This document shows positions 1 to 64,000 of a DNA stretch of 64,000 bases, one piece after another. A program made the translations under genes and the position numbers. How positions within the stretch are numbered: the first letter of the stretch is position 1; each line of letters opens with the position of its first letter. Source of the stretch: a virus (taxonomy: Duplodnaviria > Caudoviricetes); IMG/VR virus record IMGVR_UViG_3300014208_000024, positions 96,001-160,000 of that record, one strand, 5' to 3'. Below the pieces are notes generated by a model. The model did no database searches and was not told the DNA's origin. It was given only the letters and a program-made list of their open reading frames with translations.

Positions 1-253
1 GGGGTTTTTTTATGAATTTTTCTTTATAAACAATCACTGGCTTGAAGTCTGCATTTTCAACCAACTTCCAATTTCCGTCATTTTGTAATTTGTACATATT
101 TAAATTGGAATCAAATCTTAAAAGCTTATCATAATTAAGATTTTCTAAAATTCTGTTATCTTTTAAACTTTTTACTCGAATTATTGGAATATCTTCATAT
201 TGCAACTTTTCTTCAAACATTTTATCTACCTTTTCATAAAATTTATTACTCAT
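1..253 (-). CDS. Hypothetical protein, partial (runs off left edge; not in ORF track)
   Basis: ATG at 253 overlaps the Nudix stop (ATGAGTAA); frame open to base 1: MSNKFYEKVDKMFEEKLQYEDIPIIRVKSLKDNR... Confidence 0.7.
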   Translation of the reverse strand, partial: MSNKFYEKVDKMFEEKLQYEDIPIIRVKSLKDNRILENLNYDKLLRFDSNLNMYKLQNDGNWKLVENADFKPVIVYKEKFIKKP

Positions 254-713
254 AATTTTTATTTTTAAATTTATTAACAACTTTTTCAATCGATTCTCTT
301 TTTATATCAAGAATTTCAATTATGGATGGAATAATATTTTCTTCGTAATCCCACTTACAAGTGAGTGGGAACCAACCAAAATCTAAATTTTCTTTTCCAC
401 ACTTACATTCTCCTTTTAAATTTGGAACAAATTCCCATGGCAAAATACAAATATATGTATAAAAATCTATATGATTTGTTTTTTCTACATATATTGGTTG
501 TTTTGATACTTTTATTGGTCCATCATATCCAGTTTCTTCTCTAAGTTCTCTAATGGCCGTTTTTTTTGGATAGACATCTTTTTCTTCGAAATTTCCACCA
601 ACAATTCCCCAATATCCAGGATAAACCACATCATCTCTTCTTTTTAACATTAAGAACCTATTTGTTTCTGGACAAATTGCTAATGCCCCAGCTGCTATAA
701 TTTTTTGTTCCAT
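246..713 (-). CDS. Nudix hydrolase
   Basis: Nudix box GGNFEEKDVYPKKTAIRELREETG. Confidence 0.92.
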   Translation of the reverse strand: MEQKIIAAGALAICPETNRFLMLKRRDDVVYPGYWGIVGGNFEEKDVYPKKTAIRELREETGYDGPIKVSKQPIYVEKTNHIDFYTYICILPWEFVPNLKGECKCGKENLDFGWFPLTCKWDYEENIIPSIIEILDIKRESIEKVVNKFKNKNYE

Positions 714-736
714 ATTGTTTTTTAAAATAAATATGG

Positions 737-2254
737 TTAAAAATCATAAAGCATATAGAACAACCCATGTCTTGCTCTTGATACTGCAACATAATGAATA
801 TTTCTCGGTTCCACATTTTCTTCTTCGTTAGGGTCAAATGTTAATCTAAAAAGTTGCTTTGGAGATAAAACTTTATTTAATCCAATTTCTTTTATTAATT
901 CTGGATCTATAGAATTTACTACAACACAATAATCAAACTCTCTTCCTTTGCTTTTATGAATAGATGTAATGAGTTTTTTACTTGTTTTATTTTCTTCAAT
1001 AAAAGTAAAAATTGCCATCTCGCTATCATTAAAATGTGGCTTTAACCTATTTAACCTTTCTTGTAAATTAACATGAACGTTTCCCTTTTTATATTCAACA
1101 AAATCACTATTTGTTATATAATTAAAATACCTCATTGGATATTTTAATTTCAAAAGTTCAAATTCAAGATGTTTTATTGCAGAATTTGTTCTAACCAAAA
1201 CTGCAACTTCAGAATAAGTATTAAGTACAGTAACTAAATCTAAATTTTTCTTTTCCCCATTTTCTCCTTTAGGTGCCTCTATTTGAAACATTATATATTT
1301 TTGAACAAATCCATCCTCTTTACTATTTGGTTCTGCCTTAAGCGAGGAAAAACGGTTAGAATTAATGATTATGTTCTTGTCACTTCTAAAATTAACAGTC
1401 AAAGTTTTTTCAATCGTTTCCCTTCTTCCCTTTAACATATCCTCTATTTTTTTACAATTAGTTCCACTGAACCCAAATATTGATTGATTTCTATCGCCTA
1501 TAAGATAATAATATTTTGCATTTAAGGACAATAAAATCTGCAATTGAATTGTGCTTGTGTCTTGATATTCGTCAACAAAAATGTAATCATATTGCCCTCT
1601 AAACATTTTTAACCACTTATCTTCTTTTAATAAATTGTTTACTTCTATAAGCATGTCAGAAAAGTCTCTACTCCTTTTTTCTCTTAAAAATTCATTATAT
1701 TGAGAAAGATATGCTGGAACTTGACATCTAATTCCATCGGCAGTTTGCAACTTAAATGCAGATATTGCAGAAGAAATATAATCAGCCTCTTCATAAAGAT
1801 TCCCTATGAGTTCATAAAACTCAGCTTTTGTTTCACGTGAAGCTGATGTGCCTGGTTTGTATTTTTCCTTGTACCATTTTATAAAATCATGAAAAGTTAT
1901 AATAGACTTAAACTTTCCAGCTTTTGCCAAAATACCCAATGCAAAAGCATGAATGGTTGTTATTTTTACATCGTCACGACCAATTCTTTTTTGAAGTTCT
2001 TCTGTTGCCGCTTTTGTGTAACTGAAAAATATCATTTTTTCAGGAGGAACTCCACGTTTTAAAAGAGCTTTAAGTCTTTGAACTACAGAAAATGTTTTTC
2101 CAGAACCTGCAGTTGCAACAAGTGTTACAGATTTTTTTCCATCATAGTCAACGAAATCCTTTTGCTCCTCAGTATAATTAACTCTATCTAAAGTATTAAT
2201 AAAACTTAATTGACCTTCTTCTTCTGGAGTTAACTTTTTCTTTCTTTTTGCCAT
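737..2254 (-). CDS. uvrD: UvrD/Rep-family SF1 helicase (compact)
   Basis: ATAGSGKT (motif I), DEYQDT (II), GDRNQSIFGF (III), NFRS (IV), SIHKSKGREF (V), YVAVSRAR (VI); start moved to MAKRKK at 2254, downstream of a TATATTTG promoter. Confidence 0.93.
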   Translation of the reverse strand: MAKRKKKLTPEEEGQLSFINTLDRVNYTEEQKDFVDYDGKKSVTLVATAGSGKTFSVVQRLKALLKRGVPPEKMIFFSYTKAATEELQKRIGRDDVKITTIHAFALGILAKAGKFKSIITFHDFIKWYKEKYKPGTSASRETKAEFYELIGNLYEEADYISSAISAFKLQTADGIRCQVPAYLSQYNEFLREKRSRDFSDMLIEVNNLLKEDKWLKMFRGQYDYIFVDEYQDTSTIQLQILLSLNAKYYYLIGDRNQSIFGFSGTNCKKIEDMLKGRRETIEKTLTVNFRSDKNIIINSNRFSSLKAEPNSKEDGFVQKYIMFQIEAPKGENGEKKNLDLVTVLNTYSEVAVLVRTNSAIKHLEFELLKLKYPMRYFNYITNSDFVEYKKGNVHVNLQERLNRLKPHFNDSEMAIFTFIEENKTSKKLITSIHKSKGREFDYCVVVNSIDPELIKEIGLNKVLSPKQLFRLTFDPNEEENVEPRNIHYVAVSRARHGLFYMLYDF

Positions 2255-2272
2255 TTTTATTTTTTTAATGTA

Positions 2273-2302
2273 CAAATATATTAAAAAGTTAGCACACACA
2301 AA
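2273..2302 (-). promoter_or_regulatory. Bacteroidota-type sigmaA promoter (TTTG-N18-TATATTTG) for uvrD
   Basis: caaatata at 2273-2280 and caaa at 2299-2302 on +; spacing slightly short of the 19-21 consensus. Confidence 0.6.
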
Positions 2303-2326
2303 AGAAAAACAAAGATTTTTTGTAAT

Positions 2327-2731
2327 TTACTTATTAATTTTTTGACATTCTTTAATCAAACCAAAAACATAGTTCCTGCTAAAAATTACCATCATTTCTG
2401 CATGTGCATCAATATGTTGGAAATATTTTTCCGAAATGGGTAAAAAATCTTTATAAAAATTCTCAAGTTTTTCCATTATTTCGTTCACATTTATCATTAA
2501 AAAAACATCTTCTGGTTTAATTCCCCTCCAGTTGTCTTTTTGCATACAATATAACCTGTGTTCTTTATCTGGTGAAAGTATAAGACATGATATATACCTT
2601 ATTACTCCAAAATAACTGCTTTTTTCTTGATCTTTAATTGAATTGAAATCAACTTTATCATAAAGCTCTTTAATTCTGTTTCTAAATTCTCCACTTAGAC
2701 CTTCCAACATATTCTCTTTTAATTCTTCCAT
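2327..2731 (-). CDS. Hypothetical protein
   Basis: 134-aa ORF packed in the operon, no motif recognised. Confidence 0.7.
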   Translation of the reverse strand: MEELKENMLEGLSGEFRNRIKELYDKVDFNSIKDQEKSSYFGVIRYISCLILSPDKEHRLYCMQKDNWRGIKPEDVFLMINVNEIMEKLENFYKDFLPISEKYFQHIDAHAEMMVIFSRNYVFGLIKECQKINK

Positions 2732-2735
2732 AGTT

Positions 2736-3575
2736 CTATATGTTACTGTTTAAAAACTCTTTCAGCTTATAACACTTTCCATACGTTCTAAGTTTCTTCA
2801 ATGCAAAATCTTTTATTTGACGTACTCTTTCATTTGTTAAATCTAATTCTTCACCAATTTCTCTTAAATTCATTTCCTGTCCAGTTTCAAGTCCAAAATA
2901 CATCTTTAGAATTTTACTTTCTCTTTTGTTGAGTCCTGATAAAACTGTGTTTATCTCGTATGAAGCAGCATCTTTGTTAATTTTTTTCTGTATATTATTA
3001 AATTCATCACCCTCTAGATAATCTGAAAAAGTTGATTTTGAATCTTCAGAACATGAGTTTTCTAATTCTACAAAAAAATTACAATCATTAAATGAATTTA
3101 TAATGTCAATTTCACAAACATCGCTAAAGTCACTTATTTCTTTTGATGTCGGCTCCCTGTTTAACTCTTTAAATAAAATATCCTTTGTTTTATTTATTTT
3201 ATTGTTGATATTGATGCGGTTTACTGGTAATCGTACAATGCTTCCATTTTCATAAATAGATTGTATAATCGATTGTCTTATCCACCACACCGCATAAGAA
3301 ATAAAACGAATTTTTTTAGTTTCATCAAATTTGTCAACAGCTTTTATAAGGCCAATGTTTCCTTCACTGATTAAATCTTCTAATGGAATATTACTATATT
3401 GATATTCCTTTGCCACTGTTACTACAAATCTTAAATTACTTTGAACTAACTTATTTAAAGCAAGTTTATCCCCCGATTTTGCTTTAATTGCTAGTTCAGT
3501 TTGCTCTCCTCCGCTGAGCAATTCCACACTCTTAAGGTCTTTAAAATAAGCCTTAAGCGCAATGCTTATATCCAT
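2736..3575 (-). CDS. rpoD: RNA polymerase sigma70-family factor, Bacteroidota RpoD/SigA-like (no region 1.1)
   Basis: NLRFVVTVAKEY, DLISEGNIGLIKAVDKFD, RFISYAVWWIRQSI (region 2), RLPVN, region 4 LREIGEELDLTNERVRQIK. Confidence 0.93.
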   Translation of the reverse strand: MDISIALKAYFKDLKSVELLSGGEQTELAIKAKSGDKLALNKLVQSNLRFVVTVAKEYQYSNIPLEDLISEGNIGLIKAVDKFDETKKIRFISYAVWWIRQSIIQSIYENGSIVRLPVNRININNKINKTKDILFKELNREPTSKEISDFSDVCEIDIINSFNDCNFFVELENSCSEDSKSTFSDYLEGDEFNNIQKKINKDAASYEINTVLSGLNKRESKILKMYFGLETGQEMNLREIGEELDLTNERVRQIKDFALKKLRTYGKCYKLKEFLNSNI

Positions 3576-3587
3576 TAATTATGTGGA

Positions 3588-4076
3588 TTAGTCTTCCCAA
3601 TCTAATTGAGCAAAAAAAGCTTTGATTCTCTCAAACTCTTCTCTTGATTCAATATTTAGAAAGGCTTCTTGGGGAACTGGGGGATTTTGTCTTACATCAA
3701 GACCTGAAAACAACAAAGAGAGATAACGTGTTTCAACACCTTTCTCTCTAAATGTGATTAAATCAATTTCTAAATTACCAGCACTTTCATCCTGATAACA
3801 AAAATAAGTTTCACAGCCTTGATTTATTTGTTTTTTTAAAACTGGCTGAGTAACTACTGTTGAAATTGTTTTTTGTTCCTGCACAACATTTACCGCTGGG
3901 CGGGAAACTTGTGGCTGTGGTTGGGTCTCTTGTGTTTGAATAGTTTGTTTTGAAGCGATTTGACTCTGAACTTTTTGTTCAGACAAGCCGTTTTTCTTTC
4001 CAAAACTTTTCAAATTTGCTTTTTGTTCTGGGGTCATTTGATAAACTTTCCCAGAACCTTCTTGTCCTGTACTCAT
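3588..4076 (-). CDS. Hypothetical protein with Q/K-rich N-terminus
   Basis: 162-aa ORF heading the sigma/uvrD operon. Confidence 0.7.
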   Translation of the reverse strand: MSTGQEGSGKVYQMTPEQKANLKSFGKKNGLSEQKVQSQIASKQTIQTQETQPQPQVSRPAVNVVQEQKTISTVVTQPVLKKQINQGCETYFCYQDESAGNLEIDLITFREKGVETRYLSLLFSGLDVRQNPPVPQEAFLNIESREEFERIKAFFAQLDWED

Positions 4077-4108
4077 AAACTTTGTCTTTGTATTTTATTG
4101 TCTAATTG

Positions 4109-4139
4109 CAAAAATACAAAATAAATATAAAAAAAACAA
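4109..4139 (-). promoter_or_regulatory. Bacteroidota-type promoter (TTG-N20-TATTTTTG)
   Basis: caaaaata 4109-4116 and caa 4137-4139 on +, upstream of the ATG at 4076. Confidence 0.65.
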
Positions 4140-4157
4140 CTTTTTAAAGAGTTAATT

Positions 4158-4598
4158 TTATTTTATATTTATTGTTCTTTGAATAAACCCATGTGCTTGC
4201 CCTCCCACAAATGGATTTGTAACAATCAAGTTTGTATTTTTTAATAAAGAATCAACGTCATGATGTCCAAATTTTTTATCTAATTTTTTAATCCAAAATA
4301 AAAATCCAAATCTTTCTGTTTTTGTTCTATATGAGTTTTGTGGAACATCTAAATTATAATCAATACCATTAATTAACCCTATACTTTCTAGCCTTTGTCT
4401 TATATAGTTTATTTGTTCATATTCTTCTGAAGAATATTTGTTTTCATCACGTTTTGAATTTATTTCCACGGCATTTTTTCTGTTAATATTATCAATATGA
4501 TCATCTGAAAGATCATAATTATATTTATTAACATTTTCATTTACTGATTTATTAAAGTTCTTAACTTTATCAATCATTTCTCTAATTTCTTTACTCAT
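4158..4598 (-). CDS. Hypothetical late protein (possible internal virion protein)
   Basis: TATTTATA upstream (4609-4616); leader MSKEIREMIDKVKNFNKSVNE. Confidence 0.7.
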   Translation of the reverse strand: MSKEIREMIDKVKNFNKSVNENVNKYNYDLSDDHIDNINRKNAVEINSKRDENKYSSEEYEQINYIRQRLESIGLINGIDYNLDVPQNSYRTKTERFGFLFWIKKLDKKFGHHDVDSLLKNTNLIVTNPFVGGQAHGFIQRTINIK

Positions 4599-4619
4599 AA
4601 AATTTTTATATAAATATTT

Positions 4620-5354
4620 TTATTTTATTTTTGTAACAAGATGTTTATGAAACTTTACACCAGGGAATTTTTCAATAGTTTCAATATATGCTTTTTCTAG
4701 CCAATCATTTCTATCTTCAAAGAAGTGAACTTCTTCCCATCCATTATTAATAATACTATCTTGTATTACTTTTACTTTGTAATCGGCAATTCCTTTGCTT
4801 CCACCTGGAAATAAATGTAATCCATAATTTGGAAATTCAATTTTAAGATCTTTTAATCTTTGTTCTATGGCTAATCTCATTTTTTCCCCCCTTCCTGTTA
4901 CAATCATTTTATTTTCACAATTTTTATAAATTTCAAATATTTCATTATTAACTTTTATTCCTATTGTTTCATTATTATTATAATAATCTGGCTGTGGTCT
5001 TAAGTTTAAAACTTGATTTTTTTCTTCTAATGCTCTTAATAAATCTTTTTTTATAGAAAATTTTAAACCTACTTCTTTTAATTTTTCCAAACTTAAATCT
5101 TGAATAAAATCCAAGAACTCTCCTCCTAATGGTTTTTTATTTCTGCAATCAAGAATTATAATAAAATCATTGTTTTTTTCAAAACACAACTCTTTTGCGA
5201 ACAACAAATAAAAAATATTCTTAATTTTTTTAATATAATTTTTTATATCTTCGTTTTCCGTTTGTATTTGCCCGTTTTCTATATTTATGAATTCATAGAA
5301 ATAAATTGGTTTAATCAATGTATCGTCTAAATCAAATATTTTTATTTTTTTCAT
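4620..5354 (-). CDS. HAD-superfamily phosphatase (Swiss-Army-Knife RNA-repair HAD-like)
   Basis: Motif I IFDLDDTL, motif II IVTGR, motif IV FFEDR; start moved to MKKIK at 5354. Confidence 0.75.
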   Translation of the reverse strand: MKKIKIFDLDDTLIKPIYFYEFINIENGQIQTENEDIKNYIKKIKNIFYLLFAKELCFEKNNDFIIILDCRNKKPLGGEFLDFIQDLSLEKLKEVGLKFSIKKDLLRALEEKNQVLNLRPQPDYYNNNETIGIKVNNEIFEIYKNCENKMIVTGRGEKMRLAIEQRLKDLKIEFPNYGLHLFPGGSKGIADYKVKVIQDSIINNGWEEVHFFEDRNDWLEKAYIETIEKFPGVKFHKHLVTKIK

Positions 5355-5356
5355 AC

Positions 5357-5370
5357 TATTTATATATAAA
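5357..5370. promoter_or_regulatory. Palindromic back-to-back late-type promoter TATTTATATAAATA
   Basis: Perfect 14-bp palindrome giving TATTTATA on both strands between divergent ATGs at 5354 (-) and 5383 (+). Confidence 0.55.
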
Positions 5371-5382
5371 TATAATAAATTT

Positions 5383-6609
5383 ATGGAAACAAATATATTA
5401 AAAAACTGGATTATAATCAATATATTAAATGAAAAAGGAAAAATTTCTGGAAAAAAATTAAATTCTGTTTTATTACAGAATAAAAATATAAAAGAAGAAA
5501 TAAAAGAAAAAACCTCTTTTTGCCCCGAAGATTTTCCTGTTTTTTATAGAGTTAAAATGATTTTAAACAACATTACAGAATTTAAAAAATGTGCAAATTG
5601 TGGTATTAAAAATGTTTCTTGGAATAAGTCGAATCATAAAATTTTAGATTATTGTTCAAACAAATGTGCTTCAAGTCATATTGCAACAAGAGAAAAAGTT
5701 AAAAAAACAGTTTTAGAAAATTTTGGAGTTGAGCACATTATGAAAAGTGAGAAATTTAAAAATCAATACAAAGAAACGTGTTTAAAAAATCATGGTGTTG
5801 ATAATGTGTCTAAATTAAAAAATATTAAAGACAAAAAAGCAAAAACTAACTTAAAAAATTGGGGAGTGAAGAATGTATCTCAAAATGAAGAAATAAAAAA
5901 AAAGAAACGTAAAACTACAAGAAATAATTTTGGAGTTGATTATCCTATACAAAACTTAAATATTAAAGAGAAAACAAAACAAACTAATTTAAAAATATAT
6001 AAAACAAAGCATGTACTACAAAACGAACAAGTAAGAGAAAAGGGAAAAAAAACTAATTTAAAAAAATTTGGAACTGAATTTCCCACAAAAAACAAAGAGG
6101 TTAAACAAAAAATAATAGATACTAAAATAAAAAAATACGGAAAAGATTTTGTGAAATTACATAGAGAAAAATCAAAAAAAACTTGTTTGTTAAAATACGG
6201 CGTAGAATATCCATCTCAAAACACTGAAATTTATAAAAAAATTCAAGTCAATTCTTCTAAAATACATGAATACAAAAACACAAGTATTTTTTATCAAGGC
6301 TCCTATGAAAAATATTTTTTAGAGCAAATGGAATATAAAAACTTGTTAAGTAAAGTTGTGAATGGAAAATGCTATGAATATTATTTAAATGGGAAAAAAC
6401 ATAAATACCACGTTGATTTCCTTTACATCGATTTAAATATAGAAATTAAATCATCATGGACTTATAATAAAAATGGAAAGGACAAAAAATTAGAACTGGA
6501 AAACGAAAATAAATGGAAAGCAATCGTAGATAACGGCGATAAAATTATTGTCTTATTTAGTAAAAAACAAATATTTGAATTTGTACAAAATCAAAATATT
6601 AACCAATAG
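5383..6609 (+). CDS. Free-standing homing-endonuclease-like protein (K-T-x-L-x-x-Y/F-G-V repeats + PD-(D/E)XK domain)
   Basis: CANC...YCSNKC Zn motif; repeats KTVLENFGVE/TCLKNHGVD/TCLLKYGVE; C-terminal YHVDF...IEIKSSWTY; opposite strand to neighbours. Confidence 0.8.
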   Translation: METNILKNWIIINILNEKGKISGKKLNSVLLQNKNIKEEIKEKTSFCPEDFPVFYRVKMILNNITEFKKCANCGIKNVSWNKSNHKILDYCSNKCASSHIATREKVKKTVLENFGVEHIMKSEKFKNQYKETCLKNHGVDNVSKLKNIKDKKAKTNLKNWGVKNVSQNEEIKKKKRKTTRNNFGVDYPIQNLNIKEKTKQTNLKIYKTKHVLQNEQVREKGKKTNLKKFGTEFPTKNKEVKQKIIDTKIKKYGKDFVKLHREKSKKTCLLKYGVEYPSQNTEIYKKIQVNSSKIHEYKNTSIFYQGSYEKYFLEQMEYKNLLSKVVNGKCYEYYLNGKKHKYHVDFLYIDLNIEIKSSWTYNKNGKDKKLELENENKWKAIVDNGDKIIVLFSKKQIFEFVQNQNINQ

Positions 6610-6928
6610 AAATCTTGGAATATAGATCTTTATATTTTAAAATCTTTTCCATTTTAATAGAATCTAATACCAAACCCTTACCTTTTCCAAGAACTATATT
6701 AACTTCTTTAGAAAGTGCTGTTTCTATAAATTCAAAACTCAATCTTGTGTCTTGAATTTCAAATCCTCTTTCAGAAAATATAACCTCATATGGATTTGTA
6801 CTCTTATCGAAATTTACAACCGTTTCTTTAGCCTTCGGTTTTACCGAACCAGGGTTCATTTGATTAATTTCCCCCAAACTTTCTTGTAATGTTTTTACAA
6901 TTTCTTTTTTCTTATTATTCTTTATCAT
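6599..6928 (-). CDS. Hypothetical late protein
   Basis: TATTTATA at 6945-6952; N-terminus KKKEIVKTLQESLGE. Confidence 0.7.
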   Translation of the reverse strand: MIKNNKKKEIVKTLQESLGEINQMNPGSVKPKAKETVVNFDKSTNPYEVIFSERGFEIQDTRLSFEFIETALSKEVNIVLGKGKGLVLDSIKMEKILKYKDLYSKISIG

Positions 6929-6963
6929 AACAAAAACTATTTTTTATAAATAGTTAAATTTTA

Positions 6964-6990
6964 TAAAAAATGCCCATCATTGACGGGCAT
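6964..6990 (-). terminator. Intrinsic terminator
   Basis: Minus strand AUGCCCGUC-AAU-GAUGGGCAU followed by a U-run, just after the stop at 7001. Confidence 0.8.
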
Positions 6991-7000
6991 CTTTACATTG

Positions 7001-7303
7001 TTAAACAACTTCTTTTTTCTTTGATTCTAGAGTTTTCTTTCTATAAACCATATAAACACTCTGAGTAAAACTCATTGGTTTAAATCTTGTTTTAGATATA
7101 TCAGCGGGTCCATTCAATTGTTTAGATTTTAATATCTTTTCAATTTCCTGATTTTGTCTTTCTTTAAGTTTCTTTTTTTCAAGAATTGCAAAAGTTTTCT
7201 TTTCCCCTTTTTCTTTTTGAGTTTTTTTCAATCTTTCACATCTCTTAACGCCCCTCTTTATAACGGCTTTTCTTTCTTCTGTGGTTTTTTTGTTCTTTTT
7301 CAT
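7001..7303 (-). CDS. Small basic hypothetical protein
   Basis: 100 aa, very K/R-rich. Confidence 0.65.
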   Translation of the reverse strand: MKKNKKTTEERKAVIKRGVKRCERLKKTQKEKGEKKTFAILEKKKLKERQNQEIEKILKSKQLNGPADISKTRFKPMSFTQSVYMVYRKKTLESKKKEVV

Positions 7304-7353
7304 TTTTAAAATTTTTATTAAATATAATAAATTAAATACAATAAATCAAATTT

Positions 7354-9933
7354 TTAATTACATTTTGAATATTGACCACAACTATTACATTTTAAACATC
7401 CTTCAACATATATAAGTTTAGCGCCACAAACTTCGCATGTATCTGGACTTATTGTTCCGTTTTTTACGTATTTTCTTAATGTTCTTACTACACCATTTTT
7501 CCACGTATTTAAAGTATCTCCTTTAAGTTTGAGACTACTTATTAAATTTACAGCATATGGTATAGGCATTCCATGTCTTAAAATAGCAGAAATCAATTTT
7601 GCATAATTCCAATATTCTTCATTAAAAGATCGTGAAAGTCCAGCCATTTCAACTGGATAACCATCTTTATCTATATATCTGAAATCATATATAGAAACAT
7701 CTTCTCCTACTTCGTTTTTAATTTTTCTTTTAATTACTTGGCCCTTTTCGACATATGATGGAATTGGAAAAGAATCAAGTTTTCCAGTAAATAATTCATA
7801 GGGAAATTCATTTTCTTCTGCTTGTTCAATTCCTTCTGGTGAAACTTTTCCTACAATAGCTACCCATTTTTCATAGTTATTGTTAAAAGTAAATACATCA
7901 GAGTTTACAACTTTTGGTCTTTTTCTAGCATTATTTTCAAATGTTTTCTTGTTTTTTTCTTCTTTAGCTGAAACTAAAACCCCGCTTCTACAACCATCTC
8001 TATAAACAGTCAAACCTTTACATCCAACTCTCCATCCAGTTTCATAAACTTTTGCAACCAATTCTTCTGTCGCATCACTTGGTAAATTAACTGTAACAGA
8101 AATTGAATGATCTACATGCTTTTGGACTCTGCCTTGCATTTCTACTTTTTTTACCCAATTAACATCAGCGGATGTGGCTTTGTGATAAGGAGATTTTTCT
8201 ACTATCTTACTTATTTCAGCGGAATTCATTTTTTTGACCTCTTCTACATTATATTCATTAACTTGAAGCCATGTCTCAAATTTATGATGAAATACGGGAT
8301 ATTCTTGCCAAGTATCTCCTTGTTTGTCTGTAAAATCTACTCTGGCATCTTTTTCTTGTGGATTAATTTTCCTTCTTCTCATATAATTTGGTAAGAAAAC
8401 AGGTTCAATCCCAGATGTTGTTTGTGTTAAAATTGAAACACTTCCAGTTGGGGCGATTGTTAAAAGTGCAATATTTCTTCTTCCATATGTCATCATCTCT
8501 TTATACAAATCTGCATCTTCCTCTTTTATTCTTTGTATAAATGGATTTTTTCTTTCTTTTTCCATGTCCCACACTTCAAAACTACCTCTTTCTTTTGCTA
8601 AATTTACAGAGCTTCTATATGCTTCAAGTTTAAGAATTTTTTGTACTTCTACTGAAAAATCAATTGCATCATCAGTTCCATAAGTTAAACCTAAAGCTGC
8701 AAGCATATCTCCTTCTGCTGTTATTCCCAATCCAGATCTTCTTCCTTTTTCCGCTTTGTTTTTTATTTGAATCCACAATTCTTTTTCTGTTCTTTTTATG
8801 TGTTCTGGCTCTGGATCATTTTCAATTTTACCTAAAATTAAATTTATTTTTTCTAATTCTAAATCTATCATATCATCCATCATTCTTTGAGCTTTATTAA
8901 CATGATCTTTAAAAAGAACGAAATTAAATTTAGCGTTTTTTGTAAATGGATTATCAACATATGAATATAAATTAATGGCAATAAGACGACAACTGTCTCC
9001 TGGACACAATGGTATTTCACCACATGGATTAGTACTAATAGTCTTAAAACCATCGTCTTGATAACAATCTGGAACCGATTCTTTAATTATTGTATCCCAA
9101 AACAACACACCAGGCTCAGCAGCCTTCCATGCATTATGAATTATTTTCTCCCAAAGTTTTTTAGCTTCAATTTCTTTAGAAAATATTGGAGATTTAGAAT
9201 CAATCGGATATTGTTGTGTAAATTTTTCTCCGTTCAGTGCAGCCTTCATAAAATCATCAGTTAACTTAATAGAAACGTTGGCTCCAGTGACTTTTCCTTC
9301 TTCCATTTTTGCGTCGATAAACTTTTCTGAATCTGGATGAACAATAGAAATTGATTCCATTAAAGCCCCCCTTCTTCCACCTTGAGCTACTTCTCTGGTT
9401 GAATTTGAATACCTTTCCATAAATGGAACCACCCCAGTTGAAGTAAGTGCTGAATTTAAAACGATAGATCCTTCAGGTCTTACAAATGATAAATCTAACC
9501 CAACACCAGCTCTTCTTTTTTGAAGTTGAACCAACTCTTGATCTAATTTAAGAATTCCCCCATATGAATCAGCATCAGTGTCATTTCCAATAACAAAGCA
9601 ATTTGAAATAGAAACATATTGAAAATTATTTCCAATCCCAGCCATTGGGCTTCCTTGAGGAATTACATACGAAAAATCTTTTATTAAATCAAATATTTCT
9701 TCTTCTGTTAATGGATTGTTATAATAACCTTCTATTCTAGCAAACTCTTTTGCTATCCTTTTATGCATATCATTTGGAGTGAGTTCATATATGTTTCCTT
9801 GTTTATCTCTAAGTGCATATTTTTTAACCCATACCTCTGCGGCCATTACATCTCCTTTAAAATATTCGGTGCTTGATTTTAGCGCTTCTTCTTTTGAATA
9901 AATTTTTTGTGTTTTTTTTTCTTTTACTTCCAT
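7354..9933 (-). CDS. nrdJ: Class II (adenosylcobalamin-dependent) ribonucleotide reductase
   Basis: TNPCGEIPL (NxCxE), SNCFV, RRSGLG, TIAPTG, C-terminal Cys pairs; N-terminus YFKGD..A..WVKKYAL resembles Bacteroidota NrdJ; alternative start 9987. Confidence 0.93.
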   Translation of the reverse strand: MEVKEKKTQKIYSKEEALKSSTEYFKGDVMAAEVWVKKYALRDKQGNIYELTPNDMHKRIAKEFARIEGYYNNPLTEEEIFDLIKDFSYVIPQGSPMAGIGNNFQYVSISNCFVIGNDTDADSYGGILKLDQELVQLQKRRAGVGLDLSFVRPEGSIVLNSALTSTGVVPFMERYSNSTREVAQGGRRGALMESISIVHPDSEKFIDAKMEEGKVTGANVSIKLTDDFMKAALNGEKFTQQYPIDSKSPIFSKEIEAKKLWEKIIHNAWKAAEPGVLFWDTIIKESVPDCYQDDGFKTISTNPCGEIPLCPGDSCRLIAINLYSYVDNPFTKNAKFNFVLFKDHVNKAQRMMDDMIDLELEKINLILGKIENDPEPEHIKRTEKELWIQIKNKAEKGRRSGLGITAEGDMLAALGLTYGTDDAIDFSVEVQKILKLEAYRSSVNLAKERGSFEVWDMEKERKNPFIQRIKEEDADLYKEMMTYGRRNIALLTIAPTGSVSILTQTTSGIEPVFLPNYMRRRKINPQEKDARVDFTDKQGDTWQEYPVFHHKFETWLQVNEYNVEEVKKMNSAEISKIVEKSPYHKATSADVNWVKKVEMQGRVQKHVDHSISVTVNLPSDATEELVAKVYETGWRVGCKGLTVYRDGCRSGVLVSAKEEKNKKTFENNARKRPKVVNSDVFTFNNNYEKWVAIVGKVSPEGIEQAEENEFPYELFTGKLDSFPIPSYVEKGQVIKRKIKNEVGEDVSIYDFRYIDKDGYPVEMAGLSRSFNEEYWNYAKLISAILRHGMPIPYAVNLISSLKLKGDTLNTWKNGVVRTLRKYVKNGTISPDTCEVCGAKLIYVEGCLKCNSCGQYSKCN

Positions 9934-9995
9934 AAATTGTATTTTTTCTGTCTCAATAAATAGAAAACAGTTTTTAATTTTTGGCAATTTCTTTA

Positions 9996-11459
9996 TTAAT
10001 CTTTTATCTCTTGAGTAAACTCTTGATTTTGTAATAATTGTCCTGCAGAGTTCATTATTTTATCTATATTATTTCTGTCTTTTTTATGTCTTTCAACAGA
10101 ATCTACTCCAATAATTGCACCTTTTTCAATGTGTGTATATTCTTCTTCATCTGGATTTTCAACTTCTATTTTTAAAATATTAGAATCAAATATCAATGAG
10201 AGTAATTTGCCTATTGGACCATTTCTGTTTTTTAATATTTTTAAACTTGCTTTATTTGAGCGCAATTGAACATCATCCCTGCCAAATCCAACAACCAAAT
10301 CTGCAATATTATTTTTTGCTTTTGCTTCTGCTGTCATGCCTAATTCAATTTCTTTTTTCGAATATCCATCTCCAGAAGTTTGCGAAGCTGTAAGAACAGG
10401 AACCCCAAATTCTATTGCCATTGCTCTTAAAGATTTATAAATATCCACCAGCTCATGTCTTAACAACTCACCTTTTTGTAAAGGTTTCATATTATCTGCA
10501 TAATCAACTATGATAATTTCTGGAATAAAATTTTCGTTACAACGAAGCCAATCTAAGTGAGTGTAAAAAGTATTTATTGTTGCAGTTCCGTCTGGGAAAT
10601 TTTTAATTTTAAGATTTATTTGTAATTCTTGTGCATTTTCAACAATCAACTCTTCGAAATTTGAAACGTCTCTAAGTGGAATGTTGTTTAAACAGGCATC
10701 AAATCTTTGTCCAACTATTTCTTCTGATAGTTCTAAGGTATAATACACAACTTTTTTTCTCTGTAACAGTGCTGCAACTCCATTTCTAACAAGAAACATA
10801 GATTTTCCTCCTCCAGTTGGAGCCATCACCACAAACAACTCACCAGAAGAAACTCCCTTTCCAATGTGTTTATCTAAACCTGGCAATATAGAAACTGGGT
10901 TCCTAAAATCTTTCTTCAATCTTTTTTTAACATCACGAACATAATCGTGACCAGAATTTTTTGGCTCTCCAGCTTTTAGAGCATCTTCCATTTTAACCTT
11001 CATAGAATCAAAGGTGTTTTTTTTCCAATCTACAGCAAGTTCTATGAGTGTATTTTTTATTTTTTGAGATTTGAAATATTTATAAGCTCTCTCTTTGACT
11101 GATTCTTTTTTTTGATGCTCTAAATCTAAAACTTTTATTTTTTCAATGAGGCCATAGATATGTTCTTTTAAAAGATCATCTTTTTCTTTATCATTAACCA
11201 TTTCTGCAAGCTCATCATAATCGGCTGAAATTCTATACTTTTTAAAAAATTCCATTTCATAATCTACCAAAATTTTATGATACCCATCAAAATATTCTGG
11301 AAATATAATATCCATTATTTGTTGAGGCCAATTGTTTTTGTCTTCAATAAAAACTTTTAAAAATTTTGATTGATAGTTTGATTCAAAAACATCTATGTTA
11401 TCATTAATAAAAGCTAATAATTCATCTTGTAAATTTTTATTTTTTTTACTATTAGTCAT
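9996..11459 (-). CDS. dnaB: DnaB/T4 gp41-like replicative helicase
   Basis: Walker A APTGGGKS, YYTLELS, IIVDYAD, PVLTASQT, ILKNRNG; start likely MTNSKK at 11459. Confidence 0.9.
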   Translation of the reverse strand: MTNSKKNKNLQDELLAFINDNIDVFESNYQSKFLKVFIEDKNNWPQQIMDIIFPEYFDGYHKILVDYEMEFFKKYRISADYDELAEMVNDKEKDDLLKEHIYGLIEKIKVLDLEHQKKESVKERAYKYFKSQKIKNTLIELAVDWKKNTFDSMKVKMEDALKAGEPKNSGHDYVRDVKKRLKKDFRNPVSILPGLDKHIGKGVSSGELFVVMAPTGGGKSMFLVRNGVAALLQRKKVVYYTLELSEEIVGQRFDACLNNIPLRDVSNFEELIVENAQELQINLKIKNFPDGTATINTFYTHLDWLRCNENFIPEIIIVDYADNMKPLQKGELLRHELVDIYKSLRAMAIEFGVPVLTASQTSGDGYSKKEIELGMTAEAKAKNNIADLVVGFGRDDVQLRSNKASLKILKNRNGPIGKLLSLIFDSNILKIEVENPDEEEYTHIEKGAIIGVDSVERHKKDRNNIDKIMNSAGQLLQNQEFTQEIKD

Positions 11460-11460
11460 A

Positions 11461-11865
11461 TTACTTTTTTTCAACACTTGCTAAAATTATTCCTTTATGT
11501 TCTTCGGATATTTTATTTATAATTATTTGACTAACTTTTTCAAATATAAAATACAATTCCACTTCATTTTGTGAAATATTTTTTTCTTCTATTCCACAAA
11601 CATCAAGTTTTAAATCGCTCAATATTTTATCAGAATATTTAACTATAAAAGAAATTGCATCCTTACTTTCTCCAAGTTTTAGTTTTAATGAAATTTTTTC
11701 TTCTAACTCAACACTCATGTCTTTGAATGTATAAAAAAAACTTACATTTTCATTTTCAAGAACTTCTTTTTGAAATCCTATTAAGTCAACTTCATACTGG
11801 AAGATAACATTACCACTTTTTTTGTTTTCAAGTTGAAAAACTAATTTCTCATTCGTTGAATCCAT
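11461..11865 (-). CDS. Hypothetical protein
   Basis: 134-aa ORF in the replication operon. Confidence 0.7.
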   Translation of the reverse strand: MDSTNEKLVFQLENKKSGNVIFQYEVDLIGFQKEVLENENVSFFYTFKDMSVELEEKISLKLKLGESKDAISFIVKYSDKILSDLKLDVCGIEEKNISQNEVELYFIFEKVSQIIINKISEEHKGIILASVEKK

Positions 11866-11869
11866 GTTT

Positions 11870-12886
11870 TTAATTTTTTAAATTTGTACTAAATTCTTTT
11901 TCTTTGTTTGTAATTCTGAAATATGGAGCAAAAAACAAATCTAAATACTCGCTTTTTACAAATTTAGTAAATCCTTTTCTAATAAACAAACTCATAGCAG
12001 AGTTTATTGAAAAATCTTTTGTTATTGGTTCGTAAAAAATTTTTTGCATCTCGTTTTTTACTTCTTCATTTATAAAAGGTTTTTTTAAATTCATTAGTTC
12101 TGCATTTCTATACAGAATACTTCTGCTTTTAATTATTTTATCGTAAATTTTTATTTTTTTCTCTCTTTTTTTATTATAACACTCTTCAACTAGACGGTTA
12201 TACATATATTTTTCTTCTGACATTCTTGGAAAATTTTCTAACAAATTTCCTGTTGTAACTCCATTAACTCCACTTATTTTATCAGCTTTATCTCCCTCAA
12301 AACATTTAAACAAAAGAGCGTTTTCAACTGGATAACCATATGTTTTTTTAAAATTATGTATGGTTATTAATTCAAAATTGTCTGGATTCAAAATGGAAAC
12401 TTTTGGACTTACAAGTTGAAGAAAATCTCCATCTCTACTGTATATTATTATTTCTTCGTTTTCAATCTTGCTATTTAAAATATAATAAGCAATCAAATCA
12501 TCAGCCTCTATGTACTTTACTTCAAGAAATCTGATGTGAAACGCTTCTAAAAATTCATTAACAACAAATTTTTGAAGAACTATCTCAAACCTTTCTTTGT
12601 CTTCTGGGGAATCCATTCCATTTGTAGAAATAGCATGTTCTTCTGCTTCCCAATCTTTCTTTCTGTTAGATTTATACGGTTTGTAAATTTCATATCTGAA
12701 CTTTCCAGCATTAAATCCATCCCACATTACCACAACTCTATCTGGTAACAATTTACTTATCACAGACTTTAAACTATCAAGAAAGCCAAATGAGCCCCCG
12801 CAAAGGTTCCCATTGGCTTCATATCCTTTTCTTTTGTGAAAGTTCTTTTTGAGGCACCAAGTCCCATCTACTATTAAAGTTACCAT
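11870..12886 (-). CDS. 5'-3' exonuclease / flap endonuclease (PolA N-terminal, T4 RNase H-like)
   Basis: LIVDG, VVMWDG, EADDLIA, SRDGDFLQLV, GDKADKISGV (H3TH). Confidence 0.92.
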   Translation of the reverse strand: MVTLIVDGTWCLKKNFHKRKGYEANGNLCGGSFGFLDSLKSVISKLLPDRVVVMWDGFNAGKFRYEIYKPYKSNRKKDWEAEEHAISTNGMDSPEDKERFEIVLQKFVVNEFLEAFHIRFLEVKYIEADDLIAYYILNSKIENEEIIIYSRDGDFLQLVSPKVSILNPDNFELITIHNFKKTYGYPVENALLFKCFEGDKADKISGVNGVTTGNLLENFPRMSEEKYMYNRLVEECYNKKREKKIKIYDKIIKSRSILYRNAELMNLKKPFINEEVKNEMQKIFYEPITKDFSINSAMSLFIRKGFTKFVKSEYLDLFFAPYFRITNKEKEFSTNLKN

Positions 12887-12890
12887 AAAA

Positions 12891-14036
12891 TTAGTTCTTT
12901 AAATATTTTTTAACAAATTTTTCTTCTGTGGTTTTGGTAAATTTTATAGCTCCATTTTTATATAAAAACATCACCTCATCATTAGTTAACATAATTGGAT
13001 CAATTATTTCATATTCAAGCATTTTATTATTACAAAAAGCCTTTCCAGCTTCTATTTTTAAAGATACTTTTTTCGTATTTTGTAATCTTTTCGGTTTAAC
13101 TTCAATCATTTTTTTATTTTCTATAATAAAATCTGCAAAATAATTTCGTTTTTTACCTTTTTCATCTATATAAGATATTTTAAATTCAGAACACTCGGCA
13201 GATTTCCATTGTAATTTTTCCTTTTCTATGATATTAATCATATATGAAAGTTCGTGAATACTCCTGAAAAACCAATCTTTATACCAACCACTCCAGCCAT
13301 TTCCAGCTCCACATGGAGGTGTTTTCCCAAACCAAAAATTATTCTCTCCGCTTAAAGAAATTGATAATCTTTCTTTATATAACAATTGTCTTTTTTCAGC
13401 TTCCTCTTCTCCATATTTTTTCAACCAAATATCATACAAACTTCCTTTTCCAAATCTTGGATTATTTTTTCCAGAAAATCTTTCTGCAAAAGATTTTTTA
13501 TATTCTTCACTTCTTATTTTTTTAAAAAATTTTTGCCGTTTTTCGCTTTTTGATGCGGTTTGTTTCATTTTACTTATTGACTCTTCTGAATGTGTCTTTC
13601 CGTAGAATGTGTTGCTTTTTCCTGTATGATTTTTCCCAAAAATAATGTGACTACATTTAGAACAAAGTGTTTTCTTTTTTTTTGCAGAGTTTCTATTTTG
13701 TTTATTTGTATGAATTATAATATCTTTACATTTTGGGCAAATACGCTCCCATTTAATTCCTTTATTGGTTAAAGCTATTTCTTTTTTGTTTTTTATACCC
13801 TCTTCTACATATTCTTTAACAAGTTTTTGATCGCTCCATATTTTTTTTATATGCTCTATTTGCACATCAGTTAATACTCTTTTGTTATATTTTTTACAAT
13901 TTAACAAAGTTTCATATTTTTTATTTAAAAAAAAACATTCTTTACATGAAACATTGTTTTTTTCAGCTTTGTTTCTGTTTTTTATATTAGAATAAAATAA
14001 TTCTTTTTTACATTTTGGACAGATTCTTTTATACAT
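12891..14036 (-). CDS. Free-standing homing endonuclease (Zn motifs + NUMOD3 + TnsA-like PD-(D/E)XK)
   Basis: Two KRICPKC repeats; NUMOD3-like FYGKTHSEESISKM and GENNFWFGK; RNYFADF...IEVKP; start 14036 supported by TATTTATA at 14054-14061. Confidence 0.8.
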   Translation of the reverse strand: MYKRICPKCKKELFYSNIKNRNKAEKNNVSCKECFFLNKKYETLLNCKKYNKRVLTDVQIEHIKKIWSDQKLVKEYVEEGIKNKKEIALTNKGIKWERICPKCKDIIIHTNKQNRNSAKKKKTLCSKCSHIIFGKNHTGKSNTFYGKTHSEESISKMKQTASKSEKRQKFFKKIRSEEYKKSFAERFSGKNNPRFGKGSLYDIWLKKYGEEEAEKRQLLYKERLSISLSGENNFWFGKTPPCGAGNGWSGWYKDWFFRSIHELSYMINIIEKEKLQWKSAECSEFKISYIDEKGKKRNYFADFIIENKKMIEVKPKRLQNTKKVSLKIEAGKAFCNNKMLEYEIIDPIMLTNDEVMFLYKNGAIKFTKTTEEKFVKKYLKN

Positions 14037-14102
14037 ATTATCATCTATTGTTTTATAAATAGTATAAAAAATCAATTATCACAATATTCTCAAAAAAACA
14101 TA

Positions 14103-15119
14103 TTATTCCGAGCTAACAGCTTTCCAATATTTATCGAACTCCAAATCCCAACCATCTTTATATTTCTTTTTGTATTCATCAATTTCAGATTCTAAAATAA
14201 AACCATGGTCAGTACAAACTATTGCACCATTTGCTGCAACATTTGTTATGTGATTTTTTTCAACAACCAAAGCACTTTTAATTGCAAATGCAATCTTTAC
14301 TCCATCTTTTGTCGCCGTAACTTTTGATGACCTACTCATAATTCCACCCTGTCTAAACACTAATGTGGATGCTAAATAAATTCCATCTCCACCATAAAGC
14401 TCAAGCCCAGATATTGTAGAAGGTGGTTTTGGTGGTGATGTATATGCGTGATTTACAACAATCATTGTGTTTGTATATGGACATTCTTTTTTTCTTGTTG
14501 CATTTATTTTAGGAGCCAAAAGTCTTGTGAATTGAGCCCTTAAAACTTTTGCTGTTACCATCATTGCTGTTTTTCCTCCATCCTCTTGTTGTGAAGCCCA
14601 TTCAGCTTTTGAAGGTGTCATTCCTATACTGTCCCAACAAAACAATAAATCATAATTCAACTCTCCCTTTTCTTGCTGCCTCATTAATTTTAATATTTCA
14701 TCTACCCCATCTTCAATAGTTTGTACACTATCAAAAACAATACAATCGTCTTTTACTAATCCCATAGTTGAAGCTCTTTCCCAACTAAATTTGTGTTCAG
14801 TTAAAATAAGAACTGGCAAAATTCCTTGTTTTTGCGCATAAGATGCAGCTTCTATAATCATTGTACTTTTACCCGTATCACTTCGACCATAATTGCAAAT
14901 TAAATGAGACAACGGAAGTCCTGGAAGTCTAGTAACTTCTTTAAACGCTGGGCTCATATCCAACCATTCTTGCGGCTTATATTCTGCTTCTTTAATATTG
15001 TTTTTAGCCTTATATTCGCTAAGACCAGAAAACTTTTTTCTTATAACAGAACCCGCTTCTTCTCCGTTTGTTTGTACCTCTTTCAAGGGTAAATCATTTT
15101 CAATTTTTTTCTTTGCCAT
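14103..15119 (-). CDS. recA: RecA/UvsX-like recombinase
   Basis: Walker A GRSDTGKST, Walker B FCWDSIG, IVVNHAY, GGDGIY. Confidence 0.88.
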   Translation of the reverse strand: MAKKKIENDLPLKEVQTNGEEAGSVIRKKFSGLSEYKAKNNIKEAEYKPQEWLDMSPAFKEVTRLPGLPLSHLICNYGRSDTGKSTMIIEAASYAQKQGILPVLILTEHKFSWERASTMGLVKDDCIVFDSVQTIEDGVDEILKLMRQQEKGELNYDLLFCWDSIGMTPSKAEWASQQEDGGKTAMMVTAKVLRAQFTRLLAPKINATRKKECPYTNTMIVVNHAYTSPPKPPSTISGLELYGGDGIYLASTLVFRQGGIMSRSSKVTATKDGVKIAFAIKSALVVEKNHITNVAANGAIVCTDHGFILESEIDEYKKKYKDGWDLEFDKYWKAVSSE

Positions 15120-15142
15120 AATATTCTTTATGTGGTTAATAA

Positions 15143-15505
15143 TTATTTCTGTGCCTGATTAGAAACAAATGGCTTCCAATCATACGCTTTTTGTCCTTTG
15201 TATTGTCCATCAGGAATCTCAATCGTCCTAAGATAGTAAATGTCATCATTTTTCTTTTGTTGACCAAAATTCAAAGTTGCTTTACATTTTTTGCACCTTA
15301 TATAAGTGTAATCGTAACCGTCTTCTTCTGTTACGTGTGCAGATAATTCAAGATTATCACTTCCACAAATACCACAAACATCAACGTCATTAAACGATAG
15401 TTTTTTTCCTTCCATTACAACTTCGTGTAAATTTTTTCCATCAACCATAAAAGTGTGAGTTTCTTTTCCGATTTTTTTCTTTAGGTAATAAGTAATTTTT
15501 CCCAT
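15143..15505 (-). CDS. Zn-ribbon hypothetical protein
   Basis: CGICGS...RCKKC, followed by ATLNFGQ. Confidence 0.7.
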   Translation of the reverse strand: MGKITYYLKKKIGKETHTFMVDGKNLHEVVMEGKKLSFNDVDVCGICGSDNLELSAHVTEEDGYDYTYIRCKKCKATLNFGQQKKNDDIYYLRTIEIPDGQYKGQKAYDWKPFVSNQAQK

Positions 15506-15529
15506 ATTTTTTGTTTTTTAAATTATATG

Positions 15530-15560
15530 CAAATATAGTAATAAATGTTTATAAAAACAA
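15530..15560 (-). promoter_or_regulatory. Bacteroidota-type promoter (TTG-N20-TATATTTG) for the recA-dnaB-nrdJ operon
   Basis: caaatata 15530-15537 and caa 15558-15560 on +. Confidence 0.7.
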
Positions 15561-15583
15561 GTTAAAATTCATTTTTATTAATA

Positions 15584-17212
15584 TTAATCCTCTACTACAT
15601 CTATTGGTTCACTTAAGTTTTTATAGTCATATCCGTTACTATAACTTATGCTAAAAAACATGTCTTTATAATACATAATCAACCTCGCTAAATCCTTTAC
15701 AATAAAAGACTCTTTTGGGTGAATATCAAACACAAGAGAATCGTGAACTTGAAATAAAAATTCACTTTTATAGTTTGATATGAAATTTTTTATTTTATAT
15801 AATTGATCTACTATAATTTCGACGGCTGATGATTGTAAAAAATTGTTAAAACTAGCAAAACCTTTTTCTGGCCTCACAATAGTTCCCCAGGGGTTTATTA
15901 TATACCCCCTTTCTTTAAACATCTCATTTAACTCATTTAACTTTTTAAGCAACGGGGCTAAAAATAATCTTATATTATAATATACCTCTTCAGAATTTTT
16001 TAAATAAGAAAGCTTTTGCATTACTGTGTTTTTTGATGCCCCGTATAAAATGTGATTATTTATACTTTTTGCAAAATCTCTATTTTCCTTGTAAATATGT
16101 ACATTTCCAAAAATTATATTTGCAGTATACTTATGAATGTCAATTTTATGAAATTTATCAATGAAATCTTTATCATCAGAAAAATATAAAGCTATCCTTG
16201 CTTCAAATGATGTATAATCGAATATAACGATTTTGCCGCCCTCAAATCTTGAGATGATGTTTTCCCTGTCTTTAGTTTTTTTATCCAAATTCTGAGGGTT
16301 ATATAAGCTATTAGCCACTATTCTTCCAGTTAAAGTTCTCTTATTGGAATAAGATACATTAACAAGCCTATTATCACCACTTATTTTTATGTCAACACCA
16401 TTTTTTTTAAAATCATTTGATACATTAAATTGCCTAGATGACAACCACTGGGTTATATTGTCTTTTTCACACGCTCTTTTAAGACTTGTTTTTTCATCAT
16501 CGGAAAATTCAAAATGAGAAACCTTACTCATTATAAATGGAATATACTTTTTTATTTCAAATCCAGGAATTATATTAAAATAAGACTCATCAACCTCTTT
16601 GCCGTATTTAACCCACCTAGCATTTTCAAATGTATATACACAATTTAATTCGTCAAACTCTACATAATCTGCAATGTTTTTATATGAAAAACAAAGACAC
16701 TTTGTTTTATTAATAAATCCAGTTATTATTCTTTTGTAGTTTTCATAAACCATTTCAAATGAATTTATATTCAATATAAAGTTTTTTCCATCGTTATGAA
16801 TATACAAGGACTTTTTGTTAAAATAAAAATAAGATTGTTCTTTTAAATTTAAGTTTTCTGAAATAAAATCTGAAAAAGTTTTTTTTTGAAACACTGGGTC
16901 AAACAAGATAAATTCCTTTGGGAGCCAACTTTTAACTGCACCATTTATGAATCTTTCAACTGTTACGTTGTATTCTTCCTCTTTTTCTAACTTGCTAAAT
17001 CCCCATTCAATATATTTACTTATTGACTTATCAAGAATGTTTTGAGATTTAAACCTGTTTTTTACAACAGACCACCCTATAATGAGAATTGGAATATTTT
17101 CCTCATATCCCTCATCATATGACAGACAAAGCTTTACGGGATATTTACTGACATATTCACGTAAAAATTCAAAATCCTCTTTTACTTCTGCTATAATTTT
17201 ACAAACATACAT
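15584..17212 (-). CDS. polA: Family A DNA polymerase domain protein without recognisable exonuclease domains
   Basis: Motif A FDYTSFEAR, motif B RDFAKSINNHILYG, motif C FQVHDSLVFD, LTGRI motif. Confidence 0.82.
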   Translation of the reverse strand: MYVCKIIAEVKEDFEFLREYVSKYPVKLCLSYDEGYEENIPILIIGWSVVKNRFKSQNILDKSISKYIEWGFSKLEKEEEYNVTVERFINGAVKSWLPKEFILFDPVFQKKTFSDFISENLNLKEQSYFYFNKKSLYIHNDGKNFILNINSFEMVYENYKRIITGFINKTKCLCFSYKNIADYVEFDELNCVYTFENARWVKYGKEVDESYFNIIPGFEIKKYIPFIMSKVSHFEFSDDEKTSLKRACEKDNITQWLSSRQFNVSNDFKKNGVDIKISGDNRLVNVSYSNKRTLTGRIVANSLYNPQNLDKKTKDRENIISRFEGGKIVIFDYTSFEARIALYFSDDKDFIDKFHKIDIHKYTANIIFGNVHIYKENRDFAKSINNHILYGASKNTVMQKLSYLKNSEEVYYNIRLFLAPLLKKLNELNEMFKERGYIINPWGTIVRPEKGFASFNNFLQSSAVEIIVDQLYKIKNFISNYKSEFLFQVHDSLVFDIHPKESFIVKDLARLIMYYKDMFFSISYSNGYDYKNLSEPIDVVED

Positions 17213-17216
17213 TCAG

Positions 17217-17248
17217 CAAAAGTAAATAAAAAAATTTTAATTAACAAA
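17217..17248 (-). promoter_or_regulatory. Bacteroidota-type promoter (TTTG-N20-TACTTTTG) for polA
   Basis: caaaagta 17217-17224 and caaa 17245-17248 on +. Confidence 0.72.
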
Positions 17249-17249
17249 T

Positions 17250-20200
17250 TTATGAAGGGGGAATTTTTCCTATTGTTGCAACTATTTGCATTACTCTTTC
17301 TAAATTTTGCTGCGCATAAGCATACTGATATTTGCTTCCAGTCTTTATTCTTACCAAATTACAACTGCAGGTCGGAGATCCAGCATACCCATAAATCATT
17401 TCCATTATTTTATCCCTACCTAAACTCAAATCCATATCAATAGTAAAAGAATTATTACATTGTATTTGTATCCAACACCTTAATGCAGCACATGCAACTG
17501 CATGATCGGAAGAATTGAATAAATAATTCCATTCCCAATCATATGATGTATCAAGTATTTTATCAATCACCGTCATCGGTTTTTGATATATAATAGTATC
17601 ATAAGTTGTATTTACTCTTGACACCCATCTATCAGTTATACTTTTTACAGTGGGATAACTTGTACTATCAACTGGTTGCTGCAAAACATCATCTCTTCCA
17701 AAAAGATATGGAAGAAATTTTTGAAAAAACACTCTCCCAGTATGTTGAGGATATCCTCTTCCTCTAAATTTATTAAAATCTGTATCTACTAATATGTTTT
17801 TAGGATTAGACGTTAAATCAAACCAAACGTTTTGTGGCATAATATGACCTTTCCAAACATCTGAAACGTTTCCAGTGTCTAAACCCAAACTAGACCTGTT
17901 TGTGAAAAGATTTGGATCAGCATGAGCAGTTTTAAATGTCGAATTGTTTTTTAAACTATCATAAACAAATCTGTTTCCTAATATTCCATTATAAGATTGT
18001 TTTCCATCTCCATCAAACAAATAAGAAAGCCCAGGATGCGCACGTTGGTATTTCCCATTTGCTGCAGCTCCCGTCAAACCTTCTGGATTTGTTTTTAAAC
18101 TATTGGCGCCTTCAGAAACTGCTAACCCACCGCTTTCACTAATTGATGTTGTCCAAACTGTAAATATTTCAAAAAAGTTTGCATATCCTTTTGGCCACAA
18201 AATAGGTATTTTTTCAAAAATTTTAGTATTTTGTGGATTTAAAAGAATTCCACTATTTAATGTATCTTTTGCCCAAACACCAACACCTTGCCATTTTCCA
18301 CCTACTTTTTGCATGTGCGTTGCATTGAAATATTCAGTAAAAGAATTAAAATCTGTGTTTGCTTTAAAAAATGCATCCACATCCGCCAAATTTGTAAATT
18401 TTATATCTTTAACCAGTTCTATAAACTTATCAGTAAGCATTAAGGGCGCAGTTATTTTACTATTTGAACCAGTTCCGTCTTCAGTAAATTCTCCTCCATT
18501 AATCGCTCTGTTTTGGTTTTTTGATTTTGGATATGCTTCAACATATTGAGATGGTTGAACCTCCATAGTTTTATCTACATTTTTTGTCAATTCTTTTAAG
18601 TCATCTAATGTAACTGGTGGAATTCCTCCGTATTCTCCATTTGCAGAAAACCTCATTCTAACCCCCTCCATTTTTGTTGTCATATTATTTGGACTTATAG
18701 AATGAGTCACTTTTAATATTTGATACAACCCGCCAAACATAGGCATTTTTTCAATATAAAAATATTGCATTGGATAAACTTGCGCATTGCCTATAATTTC
18801 AACAGTAGCCCTATAACTTCTTCCCTCGAAAACAGGTAACATTGAACAATCTATTGCCACTTGTCTATTTGTACTTTCTTTATCGGCAAGTCTTTGTAAA
18901 TTAATAATACTTTCAGCTGTTGGTTTTGAAGCGTCAGTTCCAACAGAAATTCCTTTTACAATTTGATTATCAATTGCACCAAATGCTATTGATATTGCGT
19001 CATTTTGAAAACTATAAGTTTTCATGTGATCAGTTATTAACTCTGAAGCATTATTGTTTAATTTACTTCTCGTCTCTGGAGTTGGAGTAAACAACACATG
19101 AAAATAATTCATTATTTTTGAATCTACTGGATTTGGATACGGTTTATAAATATCGTTTATATTATCAGAATTTGCATCTCCTGGAAATGGAACAAAAACA
19201 AAATTGTTTTTTGTACAAATTTGTTGTATTATATTTAAAACAGTTGTACTTCCATTAGGTTTATATAAAGGTTCTATGTTAATTATTGCATCTTCTACAT
19301 TTACAACCTTGCCGTTTACTGGGGCCAAAGGATAGTCATAAACAAACATCGTGTTTCCATCTGTTGGACTTTGTTCTTTTAATTTTTTAACAGGATCTTT
19401 TTGTACATGGTTTTTACAATTTCCATATTCATATTCTATACTTCTTGCTAAATCTACACCATCTGGAATTATGTTGCTGCAAAAATCTTGATTTTGTATT
19501 GATGTTGCAATAACCTGCCATTGATGGAATATAGTATGCATTTGTTTATAAATAAGATTTCTACTTTCACTTCCTTTTCCTATTACATTCCCAACAACTT
19601 CATTTCTTTCTGATTCTATCTCACTTAATCTATCAATAATAGATTGACACATTGCTTTAATTATAGCTCTTTGTTTTGCACTTCTAAAGTCTCCACTTCC
19701 ATTTACACAAAATGGTCCAAATACCAAATTTGGAGCACCCCAATCTCCAGAACAATGAGTATATGGCACAAAAGCTAAATTTTTTGCTTCTATTTTACCG
19801 TTATACACGTTTTGGTCATAACTTACAGCTGCAATTTTTTCCTTATCTTGTACTTTTCTTTTAAAAGAATATGAATCATAATCTACTTCTATAGTTTGTG
19901 TAGATGTACTTGGTTTTTTAATCACTTGATTCATAAACATATAATCTGCCACTACACCTTTTTCTATTGCTTCATTTATGTTGTTTACTCTATCTAACGG
20001 CTCACTTGAATCATCTCCAGGTTTCATTGCTGTATCTATAACAACAACTCCTACTGGATTTTTTGAATCAGAATGATTAAGACTTTGATCCATTTCTTCT
20101 TCACTTAACGAAGTTTTAGATTTAGCCTTATTAGAATCATCCAAATTTGCAAACATTATGTACCAATATTCATTAGTAACATTACTATTTATATCGTTTT

Positions 20201-22394
20201 TTGGTAAAAGATAATATAATTCATTATTTCTCACAATATAAGAAGATAATGATGTTCTATCTATAAGACCGAAATTTGTTGAAGTAAATGTTGGTTGACC
20301 ATATCTAAAACCTTGATCGTCTTCATTGTTGTTTGGTTTATTAAAAAATGGATCTAACATTTTTCTAATACTTGCTGTTGCAAAATTGGTTTTTTGAACA
20401 TTATCTTTTTGATTAGCAGCTTTTAATAAAATATTTGCAATTGTTTGACCACTATTTTCACTACCTCCTTTTGACACATAATCATCATAAGCAATTTTTA
20501 CATTTTCACTTGTATATTCATCTATAATAATAGTGTAATCCAAAATATTATCTTGAACTGGCTCATTTGAAGTTACAAGCTTTCCGCTTCCAGGTGACAA
20601 ATCAAAAAATGTATTTATATTATCGTCTTCGTCTTTTTTTGGATCAATAAATGGCTTCATAAAAAACAAACCATCGTTTGACAATAAGTTTACCCAAAAC
20701 CTACAAAATCTCTTTAATGCTTCTTTGTCTTCAAATGATAGTTGTCCTAAAATACTTTTTGTAAGATTACTAGTAATATCATCTTTTGCAAGTGATAATA
20801 AAACACTTAAATCATCAGCATCTCCTCCAAAAAAAGTATTATAATCTCCAGGAGAAAAAGGGTTTCCAGATCTTGTTACATAAGCAATAATTCCAGATCG
20901 TATTAAAATGTTTTCAACTATATTAGAATAAAATGGTTTCCATGGGTTATTAGAAATTAACTCTAAGCTGTTTATTGGTTTTTGTAAAGCACTATCGTCG
21001 GCTGAAACTTCTGAAACCATTTCTTCTGAAATTCCTTGTCCAATTGCTTCAATAAATTCATTTACAAATTTCATTTCATAAGCATCAGCACCATAATTAA
21101 ATCCATAATCTTTTATTGCTGGAACCTCTTCTCCATTATACAACGCCAATGGAAAATGTTTACCAATTAATTCTTTTGCATCAGCACTGTTGCGACTTTC
21201 TATATTTATTTTATCTGAATACCCTTGGAATCCTGCCTCAAGAATGCTACCAAGAATAAACGCAGAATCTCTTGCTATATGATTAAAAATTTCTTTAATT
21301 GTCATTTTTGATATTTGTGTCTTCGATGAAAGATAAGTTCTTTTCTTTATTTCTGCATCAATAGCCATTAAATTACCATCTATAATATCAAAAACAGTCT
21401 TTTTGTACAAAGACAAATCTTCGTTAGGATTAGATTTTAAAAAATTTCCATCCGAGCTAATATCATCATATTTAAAACTTTTAGTAATTTTAGAATATTT
21501 TTTTACATCTAAATCAGTGGGAGTTTTTTCTTTTCCCTTTGTTGTACTCAATAACAAAAAAGTATTTAATTGACTTAAATTATCACTGCTTAACATCAAT
21601 GAATTAATTCTATCTTCATCTAATCCATCTGGCTCTGGAACATTTAAGTTTGTAAAATTAAAAACACCTTCATTATTAACCAATCCGCTAATTGCATTGT
21701 TTATACTAATTTTTTTTGTTTTATATATTGTTTGAGCCGCACTATATCTTAATCCAGTTAATTGCCTGATAACTGAATCAAATTGATTTGTTGTTTCTTT
21801 TGTTTTTATTTCTACTTGTTTTCCAATTTTAACATAAGAAAAAATGCTATCTGTTGTAAAAGTACAATCTCCTACTTTAATTTCATTTTTTCCATATTTT
21901 TTAAACCTCAATCTTTTACATGCAAGCAAATATAAAACTGGAATATCAGCCATAAATCCCCACTGATTTGGTACAAAAGAACATTTTATTTCATAACTTC
22001 CATCAGAAGGTACAAAATTAACATTCGTAGTTTTTAAATTTAGCATCCAAGTTACTTCTCTTCCCAAAAAACCCTTAAAAGAAAACAAAAACTTTGGTGG
22101 TGGCCAATTAAATAAAACAGATGTGTCTATATCATCATTAGATCCTCTTTGTGTTCCAAATATTGTATTTCCATATAAATCTTTAAATGTAATTTCAATA
22201 GCTGGCTGTAAAGATGGATTTATTTCTATGTTAATATCTGTTATTCCAAATCCAATATTTTTTCTATAGAAACCTGTATCAAAAGTTTTTCTTCCAGTAA
22301 AATCATAAGAACTTCCATCAACGCAAGTTCTCAACTTAACATCCATAGTTAAGTCTTTCATGTTATAAACTTCTGGCCTTTGTAAATTTCCCAT
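17250..22394 (-). CDS. Baseplate hub-like protein (gp27/gpD-like) with C-terminal GH19-like muramidase domain
   Basis: Hub-like ends GFGITDINIEINP and YQILKVTHSISPNNMTTKMEGVR; then SESGGLAVSEG and FRGRGYPQHTGR (GH19 signature). Confidence 0.65.
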   Translation of the reverse strand: MGNLQRPEVYNMKDLTMDVKLRTCVDGSSYDFTGRKTFDTGFYRKNIGFGITDINIEINPSLQPAIEITFKDLYGNTIFGTQRGSNDDIDTSVLFNWPPPKFLFSFKGFLGREVTWMLNLKTTNVNFVPSDGSYEIKCSFVPNQWGFMADIPVLYLLACKRLRFKKYGKNEIKVGDCTFTTDSIFSYVKIGKQVEIKTKETTNQFDSVIRQLTGLRYSAAQTIYKTKKISINNAISGLVNNEGVFNFTNLNVPEPDGLDEDRINSLMLSSDNLSQLNTFLLLSTTKGKEKTPTDLDVKKYSKITKSFKYDDISSDGNFLKSNPNEDLSLYKKTVFDIIDGNLMAIDAEIKKRTYLSSKTQISKMTIKEIFNHIARDSAFILGSILEAGFQGYSDKINIESRNSADAKELIGKHFPLALYNGEEVPAIKDYGFNYGADAYEMKFVNEFIEAIGQGISEEMVSEVSADDSALQKPINSLELISNNPWKPFYSNIVENILIRSGIIAYVTRSGNPFSPGDYNTFFGGDADDLSVLLSLAKDDITSNLTKSILGQLSFEDKEALKRFCRFWVNLLSNDGLFFMKPFIDPKKDEDDNINTFFDLSPGSGKLVTSNEPVQDNILDYTIIIDEYTSENVKIAYDDYVSKGGSENSGQTIANILLKAANQKDNVQKTNFATASIRKMLDPFFNKPNNNEDDQGFRYGQPTFTSTNFGLIDRTSLSSYIVRNNELYYLLPKNDINSNVTNEYWYIMFANLDDSNKAKSKTSLSEEEMDQSLNHSDSKNPVGVVVIDTAMKPGDDSSEPLDRVNNINEAIEKGVVADYMFMNQVIKKPSTSTQTIEVDYDSYSFKRKVQDKEKIAAVSYDQNVYNGKIEAKNLAFVPYTHCSGDWGAPNLVFGPFCVNGSGDFRSAKQRAIIKAMCQSIIDRLSEIESERNEVVGNVIGKGSESRNLIYKQMHTIFHQWQVIATSIQNQDFCSNIIPDGVDLARSIEYEYGNCKNHVQKDPVKKLKEQSPTDGNTMFVYDYPLAPVNGKVVNVEDAIINIEPLYKPNGSTTVLNIIQQICTKNNFVFVPFPGDANSDNINDIYKPYPNPVDSKIMNYFHVLFTPTPETRSKLNNNASELITDHMKTYSFQNDAISIAFGAIDNQIVKGISVGTDASKPTAESIINLQRLADKESTNRQVAIDCSMLPVFEGRSYRATVEIIGNAQVYPMQYFYIEKMPMFGGLYQILKVTHSISPNNMTTKMEGVRMRFSANGEYGGIPPVTLDDLKELTKNVDKTMEVQPSQYVEAYPKSKNQNRAINGGEFTEDGTGSNSKITAPLMLTDKFIELVKDIKFTNLADVDAFFKANTDFNSFTEYFNATHMQKVGGKWQGVGVWAKDTLNSGILLNPQNTKIFEKIPILWPKGYANFFEIFTVWTTSISESGGLAVSEGANSLKTNPEGLTGAAANGKYQRAHPGLSYLFDGDGKQSYNGILGNRFVYDSLKNNSTFKTAHADPNLFTNRSSLGLDTGNVSDVWKGHIMPQNVWFDLTSNPKNILVDTDFNKFRGRGYPQHTGRVFFQKFLPYLFGRDDVLQQPVDSTSYPTVKSITDRWVSRVNTTYDTIIYQKPMTVIDKILDTSYDWEWNYLFNSSDHAVACAALRCWIQIQCNNSFTIDMDLSLGRDKIMEMIYGYAGSPTCSCNLVRIKTGSKYQYAYAQQNLERVMQIVATIGKIPPS

Positions 22395-22706
22395 TTATCC
22401 TAAATTTTTTGTCGTTATAATTTTTGATGTTACTTCTGTTAGTACATCATTTTTTGGCCATGGAATTCTTATAACTGTATTGTCTGGAATATCAAATTCA
22501 CATTCATATTCTGGATTTGCCCATAAAATTAATTTCCAAAGAGTTTCATCTTCATAAAACTCACCAGCCATTACATCCAACCTTGTAAGATTTTTGTTAT
22601 ACAAAACCTTTTTGTCGGTTTGTCTTGTACTTATTTCAATTGGAGGCATTCCTTCCAATTTAGATTCAGCACGATTTATTAATAATTGTCCAAAATTAAA
22701 TGCCAT
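22395..22706 (-). CDS. Baseplate gp53 / P2 gpX-like LysM-type protein
   Basis: RLDVMAGEFYEDETLWKLILWANP...IRIP; start MAFNF downstream of TATTTATA (22718-22725). Confidence 0.75.
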   Translation of the reverse strand: MAFNFGQLLINRAESKLEGMPPIEISTRQTDKKVLYNKNLTRLDVMAGEFYEDETLWKLILWANPEYECEFDIPDNTVIRIPWPKNDVLTEVTSKIITTKNLG

Positions 22707-22757
22707 AGTTGTTTTTTTATAAATATAGTAAACTAAAAAACTAAACAAAACAGTTAT

Positions 22758-25700
22758 TTATGACGATCTTCTGATTGTTTTTGTTCCAAAAAATCCCTCC
22801 ACATCTGTTGAAGTTAATGGTACCCCACTTCCACCAGCTGGACCAACTATGTTAAATGAAATTGTAACACTAGCCCACATCGGTTGCACTGCTCCACCAT
22901 CAAGGTTCGTTGTCCACGGAGCATTCGCATAATCATAGCTTACACTATTTACGATAATGTCGTGATCAATCCAATCTCCAAGCCTTAAATGACACACTGG
23001 GGGTTTTGTAAACGAAAATCCACCATTAGCCACATTATTTGCAGGTCTTGTCATCTTTGCTAAAAACTCCATTCTGTTTTTAAAATCAACTTTACTTCCT
23101 GAAAAATATGCAGGTTGAAATGATAAACTTTTAATCATTTCATCAACCCTTGTTTTTGTATCTGTAACTCTTGACTCTTTATATCCATCAACTGTATCGT
23201 TTTCAGATACGTGAAAATTATATATGTTGTTGTATTTTGTAGAAGATTCTGAATAATTAGTTTCATACAAACTATTTATTTTTTCTTGCGCAGAAACTTC
23301 TTCTGCATTTATTAAAGATTGATAAACACTAATTTTATCACTAAAATCGGCGTATTTATCTTCTGTTTCTGCCAATTTTGCATCATCTAACCCAATTGCC
23401 TTTGCTTCTTCATCTGTTTTGGGTAATGTATTTTCTTTTTGATAATTTTGAAATTCTTGATTTACTTTTTCTTTTTGTTCATTTAATTTTTTTATTGTTT
23501 CAGCTTTAGATGCTTCTATCGCAGCAATTGAAATTTTTGTTGATATATCTGACTTTCCTAAATCTGAAACAGTAAAATTTTTAGATGTAGCTGCATTAAT
23601 TGGGCTCATATTTTCATCTTGTTCTCTTCCTATCATAACACTTTCTGCATAGTCTGTTAATACAAAAAAAGAAATACTTCCATCTCTTGATGAATTGTTA
23701 TAAGTATAAATAGCTTCTGGTCTTCCAAGAAAATTAGTAGAGTTCCAACTAGCACCATCTGAATTTTGAAAATTACTTATATATGGAGGAAAATACATTG
23801 TGGGACCATTTGCAAGGTCAATTGAATAATTTGTGAGATAAAATAACAATTTTCCAGCCTCTAGTGGAGCATATGGATTTCTTATTGTATATTTTTGATA
23901 TGCTTTTTTGTCTTTTTTATTTTTAACTCCTATAACAAATGATTTAGATGGAGCATTTTCAACACCCTGTATGTCTTTATAGTTTAATCTAAAAGATACA
24001 GATTGTAATTCATTATCATTATTCGCTATCTTTCTAAGAATATATCTAACCCCTTTTGTTTCAGAATTAAAATCAGTAGTATCCAAAGGATTTCCTGGTC
24101 TTGTTTTAAATCCTATATTTTTGTTATCATAGTCTCCGTAAGATGCATCAAAAGATTTTTCTACATCACCATTAAAATAAACTCCACTTGGAGCATTTAA
24201 GGATTTTGATACATATTTTGATATTCTATTTCTCCTTTCTTCTGTGAATAACGCAAGTGAATTTATTAAATCCAACAAAGATTTATCTTCGTTGTCGTTT
24301 AAAGAACTAGATGTTTGTGCTATTGAATATATTTTCTGATATATATCCCCTGGAGAAGTTGATTTTTCGGTTGTATTTAAGTTTCCATTATTTAAATACA
24401 TAAATGCATTGGAATATTTTAAATACTCTCTAATTTCTCTATTAATATTTTTTTCATCATAAACCCTACTAATTGAAGAATTCATTGAACTTTCAAAACT
24501 TTTTCCAGTTATTTTTTTATTACCCAATTCATAATCTATTGTTTTTGATACAAAGTCGTTTAAATAATCTATAGAAAAAGCATTTAACATTTTCATAGAA
24601 ACAATTGACCCATCATATGCATTTTTTAAACTTCTTTCTATTGGAGATATAATGTTCTGATTAAAATTTAATGTTGCATTTATGCTATCTGCTGGAGTAA
24701 ATGGCAATGCTTTAAAATCAATAATTTCCCCCAAACTTGGAACTTTCAAAGTATTTTGTAACAACATACCACCCTGTCCATACTGCAAAACCTTTTGGTC
24801 TGAATAATAATCTGAAATACTTCCACCACCTCCGCCAGCAATATATTTGTTTTTTTTCGAATATCCACCACCAGCATTACCTAAAAGATTATTTTCCCTA
24901 ATATCTTTCACCGATGTTTGATTTCCAAGTGTAGCATAAGTATATTGATTTATAAAAGGATTATTTATATAATAATCACTCTCATCATTTCCAACACTCT
25001 CTTCTTTATATTTTCTATTTCTTAAAGTTAGCAAGTTTCTAAAAATTAACCCTTGAGCCCAAACTCCAGAAACGCCAATAAACATTGAGGTTCCGAAAGG
25101 TCCTACCACATTAACCCCCAGTTGTCCAAGACCAACGTTTTTACTTAAATTTTTTTCTCTTTCATTTTCTCCGCCACTCACCCCTCCATATTGATCAAAG
25201 TGTTTATCAATAGTTTGATTTGATGTTACGTTCTTTGATAAATTATATTTTTTTTCATTTCCTGGAGAACTTAATGTTCCATATTGATCAACATGCAAAT
25301 CAATAGTTTGAGACCCATGAACGTTGCTTGACAACTCATTGTTTCTAAATGCTACAGAATCTGTTTCAATATCTGTTGCAATCGGAACGTTAGATGTTAA
25401 ATTTTCTTCTCTATAAAGAACAGAGTCAACTTCCAAATCAATTACAGCTGGAGTGTTAGCTGCCAAATCAACATCTCTATATGTGACAGAATCAGTTTCT
25501 AAATTAGTTACAATTGGAGTGTTATATGCCAATTCATTACTTCTAAATGCTGCAGAATATGTTTCTAGATCTGTTATTGTTGGAACATTAGAAGATAAAT
25601 TTTCATCTCTATAATTAACAGAATCGTTTTCTAAGTCAGAATTAATCGGTGAATTTGCTGACAAATCTCCTTCTCTATAAAAAATAGAATCATCTTCCAG

Positions 25701-27236
25701 ACTTGTTGTTTTTGGAACATTAGCAGACAAATCCCCATCTCTATAGCCAACAGAATCATTTTCCAAATTTGTTGTTATTGGAACATTTATAGAAAGTTCA
25801 CTGTCTCTAAACGGAGCAGACTTAGTTTCAAGATTTGTTATTACAGAAACATTCTGTGATAAATTTTTAACTCTATAATTTTCATTTTCTTTTTCTAAAT
25901 CTGTTTCTTTTAGGGTGTTCATTGATAAATCACCATTTCTAAATTCCTTAGAATCTTTTTCTACATCTGTTTCTTTTGAAACATTGTATGATAAATTTGC
26001 CTTTTGGTACCCTATTGAATCCAAAGATAAATCCGTTGTCTTTTTAACATTATTTGATAACTCTCCATCTCTAAATTCTTTGGATAACTTTTCTATATCT
26101 GTTTCTTTTGAAACATTATTCGACAATTCATTATTTCTATATGTTGCAGACTCTTTTTCTAAATCATGCTCAATAGAATTGTTTGCCGATAAATCTGCAT
26201 TTCTAAAATTAGCCGAATCTGTTTCTAAATCCCTCTCTTTTGTTTTGTTACGTGAAAGTTCAGATTCTCTAAACACTAAAGAATCTGTTGTTAAATCAGA
26301 ATTTTTTAAAACATTATTTGATAATTCTTCTTTTCTAAATTCTGTAGAATCTTTTTCAAGATCAGAGTTTTTTGAAACGTTATCTGATAAATTTTCTTTT
26401 CTAAATTGTAAAGAACTTTCTTCTAAGTTTATATCCTTAGATGCGTTTTTTGACAAATCTTCTTTCCTAAATTTTTCAGAATCTATTGATAAATCAGAAG
26501 TTTTTATAACGTTGACAGATAAATCATCTTTTCTAAATTGTGATGAACTGCTTTCTAAATCAGAGGTTTTTTGTTTATTTAAAGTTAATTCATTTTCTCT
26601 GAATTTTGATGAAACTTTTTCTAAATCTATATCTTTTGATGGGTTTTTTGATAAATCTTCTTTTCTATAATCTTTAGAATCATCAATCAAATCTTTTAAC
26701 TTTGATACATTGTGACTTAAATTTTCTTCCCTGTATTGCGTTTGACTTTCGCTTAATTCTTTTTCTGAATTTGGATTAGTTTTGTTTTTTGAAATATTTT
26801 TATTTTTATAACTCTCAGAGTCTTTAGATAAATCACTTAAAGAACTTGTGTTTTTACTTAACAAATCCTTGCGTTTTTTTTCAAAAGATTCTAATAGTTC
26901 TATTGAATTTTTATGAAGAGTATCTCTTGCAATTAAAGATTTTCTAAAATCTTCCGATTGTTCTTCCAGGGATGTTATTTTTTCTATTGCTTTAGCCAAC
27001 TGTTCATTTCTTATCTCTTCAGAAATTTTATCTAAATTTGTGTTGAAAACATTTGAGTTTTTACTCAACATTTCTTTTTTTACAGAAGGATAGAATACGT
27101 CGTAAAGACTCTGGGGCTTTGCCAAATTCTTTGACATCAATTTATTTCTAATTTCAGATGAAAATTCACCAAAAAATTGGTTAACTTTATCCTCCATACT
27201 CTGTCTTTCTTCTTCGTAATCAAAATTTGTATACAT
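22758..27236 (-). CDS. Large tail protein: N-terminal 22-aa repeat array + C-terminal tube-initiator (gp48/gp54-like) domain
   Basis: C-terminal MYFPPYISNFQNSDGASWNSTNFLGRPEAIYTYNNSSRDGSISF and LRLGDW...IVNSVSYDY...PMWASVTISFNIVG. Confidence 0.65.
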   Translation of the reverse strand: MYTNFDYEEERQSMEDKVNQFFGEFSSEIRNKLMSKNLAKPQSLYDVFYPSVKKEMLSKNSNVFNTNLDKISEEIRNEQLAKAIEKITSLEEQSEDFRKSLIARDTLHKNSIELLESFEKKRKDLLSKNTSSLSDLSKDSESYKNKNISKNKTNPNSEKELSESQTQYREENLSHNVSKLKDLIDDSKDYRKEDLSKNPSKDIDLEKVSSKFRENELTLNKQKTSDLESSSSQFRKDDLSVNVIKTSDLSIDSEKFRKEDLSKNASKDINLEESSLQFRKENLSDNVSKNSDLEKDSTEFRKEELSNNVLKNSDLTTDSLVFRESELSRNKTKERDLETDSANFRNADLSANNSIEHDLEKESATYRNNELSNNVSKETDIEKLSKEFRDGELSNNVKKTTDLSLDSIGYQKANLSYNVSKETDVEKDSKEFRNGDLSMNTLKETDLEKENENYRVKNLSQNVSVITNLETKSAPFRDSELSINVPITTNLENDSVGYRDGDLSANVPKTTSLEDDSIFYREGDLSANSPINSDLENDSVNYRDENLSSNVPTITDLETYSAAFRSNELAYNTPIVTNLETDSVTYRDVDLAANTPAVIDLEVDSVLYREENLTSNVPIATDIETDSVAFRNNELSSNVHGSQTIDLHVDQYGTLSSPGNEKKYNLSKNVTSNQTIDKHFDQYGGVSGGENEREKNLSKNVGLGQLGVNVVGPFGTSMFIGVSGVWAQGLIFRNLLTLRNRKYKEESVGNDESDYYINNPFINQYTYATLGNQTSVKDIRENNLLGNAGGGYSKKNKYIAGGGGGSISDYYSDQKVLQYGQGGMLLQNTLKVPSLGEIIDFKALPFTPADSINATLNFNQNIISPIERSLKNAYDGSIVSMKMLNAFSIDYLNDFVSKTIDYELGNKKITGKSFESSMNSSISRVYDEKNINREIREYLKYSNAFMYLNNGNLNTTEKSTSPGDIYQKIYSIAQTSSSLNDNEDKSLLDLINSLALFTEERRNRISKYVSKSLNAPSGVYFNGDVEKSFDASYGDYDNKNIGFKTRPGNPLDTTDFNSETKGVRYILRKIANNDNELQSVSFRLNYKDIQGVENAPSKSFVIGVKNKKDKKAYQKYTIRNPYAPLEAGKLLFYLTNYSIDLANGPTMYFPPYISNFQNSDGASWNSTNFLGRPEAIYTYNNSSRDGSISFFVLTDYAESVMIGREQDENMSPINAATSKNFTVSDLGKSDISTKISIAAIEASKAETIKKLNEQKEKVNQEFQNYQKENTLPKTDEEAKAIGLDDAKLAETEDKYADFSDKISVYQSLINAEEVSAQEKINSLYETNYSESSTKYNNIYNFHVSENDTVDGYKESRVTDTKTRVDEMIKSLSFQPAYFSGSKVDFKNRMEFLAKMTRPANNVANGGFSFTKPPVCHLRLGDWIDHDIIVNSVSYDYANAPWTTNLDGGAVQPMWASVTISFNIVGPAGGSGVPLTSTDVEGFFGTKTIRRSS
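25311..26696 (-). repeat. 21 tandem 66-nt (22-aa) coding repeats
   Basis: Consensus (T/S)DLExDSxx(F/Y)RxxxLSxNVxxx; KDLIDD to VHGS spans exactly 21x66 nt with no indels. Confidence 0.9.
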
Positions 27237-27277
27237 TTATTTGACTTTTTTATAAATAATCAAATTAAAAAAATACA

Positions 27278-30200
27278 TTAAGAATATTTTTGTGTATCTT
27301 TAACCATTACTTCTTGTAATACTCTACCATTTGCTACAAGTTGAACTACAATTGGTCTTCCTTCTCCAGAAGTGGTGGTCTTTTCTTTTTCTCCACTTCC
27401 AGTCATTCTTCCAATTGCATCTATAACAGCAACCATAGCAGTCATTGCTCCACCTGCAAGGGCAGCAAGAGACATTGCACCAGAAAATTCTCTTAATTCT
27501 TCAAGTTTTGCTAAATCTAATTTTGACAAAGAATCACTCAATTTCATAACCCCACTCGCCATTGAATCCAATCCCTTTCCTCCCATTTCTAATGCTAATG
27601 ATAACGGAATTAAAACAAGTGAAATTGCAAGTAAAGTACTAATCATTAATGCCATTCCAAGTAACATAATTGGATTTACAAACAAAAGTCCAGCTAAAGC
27701 AAAAACTGCTAATCCACCAGCAACCCCCATAAGTGCAGGCCCTATTCCAGAAAAAGTACTCCAATCAACCTCTGCTAATCCTTTTAACCCAGATGATAAT
27801 ACCATAAAGCTAGCTCCAACCATAGCTAAACTAGTTGCAACCCCAACAAGTATTGCGACACCAAGTAATAGTGCTAAAATTTGCGGACCCATCATCATTG
27901 CACCAAGCACCATTAATCCAACTACAACAAGAGTTAAAATTCCGACTCCAGCCAAAACACTCATCCAATCTACATCATTCATAATTTTTGCAGCATAAGC
28001 AAATGGAATAAGTGCCAATCCAACAATACCCATTGCAAGAGCCATCATCAAAACGTTTCCTATGTTTATTTTTGCTTCACCAACTAATTTAATAGCATAA
28101 GCCATTCCAACCAATCCAGCACCCATAGCAAGTAAAATTAACGGATCACCACCCAATGCCCCAAATATAAGAGCAATTCCAGCCAATGGGATAAGAAGTG
28201 ATGTTATTGCCAACGCAAACATTCCAATCCCTTTTAAATCATATTTTCCAGCTTCTTTAAAAACCATTCCTAAAGTTTTAGCAAATCCAAACAATCCGCC
28301 TCCAGCTGTTGGTTTTACTTTTTCTGATTGAGTTGCTGCATCCGTTGCTGGAGATAATGGATTTTTTTCCCCGTTACCAACTAAGTTTTTAGCATCCATA
28401 GCTTTTTGAATTCCTCCACTTTTAAAAATATTTGATAAATTTTTTGGATTCATTGCAAAAACCATTTTTCCAAGCCCACCAACAAGAGGCGGCAACAATA
28501 AAAACAATGCCGCTGTAAGAGCTCCTAAAGATAAAATAACTCCACCTAATGGTAGTGATTTAATCCAATTAATAACAGATGTTATTCCTTGAAAAAACCA
28601 AGTTAATCCATCTAATAATGGCTGAAAAACAGTAAACATATTCAAAAGTGTGTTTTTTAGAGCGTCAAACGATTTTGTTAAACTCATGTTTTGTTTTGCT
28701 TGCTCTTCTAAGTTCTTTTCGTTTGCAGCTTTTTCTATCATTATTTTTTCTAAATCCCTTTGACTTAATTTAGACAAATCTGTAATTCCTTTTTTTCCAA
28801 AAAAACTATCTTTTAAAACCACCCCATTTATATCTACAGAATCTGCAAGTGTTGCTTTTATTGACTCTGGATCAATCAAATTTCCCTTTTCATCTTTTAT
28901 TCCATCAAATTTAAAATCTGGCATCATTTTAAGTTTTTTATTATCTGTGGCCATTTTTGCTATTCTATTTTGAATCCCCTCAACAGTTTCTCCTGTTGCT
29001 TGAGCTACTATTTCAAGCCTATCTTTATCTACTGGATCAAAAGCATATTCCATTTCTCCATTTGCATTTTTTGCAAAATGCCCAATATCTGAACCCATTT
29101 TACCTAATAATTTTTGCATTTCTTGAGGACCTTTTCTAGCTGCTGAGAGAAGCTCCATAGGATTTACTGCACTGGCAAAACTTCCACCAGCGAGTTGTAG
29201 TTGAGCGGCCATATCCATTGCTCCCTCTATGGTTCTCGCTTTTTTGGAAACATCAAATATTTCATCAACATTTTGTCCCAACCTTAATGCCATATTGGTC
29301 ATTTTTTTCAACGATTCAATTCCTCCAGTAAAACCCATAGATCTAAATCTAACAAAGTTTTTAGAAATACTCTCTATAGATTTTTTAGAACTTACTCCAA
29401 ACATTTTAGCACTCACATTTATATCAGAAAACTTTTCTTCCAACTTATCTGAACTAGCACCCATTCTCATCATTTCCGCAGACATGGTACCAATACTTTC
29501 TGCACTAGCACCAGTAGCCATTTGTACTGCTTTTAAACTATCAGCGGCGTTTGAAAGAAGGTTAAAATCAGTTGTATTTAAAGTATCACTCATTACTTCC
29601 ATCAACTTAACGGTTTCTGCAATTGACATTCCAAATTCAGCCGTTTTCATTGTTAAACTAGTCATTGCAAGTTCATTTTTAGTAAACATAATCCCAGACT
29701 GTTGTTGACCTTCGTGAATTGTATTGTCAAATTCTACCAATTTATTTATTACAATATTTTTTAGGTTTTTTGCAAATTCTAAAAGTCCTTTTTTCCAATT
29801 AAATATAGTCTTTTCCGTTTCCAATGCATTGGCAGCTAAATTTTTTACTTCTTCATTTGCTTTAGCATATTGTAACAATTGATTTTTTTGTTCTTGCGTG
29901 GTATCCTTTAAAGTACTCAAAACTAACGCAGCTTGTTTTCCTTCTTTTTTAATTAATTCATCTATTTTATTTTCTTGAATAGCGGCAATGTATCTTTGAA
30001 TTTTCCATTCATCTCCAAGAACTGATAATTCTTCAAATCCTTTTATTGATCCTATTGGTTTTTTATATTCATCTCCAATTTGTTTTGATGTTTTTAAAAT
30101 CTCTTTTATACTCTTTTGTGATAATCCAAGATTTTCTAAATCTTTTTCTTCTATTTTTTGTTTAAGTTTTAATTTTTCAAAAATTTTATCCTGCAATTCT

Positions 30201-30607
30201 TTTATTTCTGTTTCACTTTTAAATTGTGCGGCAATATTTTGCTTTTTAATAGAGTCAAACAGTTTTTGTTTTTGAGAAGTTTCATCCAACATTACTCCCA
30301 ATTTTTTTGCGCCTTTTTGAAAACCCTTAAAACTTTCATTCAAAGTAATTTCCATTATTTTTAAAGATGCATTTGCTTTTTCAAACTCTTTTGTTTGAGA
30401 AGCAATATCTTGTGATGATTTTGTTACTTTTTCGAAAAATTTTGAGCCACTCATTCCTAATAAACTCATACTGATTCCTTCCCATGAATCTTTTATGAAT
30501 TCAGTTGATTTTTCTAAATATTTTTGTTTTTTATAAAGATTATCAATAGCTTTAACTGCTTTTTGATAAGCTTCTATGTTAATATTTTGTTGATTTTTTT
30601 CTGCCAT
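27278..30607 (-). CDS. Tape measure protein
   Basis: 1109 aa, helical A/K/E-rich with a long hydrophobic Ala/Gly/Leu region; lies among hub and gp26-like genes. Confidence 0.8.
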   Translation of the reverse strand: MAEKNQQNINIEAYQKAVKAIDNLYKKQKYLEKSTEFIKDSWEGISMSLLGMSGSKFFEKVTKSSQDIASQTKEFEKANASLKIMEITLNESFKGFQKGAKKLGVMLDETSQKQKLFDSIKKQNIAAQFKSETEIKELQDKIFEKLKLKQKIEEKDLENLGLSQKSIKEILKTSKQIGDEYKKPIGSIKGFEELSVLGDEWKIQRYIAAIQENKIDELIKKEGKQAALVLSTLKDTTQEQKNQLLQYAKANEEVKNLAANALETEKTIFNWKKGLLEFAKNLKNIVINKLVEFDNTIHEGQQQSGIMFTKNELAMTSLTMKTAEFGMSIAETVKLMEVMSDTLNTTDFNLLSNAADSLKAVQMATGASAESIGTMSAEMMRMGASSDKLEEKFSDINVSAKMFGVSSKKSIESISKNFVRFRSMGFTGGIESLKKMTNMALRLGQNVDEIFDVSKKARTIEGAMDMAAQLQLAGGSFASAVNPMELLSAARKGPQEMQKLLGKMGSDIGHFAKNANGEMEYAFDPVDKDRLEIVAQATGETVEGIQNRIAKMATDNKKLKMMPDFKFDGIKDEKGNLIDPESIKATLADSVDINGVVLKDSFFGKKGITDLSKLSQRDLEKIMIEKAANEKNLEEQAKQNMSLTKSFDALKNTLLNMFTVFQPLLDGLTWFFQGITSVINWIKSLPLGGVILSLGALTAALFLLLPPLVGGLGKMVFAMNPKNLSNIFKSGGIQKAMDAKNLVGNGEKNPLSPATDAATQSEKVKPTAGGGLFGFAKTLGMVFKEAGKYDLKGIGMFALAITSLLIPLAGIALIFGALGGDPLILLAMGAGLVGMAYAIKLVGEAKINIGNVLMMALAMGIVGLALIPFAYAAKIMNDVDWMSVLAGVGILTLVVVGLMVLGAMMMGPQILALLLGVAILVGVATSLAMVGASFMVLSSGLKGLAEVDWSTFSGIGPALMGVAGGLAVFALAGLLFVNPIMLLGMALMISTLLAISLVLIPLSLALEMGGKGLDSMASGVMKLSDSLSKLDLAKLEELREFSGAMSLAALAGGAMTAMVAVIDAIGRMTGSGEKEKTTTSGEGRPIVVQLVANGRVLQEVMVKDTQKYS

Positions 30608-30655
30608 TATAAATTTTTATTATAAATATAACAACAAAAAAATATTTTGTAAAAC

Positions 30656-30683
30656 AAAAAAGGGAATATGATAACACATTCCC
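30656..30683 (-). terminator. Intrinsic terminator
   Basis: Minus strand GGGAAUGUG-UUAU-CAUAUUCCC followed by a U-run, after the stop at 30709. Confidence 0.75.
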
Positions 30684-30708
30684 ACCCTTTTTCTTTGTTA
30701 AAGAAAAT

Positions 30709-31191
30709 TTATTTTTCTTTAATCCATTTTAACGCACTTTCATTATCCATCATGCTCAATTTTGAGTTAACATATTCTGCCGCTCTTTTGGAATGCTTTC
30801 CTCCTAAACTTTCAACTCCATCCAGTAACATTGTTGACTTTAATTCTTTTGCTGCAGTTTCATTACTCATCAAACTTATTTTCGAATTTCTATATTGTCT
30901 AACTCGCTCAATATGTTTGTGTTCATCATCACATTCACTTGGAGTACCTGCGATTATTCCTCCAATTACCTCTCCAGCTACACTTTGGGATTTAACAATA
31001 TTTATAAAAGACAAGATAAGAAACCAAACAGGAATAATCATTGAAATTTTATAAAAATTAAGCCATGGTGTACTTCCGTCATATCCTGGACGCATAACTT
31101 CCCAAGAAAAAATTTTATCATACCAAGAATTACAATTATAAAAAATTACACAACTTAATGCTAAATAAAAAATTGATTTAAATGTTTTCAT
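30709..31191 (-). CDS. Hypothetical membrane protein (2 hydrophobic segments)
   Basis: IFYLALSCVIFY and MIIPVWFLILSFINIV. Confidence 0.65.
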   Translation of the reverse strand: MKTFKSIFYLALSCVIFYNCNSWYDKIFSWEVMRPGYDGSTPWLNFYKISMIIPVWFLILSFINIVKSQSVAGEVIGGIIAGTPSECDDEHKHIERVRQYRNSKISLMSNETAAKELKSTMLLDGVESLGGKHSKRAAEYVNSKLSMMDNESALKWIKEK

Positions 31192-31238
31192 TTTATTTTA
31201 ACTTATTTATTAATATATACGTAATTATATTAAAAAAG

Positions 31239-32525
31239 TTACATTTTTAAAGAATTTTTTAATGTAGAAAACATTTTTTCTTTTTTTTCTTTATCTCCTG
31301 AAGTTTCTTTAGAGGGAATGTTTTGTATAATGTTTTTTTGTGGTATTAAAAAGTTTTTTAAAGATTTTGTTATAATGTTTTTTATACCTATTTTCACAGT
31401 TTCTTCAACTAAAAAATTCATGAAATTATCAAAATATTGCATTAAATTATTTATTTCATTGTCTAATTTTTGGTTTTTAGTAGTTTGGCCAATTTTACCG
31501 TCAAATATTGATGACAAATGTATAAAAGACAAATATCCACTTATTAACCCATTGTCAATATATTTTTTAAGCAAAATAAGCTTTTGATAAAATACCCCAG
31601 TTTTTAAGTCACTTATAAATTTTTCAACAAATTCTTTTGATTCTACGCTATTAGATTCAACTTCAAATGAAATTGGTATTTTTTTTATTGTTACAAAATT
31701 TTTAAGATTTTTGTCTAATGCAAAACTTATAACATTTTTAGAAGATATTTTAAAATCGTCAATTGTTTTTGTTACAGATATTGATTTAATGTTTTTTATA
31801 ACATAATTTTCAAACAAATCGAAATATGCTCCATTTTTTAAAACCCCTATTTTTTCATATGAATTTCTAATCGTTTCCCATAAAATAGAAACATTATCCA
31901 TACTTGGAATTAATTTAAAAACAAAGTTTGAATCTTTGTTATTTAATTTTTTTATAATTTTAAAAATTAATATTTTATTTCTATCACCCTTTATGGTTAC
32001 AAACCAATTGTCTGGAACCCTAATTAATTCAATATTTTCTTCTGAGTTTAAAATTTCATTTTCATATATTTTTGTGCCCAAAATTCCATTTTCATAGTCT
32101 TCAAAAGTTCCATTGATAAAATTTTCTGGAGAAGTTTTATATGTTAAATTATCTGCAGCATAAGTCTTTCCATTAAATTGTCCCCCGACAAAAAACACAT
32201 TATTTCCACTAAGAAATTCTTTCCCCTTAAACTCTCCATCATTCCATATACCTTGAAAATTGATATTTTTATTTTCGATTGATATTTTGTATGCTTTATA
32301 ATTGCCCAATAACATCCACTTATACTCTGGGTTCAGCCACACATCTTCATCATATGGATTTGTATATCCATCTCCATACATTGCCCCAATAAAGTTACCA
32401 TTTAATAAATATCCATTTTCAACCTCAATCAAAATTTTATTTTGTTGTTGCTTTTTTTTAAAAATATTATTAAAAATTCCTTCATTGATTTTTTTTTGTT
32501 CGTTTAATTTTTCTAATGAATCCAT
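31239..32525 (-). CDS. Hypothetical late protein
   Basis: TATTTATA at 32536-32543; leader MDSLEKLNEQKKINEG; G-x-F/W-x-G repeats near the N-terminus. Confidence 0.7.
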   Translation of the reverse strand: MDSLEKLNEQKKINEGIFNNIFKKKQQQNKILIEVENGYLLNGNFIGAMYGDGYTNPYDEDVWLNPEYKWMLLGNYKAYKISIENKNINFQGIWNDGEFKGKEFLSGNNVFFVGGQFNGKTYAADNLTYKTSPENFINGTFEDYENGILGTKIYENEILNSEENIELIRVPDNWFVTIKGDRNKILIFKIIKKLNNKDSNFVFKLIPSMDNVSILWETIRNSYEKIGVLKNGAYFDLFENYVIKNIKSISVTKTIDDFKISSKNVISFALDKNLKNFVTIKKIPISFEVESNSVESKEFVEKFISDLKTGVFYQKLILLKKYIDNGLISGYLSFIHLSSIFDGKIGQTTKNQKLDNEINNLMQYFDNFMNFLVEETVKIGIKNIITKSLKNFLIPQKNIIQNIPSKETSGDKEKKEKMFSTLKNSLKM

Positions 32526-32602
32526 AGTTTTTTATTATAAATATAATATAAAAATTTTGATTTTAAAATATAATTAAGTATATTTATCAAAAATAAGATA
32601 TT

Positions 32603-32761
32603 ATGAAAAGAAATAAACCAAAACTATCTATAACCATATCTCCAAAAATTTCAAAAAAATTGGACGATTATAAATACAACAAATCGAAATTAATAGACTC
32701 ATTGCTAATAGACTATTTTAAGAAAATGGATAATGGTGCTGTAGAACATGAAAAGTTTTAA
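32603..32761 (+). CDS. Ribbon-helix-helix-like micro-protein 1 (52 aa, not in ORF track)
   Basis: MKRNKPKLSITISPKISKKLDDYKYNKSKLIDSLLIDYFKKMDNGAVEHEKF; beta-strand LSITIS, then two helices. Confidence 0.7.
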   Translation: MKRNKPKLSITISPKISKKLDDYKYNKSKLIDSLLIDYFKKMDNGAVEHEKF

Positions 32762-32786
32762 CAGCTCTTGCACTTTTTTTATTTTT

Positions 32787-32822
32787 TTTGTTATATTTAT
32801 AACAAACACTTAAAATGTTATA
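32787..32822 (+). promoter_or_regulatory. Inverted-repeat operator candidate centred on a TATTTATA promoter motif
   Basis: TTTGTTATA-TT-TATAACAAA at 32787-32806 contains TATTTATA (32794-32801); third half-site TGTTATA at 32816-32822. Confidence 0.6.
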
Positions 32823-32826
32823 AATT

Positions 32827-33000
32827 ATGGCACGCAGAAAAATTGACACATCGGAAAAAAAACAAAATTTATCCATTGTTATTTCTCCATCAACCTTTAG
32901 AAAATTAAAAGAATTAGATTTAAATGAATCTAAATTCATTAATTGGTTATTAGAAGAACATTTTTACAAATTAGAAAATGGAGGAATACATCATGCCTAA
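32827..33000 (+). CDS. Ribbon-helix-helix-like micro-protein 2 (57 aa, not in ORF track)
   Basis: MARRKIDTSEKKQNLSIVISPSTFRKLKELDLNESKFINWLLEEHFYKLENGGIHHA; paralog of 32603..32761; stop overlaps the next ATG (ATGCCTAA). Confidence 0.72.
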   Translation: MARRKIDTSEKKQNLSIVISPSTFRKLKELDLNESKFINWLLEEHFYKLENGGIHHA

Positions 33001-34303
33001 AAAATTCACAACAAAGGAGTTTGTTGAAAAGGTCAAAAAAATTCATAGAGATAAATATGATTATTCAAATTCAAAATATGTAGGGATAAAATTTGCAATT
33101 GAAATTTTTTGTAAAAAACATAAAACATTATTCACTCAAAGAGTAGAAGACCATATTAACGGTAAAGTTGGATGTAGAGAGTGTTCAAAAGAAAAATATA
33201 AGAACAAAAGATTGTGTACAACGGAAGATTTTATAAACAAAGCAAATAAAATACACAAAAACAAATTTGATTATTCACTTGTAGAATATGTTGGAAATAA
33301 CAAAAAGGTTGTTATAAAATGTCCTATTCACAAAGAGTTTTGGCAAACTCCAGTCAATCATTTAAAAGGAAAGAGTTGCCCAAAATGTGCTGGAAAAAAT
33401 CAAACATTAGAAGAAATTATCATCCAAGCCAATAAAACACACAATAATAAATATGATTATTCTAAAGTAATTTATAAAAACAAAAGCACTAATGTTAATA
33501 TAATTTGTCCAATACATGGAGATTTTTTTATGACTTTTAAAAACCATATTTTACACAGTCAAAACTGTCCGAAATGTGCAAAGAGAAGTTTAACAGAACA
33601 AGAATTTATAGAAAAGGCAAATAAAATTCATAACAACAAATTTGATTATTCAAAAGTTATATACAAAGGAATAATTAATCCTATAACTATAATTTGTCCC
33701 ATACATGGAAAAATTGAACAATTCCCATATGAACATTTAAGGAATAAGTTTGGATGTGGTTTATGTTCTAAAATGAATATAATTCCTTTAGAAAATTTAA
33801 TTATTCAAGCAAATATAATTCATAATAATAAATACGATTATTCAAAAGTTAATTTAATAACCAAAGGAAGAAAAGTTGTTTTTACTTGTCCTATTCATGG
33901 TGATTTTCAACAATCTTTTGAAAATCATATTGACAGAAAACAAGGCTGCCCCCACTGCAAATCCAGTAAAGGAGAATCTTTAATTCGTGAATTTTTAATA
34001 AAAAACAACATTTTTTTTGAACCTCAGAAGAAATTTAAAGACTGCAAATATAAAAGTCCACTTCCTTTTGATTTCTATTTAACAGAATTAAATATATGTA
34101 TAGAGTATGACGGAGAACAACATTTTGACAAAAACAATTATTTTAATAAAAAAAATGAAATAAATTTTGTTTTAACCCAAATTAAAGATAAAATAAAGAC
34201 TGATTATTGCAAAATGCAAAACATTCCTTTAATTAGAATAAAGTATGACGAAAATGTAGAAGAAGTATTAAAAAACAAATTAAATTCTATTATAAAAATC
34301 TAA
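32993..34303 (+). CDS. Endonuclease with five Zn-binding DUF723-like repeats + PD-(D/E)XK domain
   Basis: Five units H-x-x-K-(Y/F)-DYS...C-x-x-H...H...C-x-x-C; C-terminal PFDFYL...IEYDGEQHF; start MPKKF at 32993. Confidence 0.85.
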   Translation: MPKKFTTKEFVEKVKKIHRDKYDYSNSKYVGIKFAIEIFCKKHKTLFTQRVEDHINGKVGCRECSKEKYKNKRLCTTEDFINKANKIHKNKFDYSLVEYVGNNKKVVIKCPIHKEFWQTPVNHLKGKSCPKCAGKNQTLEEIIIQANKTHNNKYDYSKVIYKNKSTNVNIICPIHGDFFMTFKNHILHSQNCPKCAKRSLTEQEFIEKANKIHNNKFDYSKVIYKGIINPITIICPIHGKIEQFPYEHLRNKFGCGLCSKMNIIPLENLIIQANIIHNNKYDYSKVNLITKGRKVVFTCPIHGDFQQSFENHIDRKQGCPHCKSSKGESLIREFLIKNNIFFEPQKKFKDCKYKSPLPFDFYLTELNICIEYDGEQHFDKNNYFNKKNEINFVLTQIKDKIKTDYCKMQNIPLIRIKYDENVEEVLKNKLNSIIKI

Positions 34304-35370
34304 AACTTTGCTTTTCCAGACTTAGCTTTATTCATAGCTTTCTTTTCTTGCTCGTTTTGTTTATCCATCTCATCTCTTATTCTTTGGATGTGTTTTTTTC
34401 TTTCATAAACAGCCATATTTATTGCATCTTGTCTATTGATTCCTTTTCCATAATATGTAATTAAAAATATTTCCTCTAAAATATTTTGCTTATATGTTTC
34501 TGGAAGAGAAATAAAATTATATCCCACAAGAACTTTCTGAATAAAGTCTTCTCCGCAGAATGAACATTTAAATTTTACTTTTTCATCTATTCCAACTTCA
34601 TTTTCATTTATAAATTGTGCAATATAGTCTACATATTTTTTTGGAATCTTTCGTATAATTTTTTTTATTTGATCCTTATCTGAAATTCCATTAATTGAAT
34701 CAATGTTATACACCAAAGAAAGAGATTTGTCTTTTCTGATTTTAGTATTTACTCCGTCTTCATTTCTAATAACAAAGTAATCATCTTCAGTTTCATTTTC
34801 AAATTTCTCCATTTCTTTTTCAAAAGTAACAGGAGATATAATAAACTCAGTTTCTATTTCTGGTAAAAAAATAACATATTTGCCCCCTTCGCTTGGTTCA
34901 ACCTTTGGTTTTTTAAATTCTAGTTCTGAAAGCATAAATTCATAATCCGCTTCCTTGCTGCAATGTGGACAAACCAATTTCATCTCAACGTTATTACCAA
35001 AAGCAGTGGATCTTAAAAATATTAGAATTGCTTGAAAATCACTCAACAGTAGTTTTTTAACATCAATGTCATCAATTATCAAGTCTTGTAATATAAGTTC
35101 AATTCCTTTACCAGAAGCCATTAACATTGAATCACATAAAATGTGTTCTTCAACTGCTGTTAAATATCTAATTAAAAGAGATTTTTTCTTATCGGGATAA
35201 TATACCCCCTTAGAAGGAAGGTTGATTATACTAAATTGTCTAGTTAAATCAACCTTCTTGTTGTTGTTTTTTTTAATTTCCTTTTTTAAATCATAAAATC
35301 CCTCTAATAGAATATTTGCATTTTTTTTGAATTCTTCAAAAGCCTGTAAACACTCTTTGTTTTCACACAT
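34300..35370 (-). CDS. T4 gp26-like baseplate hub assembly protein with gp51-like C-terminal extension
   Basis: INLPSKGVYY, RYLTAVEE, LIFLRSTAFG, CPHC, CSFC; tail ILEEIFLITYY...ERKKHIQRI. Confidence 0.65.
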   Translation of the reverse strand: MCENKECLQAFEEFKKNANILLEGFYDLKKEIKKNNNKKVDLTRQFSIINLPSKGVYYPDKKKSLLIRYLTAVEEHILCDSMLMASGKGIELILQDLIIDDIDVKKLLLSDFQAILIFLRSTAFGNNVEMKLVCPHCSKEADYEFMLSELEFKKPKVEPSEGGKYVIFLPEIETEFIISPVTFEKEMEKFENETEDDYFVIRNEDGVNTKIRKDKSLSLVYNIDSINGISDKDQIKKIIRKIPKKYVDYIAQFINENEVGIDEKVKFKCSFCGEDFIQKVLVGYNFISLPETYKQNILEEIFLITYYGKGINRQDAINMAVYERKKHIQRIRDEMDKQNEQEKKAMNKAKSGKAKF

Positions 35371-36200
35371 TATAGGTCTGCGTTAGGATAAAACAATCTA
35401 TATGTCATTGGAACATCATCTTCATAACGATGTCCACAATTTATACACTCAAACTCATAGTTAAAATCTACGCCTGGAGATATTAGTTTAACATATTCTC
35501 TAAACACCAGAGAATCTTTCATTGGCATAGCAGATATTAACTTTGATATATATAATTTATCTCTGTTTCCTTCAACTTCCATAATTTGAAGTCTATATCT
35601 TTCAGTTACAGATTTAGAAACTTTAAAGTTCGTATTCCCTTTTTTAGTTGTCTGGGATGCTTTAGAAATTTTATTTTCATCTTTGCCATTTAAAAATCTA
35701 AATTTTATGTTTTTCTTCATAATTGGAAGTAAAAAATCATATTCACCCTTTGCATCAGGCTGATGTTCCAACATTTTAAGTTTTAATTTACTTAAATCAA
35801 TTACTGGTTCATATTGCTCTCCACAACTAGGACATGACATTTTTCCAGGTTTATATTCTTCTCCCATACCTGTTCTTCTTACATGAATAAGAACAGTATT
35901 CCTGTCTCCAACAATCATGTCATCTGGATTTAACTCTTTGTCTACAATAACAATTTGAAGCAGTGCATCAAGAACTCTTCCGCTTTTAATAAGTTCTGGG
36001 GAAAACAAAACATCATCTTCTTCTGCGGTTAAATATTTTATTTTAACTGTTTTTTTGTTGTTTGCGTAAAAAACGCCTCTTGATGGAAGTTCAATTTCTT
36101 CCGTTGGAACCATAAATTCATTATCTATAAATTGCTGAGGAATTTGTTCTTCAGGTTTATTAGATTGTCCGACAATAATTCTTTTTTCTTGATTTTCCAT
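35370..36200 (-). CDS. T4 gp26-like baseplate hub assembly protein
   Basis: IELPSRGVFY, KYLTAEEDD, GDRNTVLIHVRRTGMG, CPSC, CINC. Confidence 0.75.
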   Translation of the reverse strand: MENQEKRIIVGQSNKPEEQIPQQFIDNEFMVPTEEIELPSRGVFYANNKKTVKIKYLTAEEDDVLFSPELIKSGRVLDALLQIVIVDKELNPDDMIVGDRNTVLIHVRRTGMGEEYKPGKMSCPSCGEQYEPVIDLSKLKLKMLEHQPDAKGEYDFLLPIMKKNIKFRFLNGKDENKISKASQTTKKGNTNFKVSKSVTERYRLQIMEVEGNRDKLYISKLISAMPMKDSLVFREYVKLISPGVDFNYEFECINCGHRYEDDVPMTYRLFYPNADL

Positions 36201-36307
36201 AATTATTAACTTTATATTAGTTTTTAATAATTATACAAAAAAATTAATTTAAAATAAAGTAAATAGAAAAAATTTCCTATTTTCCTAAGTTTTGAAAAAA
36301 TATTTTT

Positions 36308-36820
36308 TTAAACTGTGGGAACAGAAGGTGAATTTGGGGATGCAGAATTCATTTGGTCACCTGTTTTTTGGATAGTTTGTTGCAAATCTTCCATATCAGA
36401 AAGCTTCTTTTCTAAATCTTGGTTTTGTTTTTTCAATTCAATATTTTTCTTAACATTGTCTTGCTGCATCTTTACTATGTTTTTTACTTTAGCATTATTA
36501 ACACTTCTTAAAGTGTTGACTGCACTGGCTGGAGTTAAAGGATCAGCTGGAACAGTAGATTTAACTTCTTGATTAGCTCTTTTTTTATTAAGCTCTAAAT
36601 TTTTCTTTTGAAGCTCCATTTGTTCAATTGTTTCATTATTGGAGTCAATAGTTTGATTTGTTATGTTTTGTAAATCTTCAACATTTTGTACCTGGTCATC
36701 AACTTTTGGTTGTAAAGAATCTAAACTTCCTAATGATGATCCACTTTCTCCAGCCTCAGACAAACTGTAAAACATTTCGTTTAATTGTTTCCTAATATAT
36801 TTTCTTAATAGTTGTTTCAT
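36308..36820 (-). CDS. Coiled-coil hypothetical late protein
   Basis: TATTTATA at 36824-36831; leader MKQLLRKYIRKQLNE; Q/N/K heptads. Confidence 0.7.
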   Translation of the reverse strand: MKQLLRKYIRKQLNEMFYSLSEAGESGSSLGSLDSLQPKVDDQVQNVEDLQNITNQTIDSNNETIEQMELQKKNLELNKKRANQEVKSTVPADPLTPASAVNTLRSVNNAKVKNIVKMQQDNVKKNIELKKQNQDLEKKLSDMEDLQQTIQKTGDQMNSASPNSPSVPTV

Positions 36821-36839
36821 ATATATAAATAGTTAAAGT

Positions 36840-37523
36840 TTATTTTGTTAAAAAAAGCGCTTCTGGTGGAATAATATCAAATGAAAAAAAAACATTTTCA
36901 TTTTCGTTGTTTTTTTTGAAAATTTTTAATTGCGGAACAAATACACAATTAATTCCAACAATAATGTTTTCTTCTTTTTTATCTATCTTTTTTAATTCAT
37001 CAAACAATTTTATTTTTTTATTTAACTTTAATCCACTTGTCTTAATAAAATCTAATTTTAATTTATTTATTTCAACAAACAAATATTCTCTATAACTTAA
37101 AATATCATACATTGGTTTTAATATAAAATATATTTTTTTATATTTTTCCCTTTTGCTAATTATATAAAAAATTTCCAAAGAATTATGCTTTTTTTTAATA
37201 TCAAAAATATCAACTGTTTCTATTTCTGATATAAAATAATTATAAGAATTAATTTCTGAAAATATCATACTTGATTCTAAAGTAATTTTTGTAAAGTCTA
37301 ATAAAATTTTATTTTCAGTTAATTTTTCTAATTTTATTCTAAAATCACTATTAAACCATTTTAAACAATTGTTTATACCCAACTCTAATATATTAATTCC
37401 AGATGAAAATTTAAAACAAACATTTAATTCTGTTTTGAAATTTATTTCTCCAGAAAGCCTTTGTTTTATTGTTTTATTATTTATTGACAATTCAGCCTCT
37501 TTCATACTATCAAGTTTTTGCAA
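36840..37523 (-). CDS. Hypothetical protein
   Basis: 227-aa ORF overlapping the upstream stop. Confidence 0.6.
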   Translation of the reverse strand: MQKLDSMKEAELSINNKTIKQRLSGEINFKTELNVCFKFSSGINILELGINNCLKWFNSDFRIKLEKLTENKILLDFTKITLESSMIFSEINSYNYFISEIETVDIFDIKKKHNSLEIFYIISKREKYKKIYFILKPMYDILSYREYLFVEINKLKLDFIKTSGLKLNKKIKLFDELKKIDKKEENIIVGINCVFVPQLKIFKKNNENENVFFSFDIIPPEALFLTK

Positions 37524-38199
37524 TTATTTTTATTGATTTTGGCGGTATGTTATCTAAAGTATAATAACCTTTTAATTTAAAATTAGGGTCATCGTAAAAT
37601 ATAGTTTCAGGAATCAAATTTGTATTAATTTGCAATATTACATATTTAGAATCTTTGTTCTTTTCTACAAATTTGTTAAAAACTATTATTGTGTTTTTTA
37701 AACTTGTTGATAAATAAATTCTTTCTGGATGATAAGTTAATTTAGAATAAGATTTTGGAACTAAACCGATTTTTAATATTTTAATAGCATTTTTTTCTTC
37801 TGTGATGTGATATAAAAATTCAGGTAACACCTTTTCTTCTATATCAAATTTAGCTTCTAATACTAATTCAATTTTATCATATTTTTCTTTATTTTTTAAA
37901 ATACTATATAATGCATTTTTAGAAAACTTTTCATATTTTTCTTTTCCATTTTGCAAAAAATCAATTGCAGAAATAAAATAACCCAAATTATTAATTAGTA
38001 CAAAAAGTTTATCAAATTCTATAAAGTTTAATACATCTACTATTAATCTATTCGAGTCATTATCTTTAATAATCTTTAAGTCATTTCCAAACTGTCTTTC
38101 AATTATATTTTTAGATATATTTATCGGATGAGTTTTTATTAATCCTTCAAATAAAGCGTTTATTTGCTTTCTAATATATCCAACTACCATATCTTTCAT
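37510..38199 (-). CDS. Protein with C-terminal KptA/Tpt1-like ADP-ribosyltransferase fold
   Basis: LYHITE...ILKIGLVPK...RIYLST...VILQIN...IPPKSI matches the NAD-binding lobe of KptA-like ARTs. Confidence 0.65.
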   Translation of the reverse strand: MKDMVVGYIRKQINALFEGLIKTHPINISKNIIERQFGNDLKIIKDNDSNRLIVDVLNFIEFDKLFVLINNLGYFISAIDFLQNGKEKYEKFSKNALYSILKNKEKYDKIELVLEAKFDIEEKVLPEFLYHITEEKNAIKILKIGLVPKSYSKLTYHPERIYLSTSLKNTIIVFNKFVEKNKDSKYVILQINTNLIPETIFYDDPNFKLKGYYTLDNIPPKSIKIIAKT

Positions 38200-38200
38200 T

Positions 38201-38653
38201 TTAAATTTTAAAAAGTTTTTTCATTCTATTTTTTACACCATCATAATCTTTTTTTAACTCACTCTCCCATATTCTTTCGATTTTATATCCCAATCCTTTT
38301 GCTAAAACATTTTTATAACTATCGTTTTTTTCGGCTCTTTTTTGCATTCCATTTTTCTCTTCAAAAATATCTTTGTTCCCATGCCAATAATCACCATCAA
38401 TTTCAAAAAGTATGTTTAAAATAGGTTCATAAAAGTCATAAATTTTTCCCCCTACTATCTTCTGTGGCAATATTTTAATTCCCAATTCTCTCATAAGTTT
38501 TTTAAATTCCCTTTCTGGCCAAGTCATTTTTTTCGACATTTTTAGCGCTTGCTTTTCAATAAACTTCGCTTTTTTTGCCGCATATAAAGGAGCTTTTGCT
38601 TGTTTTTTAATTCCTCTTAATATTCTAGCCACTTTTTTCTTATCACTTGCCAT
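38201..38653 (-). CDS. DUF559/Vsr-like endonuclease
   Basis: TWPEREF, IYDFY...FEIDGDYWHG, RIWESE. Confidence 0.8.
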   Translation of the reverse strand: MASDKKKVARILRGIKKQAKAPLYAAKKAKFIEKQALKMSKKMTWPEREFKKLMRELGIKILPQKIVGGKIYDFYEPILNILFEIDGDYWHGNKDIFEEKNGMQKRAEKNDSYKNVLAKGLGYKIERIWESELKKDYDGVKNRMKKLFKI

Positions 38654-38728
38654 TTATACGTTTTTTTATAAATATCTCAAAAAAGCTATTGTTTTACTTT
38701 TTAAAACTTATTTATAGCAAACACCTTT

Positions 38729-39322
38729 ATGAATATGGACTCAAAAACTATTTTAATAATAACAATTTCCATTCTCTTAGTATTTTGTGTTATATATGAA
38801 TATATTAAAGAAAAAAATAAAGAGAAAAGAGAAAGAAAACAAAGGGAAAATCAAAATTTCTTTTTTAAAGAAATAGGAGATCAGCTTGTTGAAAATTCCT
38901 TGGTAAACAAAGAGCTTTTAAGATATTTAAAAATTTCTTCACAAAAATATGCAGAAGAAATTACTGAATCACAAGTAAGAATTGTAATAAAAGCTATTTT
39001 TAACAACTCTCATTTTGAAGTATTTAATTATATTTCAAAAATAATGAAAGAAAACCACATTAAAGGAAATGAAAAAGAAATAACTTCAAAAATAAAACTT
39101 TTTATAAACAACAGATTTCATAAAGATTTTCTATTATTAAAAGAATTTAAATACAAAGAAAAAAGCATTGGAAATTGTGAAACAAACGAGTGGAAAGAAT
39201 ATTTAATTGAAAACATATTAAACAACGTTCTGAAAGAAAAAGGAGAAAAATCACTATCTAGCACACTTCAAAACGCTTATGATAGCTTTAAATACGACAT
39301 GCTTGACAAAACTTTATCTTAA
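38729..39322 (+). CDS. Membrane-anchored hypothetical late protein
   Basis: N-terminal TM ILIITISILLVFCVIY followed by a basic stretch; TATTTATA at 38709-38716. Confidence 0.7.
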   Translation: MNMDSKTILIITISILLVFCVIYEYIKEKNKEKRERKQRENQNFFFKEIGDQLVENSLVNKELLRYLKISSQKYAEEITESQVRIVIKAIFNNSHFEVFNYISKIMKENHIKGNEKEITSKIKLFINNRFHKDFLLLKEFKYKEKSIGNCETNEWKEYLIENILNNVLKEKGEKSLSSTLQNAYDSFKYDMLDKTLS

Positions 39323-39718
39323 ATTTTTTGCTGCAGATTTCGCCTCTTTGTTAACTTGTTGAATTCTTAAATCCTTTTTTGAAACTTTTTGAAAAACTGC
39401 TCCAGTTTTTTTAACAATTTCATAAAGACTTTTCAGCATTTCGTTTCCTTCAAAATTTCCTTCAAAACAATTTGATAAATAACAATTGTTCGAATATATA
39501 ATAATTAAATGTGGATTAATTATACTTGGGTAATTTTTCTCAATCATACGAAGAGATTCAACTGCAGCAGTAACCTTTATTTTTTCTTCAGTAGTTTCTT
39601 TTTCGGTCCCACTTCCCCTAACCCACACTTCATTGTATTCATCATAAATAGTGTAAGCATACCCACCTTTTCCTGTAGATACCTTGCATGAACCATCTAT
39701 ATAAACGTGAAAATTCAT
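39314..39718 (-). CDS. RNase HI-fold protein with a degenerate active site
   Basis: VYIDGSCKVSTGKGGYAY; other acidic positions appear replaced (EEKIKV, YSNNCY, VNKEA); ATG overlaps the upstream TAA at 39718. Confidence 0.7.
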   Translation of the reverse strand: MNFHVYIDGSCKVSTGKGGYAYTIYDEYNEVWVRGSGTEKETTEEKIKVTAAVESLRMIEKNYPSIINPHLIIIYSNNCYLSNCFEGNFEGNEMLKSLYEIVKKTGAVFQKVSKKDLRIQQVNKEAKSAAKNLR

Positions 39719-40152
39719 TACATTAAGTATTTTACGACAGATTCCCAATTTGGGAACTTTACACTACCAAAACGAATGTGTTCCCATTCTGGTTGCAACA
39801 ATCCAGTTTGCCCCATATCGTCAATAAGATATTTTCCCCTCAACAATGTTTTGTCGCAGGACAATATTAAATTGTCGCATTCTTTAAATCCCAAATGCTT
39901 TTCTACCCAAACTCTTTTTTCCATATAAGAAAGTGGATTATACACTGAGGGTTTACTTAAAATTAAAACATTATATTTTTGTTTTAATAAATTATAAGAC
40001 TCAATAGCACCATAAATAGGCTCCAGGTTCTCGAAAAACTTAAATTGAGATTGTGGATAAATTATACCAGGCTCTTTTGAAATAGCTATTGCTTGTGCTG
40101 ATGCATAATCAGCCATCGTGTCATCTAAATCTACAAAAATTATATCTTTCAT
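39718..40152 (-). CDS. 5'(3')-deoxyribonucleotidase (NT5C/HAD)
   Basis: FVDLDDTMADY, FFENLEP, ILSKP, EKRVWVEKHL, LIDD. Confidence 0.9.
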   Translation of the reverse strand: MKDIIFVDLDDTMADYASAQAIAISKEPGIIYPQSQFKFFENLEPIYGAIESYNLLKQKYNVLILSKPSVYNPLSYMEKRVWVEKHLGFKECDNLILSCDKTLLRGKYLIDDMGQTGLLQPEWEHIRFGSVKFPNWESVVKYLM

Positions 40153-40556
40153 ATCTTATCAGGTTTAAATTCAAACACCTTTACCATTTTTTTTGAATCT
40201 TTTTCGAAAAAATTTGTAAATTTAGAATCTAACACTCTGTAACTTCTTGCATAACTATCTATTTCCTCTTTACAAAAATATACTATATCAATTATCTCTG
40301 ATGTTTCTGTAAAAATAGATCTAAAAAAACCAAAAACTTCACTAAATTGATATTTTTTTTTACCAGATGAGTATTTATCTAATAAACATCCAGTTTTTTT
40401 TAAACAAAAAGAATTTAGAAGAATCCATAATGTTTTTTTAGAAATTCCTTCTCCCTTATCTCTTTCTGCTTTTATGAAATTTGAATATTCTTCAAATTTG
40501 TTTTTGTGCAATTCTTTTATTTCTTCTATGCTCATAAAACTTTTATAATTTTCCAT
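40149..40556 (-). CDS. Hypothetical protein
   Basis: 135 aa, coupled between dnaE and the nucleotidase. Confidence 0.7.
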   Translation of the reverse strand: MENYKSFMSIEEIKELHKNKFEEYSNFIKAERDKGEGISKKTLWILLNSFCLKKTGCLLDKYSSGKKKYQFSEVFGFFRSIFTETSEIIDIVYFCKEEIDSYARSYRVLDSKFTNFFEKDSKKMVKVFEFKPDKI

Positions 40557-43500
40557 TTACTTTACACGTTTAAATTTAGCATTTGACTTGAAGTTTATAA
40601 ACCCCTTTGCATTTTTAACAAATTCAGATATATAAACACCTTTGTTTTGAGCATTTGCTTTAACCAAATCGTATATATCTCCATCAACTTTTTTTCTCGC
40701 TGGAAAAACCCTTAAACTAGTAGTACTTATTCCATCACCAACTTTAATGTTTAAATAGTTACCACCCTTTTCAGAAACAGCTTCTTGTACATTGTCCAAA
40801 TAAAAAAAATAATAATCATTATCTGAAAAATTAAGTATGCTTTCAATTACTCTACCAGCTCTTTTGTGAAGCTCCATTTTAATAGCAGCCATTTCTTCTA
40901 TTTTGTTTAAATCAAAGTTGCAAACATCTATAAATTCTCTGTTTTTTTGAATAGGTGTGGTTTGAGCAAATGAGTCGTTTTTCATTACAGTATTAAATTC
41001 ATCTGAATTGAGATCAAAAAGCGCCAATTGACCTGGGAGGTCTTTCTTTTTCTTTTTAGTTTTGAGTTGAATTAAATAATCTCTAGATTCTGACCAATCA
41101 TCAAAAATTCCAGCTTTTACACATACCTCGAAAACTTTCTTATTAAAAGCTGAAAAAGGTAAACTGAAAAATTTAAGTAATTTAATCGATTGAAATGTTT
41201 CATTAGATTTATTTAAAAGATTCATCAATTCTACATATGCTTTATCTCCAAATCCATTAATACCAGAAAATCCCATAGAAATTTCTTTTTCACCTGTCAT
41301 TGTCCACATCCACCCAGATCTCCTTGATGGGGGTGCTATTTTTATTCCCTTTGACATTGCAGATGCAATCGCAGATGCAATCCATTGTTTTTCTTTTTCT
41401 TTGTCGTTGTTTGATTTTATATGATTTAATAATGCTGTATAAAATTCTGTGGGGTAATAATGTTTCAAAAAAAGAGTCTGACACGCTATGTATGAATAAC
41501 ATACGCAATGAGATTTATTGAACGAATATCCCAAATATTTGATCATCCAATTCTTAATTTCTTCCATCACTTCTTTTTGGTACCCATTTTTAACCGCCCC
41601 TTCTAAAAACTTATTCCAATACTTAGAAAAGTTCTTATATGCCCCACTATTTCTTTCTTCTTCATTTAAAATTTCCCCCTTAGCCTCTTTATCAATAAAC
41701 TTTGCGGCTTTATCCATATATCTTCTTAACATATCCCCCTCACCAAGACTCATTCCTCCAATTTTATTGGCTATAAACATTACTTGCTCTTGAAAAATTA
41801 ATACTCCATTAGATTCCCCTATGATAGTTTCAAGTATTGGATGAAGATATTTTATTTCTTCTGGTTTAAATTTGTTTTTCACATAATCGTGATGTGCAAA
41901 AATCCCCATTGGTCCTGGCCTATAAAGAGCATTTGCTGCAACTAATTCTTTAAAGTTTTCAACCTTTATTCCTTTAATTAAAGCATTCATTCCAGCACTC
42001 TCAAACTGAAACACACCCTGATTTAATCCAAGTCTTAATTCTGTGTAAATATTTTGATCTTCTAAGTTTAAATAGTCAACTTGTTCTGTAATATCAATTC
42101 CTTTACTTTTTTTAATTAACTCTATTGAATCTTTTACAACATTTAAAGTTTCAAGACTAAGCATATCAAGCTTTAAAATTCCAAGCTCCGATAAGTCCTT
42201 ATTGCTTCCATCAGCTTCAGAAAAGGCTGTTACAACACTTTTATTCGAGGCTATTATATTGGTGGGAACATCATTCCAACACGCAGATGGGGTAATTACA
42301 ACCCCAGCCGCATGCTGTCCAACACCTCTAATTTGTCCTTGTAACTTCAGTGTCTGTTCGAGAATTTTTCTATTTGTTGGATCTGTTAACCATTGTCTTA
42401 CTGGAGGAGAACAATCTTTTTCTTTAGGCCATTGTTCGAACCAATCTTTTAGCGTATAATCTACTTTAGCCCATTCTGGCATTTCTTTGGTTACTTGAAA
42501 AACAACAGAATCATACCCAGTTGCCTCTTCTCCGTGATGTGCTCTTACAACATCTTTTAAACATCCTTTTTCGTTAAATGTAGAAAAAGTAGATACATGT
42601 AATATTCTTTCTTTTCCGTATTTATTAATAAGAAATTCTTCTGTAATATGACGTGTGTCAGCCATGTAATCTATGTCAAGGTCAGGAGGAGACATTCTTG
42701 TAGGATTAAGAAATCTTTCAAAATATAATCCAAATCGTATGGGGTCGATTTTTGTAATATCAAGGCACCATGTAAGCAAACAACCAGCGGCTGATCCTCT
42801 TCCTGGACCTACGTCATAACCCATTTTTCTATAATATTGAATAATTTCCCAATTTACTAGAAAATAATCCAACATATTTTTTTCTTCAATTACACTTATT
42901 TCATAATTTAAACGATCTACATATTCTTTTATCTTTTCATTATTGATTTCAACAAGTTTATTTTCTTTGTATTTATTAAGTTTTTGTTTAAGTTTTAAAA
43001 ATGCAATTTTTTTAATAATTTCATTAGACTCTTTAGATTTACAATATTTTACAACATCTTCTGTAGGTTCATATTTTGGGAATTTTTCTACACCTATTTC
43101 AAAATCAAAATTACATTTTTCTGCAACTTCCAGTGTGTTTTCTAAACATAGATCAATAAAGTCTTTTCTATAATCATATCCAAATTTATAACTAAAATTA
43201 TAAATATCTTCACTACTCGCATAAAACAAACTTCTAGCATTCAATTTAAAAGAATGTCCAAGCTGACTTTTTTGATTTATTGCTATAAGAGTATCTTGAA
43301 GTTCCGAATCCTCTGGCAATGCATAATGAACATCCGATGTGATAATTATTTTCACATTATATTTACTTGCCATTTCAATAATAAAACTATTATAAACTTT
43401 TTGAATACTTAATTCGTTTAATTGAATTTCTGCATAAAAATCTTCTCCAAATTCATCTTTCAATTTTTTAAAATACAATTCTGCTTCTTGTTCTTTTTTA

Positions 43501-44060
43501 TCCATTAACAATTTTCCAACATAACTTGCCATACAAGAAGTTGTAATAATCAACCCCTCCTTACAATCCAATAACCATTCTGTTTTAATTCTTCCTCTTT
43601 TATAAAAACCTTCATTAAAAGATCTATATGCTAATTTGTTTGCATTTATAAATCCCTGCTTGTTTTTTACCAATATTATTTGATGAGAGTTTCCTCCTTC
43701 ATATTTTTTCTCCTCAAAATCCCCCATTTTATCATTCACATATGCCTCAAATCCTATAATCGGTTTTATTCCAGCCTTTTTACATTTTCTATAAAATTCA
43801 AATGTTCCAGAAAGGGTTCCATGATCAGTAATGGCAATTGCTGGGTGATTATATTTTTTAGCAAGCTTTATGTAATTATCTATACTTCCACAACCATCAA
43901 GGATGCTGTGAAAGGAATGGAGGTGTAAATGAACAAATGGCTTATATAAACCATTTGTATTATCTACTCCTTGAGAAGTTCTAATATCAACTATTTGGTT
44001 TTTATCTATTTGATTGTTAGCCGTTCTCATATCTAGGCTATCTATATCTATTTTATCCAT
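40557..44060 (-). CDS. dnaE: DNA polymerase III alpha subunit (family C)
   Basis: PHP domain HLHLHSFHSILDG/AITDHG/TSDVHY; GPGRGSAAG; PPDLDID; KLDML; GVFQFES; YRPGP; FNKSH; no intein. Confidence 0.95.
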   Translation of the reverse strand: MDKIDIDSLDMRTANNQIDKNQIVDIRTSQGVDNTNGLYKPFVHLHLHSFHSILDGCGSIDNYIKLAKKYNHPAIAITDHGTLSGTFEFYRKCKKAGIKPIIGFEAYVNDKMGDFEEKKYEGGNSHQIILVKNKQGFINANKLAYRSFNEGFYKRGRIKTEWLLDCKEGLIITTSCMASYVGKLLMDKKEQEAELYFKKLKDEFGEDFYAEIQLNELSIQKVYNSFIIEMASKYNVKIIITSDVHYALPEDSELQDTLIAINQKSQLGHSFKLNARSLFYASSEDIYNFSYKFGYDYRKDFIDLCLENTLEVAEKCNFDFEIGVEKFPKYEPTEDVVKYCKSKESNEIIKKIAFLKLKQKLNKYKENKLVEINNEKIKEYVDRLNYEISVIEEKNMLDYFLVNWEIIQYYRKMGYDVGPGRGSAAGCLLTWCLDITKIDPIRFGLYFERFLNPTRMSPPDLDIDYMADTRHITEEFLINKYGKERILHVSTFSTFNEKGCLKDVVRAHHGEEATGYDSVVFQVTKEMPEWAKVDYTLKDWFEQWPKEKDCSPPVRQWLTDPTNRKILEQTLKLQGQIRGVGQHAAGVVITPSACWNDVPTNIIASNKSVVTAFSEADGSNKDLSELGILKLDMLSLETLNVVKDSIELIKKSKGIDITEQVDYLNLEDQNIYTELRLGLNQGVFQFESAGMNALIKGIKVENFKELVAANALYRPGPMGIFAHHDYVKNKFKPEEIKYLHPILETIIGESNGVLIFQEQVMFIANKIGGMSLGEGDMLRRYMDKAAKFIDKEAKGEILNEEERNSGAYKNFSKYWNKFLEGAVKNGYQKEVMEEIKNWMIKYLGYSFNKSHCVCYSYIACQTLFLKHYYPTEFYTALLNHIKSNNDKEKEKQWIASAIASAMSKGIKIAPPSRRSGWMWTMTGEKEISMGFSGINGFGDKAYVELMNLLNKSNETFQSIKLLKFFSLPFSAFNKKVFEVCVKAGIFDDWSESRDYLIQLKTKKKKKDLPGQLALFDLNSDEFNTVMKNDSFAQTTPIQKNREFIDVCNFDLNKIEEMAAIKMELHKRAGRVIESILNFSDNDYYFFYLDNVQEAVSEKGGNYLNIKVGDGISTTSLRVFPARKKVDGDIYDLVKANAQNKGVYISEFVKNAKGFINFKSNAKFKRVK

Positions 44061-44076
44061 TTTTTAAAAGTATACG

Positions 44077-44084
44077 CAAATATA
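44077..44084 (-). promoter_or_regulatory. Bacteroidota-type -7 element TATATTTG upstream of dnaE
   Basis: caaatata on +; no clear -33 element at 19-21 nt. Confidence 0.5.
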
Positions 44085-44104
44085 ATAAAAAGTTACGACT
44101 TTTC

Positions 44105-44132
44105 ATAAAAAAAGCCAGAAAAAATCTGGCTT
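44105..44132 (-). terminator. Intrinsic terminator
   Basis: AAGCCAGA-N5-TCTGGCTT stem with a minus-strand U-run, overlapping the stop at 44131. Confidence 0.75.
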
Positions 44133-44343
44133 AACTGTAATCACTTTGATAATCTTGTCTTTGTCGGATGATATTCTTTTTTATTTTCTTACCCAATTTT
44201 TCTATACTTTTTGATTTTTTTCTTAAAAAAGAACACCACTTTCTAGAAATTGGTCTTTTTACAAAATTTTGAATATCTATTTCTAATTCACATGTTAAAG
44301 ACTTACATTTTTTCCAATCTTCTTTTAAATTATAAAAATCCAT
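44131..44343 (-). CDS. Small basic protein, possibly histone H1-like (Hc1-type)
   Basis: LEIDIQNF...LRKKSKSIEKLGKKIKKNI loosely resembles the Hc1-like helical hairpin. Confidence 0.45.
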   Translation of the reverse strand: MDFYNLKEDWKKCKSLTCELEIDIQNFVKRPISRKWCSFLRKKSKSIEKLGKKIKKNIIRQRQDYQSDYS

Positions 44344-44348
44344 CGCTT

Positions 44349-47300
44349 TTATTCTTTGGATATAATTTTATCTAAATCATCGAATATTTCTTTTGTTTTT
44401 TGATTGTTTCTTTCATTACTTTCAAATAAAACATCAGAATTTTTATTTTCTTCTTCAGTTTCTTCTTCTAAAATAACTTTTTGTTGTGGAATTTTTACGC
44501 TATTAATTGTTCTGTCAAGAGATTCTAATAATTTTTTAGTTTTAACATTCATTGATTTATTTTTTTTCACCAAAACATTATCTTCTTTCTCTCTTTTTTC
44601 TTTCATTAGTTTTATCATTTCTTCATCTGGGCCCAATAATTCATTAATGAGATTTTTCATCCTCTTATCTGATTTTCTCATAATATTATTAATTTTTCCC
44701 TCTGCCATGGTAGGTGGTTCTTCTGGACTTTCGCCACCCTCTGGAGCTTCCCCTTCTGGTGCTCCACCTTCTGGGGCTTCTCCTGGTGCTCCACCCGCTC
44801 CCATATCTAATCCACCACCAAGACCACCAAGGCTTCCTCCGCCTCCACCACTCATTCCTGCTCCCATATCTCCTTCTTCTCCTCCTTCTCCTGCACCCAT
44901 TCCTGCGGCTGCAGCTGCGGCTGCTTCTGGATCTTCATATCTATCATCAAGTTCATCAAATAGTCCAATTTTCTTATATGTCTCAACTGCACTTTCAATT
45001 TCGGCAAATATTTTCTTTTCAACTTTTTTCTGCTTTAACATAAGTTTAATGTCGGATTTTGAAAATCCTAAAATATTTTCCATTGCCCATGTGTAAGATG
45101 ATGGAGATGTTGCTTCTGTGTTAAAAAATTCTTTAAACACTTCTAGTCTTGCTTTCATTGTTTCCAATTTTAGCAATTCTTGCTGTGTTGATGGATTGGT
45201 TAGTGTAAGATTAAAATTATCTAAATCATCTTCAAATCCTAAGAAATATAAATGAACATTAGCAACTCTCCTTAATTCTAATAATACTGCTTCTTGAATA
45301 GAGTTTATTGTCCTTGAAAATCTAATGTCTGCTTGTGAAAGAGTGCTTCCTCCTGGCATTGATTCTCCAAAATTTAAATAGGTTTTTGGAACCTGTAACG
45401 CTGCAAAAAGTTTGTTTTGAAGATACTCAATATCGTGAATGTCGCCCAGATTTGAATTTTTCGTAAACACTCCACATGCCAAAGAAAAATTATGATAATC
45501 GTGATATGTTTCATTCCCATCAATCGTAATAGTTCCAGTGTCTTGTTTTTCTTCTAAATATTCAATAGACACAATTTTATGATTAAATAGTTCTATTTTA
45601 TTTTTAAAATCTCTCCAATTTTTATATCCAAAAGATTTCATCATTTTATAAAGATTATTATGAGTAAATCCATTTTTCATTTTTTGAAGCTGTTTGTTTC
45701 CTTTGTTTAAAAAATTAAACTCAATCATAAATATAGAATGTTCTAAATTTATATCCTTTAATATTTCTTCCGTAGGCATCCCGTCTTTAAATCTATTTAC
45801 TACAAATTGAAGAAGTTTGTTTGAGTATTTTATAGTTTGTTTTTCGGCAACAGCACTTCTAAAACAATTGTCTTTCCATTGTAATCTTGCATAAGTAGAT
45901 TGTCTTTCTTTATTTTCTTTTGTGTTTTTTGATATTTTTAAAGATTTGCTAGTTTTTTTATAAAATTCTTTTTTGTATTTTTCATCTTTTAATAATTCTT
46001 GTAATTTATCAGAACCTTTTTGAAAATTCCTTATCGCTATTTTTCTTTTTTCTACCAGATCACTTTCTGAAATGTTTTCCCAATATTCTTTCAACCCATT
46101 TTTTCTTTTTTCTTTCCATTGATTAACTTTTTCTTTTCCAAAATATTCAATTAAGTTTTTCACATTATCTTGATGGTAATAAAAATGATCTTTAGAATTA
46201 ATAAAACACAAATTTTGTGGTTCATTGTTATATCTATTAAAATCCTTGTGATGTATAGTTCCTTTTTCTAAGTTTTTAAATTCATTTAAATAAGAAAATT
46301 TTTCTTCCAAATTTAAAGTTTTAAAATAATTTGCAATTAACCTATGTGTATAAACCCATTTATTTGTACTATGATCATAAATCATTTCATATGTGTTTCT
46401 ACGTCTTTTTTTTCCAGCACCTTTTATTTTTTCGAATTTTTTATTAAAACTCCATAAAGATTCTCCAATGGACAAATCTTTTGCCTCTTTTTCTCCGTTA
46501 AAACGTGTTGGGAAATTATGATCTGGTGTGCAAATAATATATTCACCATTATCTAAAGTAATTTTCACCACCTCTGTGTTTTTACGAGTTACTCCAGCCC
46601 ACGATATAACCCCAGGTACCATTTTTCCAGTTTTTGAATTAATGGAATATGCCCACAACTGTTTTCCACCTTCATATTCTTTAATTATATCTTTCAATTC
46701 AAGAATTCTACCATCCAACATCGGAATTTTCGTATCTAAAGCAAGACAAGCACCTGGTAAAGTTTCTATTTTTGAAGATTTATCTCCTCTAACGGGAATC
46801 CAATAATCCTCTGTTACATTTTCTGGATCATATTTTTGTGTCATATTACCAGTTCTAACGTCAACGATTGGTTGTTTTCTAATTTGATTTTGAACTTTTC
46901 CCATGTATTGTTTCACATCTGCATCAGGTAAATTTCCAACCTCAATATAAAAAACCCTTCTTTCTGGGGCTCTTGTAATACGATACACTAACATTGCATC
47001 TTCTGCAAGTTGTAATTGTTTCCAAAGTTTTCTGCTTGAATCTAAAATTGATCTTCCGTAAGGTAGTTTTCTGCTATCTTCTAACAATCTAAAGTGAGCA
47101 ATTTGCCATTCTTCGAAATAATCTCCAGTTGTTTCCCATCTAAATCTTATTGATGATGTTCTTCCGTCACAACCTTCTTCTCTATGAACTTCTTCCATTG
47201 GAAGTGTCATAAAATCATAAACACCAGCTTGTTTGTCAATTTGTAACATTACAAAATAATCACCATACTTTACCAAATCTCTTATCCAAAGCCTTAAATT

Positions 47301-47729
47301 AAAATCAACATTTAAAACATTCTTAAATAAATCTTGTAAAACTTGTTTAACCCTTTTGTTCTCTGAGTAAATTTCTAATATATTACCTTTTTCACTTCTC
47401 GTTAAAGCCTCATCTCTTATGATGTTGAGCGCCGCTGCTATCTCTGGGGTTCCGTCCATAGCTCTAAAATCTTGATATGCACTTATTCTATCAGTGTCAT
47501 AATAAACTGTTCTTGTATATAAATCATGAGCAATCTTTGTTACTTGCCAGTCTAAAAACTGTTGTTGCATACTTTCTACACCACCTTTTGGATCAAGAGA
47601 TGGCATTGTTTGAGTAACACTCATTCCTGCAGATTGTGGATCAATTGAGCTTTTTTTTCTTCTATTAGAATTAATAGCATCTAACACACCACCAAATATA
47701 CTTGTTCTCTTTTTTTTATCTTCTGCCAT
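44349..47729 (-). CDS. Portal protein (T4 gp20-like) containing an intein
   Basis: [55 protein letters not shown]...[23 protein letters not shown]. Confidence 0.93.
   Translation of the reverse strand: [1126 protein letters not shown]
45456..46748 (-). mobile_element. Intein (431 aa) with HNH endonuclease in the portal gene
   Basis: [10 protein letters not shown]...CTPDHNF (block B)...[15 protein letters not shown] (HNH)...YHNF...[10 protein letters not shown]; penultimate Lys. Confidence 0.9.
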
Positions 47730-47769
47730 TTGTTTTTTTTTAATAAATATAGTAATTTTTAATTTAAAA

Positions 47770-50586
47770 TCAAGCTTTTTTATTTGTTGGACTTAACAAC
47801 CAACTAACATCATCAAAATCATCTATTTCATTGTCTTTCTTATTGGAAAAATTATTGAAAAATATTCCTCCAGCATCTGGAGAATCTTTTGAATCTTTAA
47901 TTCCTGCTGGATTTGAATCGAAATCTTGTCCATCAATTGATTTACTTATGAAACCAATAGCATCAAGCATCCCTTTATACATTTCTTTTGTTGCAGCTGC
48001 ATTTTGATATTCTGTATCTCTAATAAACAATGCTATTGCCAAAGCAAATATTAAGTCATCGTTTTTTCCCTTCTCTGCTTCTGGCCTTTCTCCATTTTGA
48101 ATAAATGTTTTTAATTCACTCATTAAATGTTTTGAATAAATTTTTAAAGTACCCTCTCTCATATGAACTCTTAAATTGTTCACAACAAGCGGTCTTGTTC
48201 TTTTTGTTGTTTGGAACCCTGGAATTATTTCATTTTCTGCCACCTTATAATCATAAGGTCTAACATAAATTTCTTGAATATTTTTAGAATAATACATCCT
48301 TCCATAATCCATTTTTCTACTTAAATCAATTGCTGTTGCTAATCCAAAACTATTACATTCAACAACCAAATAAGCTTCTCCGTAATCCATCCCAACATTA
48401 TAAATTACATGAGCAAAAAGATCTGGTGCAACCTTAGCTCTATATTCTGCTACAACCTCCAAAGTGTCTATGTCAATTATTTGAATTGTAGAGTAGTCTG
48501 TACCGTCTCCACGGGCCACGTCAGCACCGACAATGTACTTGTGTCCTGGAATGTATTTTTTGAATATTTGAAAATTTGTTTCATAATTAACAAATCTTTC
48601 TCCTGGGCTATTTCTATAATCGTAATATGTTTTATTTTTTTCTAATAACCTATATTCTTCCAACAATAAACGCTTTTCATATTTGTTTACTAATTCATTT
48701 TCAATAGCCAAACGTTTTGACCCTTCAAAAGATAAATCAAGTTCTTGTGCAATTTTTACCCTATCATATTGCATCCTTTTACATTCACCTTCATACCAAG
48801 GACTCCAATATACTTTTTCTCCACTTTCATCTTCTCTCAATTCCATTCCCTCAGAAGAAAATGGATTTTGAGTCCAATGGACTTTTGTTGGAACAAAATC
48901 ATCATTGTTAAAATCTACTTCTTTTTTGTCTGCTTCAGTCCAAATATTGTGATACAAATTTGACGTACCATTTGGGGTTGAAACCATTATACATTTCCCT
49001 TGAGTTGCTGAAAGAGCAAGACCAGCTGCCATCCAAATTTTATCTGCATAATCAATAAATGCAGTTTCATCAAGAACCAATAAAGTTAAAGAATCTCCAC
49101 GACCAGCTTCGGGGCTACTTGCTTTAGCTTTTGCAAAAGATTTGTTTCCTAATTGGATTTCTTTTTGGTTATCAACCATTCTTGTTCCATTATTAGGCAA
49201 AAGCCATGCTGGTGTATAATCTATAAATTGTTTTACCGCAGATAAAAACCTAATTGCTCCACCTCCATCATTTGCAATAATTAATATTTTCTCATCTCTT
49301 CTGAAAATTAATCTCCAAGCAACATATCCAGCTGTAATTACAGAAAGCCCTGTGTTGTGAGTTAACAATCCGTTTATTAAAAAATTTTCATTTTTTTCAA
49401 CAGAAATATCAAAACATTTTTTTACTTCAGTCTTTTCTATTTTTTTAATTATGGAATTATTTTTTACATCATGTTTATAATTTTCACATATTTCATAATG
49501 TTCTTTTTTCGTTTTTTCAAATATTCCAATATCTTTAACAAATTTAATTGCACTTTTTGAATGTGTAATTCTTAGTTTGAAAAATTTGTTTTTTTGAAGT
49601 TTCATGTTTTTGACTTCATATATATTACACTTAATTTCAAACTTTTTTAATAATAATTTAATTTGTTCAAGAAAATGAATACTTGGAGACGCAATGCCAA
49701 TTTCTAGTCTTTTACTTTTTTTCTTTTTATGAATGCTAATCCATCCATCGCCAGCAAACATTCTGTTTATCAAAAGTGAAACACTTTGTTTGTCCCAGTT
49801 GAAAACTTCTTTTGGTAAAATTTTTCCTTCTGTTTTTTTATTTCCTATATTCATCTTTTTGCACCATTTCATCAAAGAGTTTTCTGTACTTGCTCCGTGT
49901 TTTTGATGTGGATAATAATCAAACCCTTTAAGTTTCTTTGATTTTCTTATTTCTAAATCTGGAAATATTTTATTTACGCTTTCTTCAAATTCTTTTAAAT
50001 ATTCTAAATTATTATTTGTAAATTTAACTTGATTAATTGTACAACCATCTGTAATCAAATAAGATAAAATTTTAATTTCATCTTTATTAACACATTGATC
50101 ACCAAAACCTAAGTTAACATCTAAAATTTCATCTCCACGTTGTAAATCTATGGCTTTAACCCATCCTTTGTTTTTTACAAAAAATGGATGATTTTCACCA
50201 ACTTCAAAATTTCTTGTATCTTGTAATTTAAACTTAACACACTGTCTATCTCCACTACACCAAGAATCTTTAATATAATCGATTTCTAATTTTTCCGTTT
50301 CTAAATTAAACGAATATAATTCATCTCCAATTTTAAAATTTTCAATTAATTTTGGACCACTAGGTGTATCAACAAATGTTCCTTCTGGAAGACATTGGCG
50401 ACTTTTTAAAACAACATTATTTCTATATTTATGAAATTTGTAAACACATTCTTCTTGATATTCAAAACATGTCATTTTTTGCACACGCTGTTTTCGTGCA
50501 TCAAAAACATATCCATAGTTATTTAAATAATAAACTGGATTTGTAGCACACTTTATAAATTCATCTTGACGTTCTTGTAAACTCAT
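47770..50586 (-). CDS. terL: Terminase large subunit (T4 gp17-like) containing an intein
   Basis: LKSRQ|TGLS Walker A split by the intein; LLVLDETAFI; STPNG; GADVARGDGTDYS; VVECNSFG; DDLIFA. Confidence 0.95.
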   Translation of the reverse strand: MSLQERQDEFIKCATNPVYYLNNYGYVFDARKQRVQKMTCFEYQEECVYKFHKYRNNVVLKSRQCLPEGTFVDTPSGPKLIENFKIGDELYSFNLETEKLEIDYIKDSWCSGDRQCVKFKLQDTRNFEVGENHPFFVKNKGWVKAIDLQRGDEILDVNLGFGDQCVNKDEIKILSYLITDGCTINQVKFTNNNLEYLKEFEESVNKIFPDLEIRKSKKLKGFDYYPHQKHGASTENSLMKWCKKMNIGNKKTEGKILPKEVFNWDKQSVSLLINRMFAGDGWISIHKKKKSKRLEIGIASPSIHFLEQIKLLLKKFEIKCNIYEVKNMKLQKNKFFKLRITHSKSAIKFVKDIGIFEKTKKEHYEICENYKHDVKNNSIIKKIEKTEVKKCFDISVEKNENFLINGLLTHNTGLSVITAGYVAWRLIFRRDEKILIIANDGGGAIRFLSAVKQFIDYTPAWLLPNNGTRMVDNQKEIQLGNKSFAKAKASSPEAGRGDSLTLLVLDETAFIDYADKIWMAAGLALSATQGKCIMVSTPNGTSNLYHNIWTEADKKEVDFNNDDFVPTKVHWTQNPFSSEGMELREDESGEKVYWSPWYEGECKRMQYDRVKIAQELDLSFEGSKRLAIENELVNKYEKRLLLEEYRLLEKNKTYYDYRNSPGERFVNYETNFQIFKKYIPGHKYIVGADVARGDGTDYSTIQIIDIDTLEVVAEYRAKVAPDLFAHVIYNVGMDYGEAYLVVECNSFGLATAIDLSRKMDYGRMYYSKNIQEIYVRPYDYKVAENEIIPGFQTTKRTRPLVVNNLRVHMREGTLKIYSKHLMSELKTFIQNGERPEAEKGKNDDLIFALAIALFIRDTEYQNAAATKEMYKGMLDAIGFISKSIDGQDFDSNPAGIKDSKDSPDAGGIFFNNFSNKKDNEIDDFDDVSWLLSPTNKKA
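49354..50394 (-). mobile_element. Intein (347 aa) with LAGLIDADG endonuclease in terL
   Basis: SRQ|CLPEGT...ENHPF...LSYLITDG...RMFAGDG...FDISV..NENF..NGLLTHN|TGL. Confidence 0.92.
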
Positions 50587-50652
50587 TATGTTTTCTGTAT
50601 AAATAGATCAAAAAAACACAATATGCTAATAATTAAGCTTTAAACAGTTTTT

Positions 50653-50955
50653 TTAAAGACCTACATATACAGTTGCTATTTCTTCGCTATCTGGAACCAC
50701 CAAATAAACATCGGATGTGTAAATTAGATCAGTTGTTTCATTTTTTGAATATAACTGATAACTTCCAATTGAAGATGCGGACCAGGTTACAGAAAAAATA
50801 GCATTTGTAGCATCGGTTAATGTTGCAGTTAATGAAGAATAGGAAACTCCATCTTTATACAAAATGTTATTTAATATTGCCGAAGAAACTGGCCTATTGT
50901 TTATGTCTACAGACACAATTGTTTCAAAAACTGTTTGTCCTGTTCTTATTTTCAT
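50653..50955 (-). CDS. Small beta-rich putative virion protein
   Basis: Ig-like alternating pattern; located in the structural block. Confidence 0.55.
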   Translation of the reverse strand: MKIRTGQTVFETIVSVDINNRPVSSAILNNILYKDGVSYSSLTATLTDATNAIFSVTWSASSIGSYQLYSKNETTDLIYTSDVYLVVPDSEEIATVYVGL

Positions 50956-51015
50956 AATATATTATTCTTATTTTAAATAAATATGTCACGAAAATAATGC
51001 TAATGAAAAATGTTT

Positions 51016-51381
51016 TTAACAATTTTCTGCATCTGCCCACCAATTGGATTCCTTCATTACATCCTCATATATTGGCACTTCTATGATTTCACCATTAAAT
51101 CCTTCTTTTTCTTCAGTTCCAGTTTGAACTTTTTCTCCAGTTGGAACCATTTTACTCTCTTTAATTTTTCCATATAACTCACTGATTGAGTAATTAATTC
51201 CATCTATTGTTATATATTCATATATTACAAAGTTATTAACAGAAGCATCTCTTGATGCTTTATTAAAATATTTAGCTATCCCAATTACAGTTTGATTCTG
51301 TTTTTTAATTGATTGATGATTTTCAATGATGTGGTATTCAATTGGAATACCATTCCATAATGTTGATTTTTTAAGTGCCAT
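51016..51381 (-). CDS. Hypothetical protein, possibly fibre-associated
   Basis: Downstream of the fibre and LamG genes. Confidence 0.55.
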   Translation of the reverse strand: MALKKSTLWNGIPIEYHIIENHQSIKKQNQTVIGIAKYFNKASRDASVNNFVIYEYITIDGINYSISELYGKIKESKMVPTGEKVQTGTEEKEGFNGEIIEVPIYEDVMKESNWWADAENC

Positions 51382-51394
51382 TTTGTTTATTTTA

Positions 51395-52081
51395 TTAATT
51401 TGTTAAAATTTTATTGCTGAAATCATATATACTTATATTTGCAGTTGATGTTCCTTGTAATCCTCCAACAATATCTTTGCTTATATTGGCAGAATCTTGT
51501 AACGGAAAATGATATAATAATTGTGATGTGTTGGGAGAATTATAAAATTTCATATTTCTTAAATATCCAGTCATTGCATCTTGAATGTTTCCTCCGATGT
51601 AAGGGTTAAATGCACTTGAACCAGTTCCAAAAGAACCAGTATAATATTCTGATGAACCAGCAGCGTTTGTCGGAATTAAAACATTATCCTTATAAACCCA
51701 AATTCTCACTCCATTACTAATTATTTTAAGTTTAAATTTGACTCCAAAAGAAAAAAAATTAGTTCTATTATAATTCATTATAAGTGAGCTGCCGTTTCCA
51801 ATCAACACAAGAAAATCTGTTTGTGAATTTCCCCATTGGTTATAAACAATTATTCCTTGCCCACTACCACCCCCAATTAATCTATTAGCAAATATTAAAT
51901 TATAGTGTGTAAAATTTGAAATAATAACATCACATTCAAAAGCAAAAACTCCAGTCTGATGAATATAATTGAAATTTGATGCCGCTCCAACATTTGGGAT
52001 AGATACTCCCCCCTTAAAATACGCCCACTTATCATTCGACTTTAACACTACATTGTTTAAATTTTTAAGTATATTTGACAT
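51395..52081 (-). CDS. Concanavalin A/LamG-like lectin domain virion protein
   Basis: FAFECDV, IWVYKDNVL, YIGG...GYLRNMKFYN. Confidence 0.65.
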   Translation of the reverse strand: MSNILKNLNNVVLKSNDKWAYFKGGVSIPNVGAASNFNYIHQTGVFAFECDVIISNFTHYNLIFANRLIGGGSGQGIIVYNQWGNSQTDFLVLIGNGSSLIMNYNRTNFFSFGVKFKLKIISNGVRIWVYKDNVLIPTNAAGSSEYYTGSFGTGSSAFNPYIGGNIQDAMTGYLRNMKFYNSPNTSQLLYHFPLQDSANISKDIVGGLQGTSTANISIYDFSNKILTN

Positions 52082-52086
52082 ATATG

Positions 52087-55002
52087 TTAGATTATAAAGT
52101 AATTAGATAAATTAGAAACCAAATAAACAGTATCCCATTGATTTAAAGTTTGTGAAGAAACCCCATCGATAGTTGCAGTTCCTGCTGTTAAAGTTACAAT
52201 TCCAGCACCAATATTTTTGATAATAATTTTTGTACCATAATAATCTGTTAAGGCTGAGGGGGAAACCAACGTAATTGTTGTTGCTCCTGTTGAATTAACA
52301 AATACTAATTCATCTTTTACATCAAGAGTTGTTGCAGTTGTGTAAGTTGATAAACCATTTCTTGATTTATTATATCTAGTTAAATTACCACTTTGATATA
52401 AATATCTGTAATCAGTTCCAACATACTCCTGTCCGTCAATCATACCCGTTGTTGACCCTGTATAAGAACCTAAGTTCCAATTGTTAGAATTCGTTATTGC
52501 AGTTATTGTAGAAGCAGTTGTTATAAAGCTTTCTGACGTTGTTAAATAATTCTGTAATAAACTAGTTCCAGATGTTGTAATTATACGCTCAGATGCAGCA
52601 GAAAGAGTAACAGCACTAATGTTACCAGTTATGTTGGTTGTTCCAGATACATCTAAAGAAGCTTGGGGAGTTGCAGTGTTTATACCGATTCTAGAATTCG
52701 TTGTATCAACATTCATTATAATGGTGGAAGCATCTAATTTTGTGAATTTAAATGCAGATATATTATCACTTGTCGGATATATTGTTGTGGTTGGATAATA
52801 CTGAACATTTCCACTAAGAGTTATTCCACTATTAACTGTTACATTACCGATAAAAGTTGTATTACCATTATCCAATATTGTTACGGTTGGCGTACCAGAT
52901 GAATTTGCTGTTTGAAACGTTACTCCCGTTGTAAGTCCATTTCCGTAAATGTCTAACGTGGCAGAAGGTGTAAGAGTGTTTATACCTATTGAAGTTCCAC
53001 TTTGGTAAATAATACTATTAGTTACTGAACTAACACTATTAAATACTGGAACATAATTGGTTGTTCCAGAAACATTTGAAGTATAGGCTGCCGTTGACAA
53101 ATAAGAATTGTGAACGTGCAATAAATCAGCATTAGACCCATTTGTTAATGCAGTCATTGATACACTATTTTGTACATAAGACGTAGCACTCACTCCGCCA
53201 TTTATCAATAATAATGAACCATTAAATGTTAAATTTGCGTTAGTATCAAATTTATAATCAATCGGATTCCAATAAGATATTCCACCATTTACTGGGCTAT
53301 CTTGTCTTGTTGCCACAGGTTGTGTAGCGCCAGCTTCACCAACCCTAAACGTTTGTGATGATTCTTCAAATATAAATTCGTAATTAGGATAAGTGCCTCT
53401 ATCTACTATAATTCCAGCATATCCAGCTGTTATTCCAGAGCCAACTTCCCCATTATTAATGGTAATAGTGTTGGCTGAAACATTAAATGCTTCAACATTT
53501 GCAGTATGAGCAGTTCCAATGACAAAAAAATCTCCATTAACGGTTAAATTACCAAGTATCGTATCACCAGTTACATTAATAAATCTATCATCTAATTCTT
53601 CATTTTTATAAATTATTGAGTTTGATGTAATGGATTGTAGTATTGAACTTCCTGTAACGCTCAAATTGTTTAATGTAGCTGCAGATATACTCACGGTTGG
53701 TAAATCAACAGTTCCACCAGTGTATGTATTTAATCCATTTTGAATATAAGTTTTATTTAAATCTGAACCTATTGTTTGAAAAATGTCATATAAATTTGTT
53801 TGTCCAGAAATTATTGTATCAGCGGAAAAAATATTTATATAAGCTTCTCTATTTGCATTAAAATTATTAACATATACAGTATATTGGCTAGTTGCAGTTA
53901 TACCACTACCAGCTATTATTACTGAACTACTTGCAGATGCTATATTATATAATCCACCCAATATATATGAATTACTACCAATTGATTTGTTATATCCACC
54001 AGAAACAAACGAATTCATTCCAGTTGCTGTTGAATAATATCCTTCGGCATGACTATATTCTCCAATTGCTATTGTATTATTTCCTTCAGCATGACTATTA
54101 ACTCCAAATGCTATTGTATTATTTCCTTCGGCATGACTATTATCTCCAATTGTAGTTGTTAGACTCCCTTCGGCGTGACTTGCTTGACCAGATGAAATGT
54201 TTCCACTTCCTTCGACGTGTGACGAATTTCCAATTGCGATATTACTATTTCCTTCAGCATGACTGTCAGTTCCAATACTGGTATTTGCACCACCCTCCGC
54301 ATGACTATTTAACCCCCAAGATTCACTTGTTGATCCTTCTGCATGACTATTAGCTCCAATTGATAGAGTTAAATATCCTTCGGTGTGAGAATAATCTCCC
54401 AATGTTGTTGTTTCTCTACCTTCACTGTGACTGGCATAACCACTAGATATATTAGATTTTCCTTCTGCATGACTATCATCGCTGAAAGCTGTTGTTAAAT
54501 ATCCTTCACTATGTGAATCATTTCCAATGGATGTTGTTTCAGCACCCTCCGCATGACTTGATTCTCCACTTGCAATTGTTGCGTAACCATGAACCAAAGA
54601 ATAATTTCCTACAGCATCTAATCCAGTACTATTAATTGCCTTTATAGAAGATATTCCACTTGACCCAGACATCCAATTTTTTTGATTTGAAATTGAAGTA
54701 ACAAATATATCTAACAAATTTGTTGATCCAGAAATAAATGTTGCTGCAGATAAAGTTTGAAAAGAACTTGTTCCAGTTACAATAAAATTTCCATTAACTG
54801 TCCCCCCTGTTAATCCCAGGTAGGAATTTGAACCAAATTCAAATACATTTGACCCATCAAAAGAGTAGAGCTTTTTATCTGCTGTATTAACAGCTAATTC
54901 TCCTTGTTTAATAAAATTACTTTCATCCCCAGTTGTTCCAGTAGGAATTCTTCCAGAAACAGCCGTTCTTTTGGGTAAAAGTCTTGCGTTTTTTGTTGTC
55001 AT
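52087..55002 (-). CDS. Tail fibre / receptor-binding protein with YadA-like beta-roll repeats
   Basis: N-terminal GELAVNTADKKLY fibre motif; 13 x SH(A/S/T/V)EG repeats; T/S/G/N-rich shaft. Confidence 0.85.
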   Translation of the reverse strand: MTTKNARLLPKRTAVSGRIPTGTTGDESNFIKQGELAVNTADKKLYSFDGSNVFEFGSNSYLGLTGGTVNGNFIVTGTSSFQTLSAATFISGSTNLLDIFVTSISNQKNWMSGSSGISSIKAINSTGLDAVGNYSLVHGYATIASGESSHAEGAETTSIGNDSHSEGYLTTAFSDDSHAEGKSNISSGYASHSEGRETTTLGDYSHTEGYLTLSIGANSHAEGSTSESWGLNSHAEGGANTSIGTDSHAEGNSNIAIGNSSHVEGSGNISSGQASHAEGSLTTTIGDNSHAEGNNTIAFGVNSHAEGNNTIAIGEYSHAEGYYSTATGMNSFVSGGYNKSIGSNSYILGGLYNIASASSSVIIAGSGITATSQYTVYVNNFNANREAYINIFSADTIISGQTNLYDIFQTIGSDLNKTYIQNGLNTYTGGTVDLPTVSISAATLNNLSVTGSSILQSITSNSIIYKNEELDDRFINVTGDTILGNLTVNGDFFVIGTAHTANVEAFNVSANTITINNGEVGSGITAGYAGIIVDRGTYPNYEFIFEESSQTFRVGEAGATQPVATRQDSPVNGGISYWNPIDYKFDTNANLTFNGSLLLINGGVSATSYVQNSVSMTALTNGSNADLLHVHNSYLSTAAYTSNVSGTTNYVPVFNSVSSVTNSIIYQSGTSIGINTLTPSATLDIYGNGLTTGVTFQTANSSGTPTVTILDNGNTTFIGNVTVNSGITLSGNVQYYPTTTIYPTSDNISAFKFTKLDASTIIMNVDTTNSRIGINTATPQASLDVSGTTNITGNISAVTLSAASERIITTSGTSLLQNYLTTSESFITTASTITAITNSNNWNLGSYTGSTTGMIDGQEYVGTDYRYLYQSGNLTRYNKSRNGLSTYTTATTLDVKDELVFVNSTGATTITLVSPSALTDYYGTKIIIKNIGAGIVTLTAGTATIDGVSSQTLNQWDTVYLVSNLSNYFII
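54013..54558 (-). repeat. 13 tandem 42-nt (14-aa) SHAEG coding repeats
   Basis: SHAEGAETTSIGND, SHSEGYLTTAFSDD ... SHAEGYYSTATGMN. Confidence 0.9.
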
Positions 55003-55167
55003 AATATGCCGAAATTATATAATTTCTCAAAAAAAAATAATAAGCTATATAGCTCTGAAAATAAATAGTGAAAATTAAGTTTAATTTAATTTTTATAAGT
55101 TTTTTTAAATAAATGTGGAAAAAATTTTTTTCAATATTTATAAAAAACATTTAAATAAAATTATATT

Positions 55168-55656
55168 ATGGCTGATATGTTTAGACCAGTTCCCGTTGAA
55201 CAGGAACCAAAAAGAAAAAACAGATTCGTTCTTGAGTTTCCAACTGAGTTGGGAATTGAATCTTATTTAGTTCAAACTTCAGGAAAACCTTCATTAGAGA
55301 TTGGAAGTACTGAAATACCATATATGAATACCTCAACATTTGTAAGTGGTCGTTATAAATGGAGCACTATGGATGTAGAATTCATTGATGTAATTGGTCC
55401 TTCCACAACTCAAAAGGTAATGGAATGGGTTAGGTTGCACGCTGAAAGCGCAACTGGTAGGATGGGTTATGCAATTGGTTACAAGAAAAATCTTGTTCTA
55501 AAAGCTTTAGACCCAACTGGAGTTGAAGTTGAAAAATGGACTTTAATTGGATGTCTTATCACAAACGCTTCTTTTGATGACTATGATTACAGTGCTGATG
55601 ATGTTGCAAAAGTAAAAATCACCATCCAGCCAGACAGATGTCTGTTGAATGCTTAA
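55168..55656 (+). CDS. Tail tube protein (T4 gp19-like)
   Basis: EPKRKNRFVLEF, KPSLEIG...IPYMN...GRYKW, QKVMEW, LDPTGVEVEKWTL.GC. Confidence 0.9.
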   Translation: MADMFRPVPVEQEPKRKNRFVLEFPTELGIESYLVQTSGKPSLEIGSTEIPYMNTSTFVSGRYKWSTMDVEFIDVIGPSTTQKVMEWVRLHAESATGRMGYAIGYKKNLVLKALDPTGVEVEKWTLIGCLITNASFDDYDYSADDVAKVKITIQPDRCLLNA

Positions 55657-55672
55657 TTTTTATTTTTTAATA

Positions 55673-55704
55673 AAACTCTGAAGTTTTTATTTCAGAGTTT
55701 ATTT
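55673..55704 (+). terminator. Hairpin/terminator after the tail tube gene
   Basis: AAACTCTGAA-N8-TTCAGAGTTT. Confidence 0.65.
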
Positions 55705-55715
55705 AATTTATCATT

Positions 55716-56102
55716 ATGGCTGTAATTAGACTGTATAGAAAAATTTATAAAATAAACTCTAGTAAAGCTAGTGATTTATATAGTCTAATTAATCCATTTT
55801 CAATAACTGCAAACACTTACTTAAAAGACACATCAACTATTGTTGAAACAAATACAGTGGTCACAAAAGAATCTGATGGAGTTTATTTTACTGATTTAAA
55901 CCCGATATTTTATTCTTATGATAATGTATATGATTTAAAGTGGACAGTTCAATATTTAGAAAACAAACCTATAAAAATACTTACAACATCATTTAAACTA
56001 AATCCAATAAATATTTCTGGTGAAATTACTACAGAAATTGAAAATCAAGAAATACAATGTGAAATTAATGATGTACAAACAATAGAAGTTATAATTTTAT
56101 AA
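55716..56102 (+). CDS. Putative virion structural protein
   Basis: Beta-rich; co-oriented between the tube and BppU-like genes. Confidence 0.55.
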   Translation: MAVIRLYRKIYKINSSKASDLYSLINPFSITANTYLKDTSTIVETNTVVTKESDGVYFTDLNPIFYSYDNVYDLKWTVQYLENKPIKILTTSFKLNPINISGEITTEIENQEIQCEINDVQTIEVIIL

Positions 56103-56103
56103 A

Positions 56104-56463
56104 ATGAGTACTGCAACATCAATATTTAAAATAAAAAGAAACGATACTTTACCAGTGTTACAAGTAAGCATTGGTACAAGAGGAAGTTTGGGACAGAAAA
56201 TAGGCTATGATCTTTCTGGTGTTACAGGAGTTACTTTTACAATGGTTGATGATTGTTCAAATTCTAAAATATATGCACAAACTGCTCAAATCATTTGTAC
56301 TTCAGGTGGAACAATTCAATATTCATGGCAAGATGGAGATACTGATACAGAAGGAAATTTTTATGGAGAATTTGAATTAAGATATAATACAGGCCAAAGA
56401 CTTTCAATTCCAACACAAGGTGGAATAAAAATAGAAATATCAAAAGATATTGATCCTTTTTAA
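56104..56463 (+). CDS. BppU N-terminal-like (Ig-fold) baseplate/fibre attachment protein
   Basis: FKIKRNDTLP...IQYSWQDGDTDTEGNFYGEFEL. Confidence 0.7.
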   Translation: MSTATSIFKIKRNDTLPVLQVSIGTRGSLGQKIGYDLSGVTGVTFTMVDDCSNSKIYAQTAQIICTSGGTIQYSWQDGDTDTEGNFYGEFELRYNTGQRLSIPTQGGIKIEISKDIDPF

Positions 56464-56482
56464 TATTATAACAAAAATAGAC

Positions 56483-56520
56483 AAATAATCCTCCTTAGAA
56501 ATTTGGAGGATTTTTTATTT
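56483..56520. terminator. Bidirectional terminator between convergent genes
   Basis: AATCCTCC-N10-GGAGGATT with T-run on + and A-rich 5' flank. Confidence 0.8.
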
Positions 56521-56522
56521 CT

Positions 56523-57116
56523 TTAAAATGATCCTCCATCTATTACATCAAAGTTTACCGCAAAAATATCATATAAGTTTGTACTTGAAGAAAAAATTGT
56601 TGCAGCAGAAATGGATGAAAAATAAGAGCTTCCGCTTACTGATAAAGAATTTAAAGTTGCAGAAGTAATGTTTATTGTTTGAGAACTATATGTACCTGCA
56701 GTAAAAATGTTTATTCCATTTTGTACTGGAAATCCACTTCCACCACTGGATCCTGTAAGAATTATAGAACTTATTGGCGCTAAAACAAAACCTATTGAAG
56801 TTCCACTAAGAAAATATCCAGTTAAATCACTTTGTCCAGCATATGTTGTAATTTCACCAGTTGAAGCTGATATAACAAACATGTTGTTTAAGTTTATTCC
56901 ACTTAAAACTCTTAAATTACTTATAGTAGAACCAACCTCAAAAACACCTGGTTGTCCAGCTGATGGTTGATATATCCCCCCTGGTGTACCTGAAAACAAT
57001 AAAATACCATCATATGTATTAATAAGAGGTTCTCCCAAAAGAACATCCGATGGAATTGGGTTTGATCCTCCTGTTTCTTTTTTTCTTAACACATATCTTA
57101 TTTGATTATTTGCCAT
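56523..57116 (-). CDS. Short fibre-like virion protein
   Basis: GEPLINTYDG N-terminal fibre motif; shared module SATLNSLSVSG...TNLYDIF; ends IDGGSF; TATTTATA at 57133-57140. Confidence 0.65.
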   Translation of the reverse strand: MANNQIRYVLRKKETGGSNPIPSDVLLGEPLINTYDGILLFSGTPGGIYQPSAGQPGVFEVGSTISNLRVLSGINLNNMFVISASTGEITTYAGQSDLTGYFLSGTSIGFVLAPISSIILTGSSGGSGFPVQNGINIFTAGTYSSQTINITSATLNSLSVSGSSYFSSISAATIFSSSTNLYDIFAVNFDVIDGGSF

Positions 57117-57153
57117 TATATAATTTCTTTATTATAAATATTGTATTTTTATT

Positions 57154-58443
57154 TTACCAAGTACCACCAATTAAAACATCTCCTGATAAAATTATATTAT
57201 TTTTAGTTATTATTTTAACTGCATCCAAAACAATGGTCACTGCTGATGTTGTTTGCAAAGAACTTGTTCCAGTAACTGCTAATGAATTATTTATTAACAA
57301 AGCACCTGTCATTGTGTCTCCACTTTTATAAACATATAAACTGTTATTTTGAGACGGAGTAGAAAATATATCATATAAATTTGTTGCTCCAGAAATAAGT
57401 GTTCCAGCGCTCAATATCGTTGTGGAAATTGTTGTTAATTGAGATGTTCCAGAAACACTTAAGTTGTTTAAAGAAGCAGCAGAAATATTAACATAAGGTT
57501 TATTGGCTGTTCCTCCAGTGTATGTATTTAAACCAGGTTGTAAACGTGTAATATCTTCACTTCCTTTTACATCAAATATATCATATAAGTTTGTTGCTCC
57601 AGAAATAAACGTTCCAGCACTCAATATCGTTGTAGAAATTGTTGTTAATTGAGATGTTCCAGAAACACTTAAATTATTTAACGTAGCTGAAGAAACATTT
57701 ATAGATGGATTATCAACAGTTCCTCCTGTATATATATTTAAACCACTTTGAACATAAGTTTTGTTTAAATCAGAACCTATTGTTTGAAATATGTTATATA
57801 AATTTGTTGTTCCAGAAATAAATGTTCCAGCACTCAATGTCGTTGTAGAAATTGTTGTTAATTGAGATAAACCAGAAACACTTAAGTTGTTTAAAGAAGC
57901 AGCAGAAATATTAATATAAGGTTTATTATCTGTTCCTCCAGTGTATGTATTTAAACCAGGCTGTAAACGTGTAATATCTTCACTTCCTTTTACGTCAAAT
58001 ATATCATATAAATTTGTTGCTCCAGAAATAAGTGTTCCAGCACTCAATGTTGTTCCATATAATGTTGCAGCTGTAAGTAAATAGTCAACAGTGATTCCAG
58101 AGAAATGTTCAATTGGTACAGAATAAGCAATACCTCCACTTGTAAGAAAAGACAATTGATTATTTACAAAAGTTCCTCCAGTAGTAAAAGTATCTCCACT
58201 CAATTGAGCCACAAAAGACGTTAAATAAAAAGAAACATTAACTCCATCATTTCTTGATAATGTTACAACATATCCAGTATTACTTCCTCCAGTAACATAA
58301 TAATCATGAATTCCTGTGAGATTACTTCCGTCTCCATAAATTGTGGATGCCGACAAATTTTGAGAAAAGTAGGTGTCTCCCGATACAGTTCCTCCGCTCA
58401 ATTTTAAATAATCAGTGTTTATCGGTTTAATATATTGTCCCAT
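57154..58443 (-). CDS. Fibre-like virion protein with 70/71-aa repeats
   Basis: YLKLSGGTVSGD fibre motif; repeats A-B-A plus a partial fourth; ends GGTW. Confidence 0.7.
   Translation of the reverse strand: MGQYIKPINTDYLKLSGGTVSGDTYFSQNLSASTIYGDGSNLTGIHDYYVTGGSNTGYVVTLSRNDGVNVSFYLTSFVAQLSGDTFTTGGTFVNNQLSFLTSGGIAYSVPIEHFSGITVDYLLTAATLYGTTLSAGTLISGATNLYDIFDVKGSEDITRLQPGLNTYTGGTDNKPYINISAASLNNLSVSGLSQLTTISTTTLSAGTFISGTTNLYNIFQTIGSDLNKTYVQSGLNIYTGGTVDNPSINVSSATLNNLSVSGTSQLTTISTTILSAGTFISGATNLYDIFDVKGSEDITRLQPGLNTYTGGTANKPYVNISAASLNNLSVSGTSQLTTISTTILSAGTLISGATNLYDIFSTPSQNNSLYVYKSGDTMTGALLINNSLAVTGTSSLQTTSAVTIVLDAVKIITKNNIILSGDVLIGGTW
57364..58047 (-). repeat. Three tandem 210-213-nt repeats plus a partial copy
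   Basis: Units 1 and 3 share 65/70 aa and are near-identical in DNA; unit 2 is the 71-aa variant. Confidence 0.9.
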
Positions 58444-58533
58444 GTAAATATAAAAAGCGGTTTTAAATATATGCTTATCATAAATAAATAGTGATAAAAT
58501 AATTAAAATTTAACTATTTACAAAAAAAACAAC

Positions 58534-59088
58534 GTGAGTAATTCTGAATTTATTAGATATAAAATAAGACAAATTATACGAGAGGGAATTGCTCATATTT
58601 TAATGTCAAAAGTTCTTGATGATGGAAGAATTAATTTATTGAGTCATTCTACGCTATACGGAGCCCCATATTCAACGAAACCATTTGTGCTTAGGAATTA
58701 TATCGTCAAAAAAGAAATGCAATTTGAGATTGAATTAAGGCACTTATTTAATGACAACGTTATTCTTCATGAAGATAAAAAATCACAAGAATTAATAGCA
58801 TATTTAAAAAATGGCGGAAAACAAATTTTTACTTTAAAGCTAAGCTCAGATAGACTCAAACCATCTTTTATTCGTTTCGATTGTTTGCCTGGTAAAGAAA
58901 AAATAAAAATTCCAGTAACAATATCAGAAGAAGAAGTAGAAAGAATAATTTTAGATCACAGAGAAAAAATAATAGATGCTGGATTTAAAAATATATTTAA
59001 TCATCTTTACATACAAGTTCCAGAAAATTCTTCTACTGAATCTATAGAAGATTTTTATAAAGAAATTGGAAAAGAAACAAAATTATAA
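58534..59088 (+). CDS. Hypothetical late protein (GTG start)
   Basis: Leader SNSEFIRYKIRQIIREG; TATTTACA upstream. Confidence 0.65.
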   Translation: MSNSEFIRYKIRQIIREGIAHILMSKVLDDGRINLLSHSTLYGAPYSTKPFVLRNYIVKKEMQFEIELRHLFNDNVILHEDKKSQELIAYLKNGGKQIFTLKLSSDRLKPSFIRFDCLPGKEKIKIPVTISEEEVERIILDHREKIIDAGFKNIFNHLYIQVPENSSTESIEDFYKEIGKETKL

Positions 59089-60138
59089 AATTCCGCTTAC
59101 AAATAAATCTATTTGTTGTTTAGATAACATAACATTGATTTTATCTCCACTATCTATTACCGATTTCCATTTTGCTTGATTCACTTCTTCTAGTTTTTTG
59201 TCTTTTCCGTTTTTATTATAAGTCCATCCAGATTTTATTTCTATATTACTTCCGTTATAAAAAAAGTCTGTGTGATAAACATGAGATTTTCCATCATAAA
59301 TATAATCGTAACTCTTTCCATTAGAAACTTTTTCTAACAAACCTTTTTCTTCCATTTTTTCTAAGAAATAAAGCTCGTATGACCCTTGATAATATATTTC
59401 TGTATCTTTGTATCTTTTAACTTTATACTGGGCTTTAAAATGCTTTTGAAGAAGATTGTAATCTTTAAGATGATGAGATACTCCAAAATTATCCATTGAA
59501 GTTTGTTTTTTCTTTTCTTTAACAACTTCACTTTGTGAAGCATTTTCAACTCCATAATGTTCGTTTGTAGTTGCTTTTACTTTATCTTTTGTTTCTTGTA
59601 GTTGAGATATATTCTCTACTCCATGACGTTTTAAATTTGTTTTTTTTTGTTTATTTAAAAATTCTGGCAACTTTAAATGATGATCTACCCCGAATTTTTT
59701 TATTCTAGTTTGTTTTGCTTTTTCTGAAAACTCTTTAAAACAATTTTCTCCGTATTTTTCTATTTTAACCCTTTTGTTTTCCTGCGGATTATTGAAATTT
59801 TCGTCTCCGTATCTATTTTTTTTAGTATTTTTACTTTTTTCTTTTATAAATTCTAATTGAAATATATTATCAACACCAAATTTTTCTTTTACAGCTTCTT
59901 TAGAAAGGTCCACTCTTTTTTTTATGTTTTCTGGCATTTTTTGCCACGTTATTCTACATTCTTCAGAACATAGCCTTTTTGGATTACTTTTTCTAACCTC
60001 AAACTCTTTTCCACAAAGCAAACATTTTTTTATTTCTCTTGACTTTTTACTTTTTAATATATCTGCACATTTCCTACAACAAGTTTTCATTCCTTCTTTA
60101 GGATTTTCACATCCACATATTAAACATTTTTCTTTCAT
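59083..60138 (-). CDS. Free-standing homing-endonuclease-like protein, paralog of 5383..6609
   Basis: CLICG/CCRKC/CLLCG/CSEEC Zn motifs, K-x-K-F/Y-GV repeats, YQGSYE...YHTDF...IEIKSGWTYNKNGKDKKLE; own TATTTATA at 60176-60183. Confidence 0.8.
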   Translation of the reverse strand: MKEKCLICGCENPKEGMKTCCRKCADILKSKKSREIKKCLLCGKEFEVRKSNPKRLCSEECRITWQKMPENIKKRVDLSKEAVKEKFGVDNIFQLEFIKEKSKNTKKNRYGDENFNNPQENKRVKIEKYGENCFKEFSEKAKQTRIKKFGVDHHLKLPEFLNKQKKTNLKRHGVENISQLQETKDKVKATTNEHYGVENASQSEVVKEKKKQTSMDNFGVSHHLKDYNLLQKHFKAQYKVKRYKDTEIYYQGSYELYFLEKMEEKGLLEKVSNGKSYDYIYDGKSHVYHTDFFYNGSNIEIKSGWTYNKNGKDKKLEEVNQAKWKSVIDSGDKINVMLSKQQIDLFVSGIL

Positions 60139-60214
60139 ATATTTTGTTTTTTTACTAACCGAAGCTTAGTTTGATTATAAATATATAAAATTTTTTTGAA
60201 ATTATCAAATATAA

Positions 60215-60248
60215 AATAAAAAAGGGAGAAATAAAAAAATTCTCCCTT
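60215..60248 (-). terminator. Intrinsic terminator after the tail sheath gene
   Basis: AAGGGAGAA-N9-TTCTCCCTT with a minus-strand U-run. Confidence 0.8.
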
Positions 60249-60271
60249 GTAAGTAATTGATTATCAGATTT

Positions 60272-62701
60272 TTAAAAATCCGAAAAATTTGCACCAGTTG
60301 GTAAAACTTGAAATTCTAAATCTATAAATTCGGCAGTGCGAGTTGGCTTAAGCTGAATCTTTCCAATTAACATATTTCTGTCGATTGTTTCTGAAGTGTT
60401 GTTGCTGTCGTCCATAACTACACGAAATGCTGTAAGTCCCCTCTGGTTCTGTATTTGCAATAAAATAGGCTCTACTTTTGCTAAGAACTGATCTCTTAAA
60501 GTTTGATCATTTTGTTCGAACAACAGTGTTAATGCTGCAGCAGAAATAAGTCTTCTAACTTGTAACAATAATCTTCTGATGTTAATTCTGTCAAGAGCAG
60601 ATTGTCTTTGTTGAAGAGTTTTTTGTCCCCAAATTACAATACCTTGTTGTACAAAACTTGCAATAGGATTAATTCTACCTTCATAAAGAACATCTCTTTC
60701 TTCTTTCGAAAGTTTAATATCTGTTCTTTTAACACTTGTTCCAGCTGTAGCTCTATTCAAACCAGCAGGAGCAAACCAAGGTGCTGCAACGTTATCTGTC
60801 AAAGCTAATGTTTTAATTGCCAATAATGTTGGAGCTTGATATGTATATTTTCCAGAAATTGGGTCTTCAATTTGAATCCATGGCCAGTAAGTACATGCAT
60901 AATTAGAATCAATTCCAGTAGCTTCAAGAGTTGAAACTGCTTCTTCTGGTGTTCCTCTTTCTGTTGTTCCATCAGTAGTAGAGAAAACTGAAAGTCTTGG
61001 AGAATCTATTACATAAAGAATATCAGCTCTGTCTTCGATCATACTCAAAGCATATTTAACTATTCCAGTGTTATTTTGATAATCAACACCAGGAGTTGCA
61101 AACAAATTAATATCTACTGCTTCTGGATTTGAAAATACAGCAATAGCTTCTAAAAATTTAGTATAATTATCAGTTTCGCTTTCAACAAATTCTAAATAAG
61201 GGTATTCAAAAGTTTTATATTTATTAAAACCGTCAAAACCACCAGCAGGAACCAATGTAAATTTAAGCTTAGCTTTATCTACAATTCCAGATGTAGCAGT
61301 TGTTGTATAAGCTGTTAAAGAAACTTTATCTCCAGAAACATAATATCTTGAATCTGCTGTATTTTCCATGTGGAAACCTTTTGTATTCGTAGTTGCAGAT
61401 GATACATCGCCTCCATGATAAACAAACAAATCGGCTTCTATTGATTTTACAGAATTTCTAACAGATACAATGCTTGAAGTTAAGCTTGTATATCCTAATT
61501 CAGAAATTCCAAGATATGTTTTAAAAGTTGAATCTCCTGAAAGATAAAGTGTTTTATAAAATATATTAGGAATTGTTCCAGCATCTCCAGAAGCGCTAGC
61601 TGCACCTCTTAAAACATAACCTTCAAAACCTGCAGGAACAGAATTTTCTGGATATCTATTAGCTAATTCAACTGTAATAAACATTGATTTACTTGGATAT
61701 TCCTCATCCCATGTTCCAATGTATTTTCCAATAAAATTAGAAGCAGTTTCGTCCAATGTCACATTTGAATATTTTTCTAATGCTGTTTGAGATGCTGTTG
61801 CATCAGTATCTTCAAATCTTCTAATTATAACGTCAAAAGTATAATTGTTTACATCTAAATTTGCAATTGATATTTTTATTTCTCTTGCAGATGCATCACC
61901 ATCAGAAATAGTGTGAAATCTGAATAATCTATGAACTTCTCCACCAACAACTCTGGAAACAATCCAAGGTGTTATTGAATGAGCATAATCATCTCCATAA
62001 TCTGTATATCCACCATCAGTTTTGTAAGTAAGGGTAGATTGAAGCGCATTTACTCCTGAAAATAAATTCCTAGCAACACCTTCTCTGATAAAATGTGGAT
62101 AAATTTCTTCAACATAAAGATTAATTGCACCTGTTATTACTTTTGGATTTTTTCCAAAAACTTTAACAATATAATTATCTTTTGTTTCATCTAAAGAAAC
62201 TGAAAGTCCGTTTGTATATGCTGTTAAAGGACCAGTTGCTGCACTTATAACAAAATCACTTAAAGGATTTACCATTCCAGTTGTTCCGATTGTAACAGCT
62301 GATTGAACATCAAAATATTTTGTACCAGTACTACTTTGTTTACTTCTTAAAATTGCTAAAGTAGAGCCAGAATAACTATTTGTTGTTGCAGTAGAAGCGC
62401 TTAATGTAATAAGCCAAGCTGGAGAGTTTGTAAAACCACCCTGTCCCAAAACTCTGGAGATTGTTAAATCATTAGCTTGTGCTAAAAAAGAATTAGCTAC
62501 ATAACCTAAAGGAAAATCTGGACTTGTTCCTCCAAATCTTAATGCAAATTCATCTGCGCTAGATACTTTTATTGCTTCAAAAGCAGGTCCTTTTTCTGTT
62601 TTTCCAGCTAAACCAAGTCTGGTGATACCAATTCTAGAAGCAAATACTGAGAAATCTTGTTCTCTTGTATAAACTCCTGGGCTAACGAATATTGTGGCCA
62701 T
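60272..62701 (-). CDS. Tail sheath protein (T4 gp18-like)
   Basis: FVSPGVYTRE, WFAPAGLNR, RDVLYEGRINPI, IWGQKTL, LDRINIRRLL, KPTRTAEFIDLEF. Confidence 0.96.
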   Translation of the reverse strand: MATIFVSPGVYTREQDFSVFASRIGITRLGLAGKTEKGPAFEAIKVSSADEFALRFGGTSPDFPLGYVANSFLAQANDLTISRVLGQGGFTNSPAWLITLSASTATTNSYSGSTLAILRSKQSSTGTKYFDVQSAVTIGTTGMVNPLSDFVISAATGPLTAYTNGLSVSLDETKDNYIVKVFGKNPKVITGAINLYVEEIYPHFIREGVARNLFSGVNALQSTLTYKTDGGYTDYGDDYAHSITPWIVSRVVGGEVHRLFRFHTISDGDASAREIKISIANLDVNNYTFDVIIRRFEDTDATASQTALEKYSNVTLDETASNFIGKYIGTWDEEYPSKSMFITVELANRYPENSVPAGFEGYVLRGAASASGDAGTIPNIFYKTLYLSGDSTFKTYLGISELGYTSLTSSIVSVRNSVKSIEADLFVYHGGDVSSATTNTKGFHMENTADSRYYVSGDKVSLTAYTTTATSGIVDKAKLKFTLVPAGGFDGFNKYKTFEYPYLEFVESETDNYTKFLEAIAVFSNPEAVDINLFATPGVDYQNNTGIVKYALSMIEDRADILYVIDSPRLSVFSTTDGTTERGTPEEAVSTLEATGIDSNYACTYWPWIQIEDPISGKYTYQAPTLLAIKTLALTDNVAAPWFAPAGLNRATAGTSVKRTDIKLSKEERDVLYEGRINPIASFVQQGIVIWGQKTLQQRQSALDRINIRRLLLQVRRLISAAALTLLFEQNDQTLRDQFLAKVEPILLQIQNQRGLTAFRVVMDDSNNTSETIDRNMLIGKIQLKPTRTAEFIDLEFQVLPTGANFSDF

Positions 62702-62759
62702 GTTTTTTTATTTTTAAATTATTGTTTCTAATAAATAGATAAAAAAAGTATAAATTATT

Positions 62760-63470
62760 TTATTTCTCAGAAATTTTAATAGAAATTTTCTTTATCGTAT
62801 TTACTTTCTCAAAATCTGTAGGGTCAACTATTTTTCCTAAAATAGTAACAGGGACTGAAATTTGATAAACTCTCTCTGAACTAATATCATCTAAAGACGA
62901 TTCATCACTGGGTTCCCCCATCTTTAAAGCAATATCATAACCATTAGCTTTTATATATCCTTGGCCGTTACTATATGCTCTATCCAACATCATTTCATAA
63001 AAATCATCTACATCTTCCATATAATGACCTACAAATTTTACATCAAATTCAATATCAACATATGCTGGTTGTGGAATTTTATATAAATCATATCCCTTTA
63101 ATGTACCATCAAATGTTGGAACTTTCACAAAAGTAAACATTTTTTTATTCGGTATAGTATATTTATTTGGAGCCGTTCCTCTTTTTACTGCAGTTCTTAT
63201 TAAAGCAATAAATGGTCTTGCCATTTCTTCTCCATTTTCTGATCTCATCTCTTTCCAATTCATTTTTCTTTCAGCCCACAACTCTTGAGAAATATAAACT
63301 ACTGGAACTCTTCTTGACAGTCCGTTTTCCATAATCAAATGTAAATTTTGACTTTCAATAAATTGTTTAAAACCTAAACTTAAATCTTCGATATTAAGAC
63401 GTTGTGGTAAAAAGTTGTGGTTTTTAAACTGATTATCAAGGTTTTTACCTATGTTTCTTAAAGCACTCAT
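62760..63470 (-). CDS. Tail terminator / sheath stabiliser (T4 gp15-like)
   Basis: RVPVVY...ELW, PFIALIR, IPQPAYVDIEFDV; adjacent to sheath; TATTTATA at 63481-63488. Confidence 0.6.
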   Translation of the reverse strand: MSALRNIGKNLDNQFKNHNFLPQRLNIEDLSLGFKQFIESQNLHLIMENGLSRRVPVVYISQELWAERKMNWKEMRSENGEEMARPFIALIRTAVKRGTAPNKYTIPNKKMFTFVKVPTFDGTLKGYDLYKIPQPAYVDIEFDVKFVGHYMEDVDDFYEMMLDRAYSNGQGYIKANGYDIALKMGEPSDESSLDDISSERVYQISVPVTILGKIVDPTDFEKVNTIKKISIKISEK

Positions 63471-63499
63471 TAATTTTTATTATAAATAGTGAAAAAATA

Positions 63500-63531
63500 T
63501 TTGCTTTAAAACTATTTTTTTTTTATATTTG
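63500..63531 (+). promoter_or_regulatory. Bacteroidota sigmaA consensus promoter TTTG-N20-TATATTTG pointing into a non-coding region
   Basis: TTTG 63500-63503, TATATTTG 63524-63531; no + strand ORF follows in the track. Confidence 0.75.
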
Positions 63532-63539
63532 CTCTGAAA

Positions 63540-63830
63540 TTATTTTTTACTTATAGATAGACGGCTAAAAACACCTGATCTATATTTTAAGTCCATCAAG
63601 GGAACCAATTTGGACACTGGAGAACAACAGGAACAAACCAGGGAGGCGATTTACTTACAATCGATAGTGTTCCAAGCCAATCAAGGTAAGTGATTAGATT
63701 GGTTGCAAAGGAGGGGGGCGATACTCAAGAAAGTATATATTCCTTATACCATAAATGCAGAGTTCTCAAATCTAAGTAAATTTTGCTTGGGTAAGGGGGA
63801 ACTCTGCTTCGAAAAAAGGCTCAATCTAAG
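63540..63830 (+). ncRNA. Candidate structured non-coding RNA of unknown class
   Basis: Helices 63552-58/63578-84, 63610-19/63665-75, 63647-51/63659-63, 63676-82/63697-703, 63757-67/63797-807 and 63771-79/63783-91; G-U pairs only work on +; GC-richer than the flanks. Confidence 0.6.
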
Positions 63831-63891
63831 AAAATATTCCTAAGTAACTTGTATATATAAAAGTAACTTATATTAATATAAGGGCAAATTT

Positions 63892-64000
63892 TTACCTTCC
63901 TTTCATAATGTCTTCATCAACTTCTACTCCTTTAATTGTAATATAGAATCTTCTATCTCCAGCCCAAGAGTGTTTATTAGAAATTTGAGAATATCCATCA
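63892..64000 (-). CDS. C-terminal fragment of a probable neck/head-completion protein (partial)
   Basis: DGYSQISNKHSWAGDRRFYITIKGVEVDEDIMKGR*; synteny upstream of the gp15-like and sheath genes. Confidence 0.5.
   Translation of the reverse strand, partial: DGYSQISNKHSWAGDRRFYITIKGVEVDEDIMKGR

Follow-up and report, generated by a model that had tools for sequence, protein, structure and literature searches.

The window analysed here is a stretch of 64,000 nucleotides from a groundwater jumbo phage, and its plus strand carries at 32544..34299 a cassette of ~1.76 kb made up of two small genes and an endonuclease gene. ORF1 (32603..32761; 52 amino acids, YNKSKLIDSLL type) and ORF2 (32827..33000; 57 amino acids, NESKFINWLL type) encode ribbon-helix-helix (RHH)-like proteins, and the nuclease gene (32993..34303; 436 amino acids) begins within the end of ORF2. 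The cassette is antisense to its minus-strand neighbours, i.e. the T4-type baseplate hub gene (34300..35370; PF12322, 5e-14), which is convergent with the nuclease gene and overlaps its stop codon, and a phage backbone gene of 428 amino acids (31239..32525), homologs of which flank the same site in two related phages (L014 and L024). Contigs with identical pieces of the cassette also occur in a second groundwater study, which attests their presence only. The initial annotation had picked out the two small ORFs, both missed by the gene track, as RHH-like paralogs lying on the opposite strand inside the tail genes, ahead of an overlapping Zn-repeat endonuclease, and had supposed the whole to be a selfish mobile element; the evidence set out below bears out each of these points.

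ORF1 and ORF2 are 44% identical over 45 amino acids (E 4e-13), and alignment of their family profiles by hhalign gave a probability of 97% (E 1.5e-11). When the small ORFs were compared with those of other cassettes, dN/dS values of 0.15-0.45 were obtained, with the synonymous sites near saturation. Judged by these comparisons, ORF1 and ORF2 are real, conserved paralogous genes under purifying selection. Their family comprises about 349 metagenomic clusters (50% identity) at E<=1e-3 and is without a name in Pfam and PHROGs, and scans of IMG/VR returned three loci for the ORF2 family and two for the hub protein. A tblastn search of 50,697 GenBank phage records with ORF1 and ORF2 gave no match, and the small-ORF family is so far known from uncultured material only.

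The AF2 monomer model of ORF1 (pLDDT 78) has an extended segment at residues 1-13 followed by helices at 14-22 and 27-50, and in that of ORF2 (pLDDT 68) the N-terminus is extended and helices occupy residues 21-28 and 36-52; both match a strand-helix-helix topology of ~45 residues. As would be expected of monomers, the strand itself does not form in these models. The two window proteins themselves had no match in Pfam, NCBIfam or PHROGs, and among 100 of their relatives 37 matched Pfam CcdA (best 6.3e-6) and 9 matched RHH_3. With family profiles, the best matches in the PDB were CopG (0.022) and CcdA (0.06-0.11), and the closest atlas clusters were RHH_1, RHH_3 and CcdA, at 0.87-0.90. Structure searches gave no individually significant match for either small protein: the ORF1 model drew 25 Foldseek rows, for the most part RHH proteins (among them CopG, Arc, RelB, ParD, AmrZ and TacA) and all at E>=1.1, a Foldseek search of the PDB with the ORF2 model returned one irrelevant row (E 9.4), and a wide VIA-align search with the same model found generic helical hairpins only (best Z 3.8). 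For the heterodimer, which the initial annotation had suggested modelling, the predicted ORF1-ORF2 complex had an ipSAE of 0.47 against 0.00 for the best control, a result graded as weak support; the contacts agreed between runs to at least 89% and the pLDDT of the partners was at least 69. By ipSAE, 58 of 80 solved complexes passed, and so did 2 of 110 mismatched pairs; at or below 0.60 there were just 7 of the 80 solved complexes together with both of the mismatched pairs that passed. Because RHH dimers are among the solved structures, the complex score may mirror likeness only. Profiles and models together suggest that ORF1 and ORF2 are RHH-like, i.e. paralogous minimal RHH proteins of the CcdA-N/CopG type.

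The nuclease consists of four to five DUF723/DUF4379 Zn-ribbon repeats and a C-terminal nuclease domain, and its assignment to the homing type comes from matches in Pfam (DUF723, 6.8e-23; DUF4379, 5e-12) and PHROGs (phrog_559, 5.4e-121; phrog_9084 'homing endonuclease', 1.3e-26; phrog_7140 'intron encoded nuclease', 9e-17). Residues 303-436 matched no PDB chain at E<=5 in a phmmer search. A paralog of the window nuclease has weak matches to DUF559 (4.6e-4) and MTES_1575 (8.5e-5), and an FDF...EYDGxxH pattern was read by eye only.

Comparison with related genomes showed a presence/absence polymorphism at a single intergenic site. The three-gene insert occupies the same site in the window and in L014, whereas in the related phage contig L024 the site is empty: the hub stop codon and the ATG of the next gene are separated by c-TATTTATA-aaaa, a gap of 13 nt. 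The hub gene is 67-74% identical to its orthologs in L014 and L024, and the L014 homolog of the 428-amino-acid gene is 35% identical. The two small genes and the nuclease gene are one mobile unit, and since the empty site of L024 is without the RHH genes as well as without the nuclease, the head (i.e. the pair of small genes with their signals) travels with the nuclease. A TATTTATA promoter-like box belonging to the 428-amino-acid gene (32536..32543, minus strand) is also present in the empty site, and on this comparison it is part of the phage backbone and lies outside the cassette; the 24-nt inverted match (I1) between this region and that before ORF2 arises because both carry the same box. 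A homing cassette would cleave the empty allele site-specifically and spread by gene conversion.

The TATTTATA box is a general promoter motif of the phage, being found in 80 of 295 upstream regions; of its 115 intergenic sites, 94 are followed by a start codon on the same strand at a distance of no more than 60 nt, which makes TATTTATA the coding-strand reading of the box. Such a box precedes ORF2 at 32794-32801 (P2), and together with the adjoining T-tract it is nearly invariant across the 11 cassettes of our alignment (A3). The putative promoter region before ORF1 (P1; 32555..32587, plus strand) reads TTTTGATTTT, ~14 nt, TATATTTAT, lies 15 nt before the ATG and is conserved in the alignment. 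Its TTTG is followed after ~19-20 nt by a TAnnTTT-type box, an arrangement shared with the host-like promoter class of this genome. A terminator-like hairpin with a T-tract follows the ORF1 stop codon (32762..32789, plus strand). Across 11 cassettes 74.7% of the cells of this hairpin are paired, compared with 35-42% in slid controls, with double changes at seven of the nine pairs and a covariation score attained by none of 500 shuffles; the window copy is degenerate, with ~5 of 9 pairs. RNAalifold found no consensus pairs in the segment after ORF1, and the hairpin emerged only on counting a named structure. Within the 3' end of ORF2, the ENGG codons contain a Shine-Dalgarno-like GGAGG (32980..32984, plus strand), which is conserved in most of the aligned cassettes and lies 8 nt before the nuclease ATG. 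The ORF2 stop codon overlaps this ATG (ATGCCTAA, at 32993), and both the overlap and the MPKK start of the nuclease are conserved in other cassettes, a pattern that supports tight coupling of ORF2 and the nuclease. The generic promoter consensus and the terminator largely account for the conserved non-coding sequence.

The P2 box lies inside a perfect 9-2-9 inverted repeat (32787..32806, plus strand), and a third copy of TGTTATA follows at 32816..32822. The initial annotation had taken the repeat for an operator and the third copy for an additional half-site; both are there in the sequence, and their proposed function did not survive comparison. A specific operator, composed of the repeat and the third TGTTATA, for RHH repression of P2 would fit the facts that three copies of TGTTATA fall within 34 nt (there are 32 in the 64 kb, counting both strands) and that the repeat overlaps the promoter box, and RHH repressors commonly bind repeats over promoters. 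However, the perfect repeat is found in none of the ten other cassettes of the alignment, and its arms match by eye at only ~6-7 of 9 positions in the three cassettes checked (L014, L002 and L005), although the beta-strand residues of the proteins are similar. The TGTTATA triplet is restricted to the window copy, being missing in its ortholog L014, and the third copy is seen in no other cassette. Counting perfect inverted repeats whose arms are 9 bp long and whose spacers are up to 4 nt, there are 3 in the window against 7.1 in first-order Markov simulations, no more than chance would produce. The centre of the palindrome, TATTTATA, is the general upstream motif of the phage, and its T-run and A-run flanks fit the genome-wide consensus and, as part of the generic promoter, are complementary to each other. 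The palindrome is mostly an ordinary phage promoter motif; a dedicated operator role is not supported by these comparisons, and we regard it as unlikely. The search for another operator took in words common to P1 and P2, AATTA repeats before ORF2 and, in the P1 of L014, a TTTTGA/TCAAAA palindrome; comparison of the cassettes showed conservation for none of them. The orientation of the box relative to same-strand starts led us to reject a T4-type late promoter read from the minus strand within the palindrome. The negative result matters too, as the palindrome is convincing in one copy and fails when compared across cassettes.

The twin head is found before unrelated nucleases. Within this 372-kb genome it precedes nucleases of the DUF723 Zn-repeat/Vsr-like, EndoVII-like (phrog_1035, 1.7e-13) and GIY-YIG/NUMOD3-like kinds; a phmmer search of PDB sequences with the GIY-YIG-like protein of 226 amino acids found nothing. 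ORF2 is 76% and 70% identical to its counterparts in EndoVII-type cassettes and 43% identical to that in another DUF723 cassette, i.e. by this measure its identity does not track nuclease type. Distant family members again show the order small gene, small gene, DUF4379 nuclease, and single RHH genes stand upstream of further GIY-YIG, LAGLIDADG and EndoVII-like genes. The genome contains at least 11 nuclease genes, 8 of which have an RHH gene or a remnant of one upstream; three of its DUF723/DUF4379 nucleases are without any RHH gene, and the head is therefore not obligatory. In a recombination scar at 17.3-18.9 kb of the genome, an EndoVII-like gene is fused to what is left of an ORF2. No twin head without a downstream nuclease-type or unresolved gene was found in about 15 loci, and of the four twin cassettes of the genome three have no adjacent gene on their own strand. 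The co-occurrence of RHH and endonuclease genes, which the initial annotation had proposed to look for elsewhere, is a physical and evolutionary link seen in many genomes.

Homing endonucleases must stay at low, well-timed levels, for which the solutions known from T4 are improvised. We think it probable on balance, with considerable reserve, that the locus is a free-standing homing endonuclease cassette, inserted between the hub gene and the neighbouring virion gene, with its own two-part, self-regulating RHH control head. One unit would comprise P1, ORF1 and the hairpin with its T-tract, and the other the phage-type TATTTATA promoter P2, ORF2, the internal GGAGG and the overlapping nuclease gene. 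The most likely role of the two small proteins would be to bind, as homodimers or heterodimers, to DNA at or close to the cassette promoters, and this binding would hold nuclease expression low or pulsed; we infer the DNA binding, the operator position and the repression from the layout and the fold. The small genes, linked as they are to several nuclease families, probably control them. P1, RHH-A, terminator, P2, RHH-B and Shine-Dalgarno motif may further constitute a portable two-repressor platform, exchanged by recombination among Zn-repeat/Vsr-like, EndoVII-like and GIY-YIG homing endonucleases and giving a timed or pulsed low output wherever a nuclease lands, a possibility that we take seriously and would place a little short of probable. 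If true, a dedicated, exchangeable regulator head travelling with a nuclease would be a design principle new to selfish elements and would explain how very different nucleases colonise one large phage. It would also amount to a trans-acting circuit devoted to the regulation of homing endonucleases, on the lines of Mnt/Arc-ant, and would supply compact repressor-promoter parts.

A small RHH gene followed by an enzyme gene with a stop/start overlap also resembles a type II toxin-antitoxin operon, and 37 of the 100 relatives match Pfam CcdA, so the RHH protein(s) might bind and neutralise the nuclease (as in CcdA/CcdB), which would then be an exclusion or addiction toxin; the initial annotation had offered such a toxin-antitoxin-like or phage-exclusion unit as one reading. 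However, CcdA-type antitoxins need a C-terminal toxin-binding segment, and the proteins here, at 44-57 amino acids, consist of little more than the RHH core, their C-terminal tail being variable, short and almost absent; the toxin-specific, toxin-binding extension expected of a type II antitoxin is lacking in them. Near-identical heads are moreover combined with three unrelated nuclease folds (at least), the nucleases fall in homing endonuclease families, and the presence/absence polymorphism is typical of homing. We therefore see only a slim chance that the toxin-antitoxin reading is correct.

The small proteins could instead be accessory homing or backbone-compatibility factors that, for example, protect the occupied site from being cut again, aid recombination or keep the antisense insert insulated from the late operon around it. 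This would suit a head common to nucleases with different targets, the neighbours lying off the cassette strand in three of four twin cassettes, and the A-tract, hairpin and T-tract after ORF1, which could end transcription both ways. One conserved head, however, cannot shield the differing target sites of different nucleases, and the nucleases have DNA-binding arrays of their own (DUF723/DUF4379 or NUMOD3), and we give this reading just as little credence. It seems very improbable that the regulator pair pre-existed in the service of the phage and became a landing pad downstream of which nucleases repeatedly inserted or recombined: although RHH similarity does not track nuclease type and the scar with its EndoVII-like gene and ORF2 remnant could be seen in that light, the empty site is without RHH genes too, so that the head moves with the nuclease, and the twin heads of the loci surveyed all have a nuclease-type or unresolved gene downstream.

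We found no paper describing RHH-plus-nuclease cassettes or such a regulatory circuit, and the proposed self-regulating cassette is best placed by comparison with known systems. T4-like phages contain free-standing seg and mob homing endonuclease genes, I-TevI represses its own late promoter, and control of the T4 elements is exerted by the nuclease itself, by RNA hairpins or by coupling to host genes (PMC2988022). Like seg and mob, the cassette is an intergenic insert between conserved genes that is present or absent among relatives and would be expressed from a phage (late-type) promoter with its nuclease tightly limited, and like mobE it has a nuclease start that overlaps the upstream ORF. 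Here, in contrast, regulation is assigned to separate RHH genes inside the element, with one head for several nuclease families. In the immI region of P22, the RHH paralogs Mnt and Arc control ant from operators that overlap promoters. Both systems have two paralogous RHH genes, one of them with a transcription unit to itself and the second sharing its transcript with a harmful gene downstream (as predicted from the layout in our case), but the genes here are in tandem rather than divergent and the cargo is a homing nuclease; the likeness is one of circuit logic. By analogy, the proposed circuit resembles Mnt/Arc-ant and the autorepression of I-TevI.

Arc-like RHH repressors beside TnpB in IS605-family transposons are reported to repress element genes (bioRxiv 10.64898/2026.09.24.754181). 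The two cases share a small RHH protein inside a selfish element with a homing-type nuclease, and differ in that theirs is a bacterial transposon with an RNA-guided nuclease and a single RHH, whereas ours is a phage element with a protein-guided nuclease and twin RHH proteins. In restriction-modification systems, the controller (C) proteins have a helix-turn-helix fold, recognise conserved C-boxes and act together with a methyltransferase. The initial annotation had drawn an analogy with them, and a small DNA-binding-type protein whose gene directly precedes that of an endonuclease and would share its transcript is indeed common to both. Membership of that class does not follow, as the proteins here are RHH-like rather than helix-turn-helix, there is no conserved C-box-like repeat, and no methyltransferase gene was found within the cassette or next to it.

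Likely relatives of the cargo nucleases are the 'EDxHD' Vsr-like homing endonucleases I-Bth0305I/Hef (PMC3239194) and the homing endonucleases with an EndoVII motif typified by F-CphI (PMC6083498). The window nuclease differs from the EDxHD enzymes in having DUF723/DUF4379 Zn-ribbon repeats, not NUMOD motifs; a phmmer search gave it no sequence match among solved chains, and it is at most a candidate member of their family. It would have in common with them, as would the nuclease of the 206-kb cassette, an array of DNA-binding modules followed by a putative C-terminal domain of the Vsr/DUF559 kind, and the EndoVII-like gene of the 38-kb cassette would be the counterpart of F-CphI.

The source contig is a single sequence of 372,283 bp (28.7% G+C; the window is its positions 96001-160000), assembled from groundwater and belonging to a jumbo phage that carries T4-type baseplate genes. 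Every sequence feature listed in the initial annotation was found in the window. Two RHH-like small genes, ORF1 (52 aa, 32603-32761, plus strand) and ORF2 (57 aa, 32827-33000, plus strand), precede a nuclease gene (32993-34303, plus strand) whose ATG at 32993 lies within ATGCCTAA, and these are flanked by two minus-strand backbone genes, one encoding 428 aa (31239-32525) and the other the baseplate hub (34300-35370; PF12322, 5e-14). The proposed Zn-repeat endonuclease was confirmed, as the protein contains zinc-ribbon repeats of the DUF723/DUF4379 type and hits PHROGs of phage homing nucleases (phrog_559, 5e-121). When 11 cassettes are aligned (A3), its MPKK start is kept in the other cassettes and in most a GGAGG, formed by the ENGG codons with which ORF2 ends, lies 8 nt before the nuclease ATG.

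Comparison with two related phages delimits the insertion. In one (L014, a 290-kb contig), genes for 51 aa, 54 aa and a 300-aa DUF723 nuclease occupy precisely this site, whereas in the other (L024), whose hub protein is 74% identical to that of the window, only 13 nt separate the hub stop from the next gene and the gap contains only a TATTTATA box. Both small genes and the nuclease thus make up the indel defined by the occupied and empty sites (roughly 32544-34299) and, by this comparison, form one mobile unit. The TATAAATA at 32536-32543 (plus-strand reading) is a minus-strand promoter-like box belonging to the backbone gene. Orthologous DUF723 nucleases vary in length, both at this site (300 aa, L014:3878-4780, versus 436 aa in the window) and at the 206-kb site (360 versus 429 aa, including L022:3149-4438); the differences appear to be gains or losses of whole Zn-ribbon repeats.

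The substitution pattern indicates that ORF1 and ORF2 are genes: between cassettes there are 0.14-0.26 non-synonymous and 0.3-0.65 synonymous differences per site, dN/dS of the window copy against other cassettes is 0.15-0.45, and metagenomic homologs of 43-72 aa are known for each. Their suspected paralogy holds (44% identity over 45 residues, E 4e-13), and the two family profiles match each other (hhalign probability 97%, E 1.5e-11). An exhaustive profile search gave 349 clusters (50% identity) at E<=1e-3, nearly all of 43-75 aa and of the same two subtypes, i.e. ORF1-type and ORF2-type. The domain also occurs in fusions (P0026, P0040, P0052 and P0118); P0026, a single 69-aa chain, resembles a fusion of one ORF1-type with one ORF2-type unit, and in the others the domain lies within 135-201-aa proteins of unknown function.

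The RHH fold assigned to these proteins has indirect support: no curated model (Pfam, PHROGs, NCBIfam) matched either window protein directly, but all of the indirect lines point the same way. Among 177,635 PDB sequences the first matches to the family profiles were CopG (0.022) and CcdA (0.06-0.11), and Pfam CcdA matched 37 of 100 relatives (best 6.3e-6) and RHH_3 nine of 100. AF2 monomers of both proteins have an extended N-terminus followed by two helices, Foldseek listed mostly RHH proteins for the ORF1 model (no match being individually significant), and the nearest named neighbours in a language-model atlas were RHH_1, RHH_3 and CcdA clusters. Compared with canonical RHH_3-like proteins encoded by the same genome, the two proteins have a helix A that is shorter by about four residues; helix A is short in CcdA too. 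For the predicted ORF1-ORF2 complex the score was 0.47 and that of the best control 0.00, a result graded by the tool as weak support; 58 of 80 solved complexes and two of 110 mismatched pairs reach its pass mark, with scores <=0.60 coming from only seven of the 80 plus both mismatches that passed. Contact agreement between runs was at least 89% and partner pLDDT at least 69. The pair may work as heterodimers or as two homodimers.

The same twin pair, the head of the cassette, stands before a 242-aa EndoVII-like gene at genome 38 kb (phrog_1035, 1.7e-13), a 226-aa GIY-YIG/NUMOD3-like gene at 60 kb (28% identity over 155 aa to a NUMOD3 nuclease of the same genome, E 2e-6) and a 360-aa DUF723 nuclease at 206 kb. 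ORF2 is 70-76% identical to its counterparts in EndoVII-type cassettes versus 43% in the other DUF723 cassette, so that its similarity evidently does not track nuclease type. The predicted linkage to endonucleases in other genomes was recovered in metagenomic loci, where the order small gene, small gene, nuclease recurs even with distant family members. A lone RHH-like gene lies upstream of each of two GIY-YIG genes, a LAGLIDADG gene and an EndoVII-like gene; two of these small genes match Pfam RHH_3 at ~3e-4, narrowly missing the cutoff. No RHH gene accompanies three of the DUF723/DUF4379 nucleases, two of which retain a TATTTATA-type box. Judged from gene order and identity, this head is portable between nuclease types.

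We also examined the non-coding parts. The initial annotation had read a perfect 9-2-9 inverted repeat (32787-32806) as an operator over the promoter. The repeat is present over a promoter-like box, but its arms are not conserved in the 11 cassettes, chance alone would supply perfect 9-bp inverted repeats in the window (three observed versus 7.1 simulated), and a generic promoter consensus lies beneath it. That consensus, a T-run, (A/C)TATTTATA and an A-run, is itself partly self-complementary; of the 295 upstream regions, 80 contain TATTTATA versus 4.8 expected, and 94 of 115 intergenic copies lie <=60 nt upstream of a same-strand start (window examples are 32536-32543, minus, and 32794-32801, plus). 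The T-tract and box before ORF2 are nearly invariant in the alignment. The palindrome was therefore rejected as operator evidence and instead marks a real, strongly constrained promoter-like element; the supposed third half-site, TGTTATA, exists in the window copy and in none of the other aligned cassettes.

Directly 3' of the ORF1 stop, a short hairpin is followed by an invariant T-tract in the 11 cassettes. Its positions are paired in 74.7% of cells versus 35-42% in slid controls, seven of nine pairs show changes on both sides, and the covariation score was reached by none of 500 shuffles; the window copy keeps about five of nine pairs. The covarying hairpin and T-tract suggest that ORF1 is a separate transcription unit. 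In the region before ORF1, TTTG lies ~19-20 nt upstream of TATATTTAT, resembling the host-like TAnnTTTG promoter class of the genome. Over-represented upstream motifs fall into three classes genome-wide: besides TATTTATA, these are TAATTTGCTTTATATA (~45 upstream regions; a Bacteroidota-like TAnnTTTG box, with TTG ~20 nt upstream) and TTCCCACTTTT (~26 upstream regions). The presence of all three suggests that there are promoter sets of both host and phage type and that the host belongs to the Bacteroidota.

Of the readings considered, a self-regulated homing endonuclease cassette has the best support, and we infer that the small proteins bind DNA at an operator site. The suggested toxin-antitoxin-like unit, despite the CcdA-like matches, was rejected because the proteins amount to bare RHH cores and a single head stands before nucleases of unrelated folds. 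The parallel with C proteins, which time restriction endonuclease expression, does not extend to membership, since the C-protein fold, C-boxes and methylase are all absent. In T4, the controls on homing endonucleases described in a review are I-TevI autorepression, RNA hairpins and start/stop overlap (PMC2988022). For the self-regulated cassette, a full-text literature search found no description of RHH plus homing endonuclease cassettes in phages; the closest analog is an Arc-like repressor of IS605 elements, reported in a preprint (bioRxiv 10.64898/2026.09.24.754181).

At genome 17354-18930 (L007:854-2430), an Arc-like 61-aa gene (phrog_582, 1.8e-4) precedes a 167-aa EndoVII-like gene that is broken within its H-x-D-H motif and continues into what is left of an ORF2-type RHH gene, from about its codon 17, downstream of which come an intact SD and an EndoVII-like gene of 266 aa; this looks like the scar of one cassette recombined into another. 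At genome 314177-316528 (L013:177-2528), no RHH gene precedes the gene for a 783-aa protein in which DUF4379 is repeated seven times (2.5e-77); its weak DUF559/MTES_1575 matches are mid-protein, not C-terminal. Two neighbouring T4_baseplate genes (PF12322; 356 and 276 aa; 34300-36200, minus strand) are paralogs, and each gives weak matches to several Zn-ribbon Pfam models. Contigs from a sequencing run of a second groundwater study (2022) contain cassette pieces (32532-34208) with zero differences from the window, and so derive from the same phage strain in an independent sample.

What the first reader, a model, noticed from the sequence alone, without database searches (positions are those of the whole stretch)
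63500..63830. Unexplained ~300-nt structured RNA with kissing-loop and alternative-pairing potential, driven by a perfect host-type promoter
Seen: a ~420-nt ORF-free gap between two structural genes. A consensus TTTG-N20-TATATTTG promoter faces into it, antisense to the late operon. It holds at least six helices whose G-U pairs only work on the + strand. The CGATT/AATCG hairpin loop region TTACTTAC (63651-58) is complementary to GTAAGTGA (63686-93) in the loop of the next hairpin, giving up to 8 bp of loop-loop pairing. The segment TTAGATTGGTT (63694-704) has three mutually exclusive partners (63603-10, 63676-82, 63821-29), suggesting a switch. It does not match tRNA, tmRNA, SRP, 6S or RNase P signatures as I recall them. 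Inference: an early phage ncRNA, such as an antisense repressor of the late neck/tail operon, a protein sponge/anti-defence RNA, or a replication-priming RNA.
Basis: partly seen in the sequence, partly recalled or inferred. Interest (0 to 1): 0.82.

Follow-up and report, generated by a model that had tools for sequence, protein, structure and literature searches.

The report
New folded RNA gene beside gp15
The gene-free gap between the neck and tail-terminator genes of this giant T4-like phage encodes a roughly 300-base, intricately folded non-coding RNA with its own host-type promoter; nearly every phage of the clade keeps an RNA gene at this spot, it matches no known RNA family, and its function is unknown.

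Summary
The 421-nt gap (63471-63891) has no conserved ORF. A TTTG-N20-TATATTTG promoter (63500-63531) points into it, back to back with the late-type promoter of the gp15-like tail-terminator gene.

Compensatory changes support it: 90.8% of cells pair in the pseudoknot, kissing-loop and PA6 helices, against 25-40% in slid controls. The helices hold 23 G.U pairs and no A.C pair, which fixes the + strand. The core folds with z = -3.0 on + and -1.25 on -.

No Rfam 15 family, tRNA or tmRNA matches. Almost all of about 55 related phage contigs carry a promoter-driven RNA at this locus. Most carry a different form ("type B"), also supported by covariation. Sequence profiles cannot link B to A, and the two forms are swapped between close relatives.

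Function is not shown, and no RNA-seq data could be found. My best reading is an early, host-polymerase-made RNA that acts in trans through its 3D fold. Rivals are an anti-late or antisense unit and an R-loop primer or origin.

The parts
62760..63470 (-). Gene for the 236-aa tail-terminator protein (T4 gp15 fold), left neighbour of the RNA gene
   Evidence: ORF. The AlphaFold model (pLDDT 57) has T4 gp15 as its best Foldseek matches (9mkb, 4hud, 4huh; E 5e-8 to 2e-6).
63481..63489 (-). Late-type promoter-like motif CTATTTATA of the gp15-like gene (reads TATAAATAG on +)
   Evidence: ATAAATAG is invariant in the eight-sequence alignment A1, and ATAAATA lies in the first 45 nt of 47 of 55 distinct gaps. 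Genome-wide, 83 of 193 TATTTATA copies lie within 60 nt upstream of an ORF in gene sense, peaking at 18-25 nt.
63500..63531 (+). Bacteroidota-type promoter: -33 TTTG (63500-03), 20-nt spacer, -7 TATATTTG (63524-31)
   Evidence: Sequence. Conserved in relatives. The consensus is from my own knowledge of Bacteroidota sigma-A promoters.
63536..63870 (+). Inferred RNA, about 300-335 nt; both ends are inferred, not mapped
   Evidence: The start is placed about 5-7 nt after the -7 element. The end is placed at the 3' palindromic hairpin. No RNA-seq was available.
63552..63584 (+). Hairpin PA1 (63552-58 / 63578-84), with a 19-nt loop that is nearly invariant in four of six sequences
   Evidence: Seven pairs kept through changes such as UAUAGAU/AUCUAUA to UUAUAUC/GGUAUAA.
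63591..63615 (+). Hairpin PA2 (63591-95 / 63611-15); its loop holds the conserved AAGGG
   Evidence: GUCCA/UGGAC changes to GCUC/GAGC. AAGGG is invariant in A5.
63617..63673 (+). H-type pseudoknot: PA3 (63617-20 / 63638-41) crosses PA4 (63630-35 / 63668-73)
   Evidence: PA3 reads CUGG/CCAG, GUUG/CAAC and CGGG/CCCG. PA4 reads GGAACA/UGUUCC, GGAAUA/UAUUCC, GAGACA/UGUCUC and GAGAUG/CAUCUC.
63647..63663 (+). Hairpin PA5 (63647-51 / 63659-63) inside the pseudoknot; its 7-nt loop is 63652-58
   Evidence: Five different stem versions, all 5 of 5 paired.
63676..63703 (+). Hairpin PA6 (63676-82 / 63697-703); loop bases 63686-92 kiss the PA5 loop
   Evidence: PA6 is 95% paired with 4 pairs changed on both sides. 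The kissing helix is 95% paired with 2 pairs changed on both sides. Slid controls give 25-40%.
63710..63737 (+). G-run GGAGGGGGGCG (63710-20) followed by small hairpin PA7 (63720-25 / 63732-37)
   Evidence: GGGGG is invariant in A5. PA7 is weakly supported (51% paired in the raw alignment; 5-6 of 6 after register fitting).
63757..63807 (+). Long hairpin P3: outer helix 63757-67 / 63797-807, inner helix 63770-76 / 63786-92; the 3' strand is G-rich (AGGGGGAACU invariant)
   Evidence: The outer helix is 11 of 11 paired in all six sequences, with GCAGAG/CUCUGC changing to GCUAAG/CUUAGC and GUACAG/CUGUGC. It holds many G.U pairs.
63822..63829 (+). 3' tail segment CAAUCUAA, an alternative partner of 63694-701 that excludes PA6
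   Evidence: 8 of 8 in the window and L018, 7 of 8 with changed bases in L016 and L017, not in L020 or L069. Duplex p is 0.03-0.06.
63841..63870 (+). A+U-rich imperfect palindrome (10-bp arms, one mismatch); candidate 3' end or two-way terminator shared with the converging 188-aa gene
   Evidence: Sequence. Relatives have A+U-rich palindromes at the same place. The scanner calls no canonical terminator.
63892..64000 (-). 3' end of the 188-aa gene (neck region, runs off the window), right neighbour
   Evidence: ORF 4892-5458 of L001. The next gene upstream is a head-tail adaptor Ad2-like gene (phrog_211).

Best explanation
Shown: the gap is a stand-alone gene for a + strand non-coding RNA of about 300-335 nt.

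Its fold has these parts, in order:
- a 5' hairpin with an almost invariant 19-nt loop (PA1);
- a second hairpin that displays AAGGG (PA2);
- a compact core in which an H-type pseudoknot (PA3/PA4) encloses hairpin PA5, whose loop kisses the loop of the next hairpin PA6;
- a G-run with a small hairpin (PA7);
- a long G.U-rich hairpin (P3);
- an A+U-rich tail that ends in a palindrome.

Inferred: the unmodified host RNA polymerase transcribes it straight after infection from a Bacteroidota-type -33/-7 promoter. This promoter stands back to back with the phage's own late-type promoter for gp15.

Inferred, and my committed mechanism: the RNA acts in trans as a folded particle. It binds a host or phage macromolecule through its conserved unpaired loops and G-runs, as a decoy, sponge or guide. 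It does not act by base-pairing with the neighbouring late genes. A tail segment that can displace one strand of PA6 may add a conformational toggle.

I put about 0.93 on the 'real RNA gene with this fold' part. The confidence given below is for the whole statement, trans action included.
For: RNA gene and fold:
- Covariation: 78.6% of cells paired against 32-47% in slid controls, and 22 pairs changed on both sides, reached by 0 of 500 shuffles.
- The pseudoknot, kissing-loop and PA6 helices are 90.8% paired against 25-40%.
- Strand: 23 G.U against 0 A.C. Core z is -3.0 on + and -1.25 on -.
- No conserved reading frame.

Own promoter, early class:
- The TTTG-N20-TATATTTG promoter is conserved in position.
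- GC-richer relatives replace it with a TTGNNN-N17-TAnnnT promoter in front of the same kind of RNA. The promoter therefore follows the host.
- Protein genes of this genome instead carry (C)TATTTATA.

Importance: an RNA gene sits at this locus in nearly all of about 55 distinct relatives, down to 45% gp15 identity.

Independence from the neighbours:
- The folded body overlaps no ORF.
- The RNA body is exchanged between close relatives (types A and B interleave on starred branches of the gp15 tree), while the promoter and the 3' palindrome stay.

A pseudoknot plus kissing loops plus invariant unpaired motifs is what RNAs recognised as 3D objects usually show (own knowledge).
Against: - There are no expression data of any kind, and both ends are inferred.
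- No partner is known.
- The locus is fixed and nearly universal inside the structural gene block. That fits a core cis function (origin, regulation of late genes) at least as well as a decoy.
- No canonical terminator follows, so transcription may run on into the antisense of the neck and head genes.
- Type A has only six members in three lineages, so the covariation statistics rest on few independent events.
Confidence: 0.45

Rival explanations
1. Anti-late or cis-regulatory unit. The early promoter sends transcription antisense into the neck and head late genes. The folded RNA is the stable 5' domain, or an attenuator or antiterminator riding on the polymerase, that sets how far this antisense transcription goes. 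Its alternative pairings (tail against PA6; in type B, the 5' domain against the 3' strand of the rod) would then be the switch.
For: - It lies opposite to the late operon, and no canonical terminator follows it.
- Chains of mutually exclusive pairings resemble attenuators. In the window, 63694-701 can pair with 63676-82 or with 63822-29.
- In type B, the 5' G-motif copies the 3' G-motif within each genome (permutation p < 1e-4), and both are complementary to the same pyrimidine strand.
- In L021, L024 and L052, extra ORFs sit downstream on the RNA-sense strand, as if they were read from this promoter.
- Early 'anti-late' RNA is known from T4 (own knowledge).
Against: - A plain antisense or interference role needs no conserved pseudoknot and kissing loops.
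- Most relatives have no + strand ORF downstream.
- The alternative pairing is missing in L020 and L069.
- A+U-rich palindromes at the end of the gap could stop transcription.
Confidence: 0.2
2. R-loop primer or origin, like ColE1 RNA II, T4 oriF/oriG or mitochondrial CSB II. The G-clusters of the nascent RNA re-anneal to the C-rich template. The hybrid runs into the A+T-rich palindromic DNA downstream and gives a primer-template junction for replication, or for loading the sliding clamp that turns on late promoters. The RNA fold decides whether the G-clusters are free.
For: - A strong early promoter is followed by G-runs (63710-20, 63794-98) and then very A+T-rich palindromes.
- The locus is nearly universal and fixed in the clade.
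- In type B, the 5' G-motif is a copy of the 3' G-motif. It could hold the pyrimidine strand and leave the 3' G-clusters free for the DNA.
- T4-type phages start replication from promoter-made R-loops (own knowledge).
Against: - Covariation shows that the G-clusters pair within the RNA.
- The cumulative GC skew turns at about 176 kb, not at 159.5 kb, and follows gene direction.
- G6 runs are not rare in this genome: 14 copies.
- There is no direct evidence of a hybrid.
Confidence: 0.12
3. Self-assembling or particle-associated RNA. The complementary loops pair between molecules, not within one, building a ring or cage as phi29 pRNA or ROOL/GOLLD do, perhaps used at the neck during assembly or packaging.
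For: Covarying complementary loops cannot tell pairing within one molecule from pairing between molecules. The gene lies among the neck and tail-terminator genes. Phage-linked ornate RNAs form homo-oligomers (abstract of 10.1101/2024.12.08.627333, listed).
Against: The two hairpins are 12 nt apart on one junction, which favours contact within one molecule. T4-type terminase motors need no RNA (own knowledge). There is no Rfam match to pRNA, ROOL or GOLLD.
Confidence: 0.06
4. Not a functional RNA: decaying remains of a gene or a DNA-level element (protein-binding palindromes, recombination hotspot) that happens to fold.
For: The gap lies in a region with several homing endonuclease genes. The whole-gap folding z-score is only -1.6.
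Against: Compensatory changes in nine helices. The 23 G.U pairs against no A.C pair exclude a DNA cruciform or the other strand. The promoter is conserved. There is no trace of a reading frame.
Confidence: 0.03

Closest known systems
Orphan large structured RNAs linked to phages (GOLLD, ROOL and similar)
   Same: Several hundred nucleotides, many helices with pseudoknots, carried by phages, function not established, found by comparative analysis.
   Different: No Rfam model of these families matches. It is smaller. It sits at one fixed place in the structural module of one T4-like clade and has its own host-type promoter.
phi29 pRNA
   Same: A phage RNA made from an early promoter, with two loops whose complementarity covaries. 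It is encoded by a tailed phage, and here near the neck genes.
   Different: No sequence or model match. The host phage is a T4-like myovirus with a terminase-type motor. The loops here are 7 nt and probably pair within one molecule. There is no evidence of portal binding.
ColE1 RNA II, and T4 oriF/oriG R-loop primers
   Same: A promoter-driven, folded, G-run-bearing transcript followed by A+T-rich DNA. Alternative folds could decide the fate of the G-run.
   Different: No antisense RNA I-like partner, no mapped origin, no hybrid shown. The G-runs pair inside the RNA with covariation.
T4 'anti-late' early transcripts, and small phage antisense RNAs (lambda OOP, P22 sar)
   Same: Transcribed early by host polymerase, on the strand opposite to late genes.
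   Different: Those act through plain complementarity to an overlapping gene. This RNA's conserved part lies wholly between genes and has a tertiary fold.
Loop-loop three-way architectures such as the purine riboswitch aptamer
   Same: Two neighbouring hairpins on one junction held together by loop-loop pairs, next to a pseudoknot.
   Different: No downstream gene to regulate, no match to any riboswitch model, and a much larger RNA.

Membership tests
Any Rfam 15 family (tmRNA, RNase P, 6S, SRP, group I/II introns, GOLLD, ROOL, HEARO, raiA, OLE, pRNA, riboswitches, ribozymes) | Score at or above the family's gathering threshold with its covariance model | tested here: not met
   0 matches in the whole window at gathering threshold. 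In 63300-64000 at E <= 10 there are only three chance-level matches on the - strand (best E 0.15, well below gathering). Relatives' loci gave no match: 14 loci at E <= 1 and 5 loci at E <= 0.1.
tRNA / tmRNA | Cloverleaf or tRNA-like domain with tag frame found by ARAGORN | tested here: not met
   0 genes in the window.
Structured non-coding RNA gene (generic) | Helices kept by compensatory changes, more than in controls, on one strand only | tested here: met
Structured non-coding RNA gene (generic) | A discrete transcript of the predicted strand and size | not testable with these tools
   No RNA run was listed for the window or for a type B relative.
cis-antisense RNA | The transcript overlaps a gene on the opposite strand | tested here: inconclusive
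   The folded body 63552-63870 overlaps no ORF. The 3' end is unknown and no canonical terminator is called.
Riboswitch or leader RNA | A same-strand gene directly downstream | tested here: not met
   The nearest + strand ORFs of 60 aa or more start about 2.5 kb (80 aa, overlapping - strand genes) and about 5 kb (100 aa) downstream, and the first free-standing one (163 aa) starts about 8.8 kb downstream. Only L021, L024 and L052 have inserted ORFs.
phi29-type pRNA | Covarying complementary loops that pair between molecules, and binding to the portal | tested here: inconclusive
   Loop complementarity covaries. Pairing between or within molecules, and portal binding, cannot be told from sequence. 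No pRNA model match.
R-loop primer / origin RNA (ColE1 RNA II, T4 oriF) | A persistent RNA-DNA hybrid that primes replication | not testable with these tools
   Only circumstantial: promoter, G-runs and A+T-rich palindromes. The GC-skew turning point is 16 kb away.
Same family as the common 'type B' RNA of the locus | Detectable sequence homology | tested here: not met
   The nhmmer profile of 32 type B RNAs does not hit the window's locus. The two share only the locus, the promoter, a 5' hairpin at the same distance, GGGGGGCG and AGGGGG motifs and a G.U-rich hairpin.

The most novel reading that the evidence does not exclude
The RNA is the self-regulating primer of a replication origin (or a clamp-loading 'enhancer' of late transcription) shared by a whole clade of T4-like Bacteroidota phages. 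Its G-clusters anneal to the template behind the polymerase and form an R-loop that runs into the A+T-rich palindromes. The covarying fold, together with the alternative pairings, decides whether the G-clusters are free. This would be a ColE1 RNA II-like logic in a giant lytic phage.
Probability: 0.1. Interest if true: 0.85.

Novelty: new variant of a known kind. Interest (0 to 1): 0.62.

Why it matters
Giant T4-like phages of Bacteroidota are uncultured and are read almost only through their proteins. Here is a nearly universal RNA gene in the middle of their neck and tail genes. It is made from a host-type promoter and has a tertiary fold (pseudoknot plus kissing loops) good enough for structure work.

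If it is a decoy or guide, it points to an unknown early host-takeover target in a phylum that lacks Hfq, CsrA and ProQ. If it is a primer or antisense switch, it shows how these phages start replication or time their late genes.

The locus also shows structurally different RNAs being exchanged between close relatives behind one conserved promoter. That gives natural swap experiments.

Tried and rejected
- Expression: no RNA holder was listed for the window or for a type B relative. Only two groundwater DNA data sets hold the window's sequence.
- Cultured relatives: none in the phage collection, by DNA or by the gp15-like protein.
- Other genomes: the type B motif pattern found 13 viral contigs, all already known from this locus. 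In 185,579 species genomes it found one chance match, inside a coding region of a spirochaete MAG.
- A type A motif pattern was too loose (119+ chance hits). A profile search of those loci gave no new member.
- The type B sequence profile did not find the window's RNA or any second copy in the genome. A BLAST of the RNA against its own genome found only itself.
- GC skew gave no signal at the locus, and G-runs are not unusual in this genome.
- RNAalifold on the 32-sequence MAFFT alignment failed because of indels, so subfamily alignments were used instead.
- A full-length covariance model was not built, because calibrating a 360-position model would exceed the tool's time limit.
- Rejected by eye and by Rfam: tmRNA-like, tRNA-like, 6S-like, group I-like, HDV-like.
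- The 2023 survey of viral structured RNAs (PMC10690425) may hold fragments of this RNA among its unnamed candidates of 151 nt or less, but its supplementary files are not held here.
- The scan's own notes hold no look-alike in other genomes.

Full report
**Setting.** The window is bases 96001-160000 of a 372,283-bp IMG/VR virus record with 28.7% G+C, from a groundwater metagenome. It is a T4-like myovirus: it has a Gp23-type major capsid protein, a tail sheath and a head-tail adaptor.

The finding lies between two - strand late genes. The 236-aa gene (62760-63470) gives a low-confidence model (pLDDT 57), but its best structural matches are T4 gp15, the tail terminator (9mkb, 4hud, 4huh; E 5e-8 to 2e-6). 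The 188-aa gene (63892 onwards) follows an Ad2-like adaptor gene.

**The observation.** The gap 63471-63891 (421 nt) holds no conserved reading frame. The longest open frames of the six related sequences lie in different frames and give unrelated peptides.

On the + strand, TTTG (63500-03), a 20-nt spacer and TATATTTG (63524-31) form a textbook Bacteroidota -33/-7 promoter (consensus from my own knowledge). Between this promoter and the gp15 start codon lies TATAAATAG (63481-89). Read on the - strand this is CTATTTATA, which is this phage's own promoter-like motif for protein genes: 83 of its 193 copies lie within 60 nt upstream of an ORF in gene sense, peaking at 18-25 nt. The two promoters thus stand back to back.

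**Relatives.** Scans with the gp15-like protein and with its alignment fetched 7 + 48 + 23 loci from viral and metagenome contigs, with 45-85% protein identity. These give 55 distinct gap sequences, the window's included.
- Nearly all keep an ORF-free gap of about 290-440 nt, with a promoter aimed away from gp15. 43 of the 55 have a strict or relaxed TT(T)G...TAnnTTTG match.
- GC-richer relatives (L047-L050, L063) carry a TTGNNN-N17-TAnnnT promoter instead.
- One apparent absence was an artefact of my ORF caller. Only L026 and L062 have another gene abutting gp15.

The promoter follows the host, while the protein genes use the phage motif. This is my basis for "early, made by host polymerase". 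It is an inference.

**The window's RNA (type A).** Five relatives (L016, L017, L018, L020, L069) align with the window along the whole RNA (A5). They fall into three lineages. One search lists every helix in every sequence.

| Element | 5' strand | 3' strand | Support |
|---|---|---|---|
| PA1 | 63552-58 | 63578-84 | 7 pairs kept through changed bases |
| PA2 | 63591-95 | 63611-15 | GUCCA/UGGAC to GCUC/GAGC |
| PA3 (crosses PA4) | 63617-20 | 63638-41 | CUGG/CCAG, GUUG/CAAC, CGGG/CCCG |
| PA4 | 63630-35 | 63668-73 | four versions, all 6 of 6 paired |
| PA5 | 63647-51 | 63659-63 | five versions, all 5 of 5 paired |
| Kissing loop | 63652-58 | 63686-92 | 7 of 7 in all six sequences |
| PA6 | 63676-82 | 63697-703 | 95% paired, 4 pairs changed on both sides |
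| PA7 | 63720-25 | 63732-37 | weak |
| P3 outer | 63757-67 | 63797-807 | 11 of 11 in all six |
| P3 inner | 63770-76 | 63786-92 | 7 of 7 after register fitting |

- On the raw MAFFT alignment, 78.6% of cells pair, against 32-47% when partners are slid. 22 pairs change on both sides, which 0 of 500 shuffles reach.
- For the pseudoknot, the kissing loop and PA6 alone, 90.8% of cells pair against 25-40%.
- With the register chosen by Watson-Crick pairs only, the helices hold 325 Watson-Crick, 23 G.U and no A.C cells. Only the + strand RNA can form them.
- The 261-nt core folds with z = -3.0 on + (1 of 200 shuffles) and -1.25 on -. With the flanks included, z is -1.6.

**The proposed switch.** Segment 63694-701 pairs with 63676-82 in PA6. 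It can also pair with 63822-29 in the tail. That second pairing is kept through changed bases in L016 and L017 (UUGGGGA or UUAGGGA with UCCCUAA), but it is absent in L020 and L069. Against shuffled tails it reaches only p = 0.03-0.06. The third partner (63603-10) appears in the window's minimum-energy fold but is not conserved. I regard a toggle as possible, not shown.

**The commoner RNA at the same locus (type B).** About 43 relatives carry another RNA of 180-300 nt.
- It has a 5' hairpin whose large loop shows GGGGGCGUUG.
- A long irregular "rod" follows. A pyrimidine-rich strand pairs with two G-runs and the spacer between them, and the spacer covaries (AUUAU/AUAAU, CUAUAG/CUAUAG, AAAGA/UCUUU). 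An A-rich linker pairs with a U-rich stretch. UUACCAGAC pairs with the 3' end GUCUGGUAA.
- Subfamily folds give 41 pairs, 18 of them with changes on both sides, in one subfamily, and 73 pairs, 23 with such changes, in the other.
- Within each genome the 5' G-motif copies the 3' G-motif through at least five independent changes (CGUU, UCU, CUUGG, AGCUUGG, CAUU; permutation p < 1e-4, not corrected for relatedness). The same holds for AUGGUA and CUGGUA. The 5' domain therefore mimics the 3' strand of the rod and could compete for its partner.

**Are A and B related?** A sequence profile of type B does not find the window's RNA. Shared features are:
- the locus and the promoter;
- a 5' hairpin at the same distance;
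- GGGGGGCG and AGGGGG motifs;
- a G.U-rich hairpin;
- a CCUAAG-like tail.

On the gp15 tree, type A occurs only inside one nine-member subclade. There it interleaves with type B on well-supported branches (L020 with L021, 99/91; L066 with L069, 100/94). The promoter and the 3' palindrome are kept across the swap. The RNA body is thus exchanged as a cassette between close relatives. Whether A is a much-changed B or an unrelated replacement stays open. L046 and L075 carry yet other, longer inserts.

**Known families.**
- Rfam 15 gives nothing at gathering thresholds in the window.
- At E <= 10 in 63300-64000 it gives only three chance-level matches on the - strand.
- It gives nothing in 19 relatives' loci.
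- ARAGORN finds no tRNA or tmRNA.
- The type B motif occurs only at this locus in IMG/VR. In 185,579 species genomes it occurs only once, by chance, inside a gene.
- There is one copy per genome.
- A 2023 survey predicted over 8,000 short structured candidates in IMG/VR (PMC10690425). Pieces of this RNA may be among them unnamed, which I could not check.

**How it may work.** Shown: a conserved, single-copy, + strand RNA gene with a pseudoknot and kissing-loop core and its own promoter. Everything beyond that is inference.
- I favour a trans-acting folded RNA that binds a host or phage factor early in infection (about 0.45 for the whole statement). The promoter tracks the host. The body overlaps no gene and can be swapped without touching the neighbours. 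The fold and the invariant unpaired motifs look like a recognition surface.
- Against this, near-universal presence at one fixed place in the structural block suits a core cis role. One such role is an anti-late or attenuator unit (0.2). The chains of exclusive pairings, the lack of a canonical terminator and the ORFs inserted downstream in three relatives speak for it.
- Another is an R-loop primer or origin (0.12), suggested by G-clusters after a strong promoter followed by A+T-rich palindromes. But the G-clusters demonstrably pair within the RNA, and the GC skew turns 16 kb away.
- A pRNA-like or cage-forming assembly (0.06) and "no function" (0.03) are less likely.

**Verdict.** This is a real, previously uncatalogued structured RNA family of an uncultured clade of giant T4-like phages. 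The functional guesses remain open.

Noticed in passing
L031, L033, L034 and about 40 other loci, just upstream of the gp15-like gene (for example L034:1149-1435, - strand): A second, commoner RNA form ('type B') at the same locus. Its 5' hairpin loop (GGGGGCGUUG) and the following AUGGUA copy the 3' G-motif and CUGGUA of the same molecule, and the copies change in parallel from genome to genome. This suggests two strands competing for one partner.
   Followed up: partly
L046:912-1500 and L075:1-1500 (- strand): At the same locus, behind the same kind of promoter, these two relatives carry longer (0.6 kb and at least 1.5 kb), GC-richer, helix-rich ORF-free inserts with no Rfam match. They may be further RNA forms.
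   Followed up: no
L021, L024, L052/L053, within the gap: Extra ORFs of 126, 156 and 80 aa are inserted downstream of the RNA on the RNA-sense strand, as if expressed by read-through from the RNA promoter. The 156-aa one is a K/E-rich repeat protein.
   Followed up: no
whole genome; for example window 63481-63489: The promoter-like motif before this phage's protein genes is (C)TATTTATA in gene sense, 18-25 nt upstream of the ATG (83 of 193 copies lie upstream of ORFs). It is not T4's TATAAATA.
   Followed up: partly
L047, L048, L049, L050, L063: GC-richer relatives drive the type B RNA from a TTGNNN-N17-TAnnnT (sigma70-like) promoter instead of the Bacteroidota -33/-7 type. This suggests a host outside Bacteroidota.
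   Followed up: no
window 59083-60138 (-), and L001:7062-8558 (-) just beyond the window: Free-standing homing (HNH-type) endonuclease genes are inserted between the structural genes: next to the sheath gene, and between the major capsid gene and the neck genes.
   Followed up: no
window 63841-63870 and the same place in relatives: Each relative ends the gap with an A+U-rich, nearly perfect palindrome, different in sequence from phage to phage. It could be a two-way terminator for the RNA and the converging 188-aa gene.
   Followed up: no
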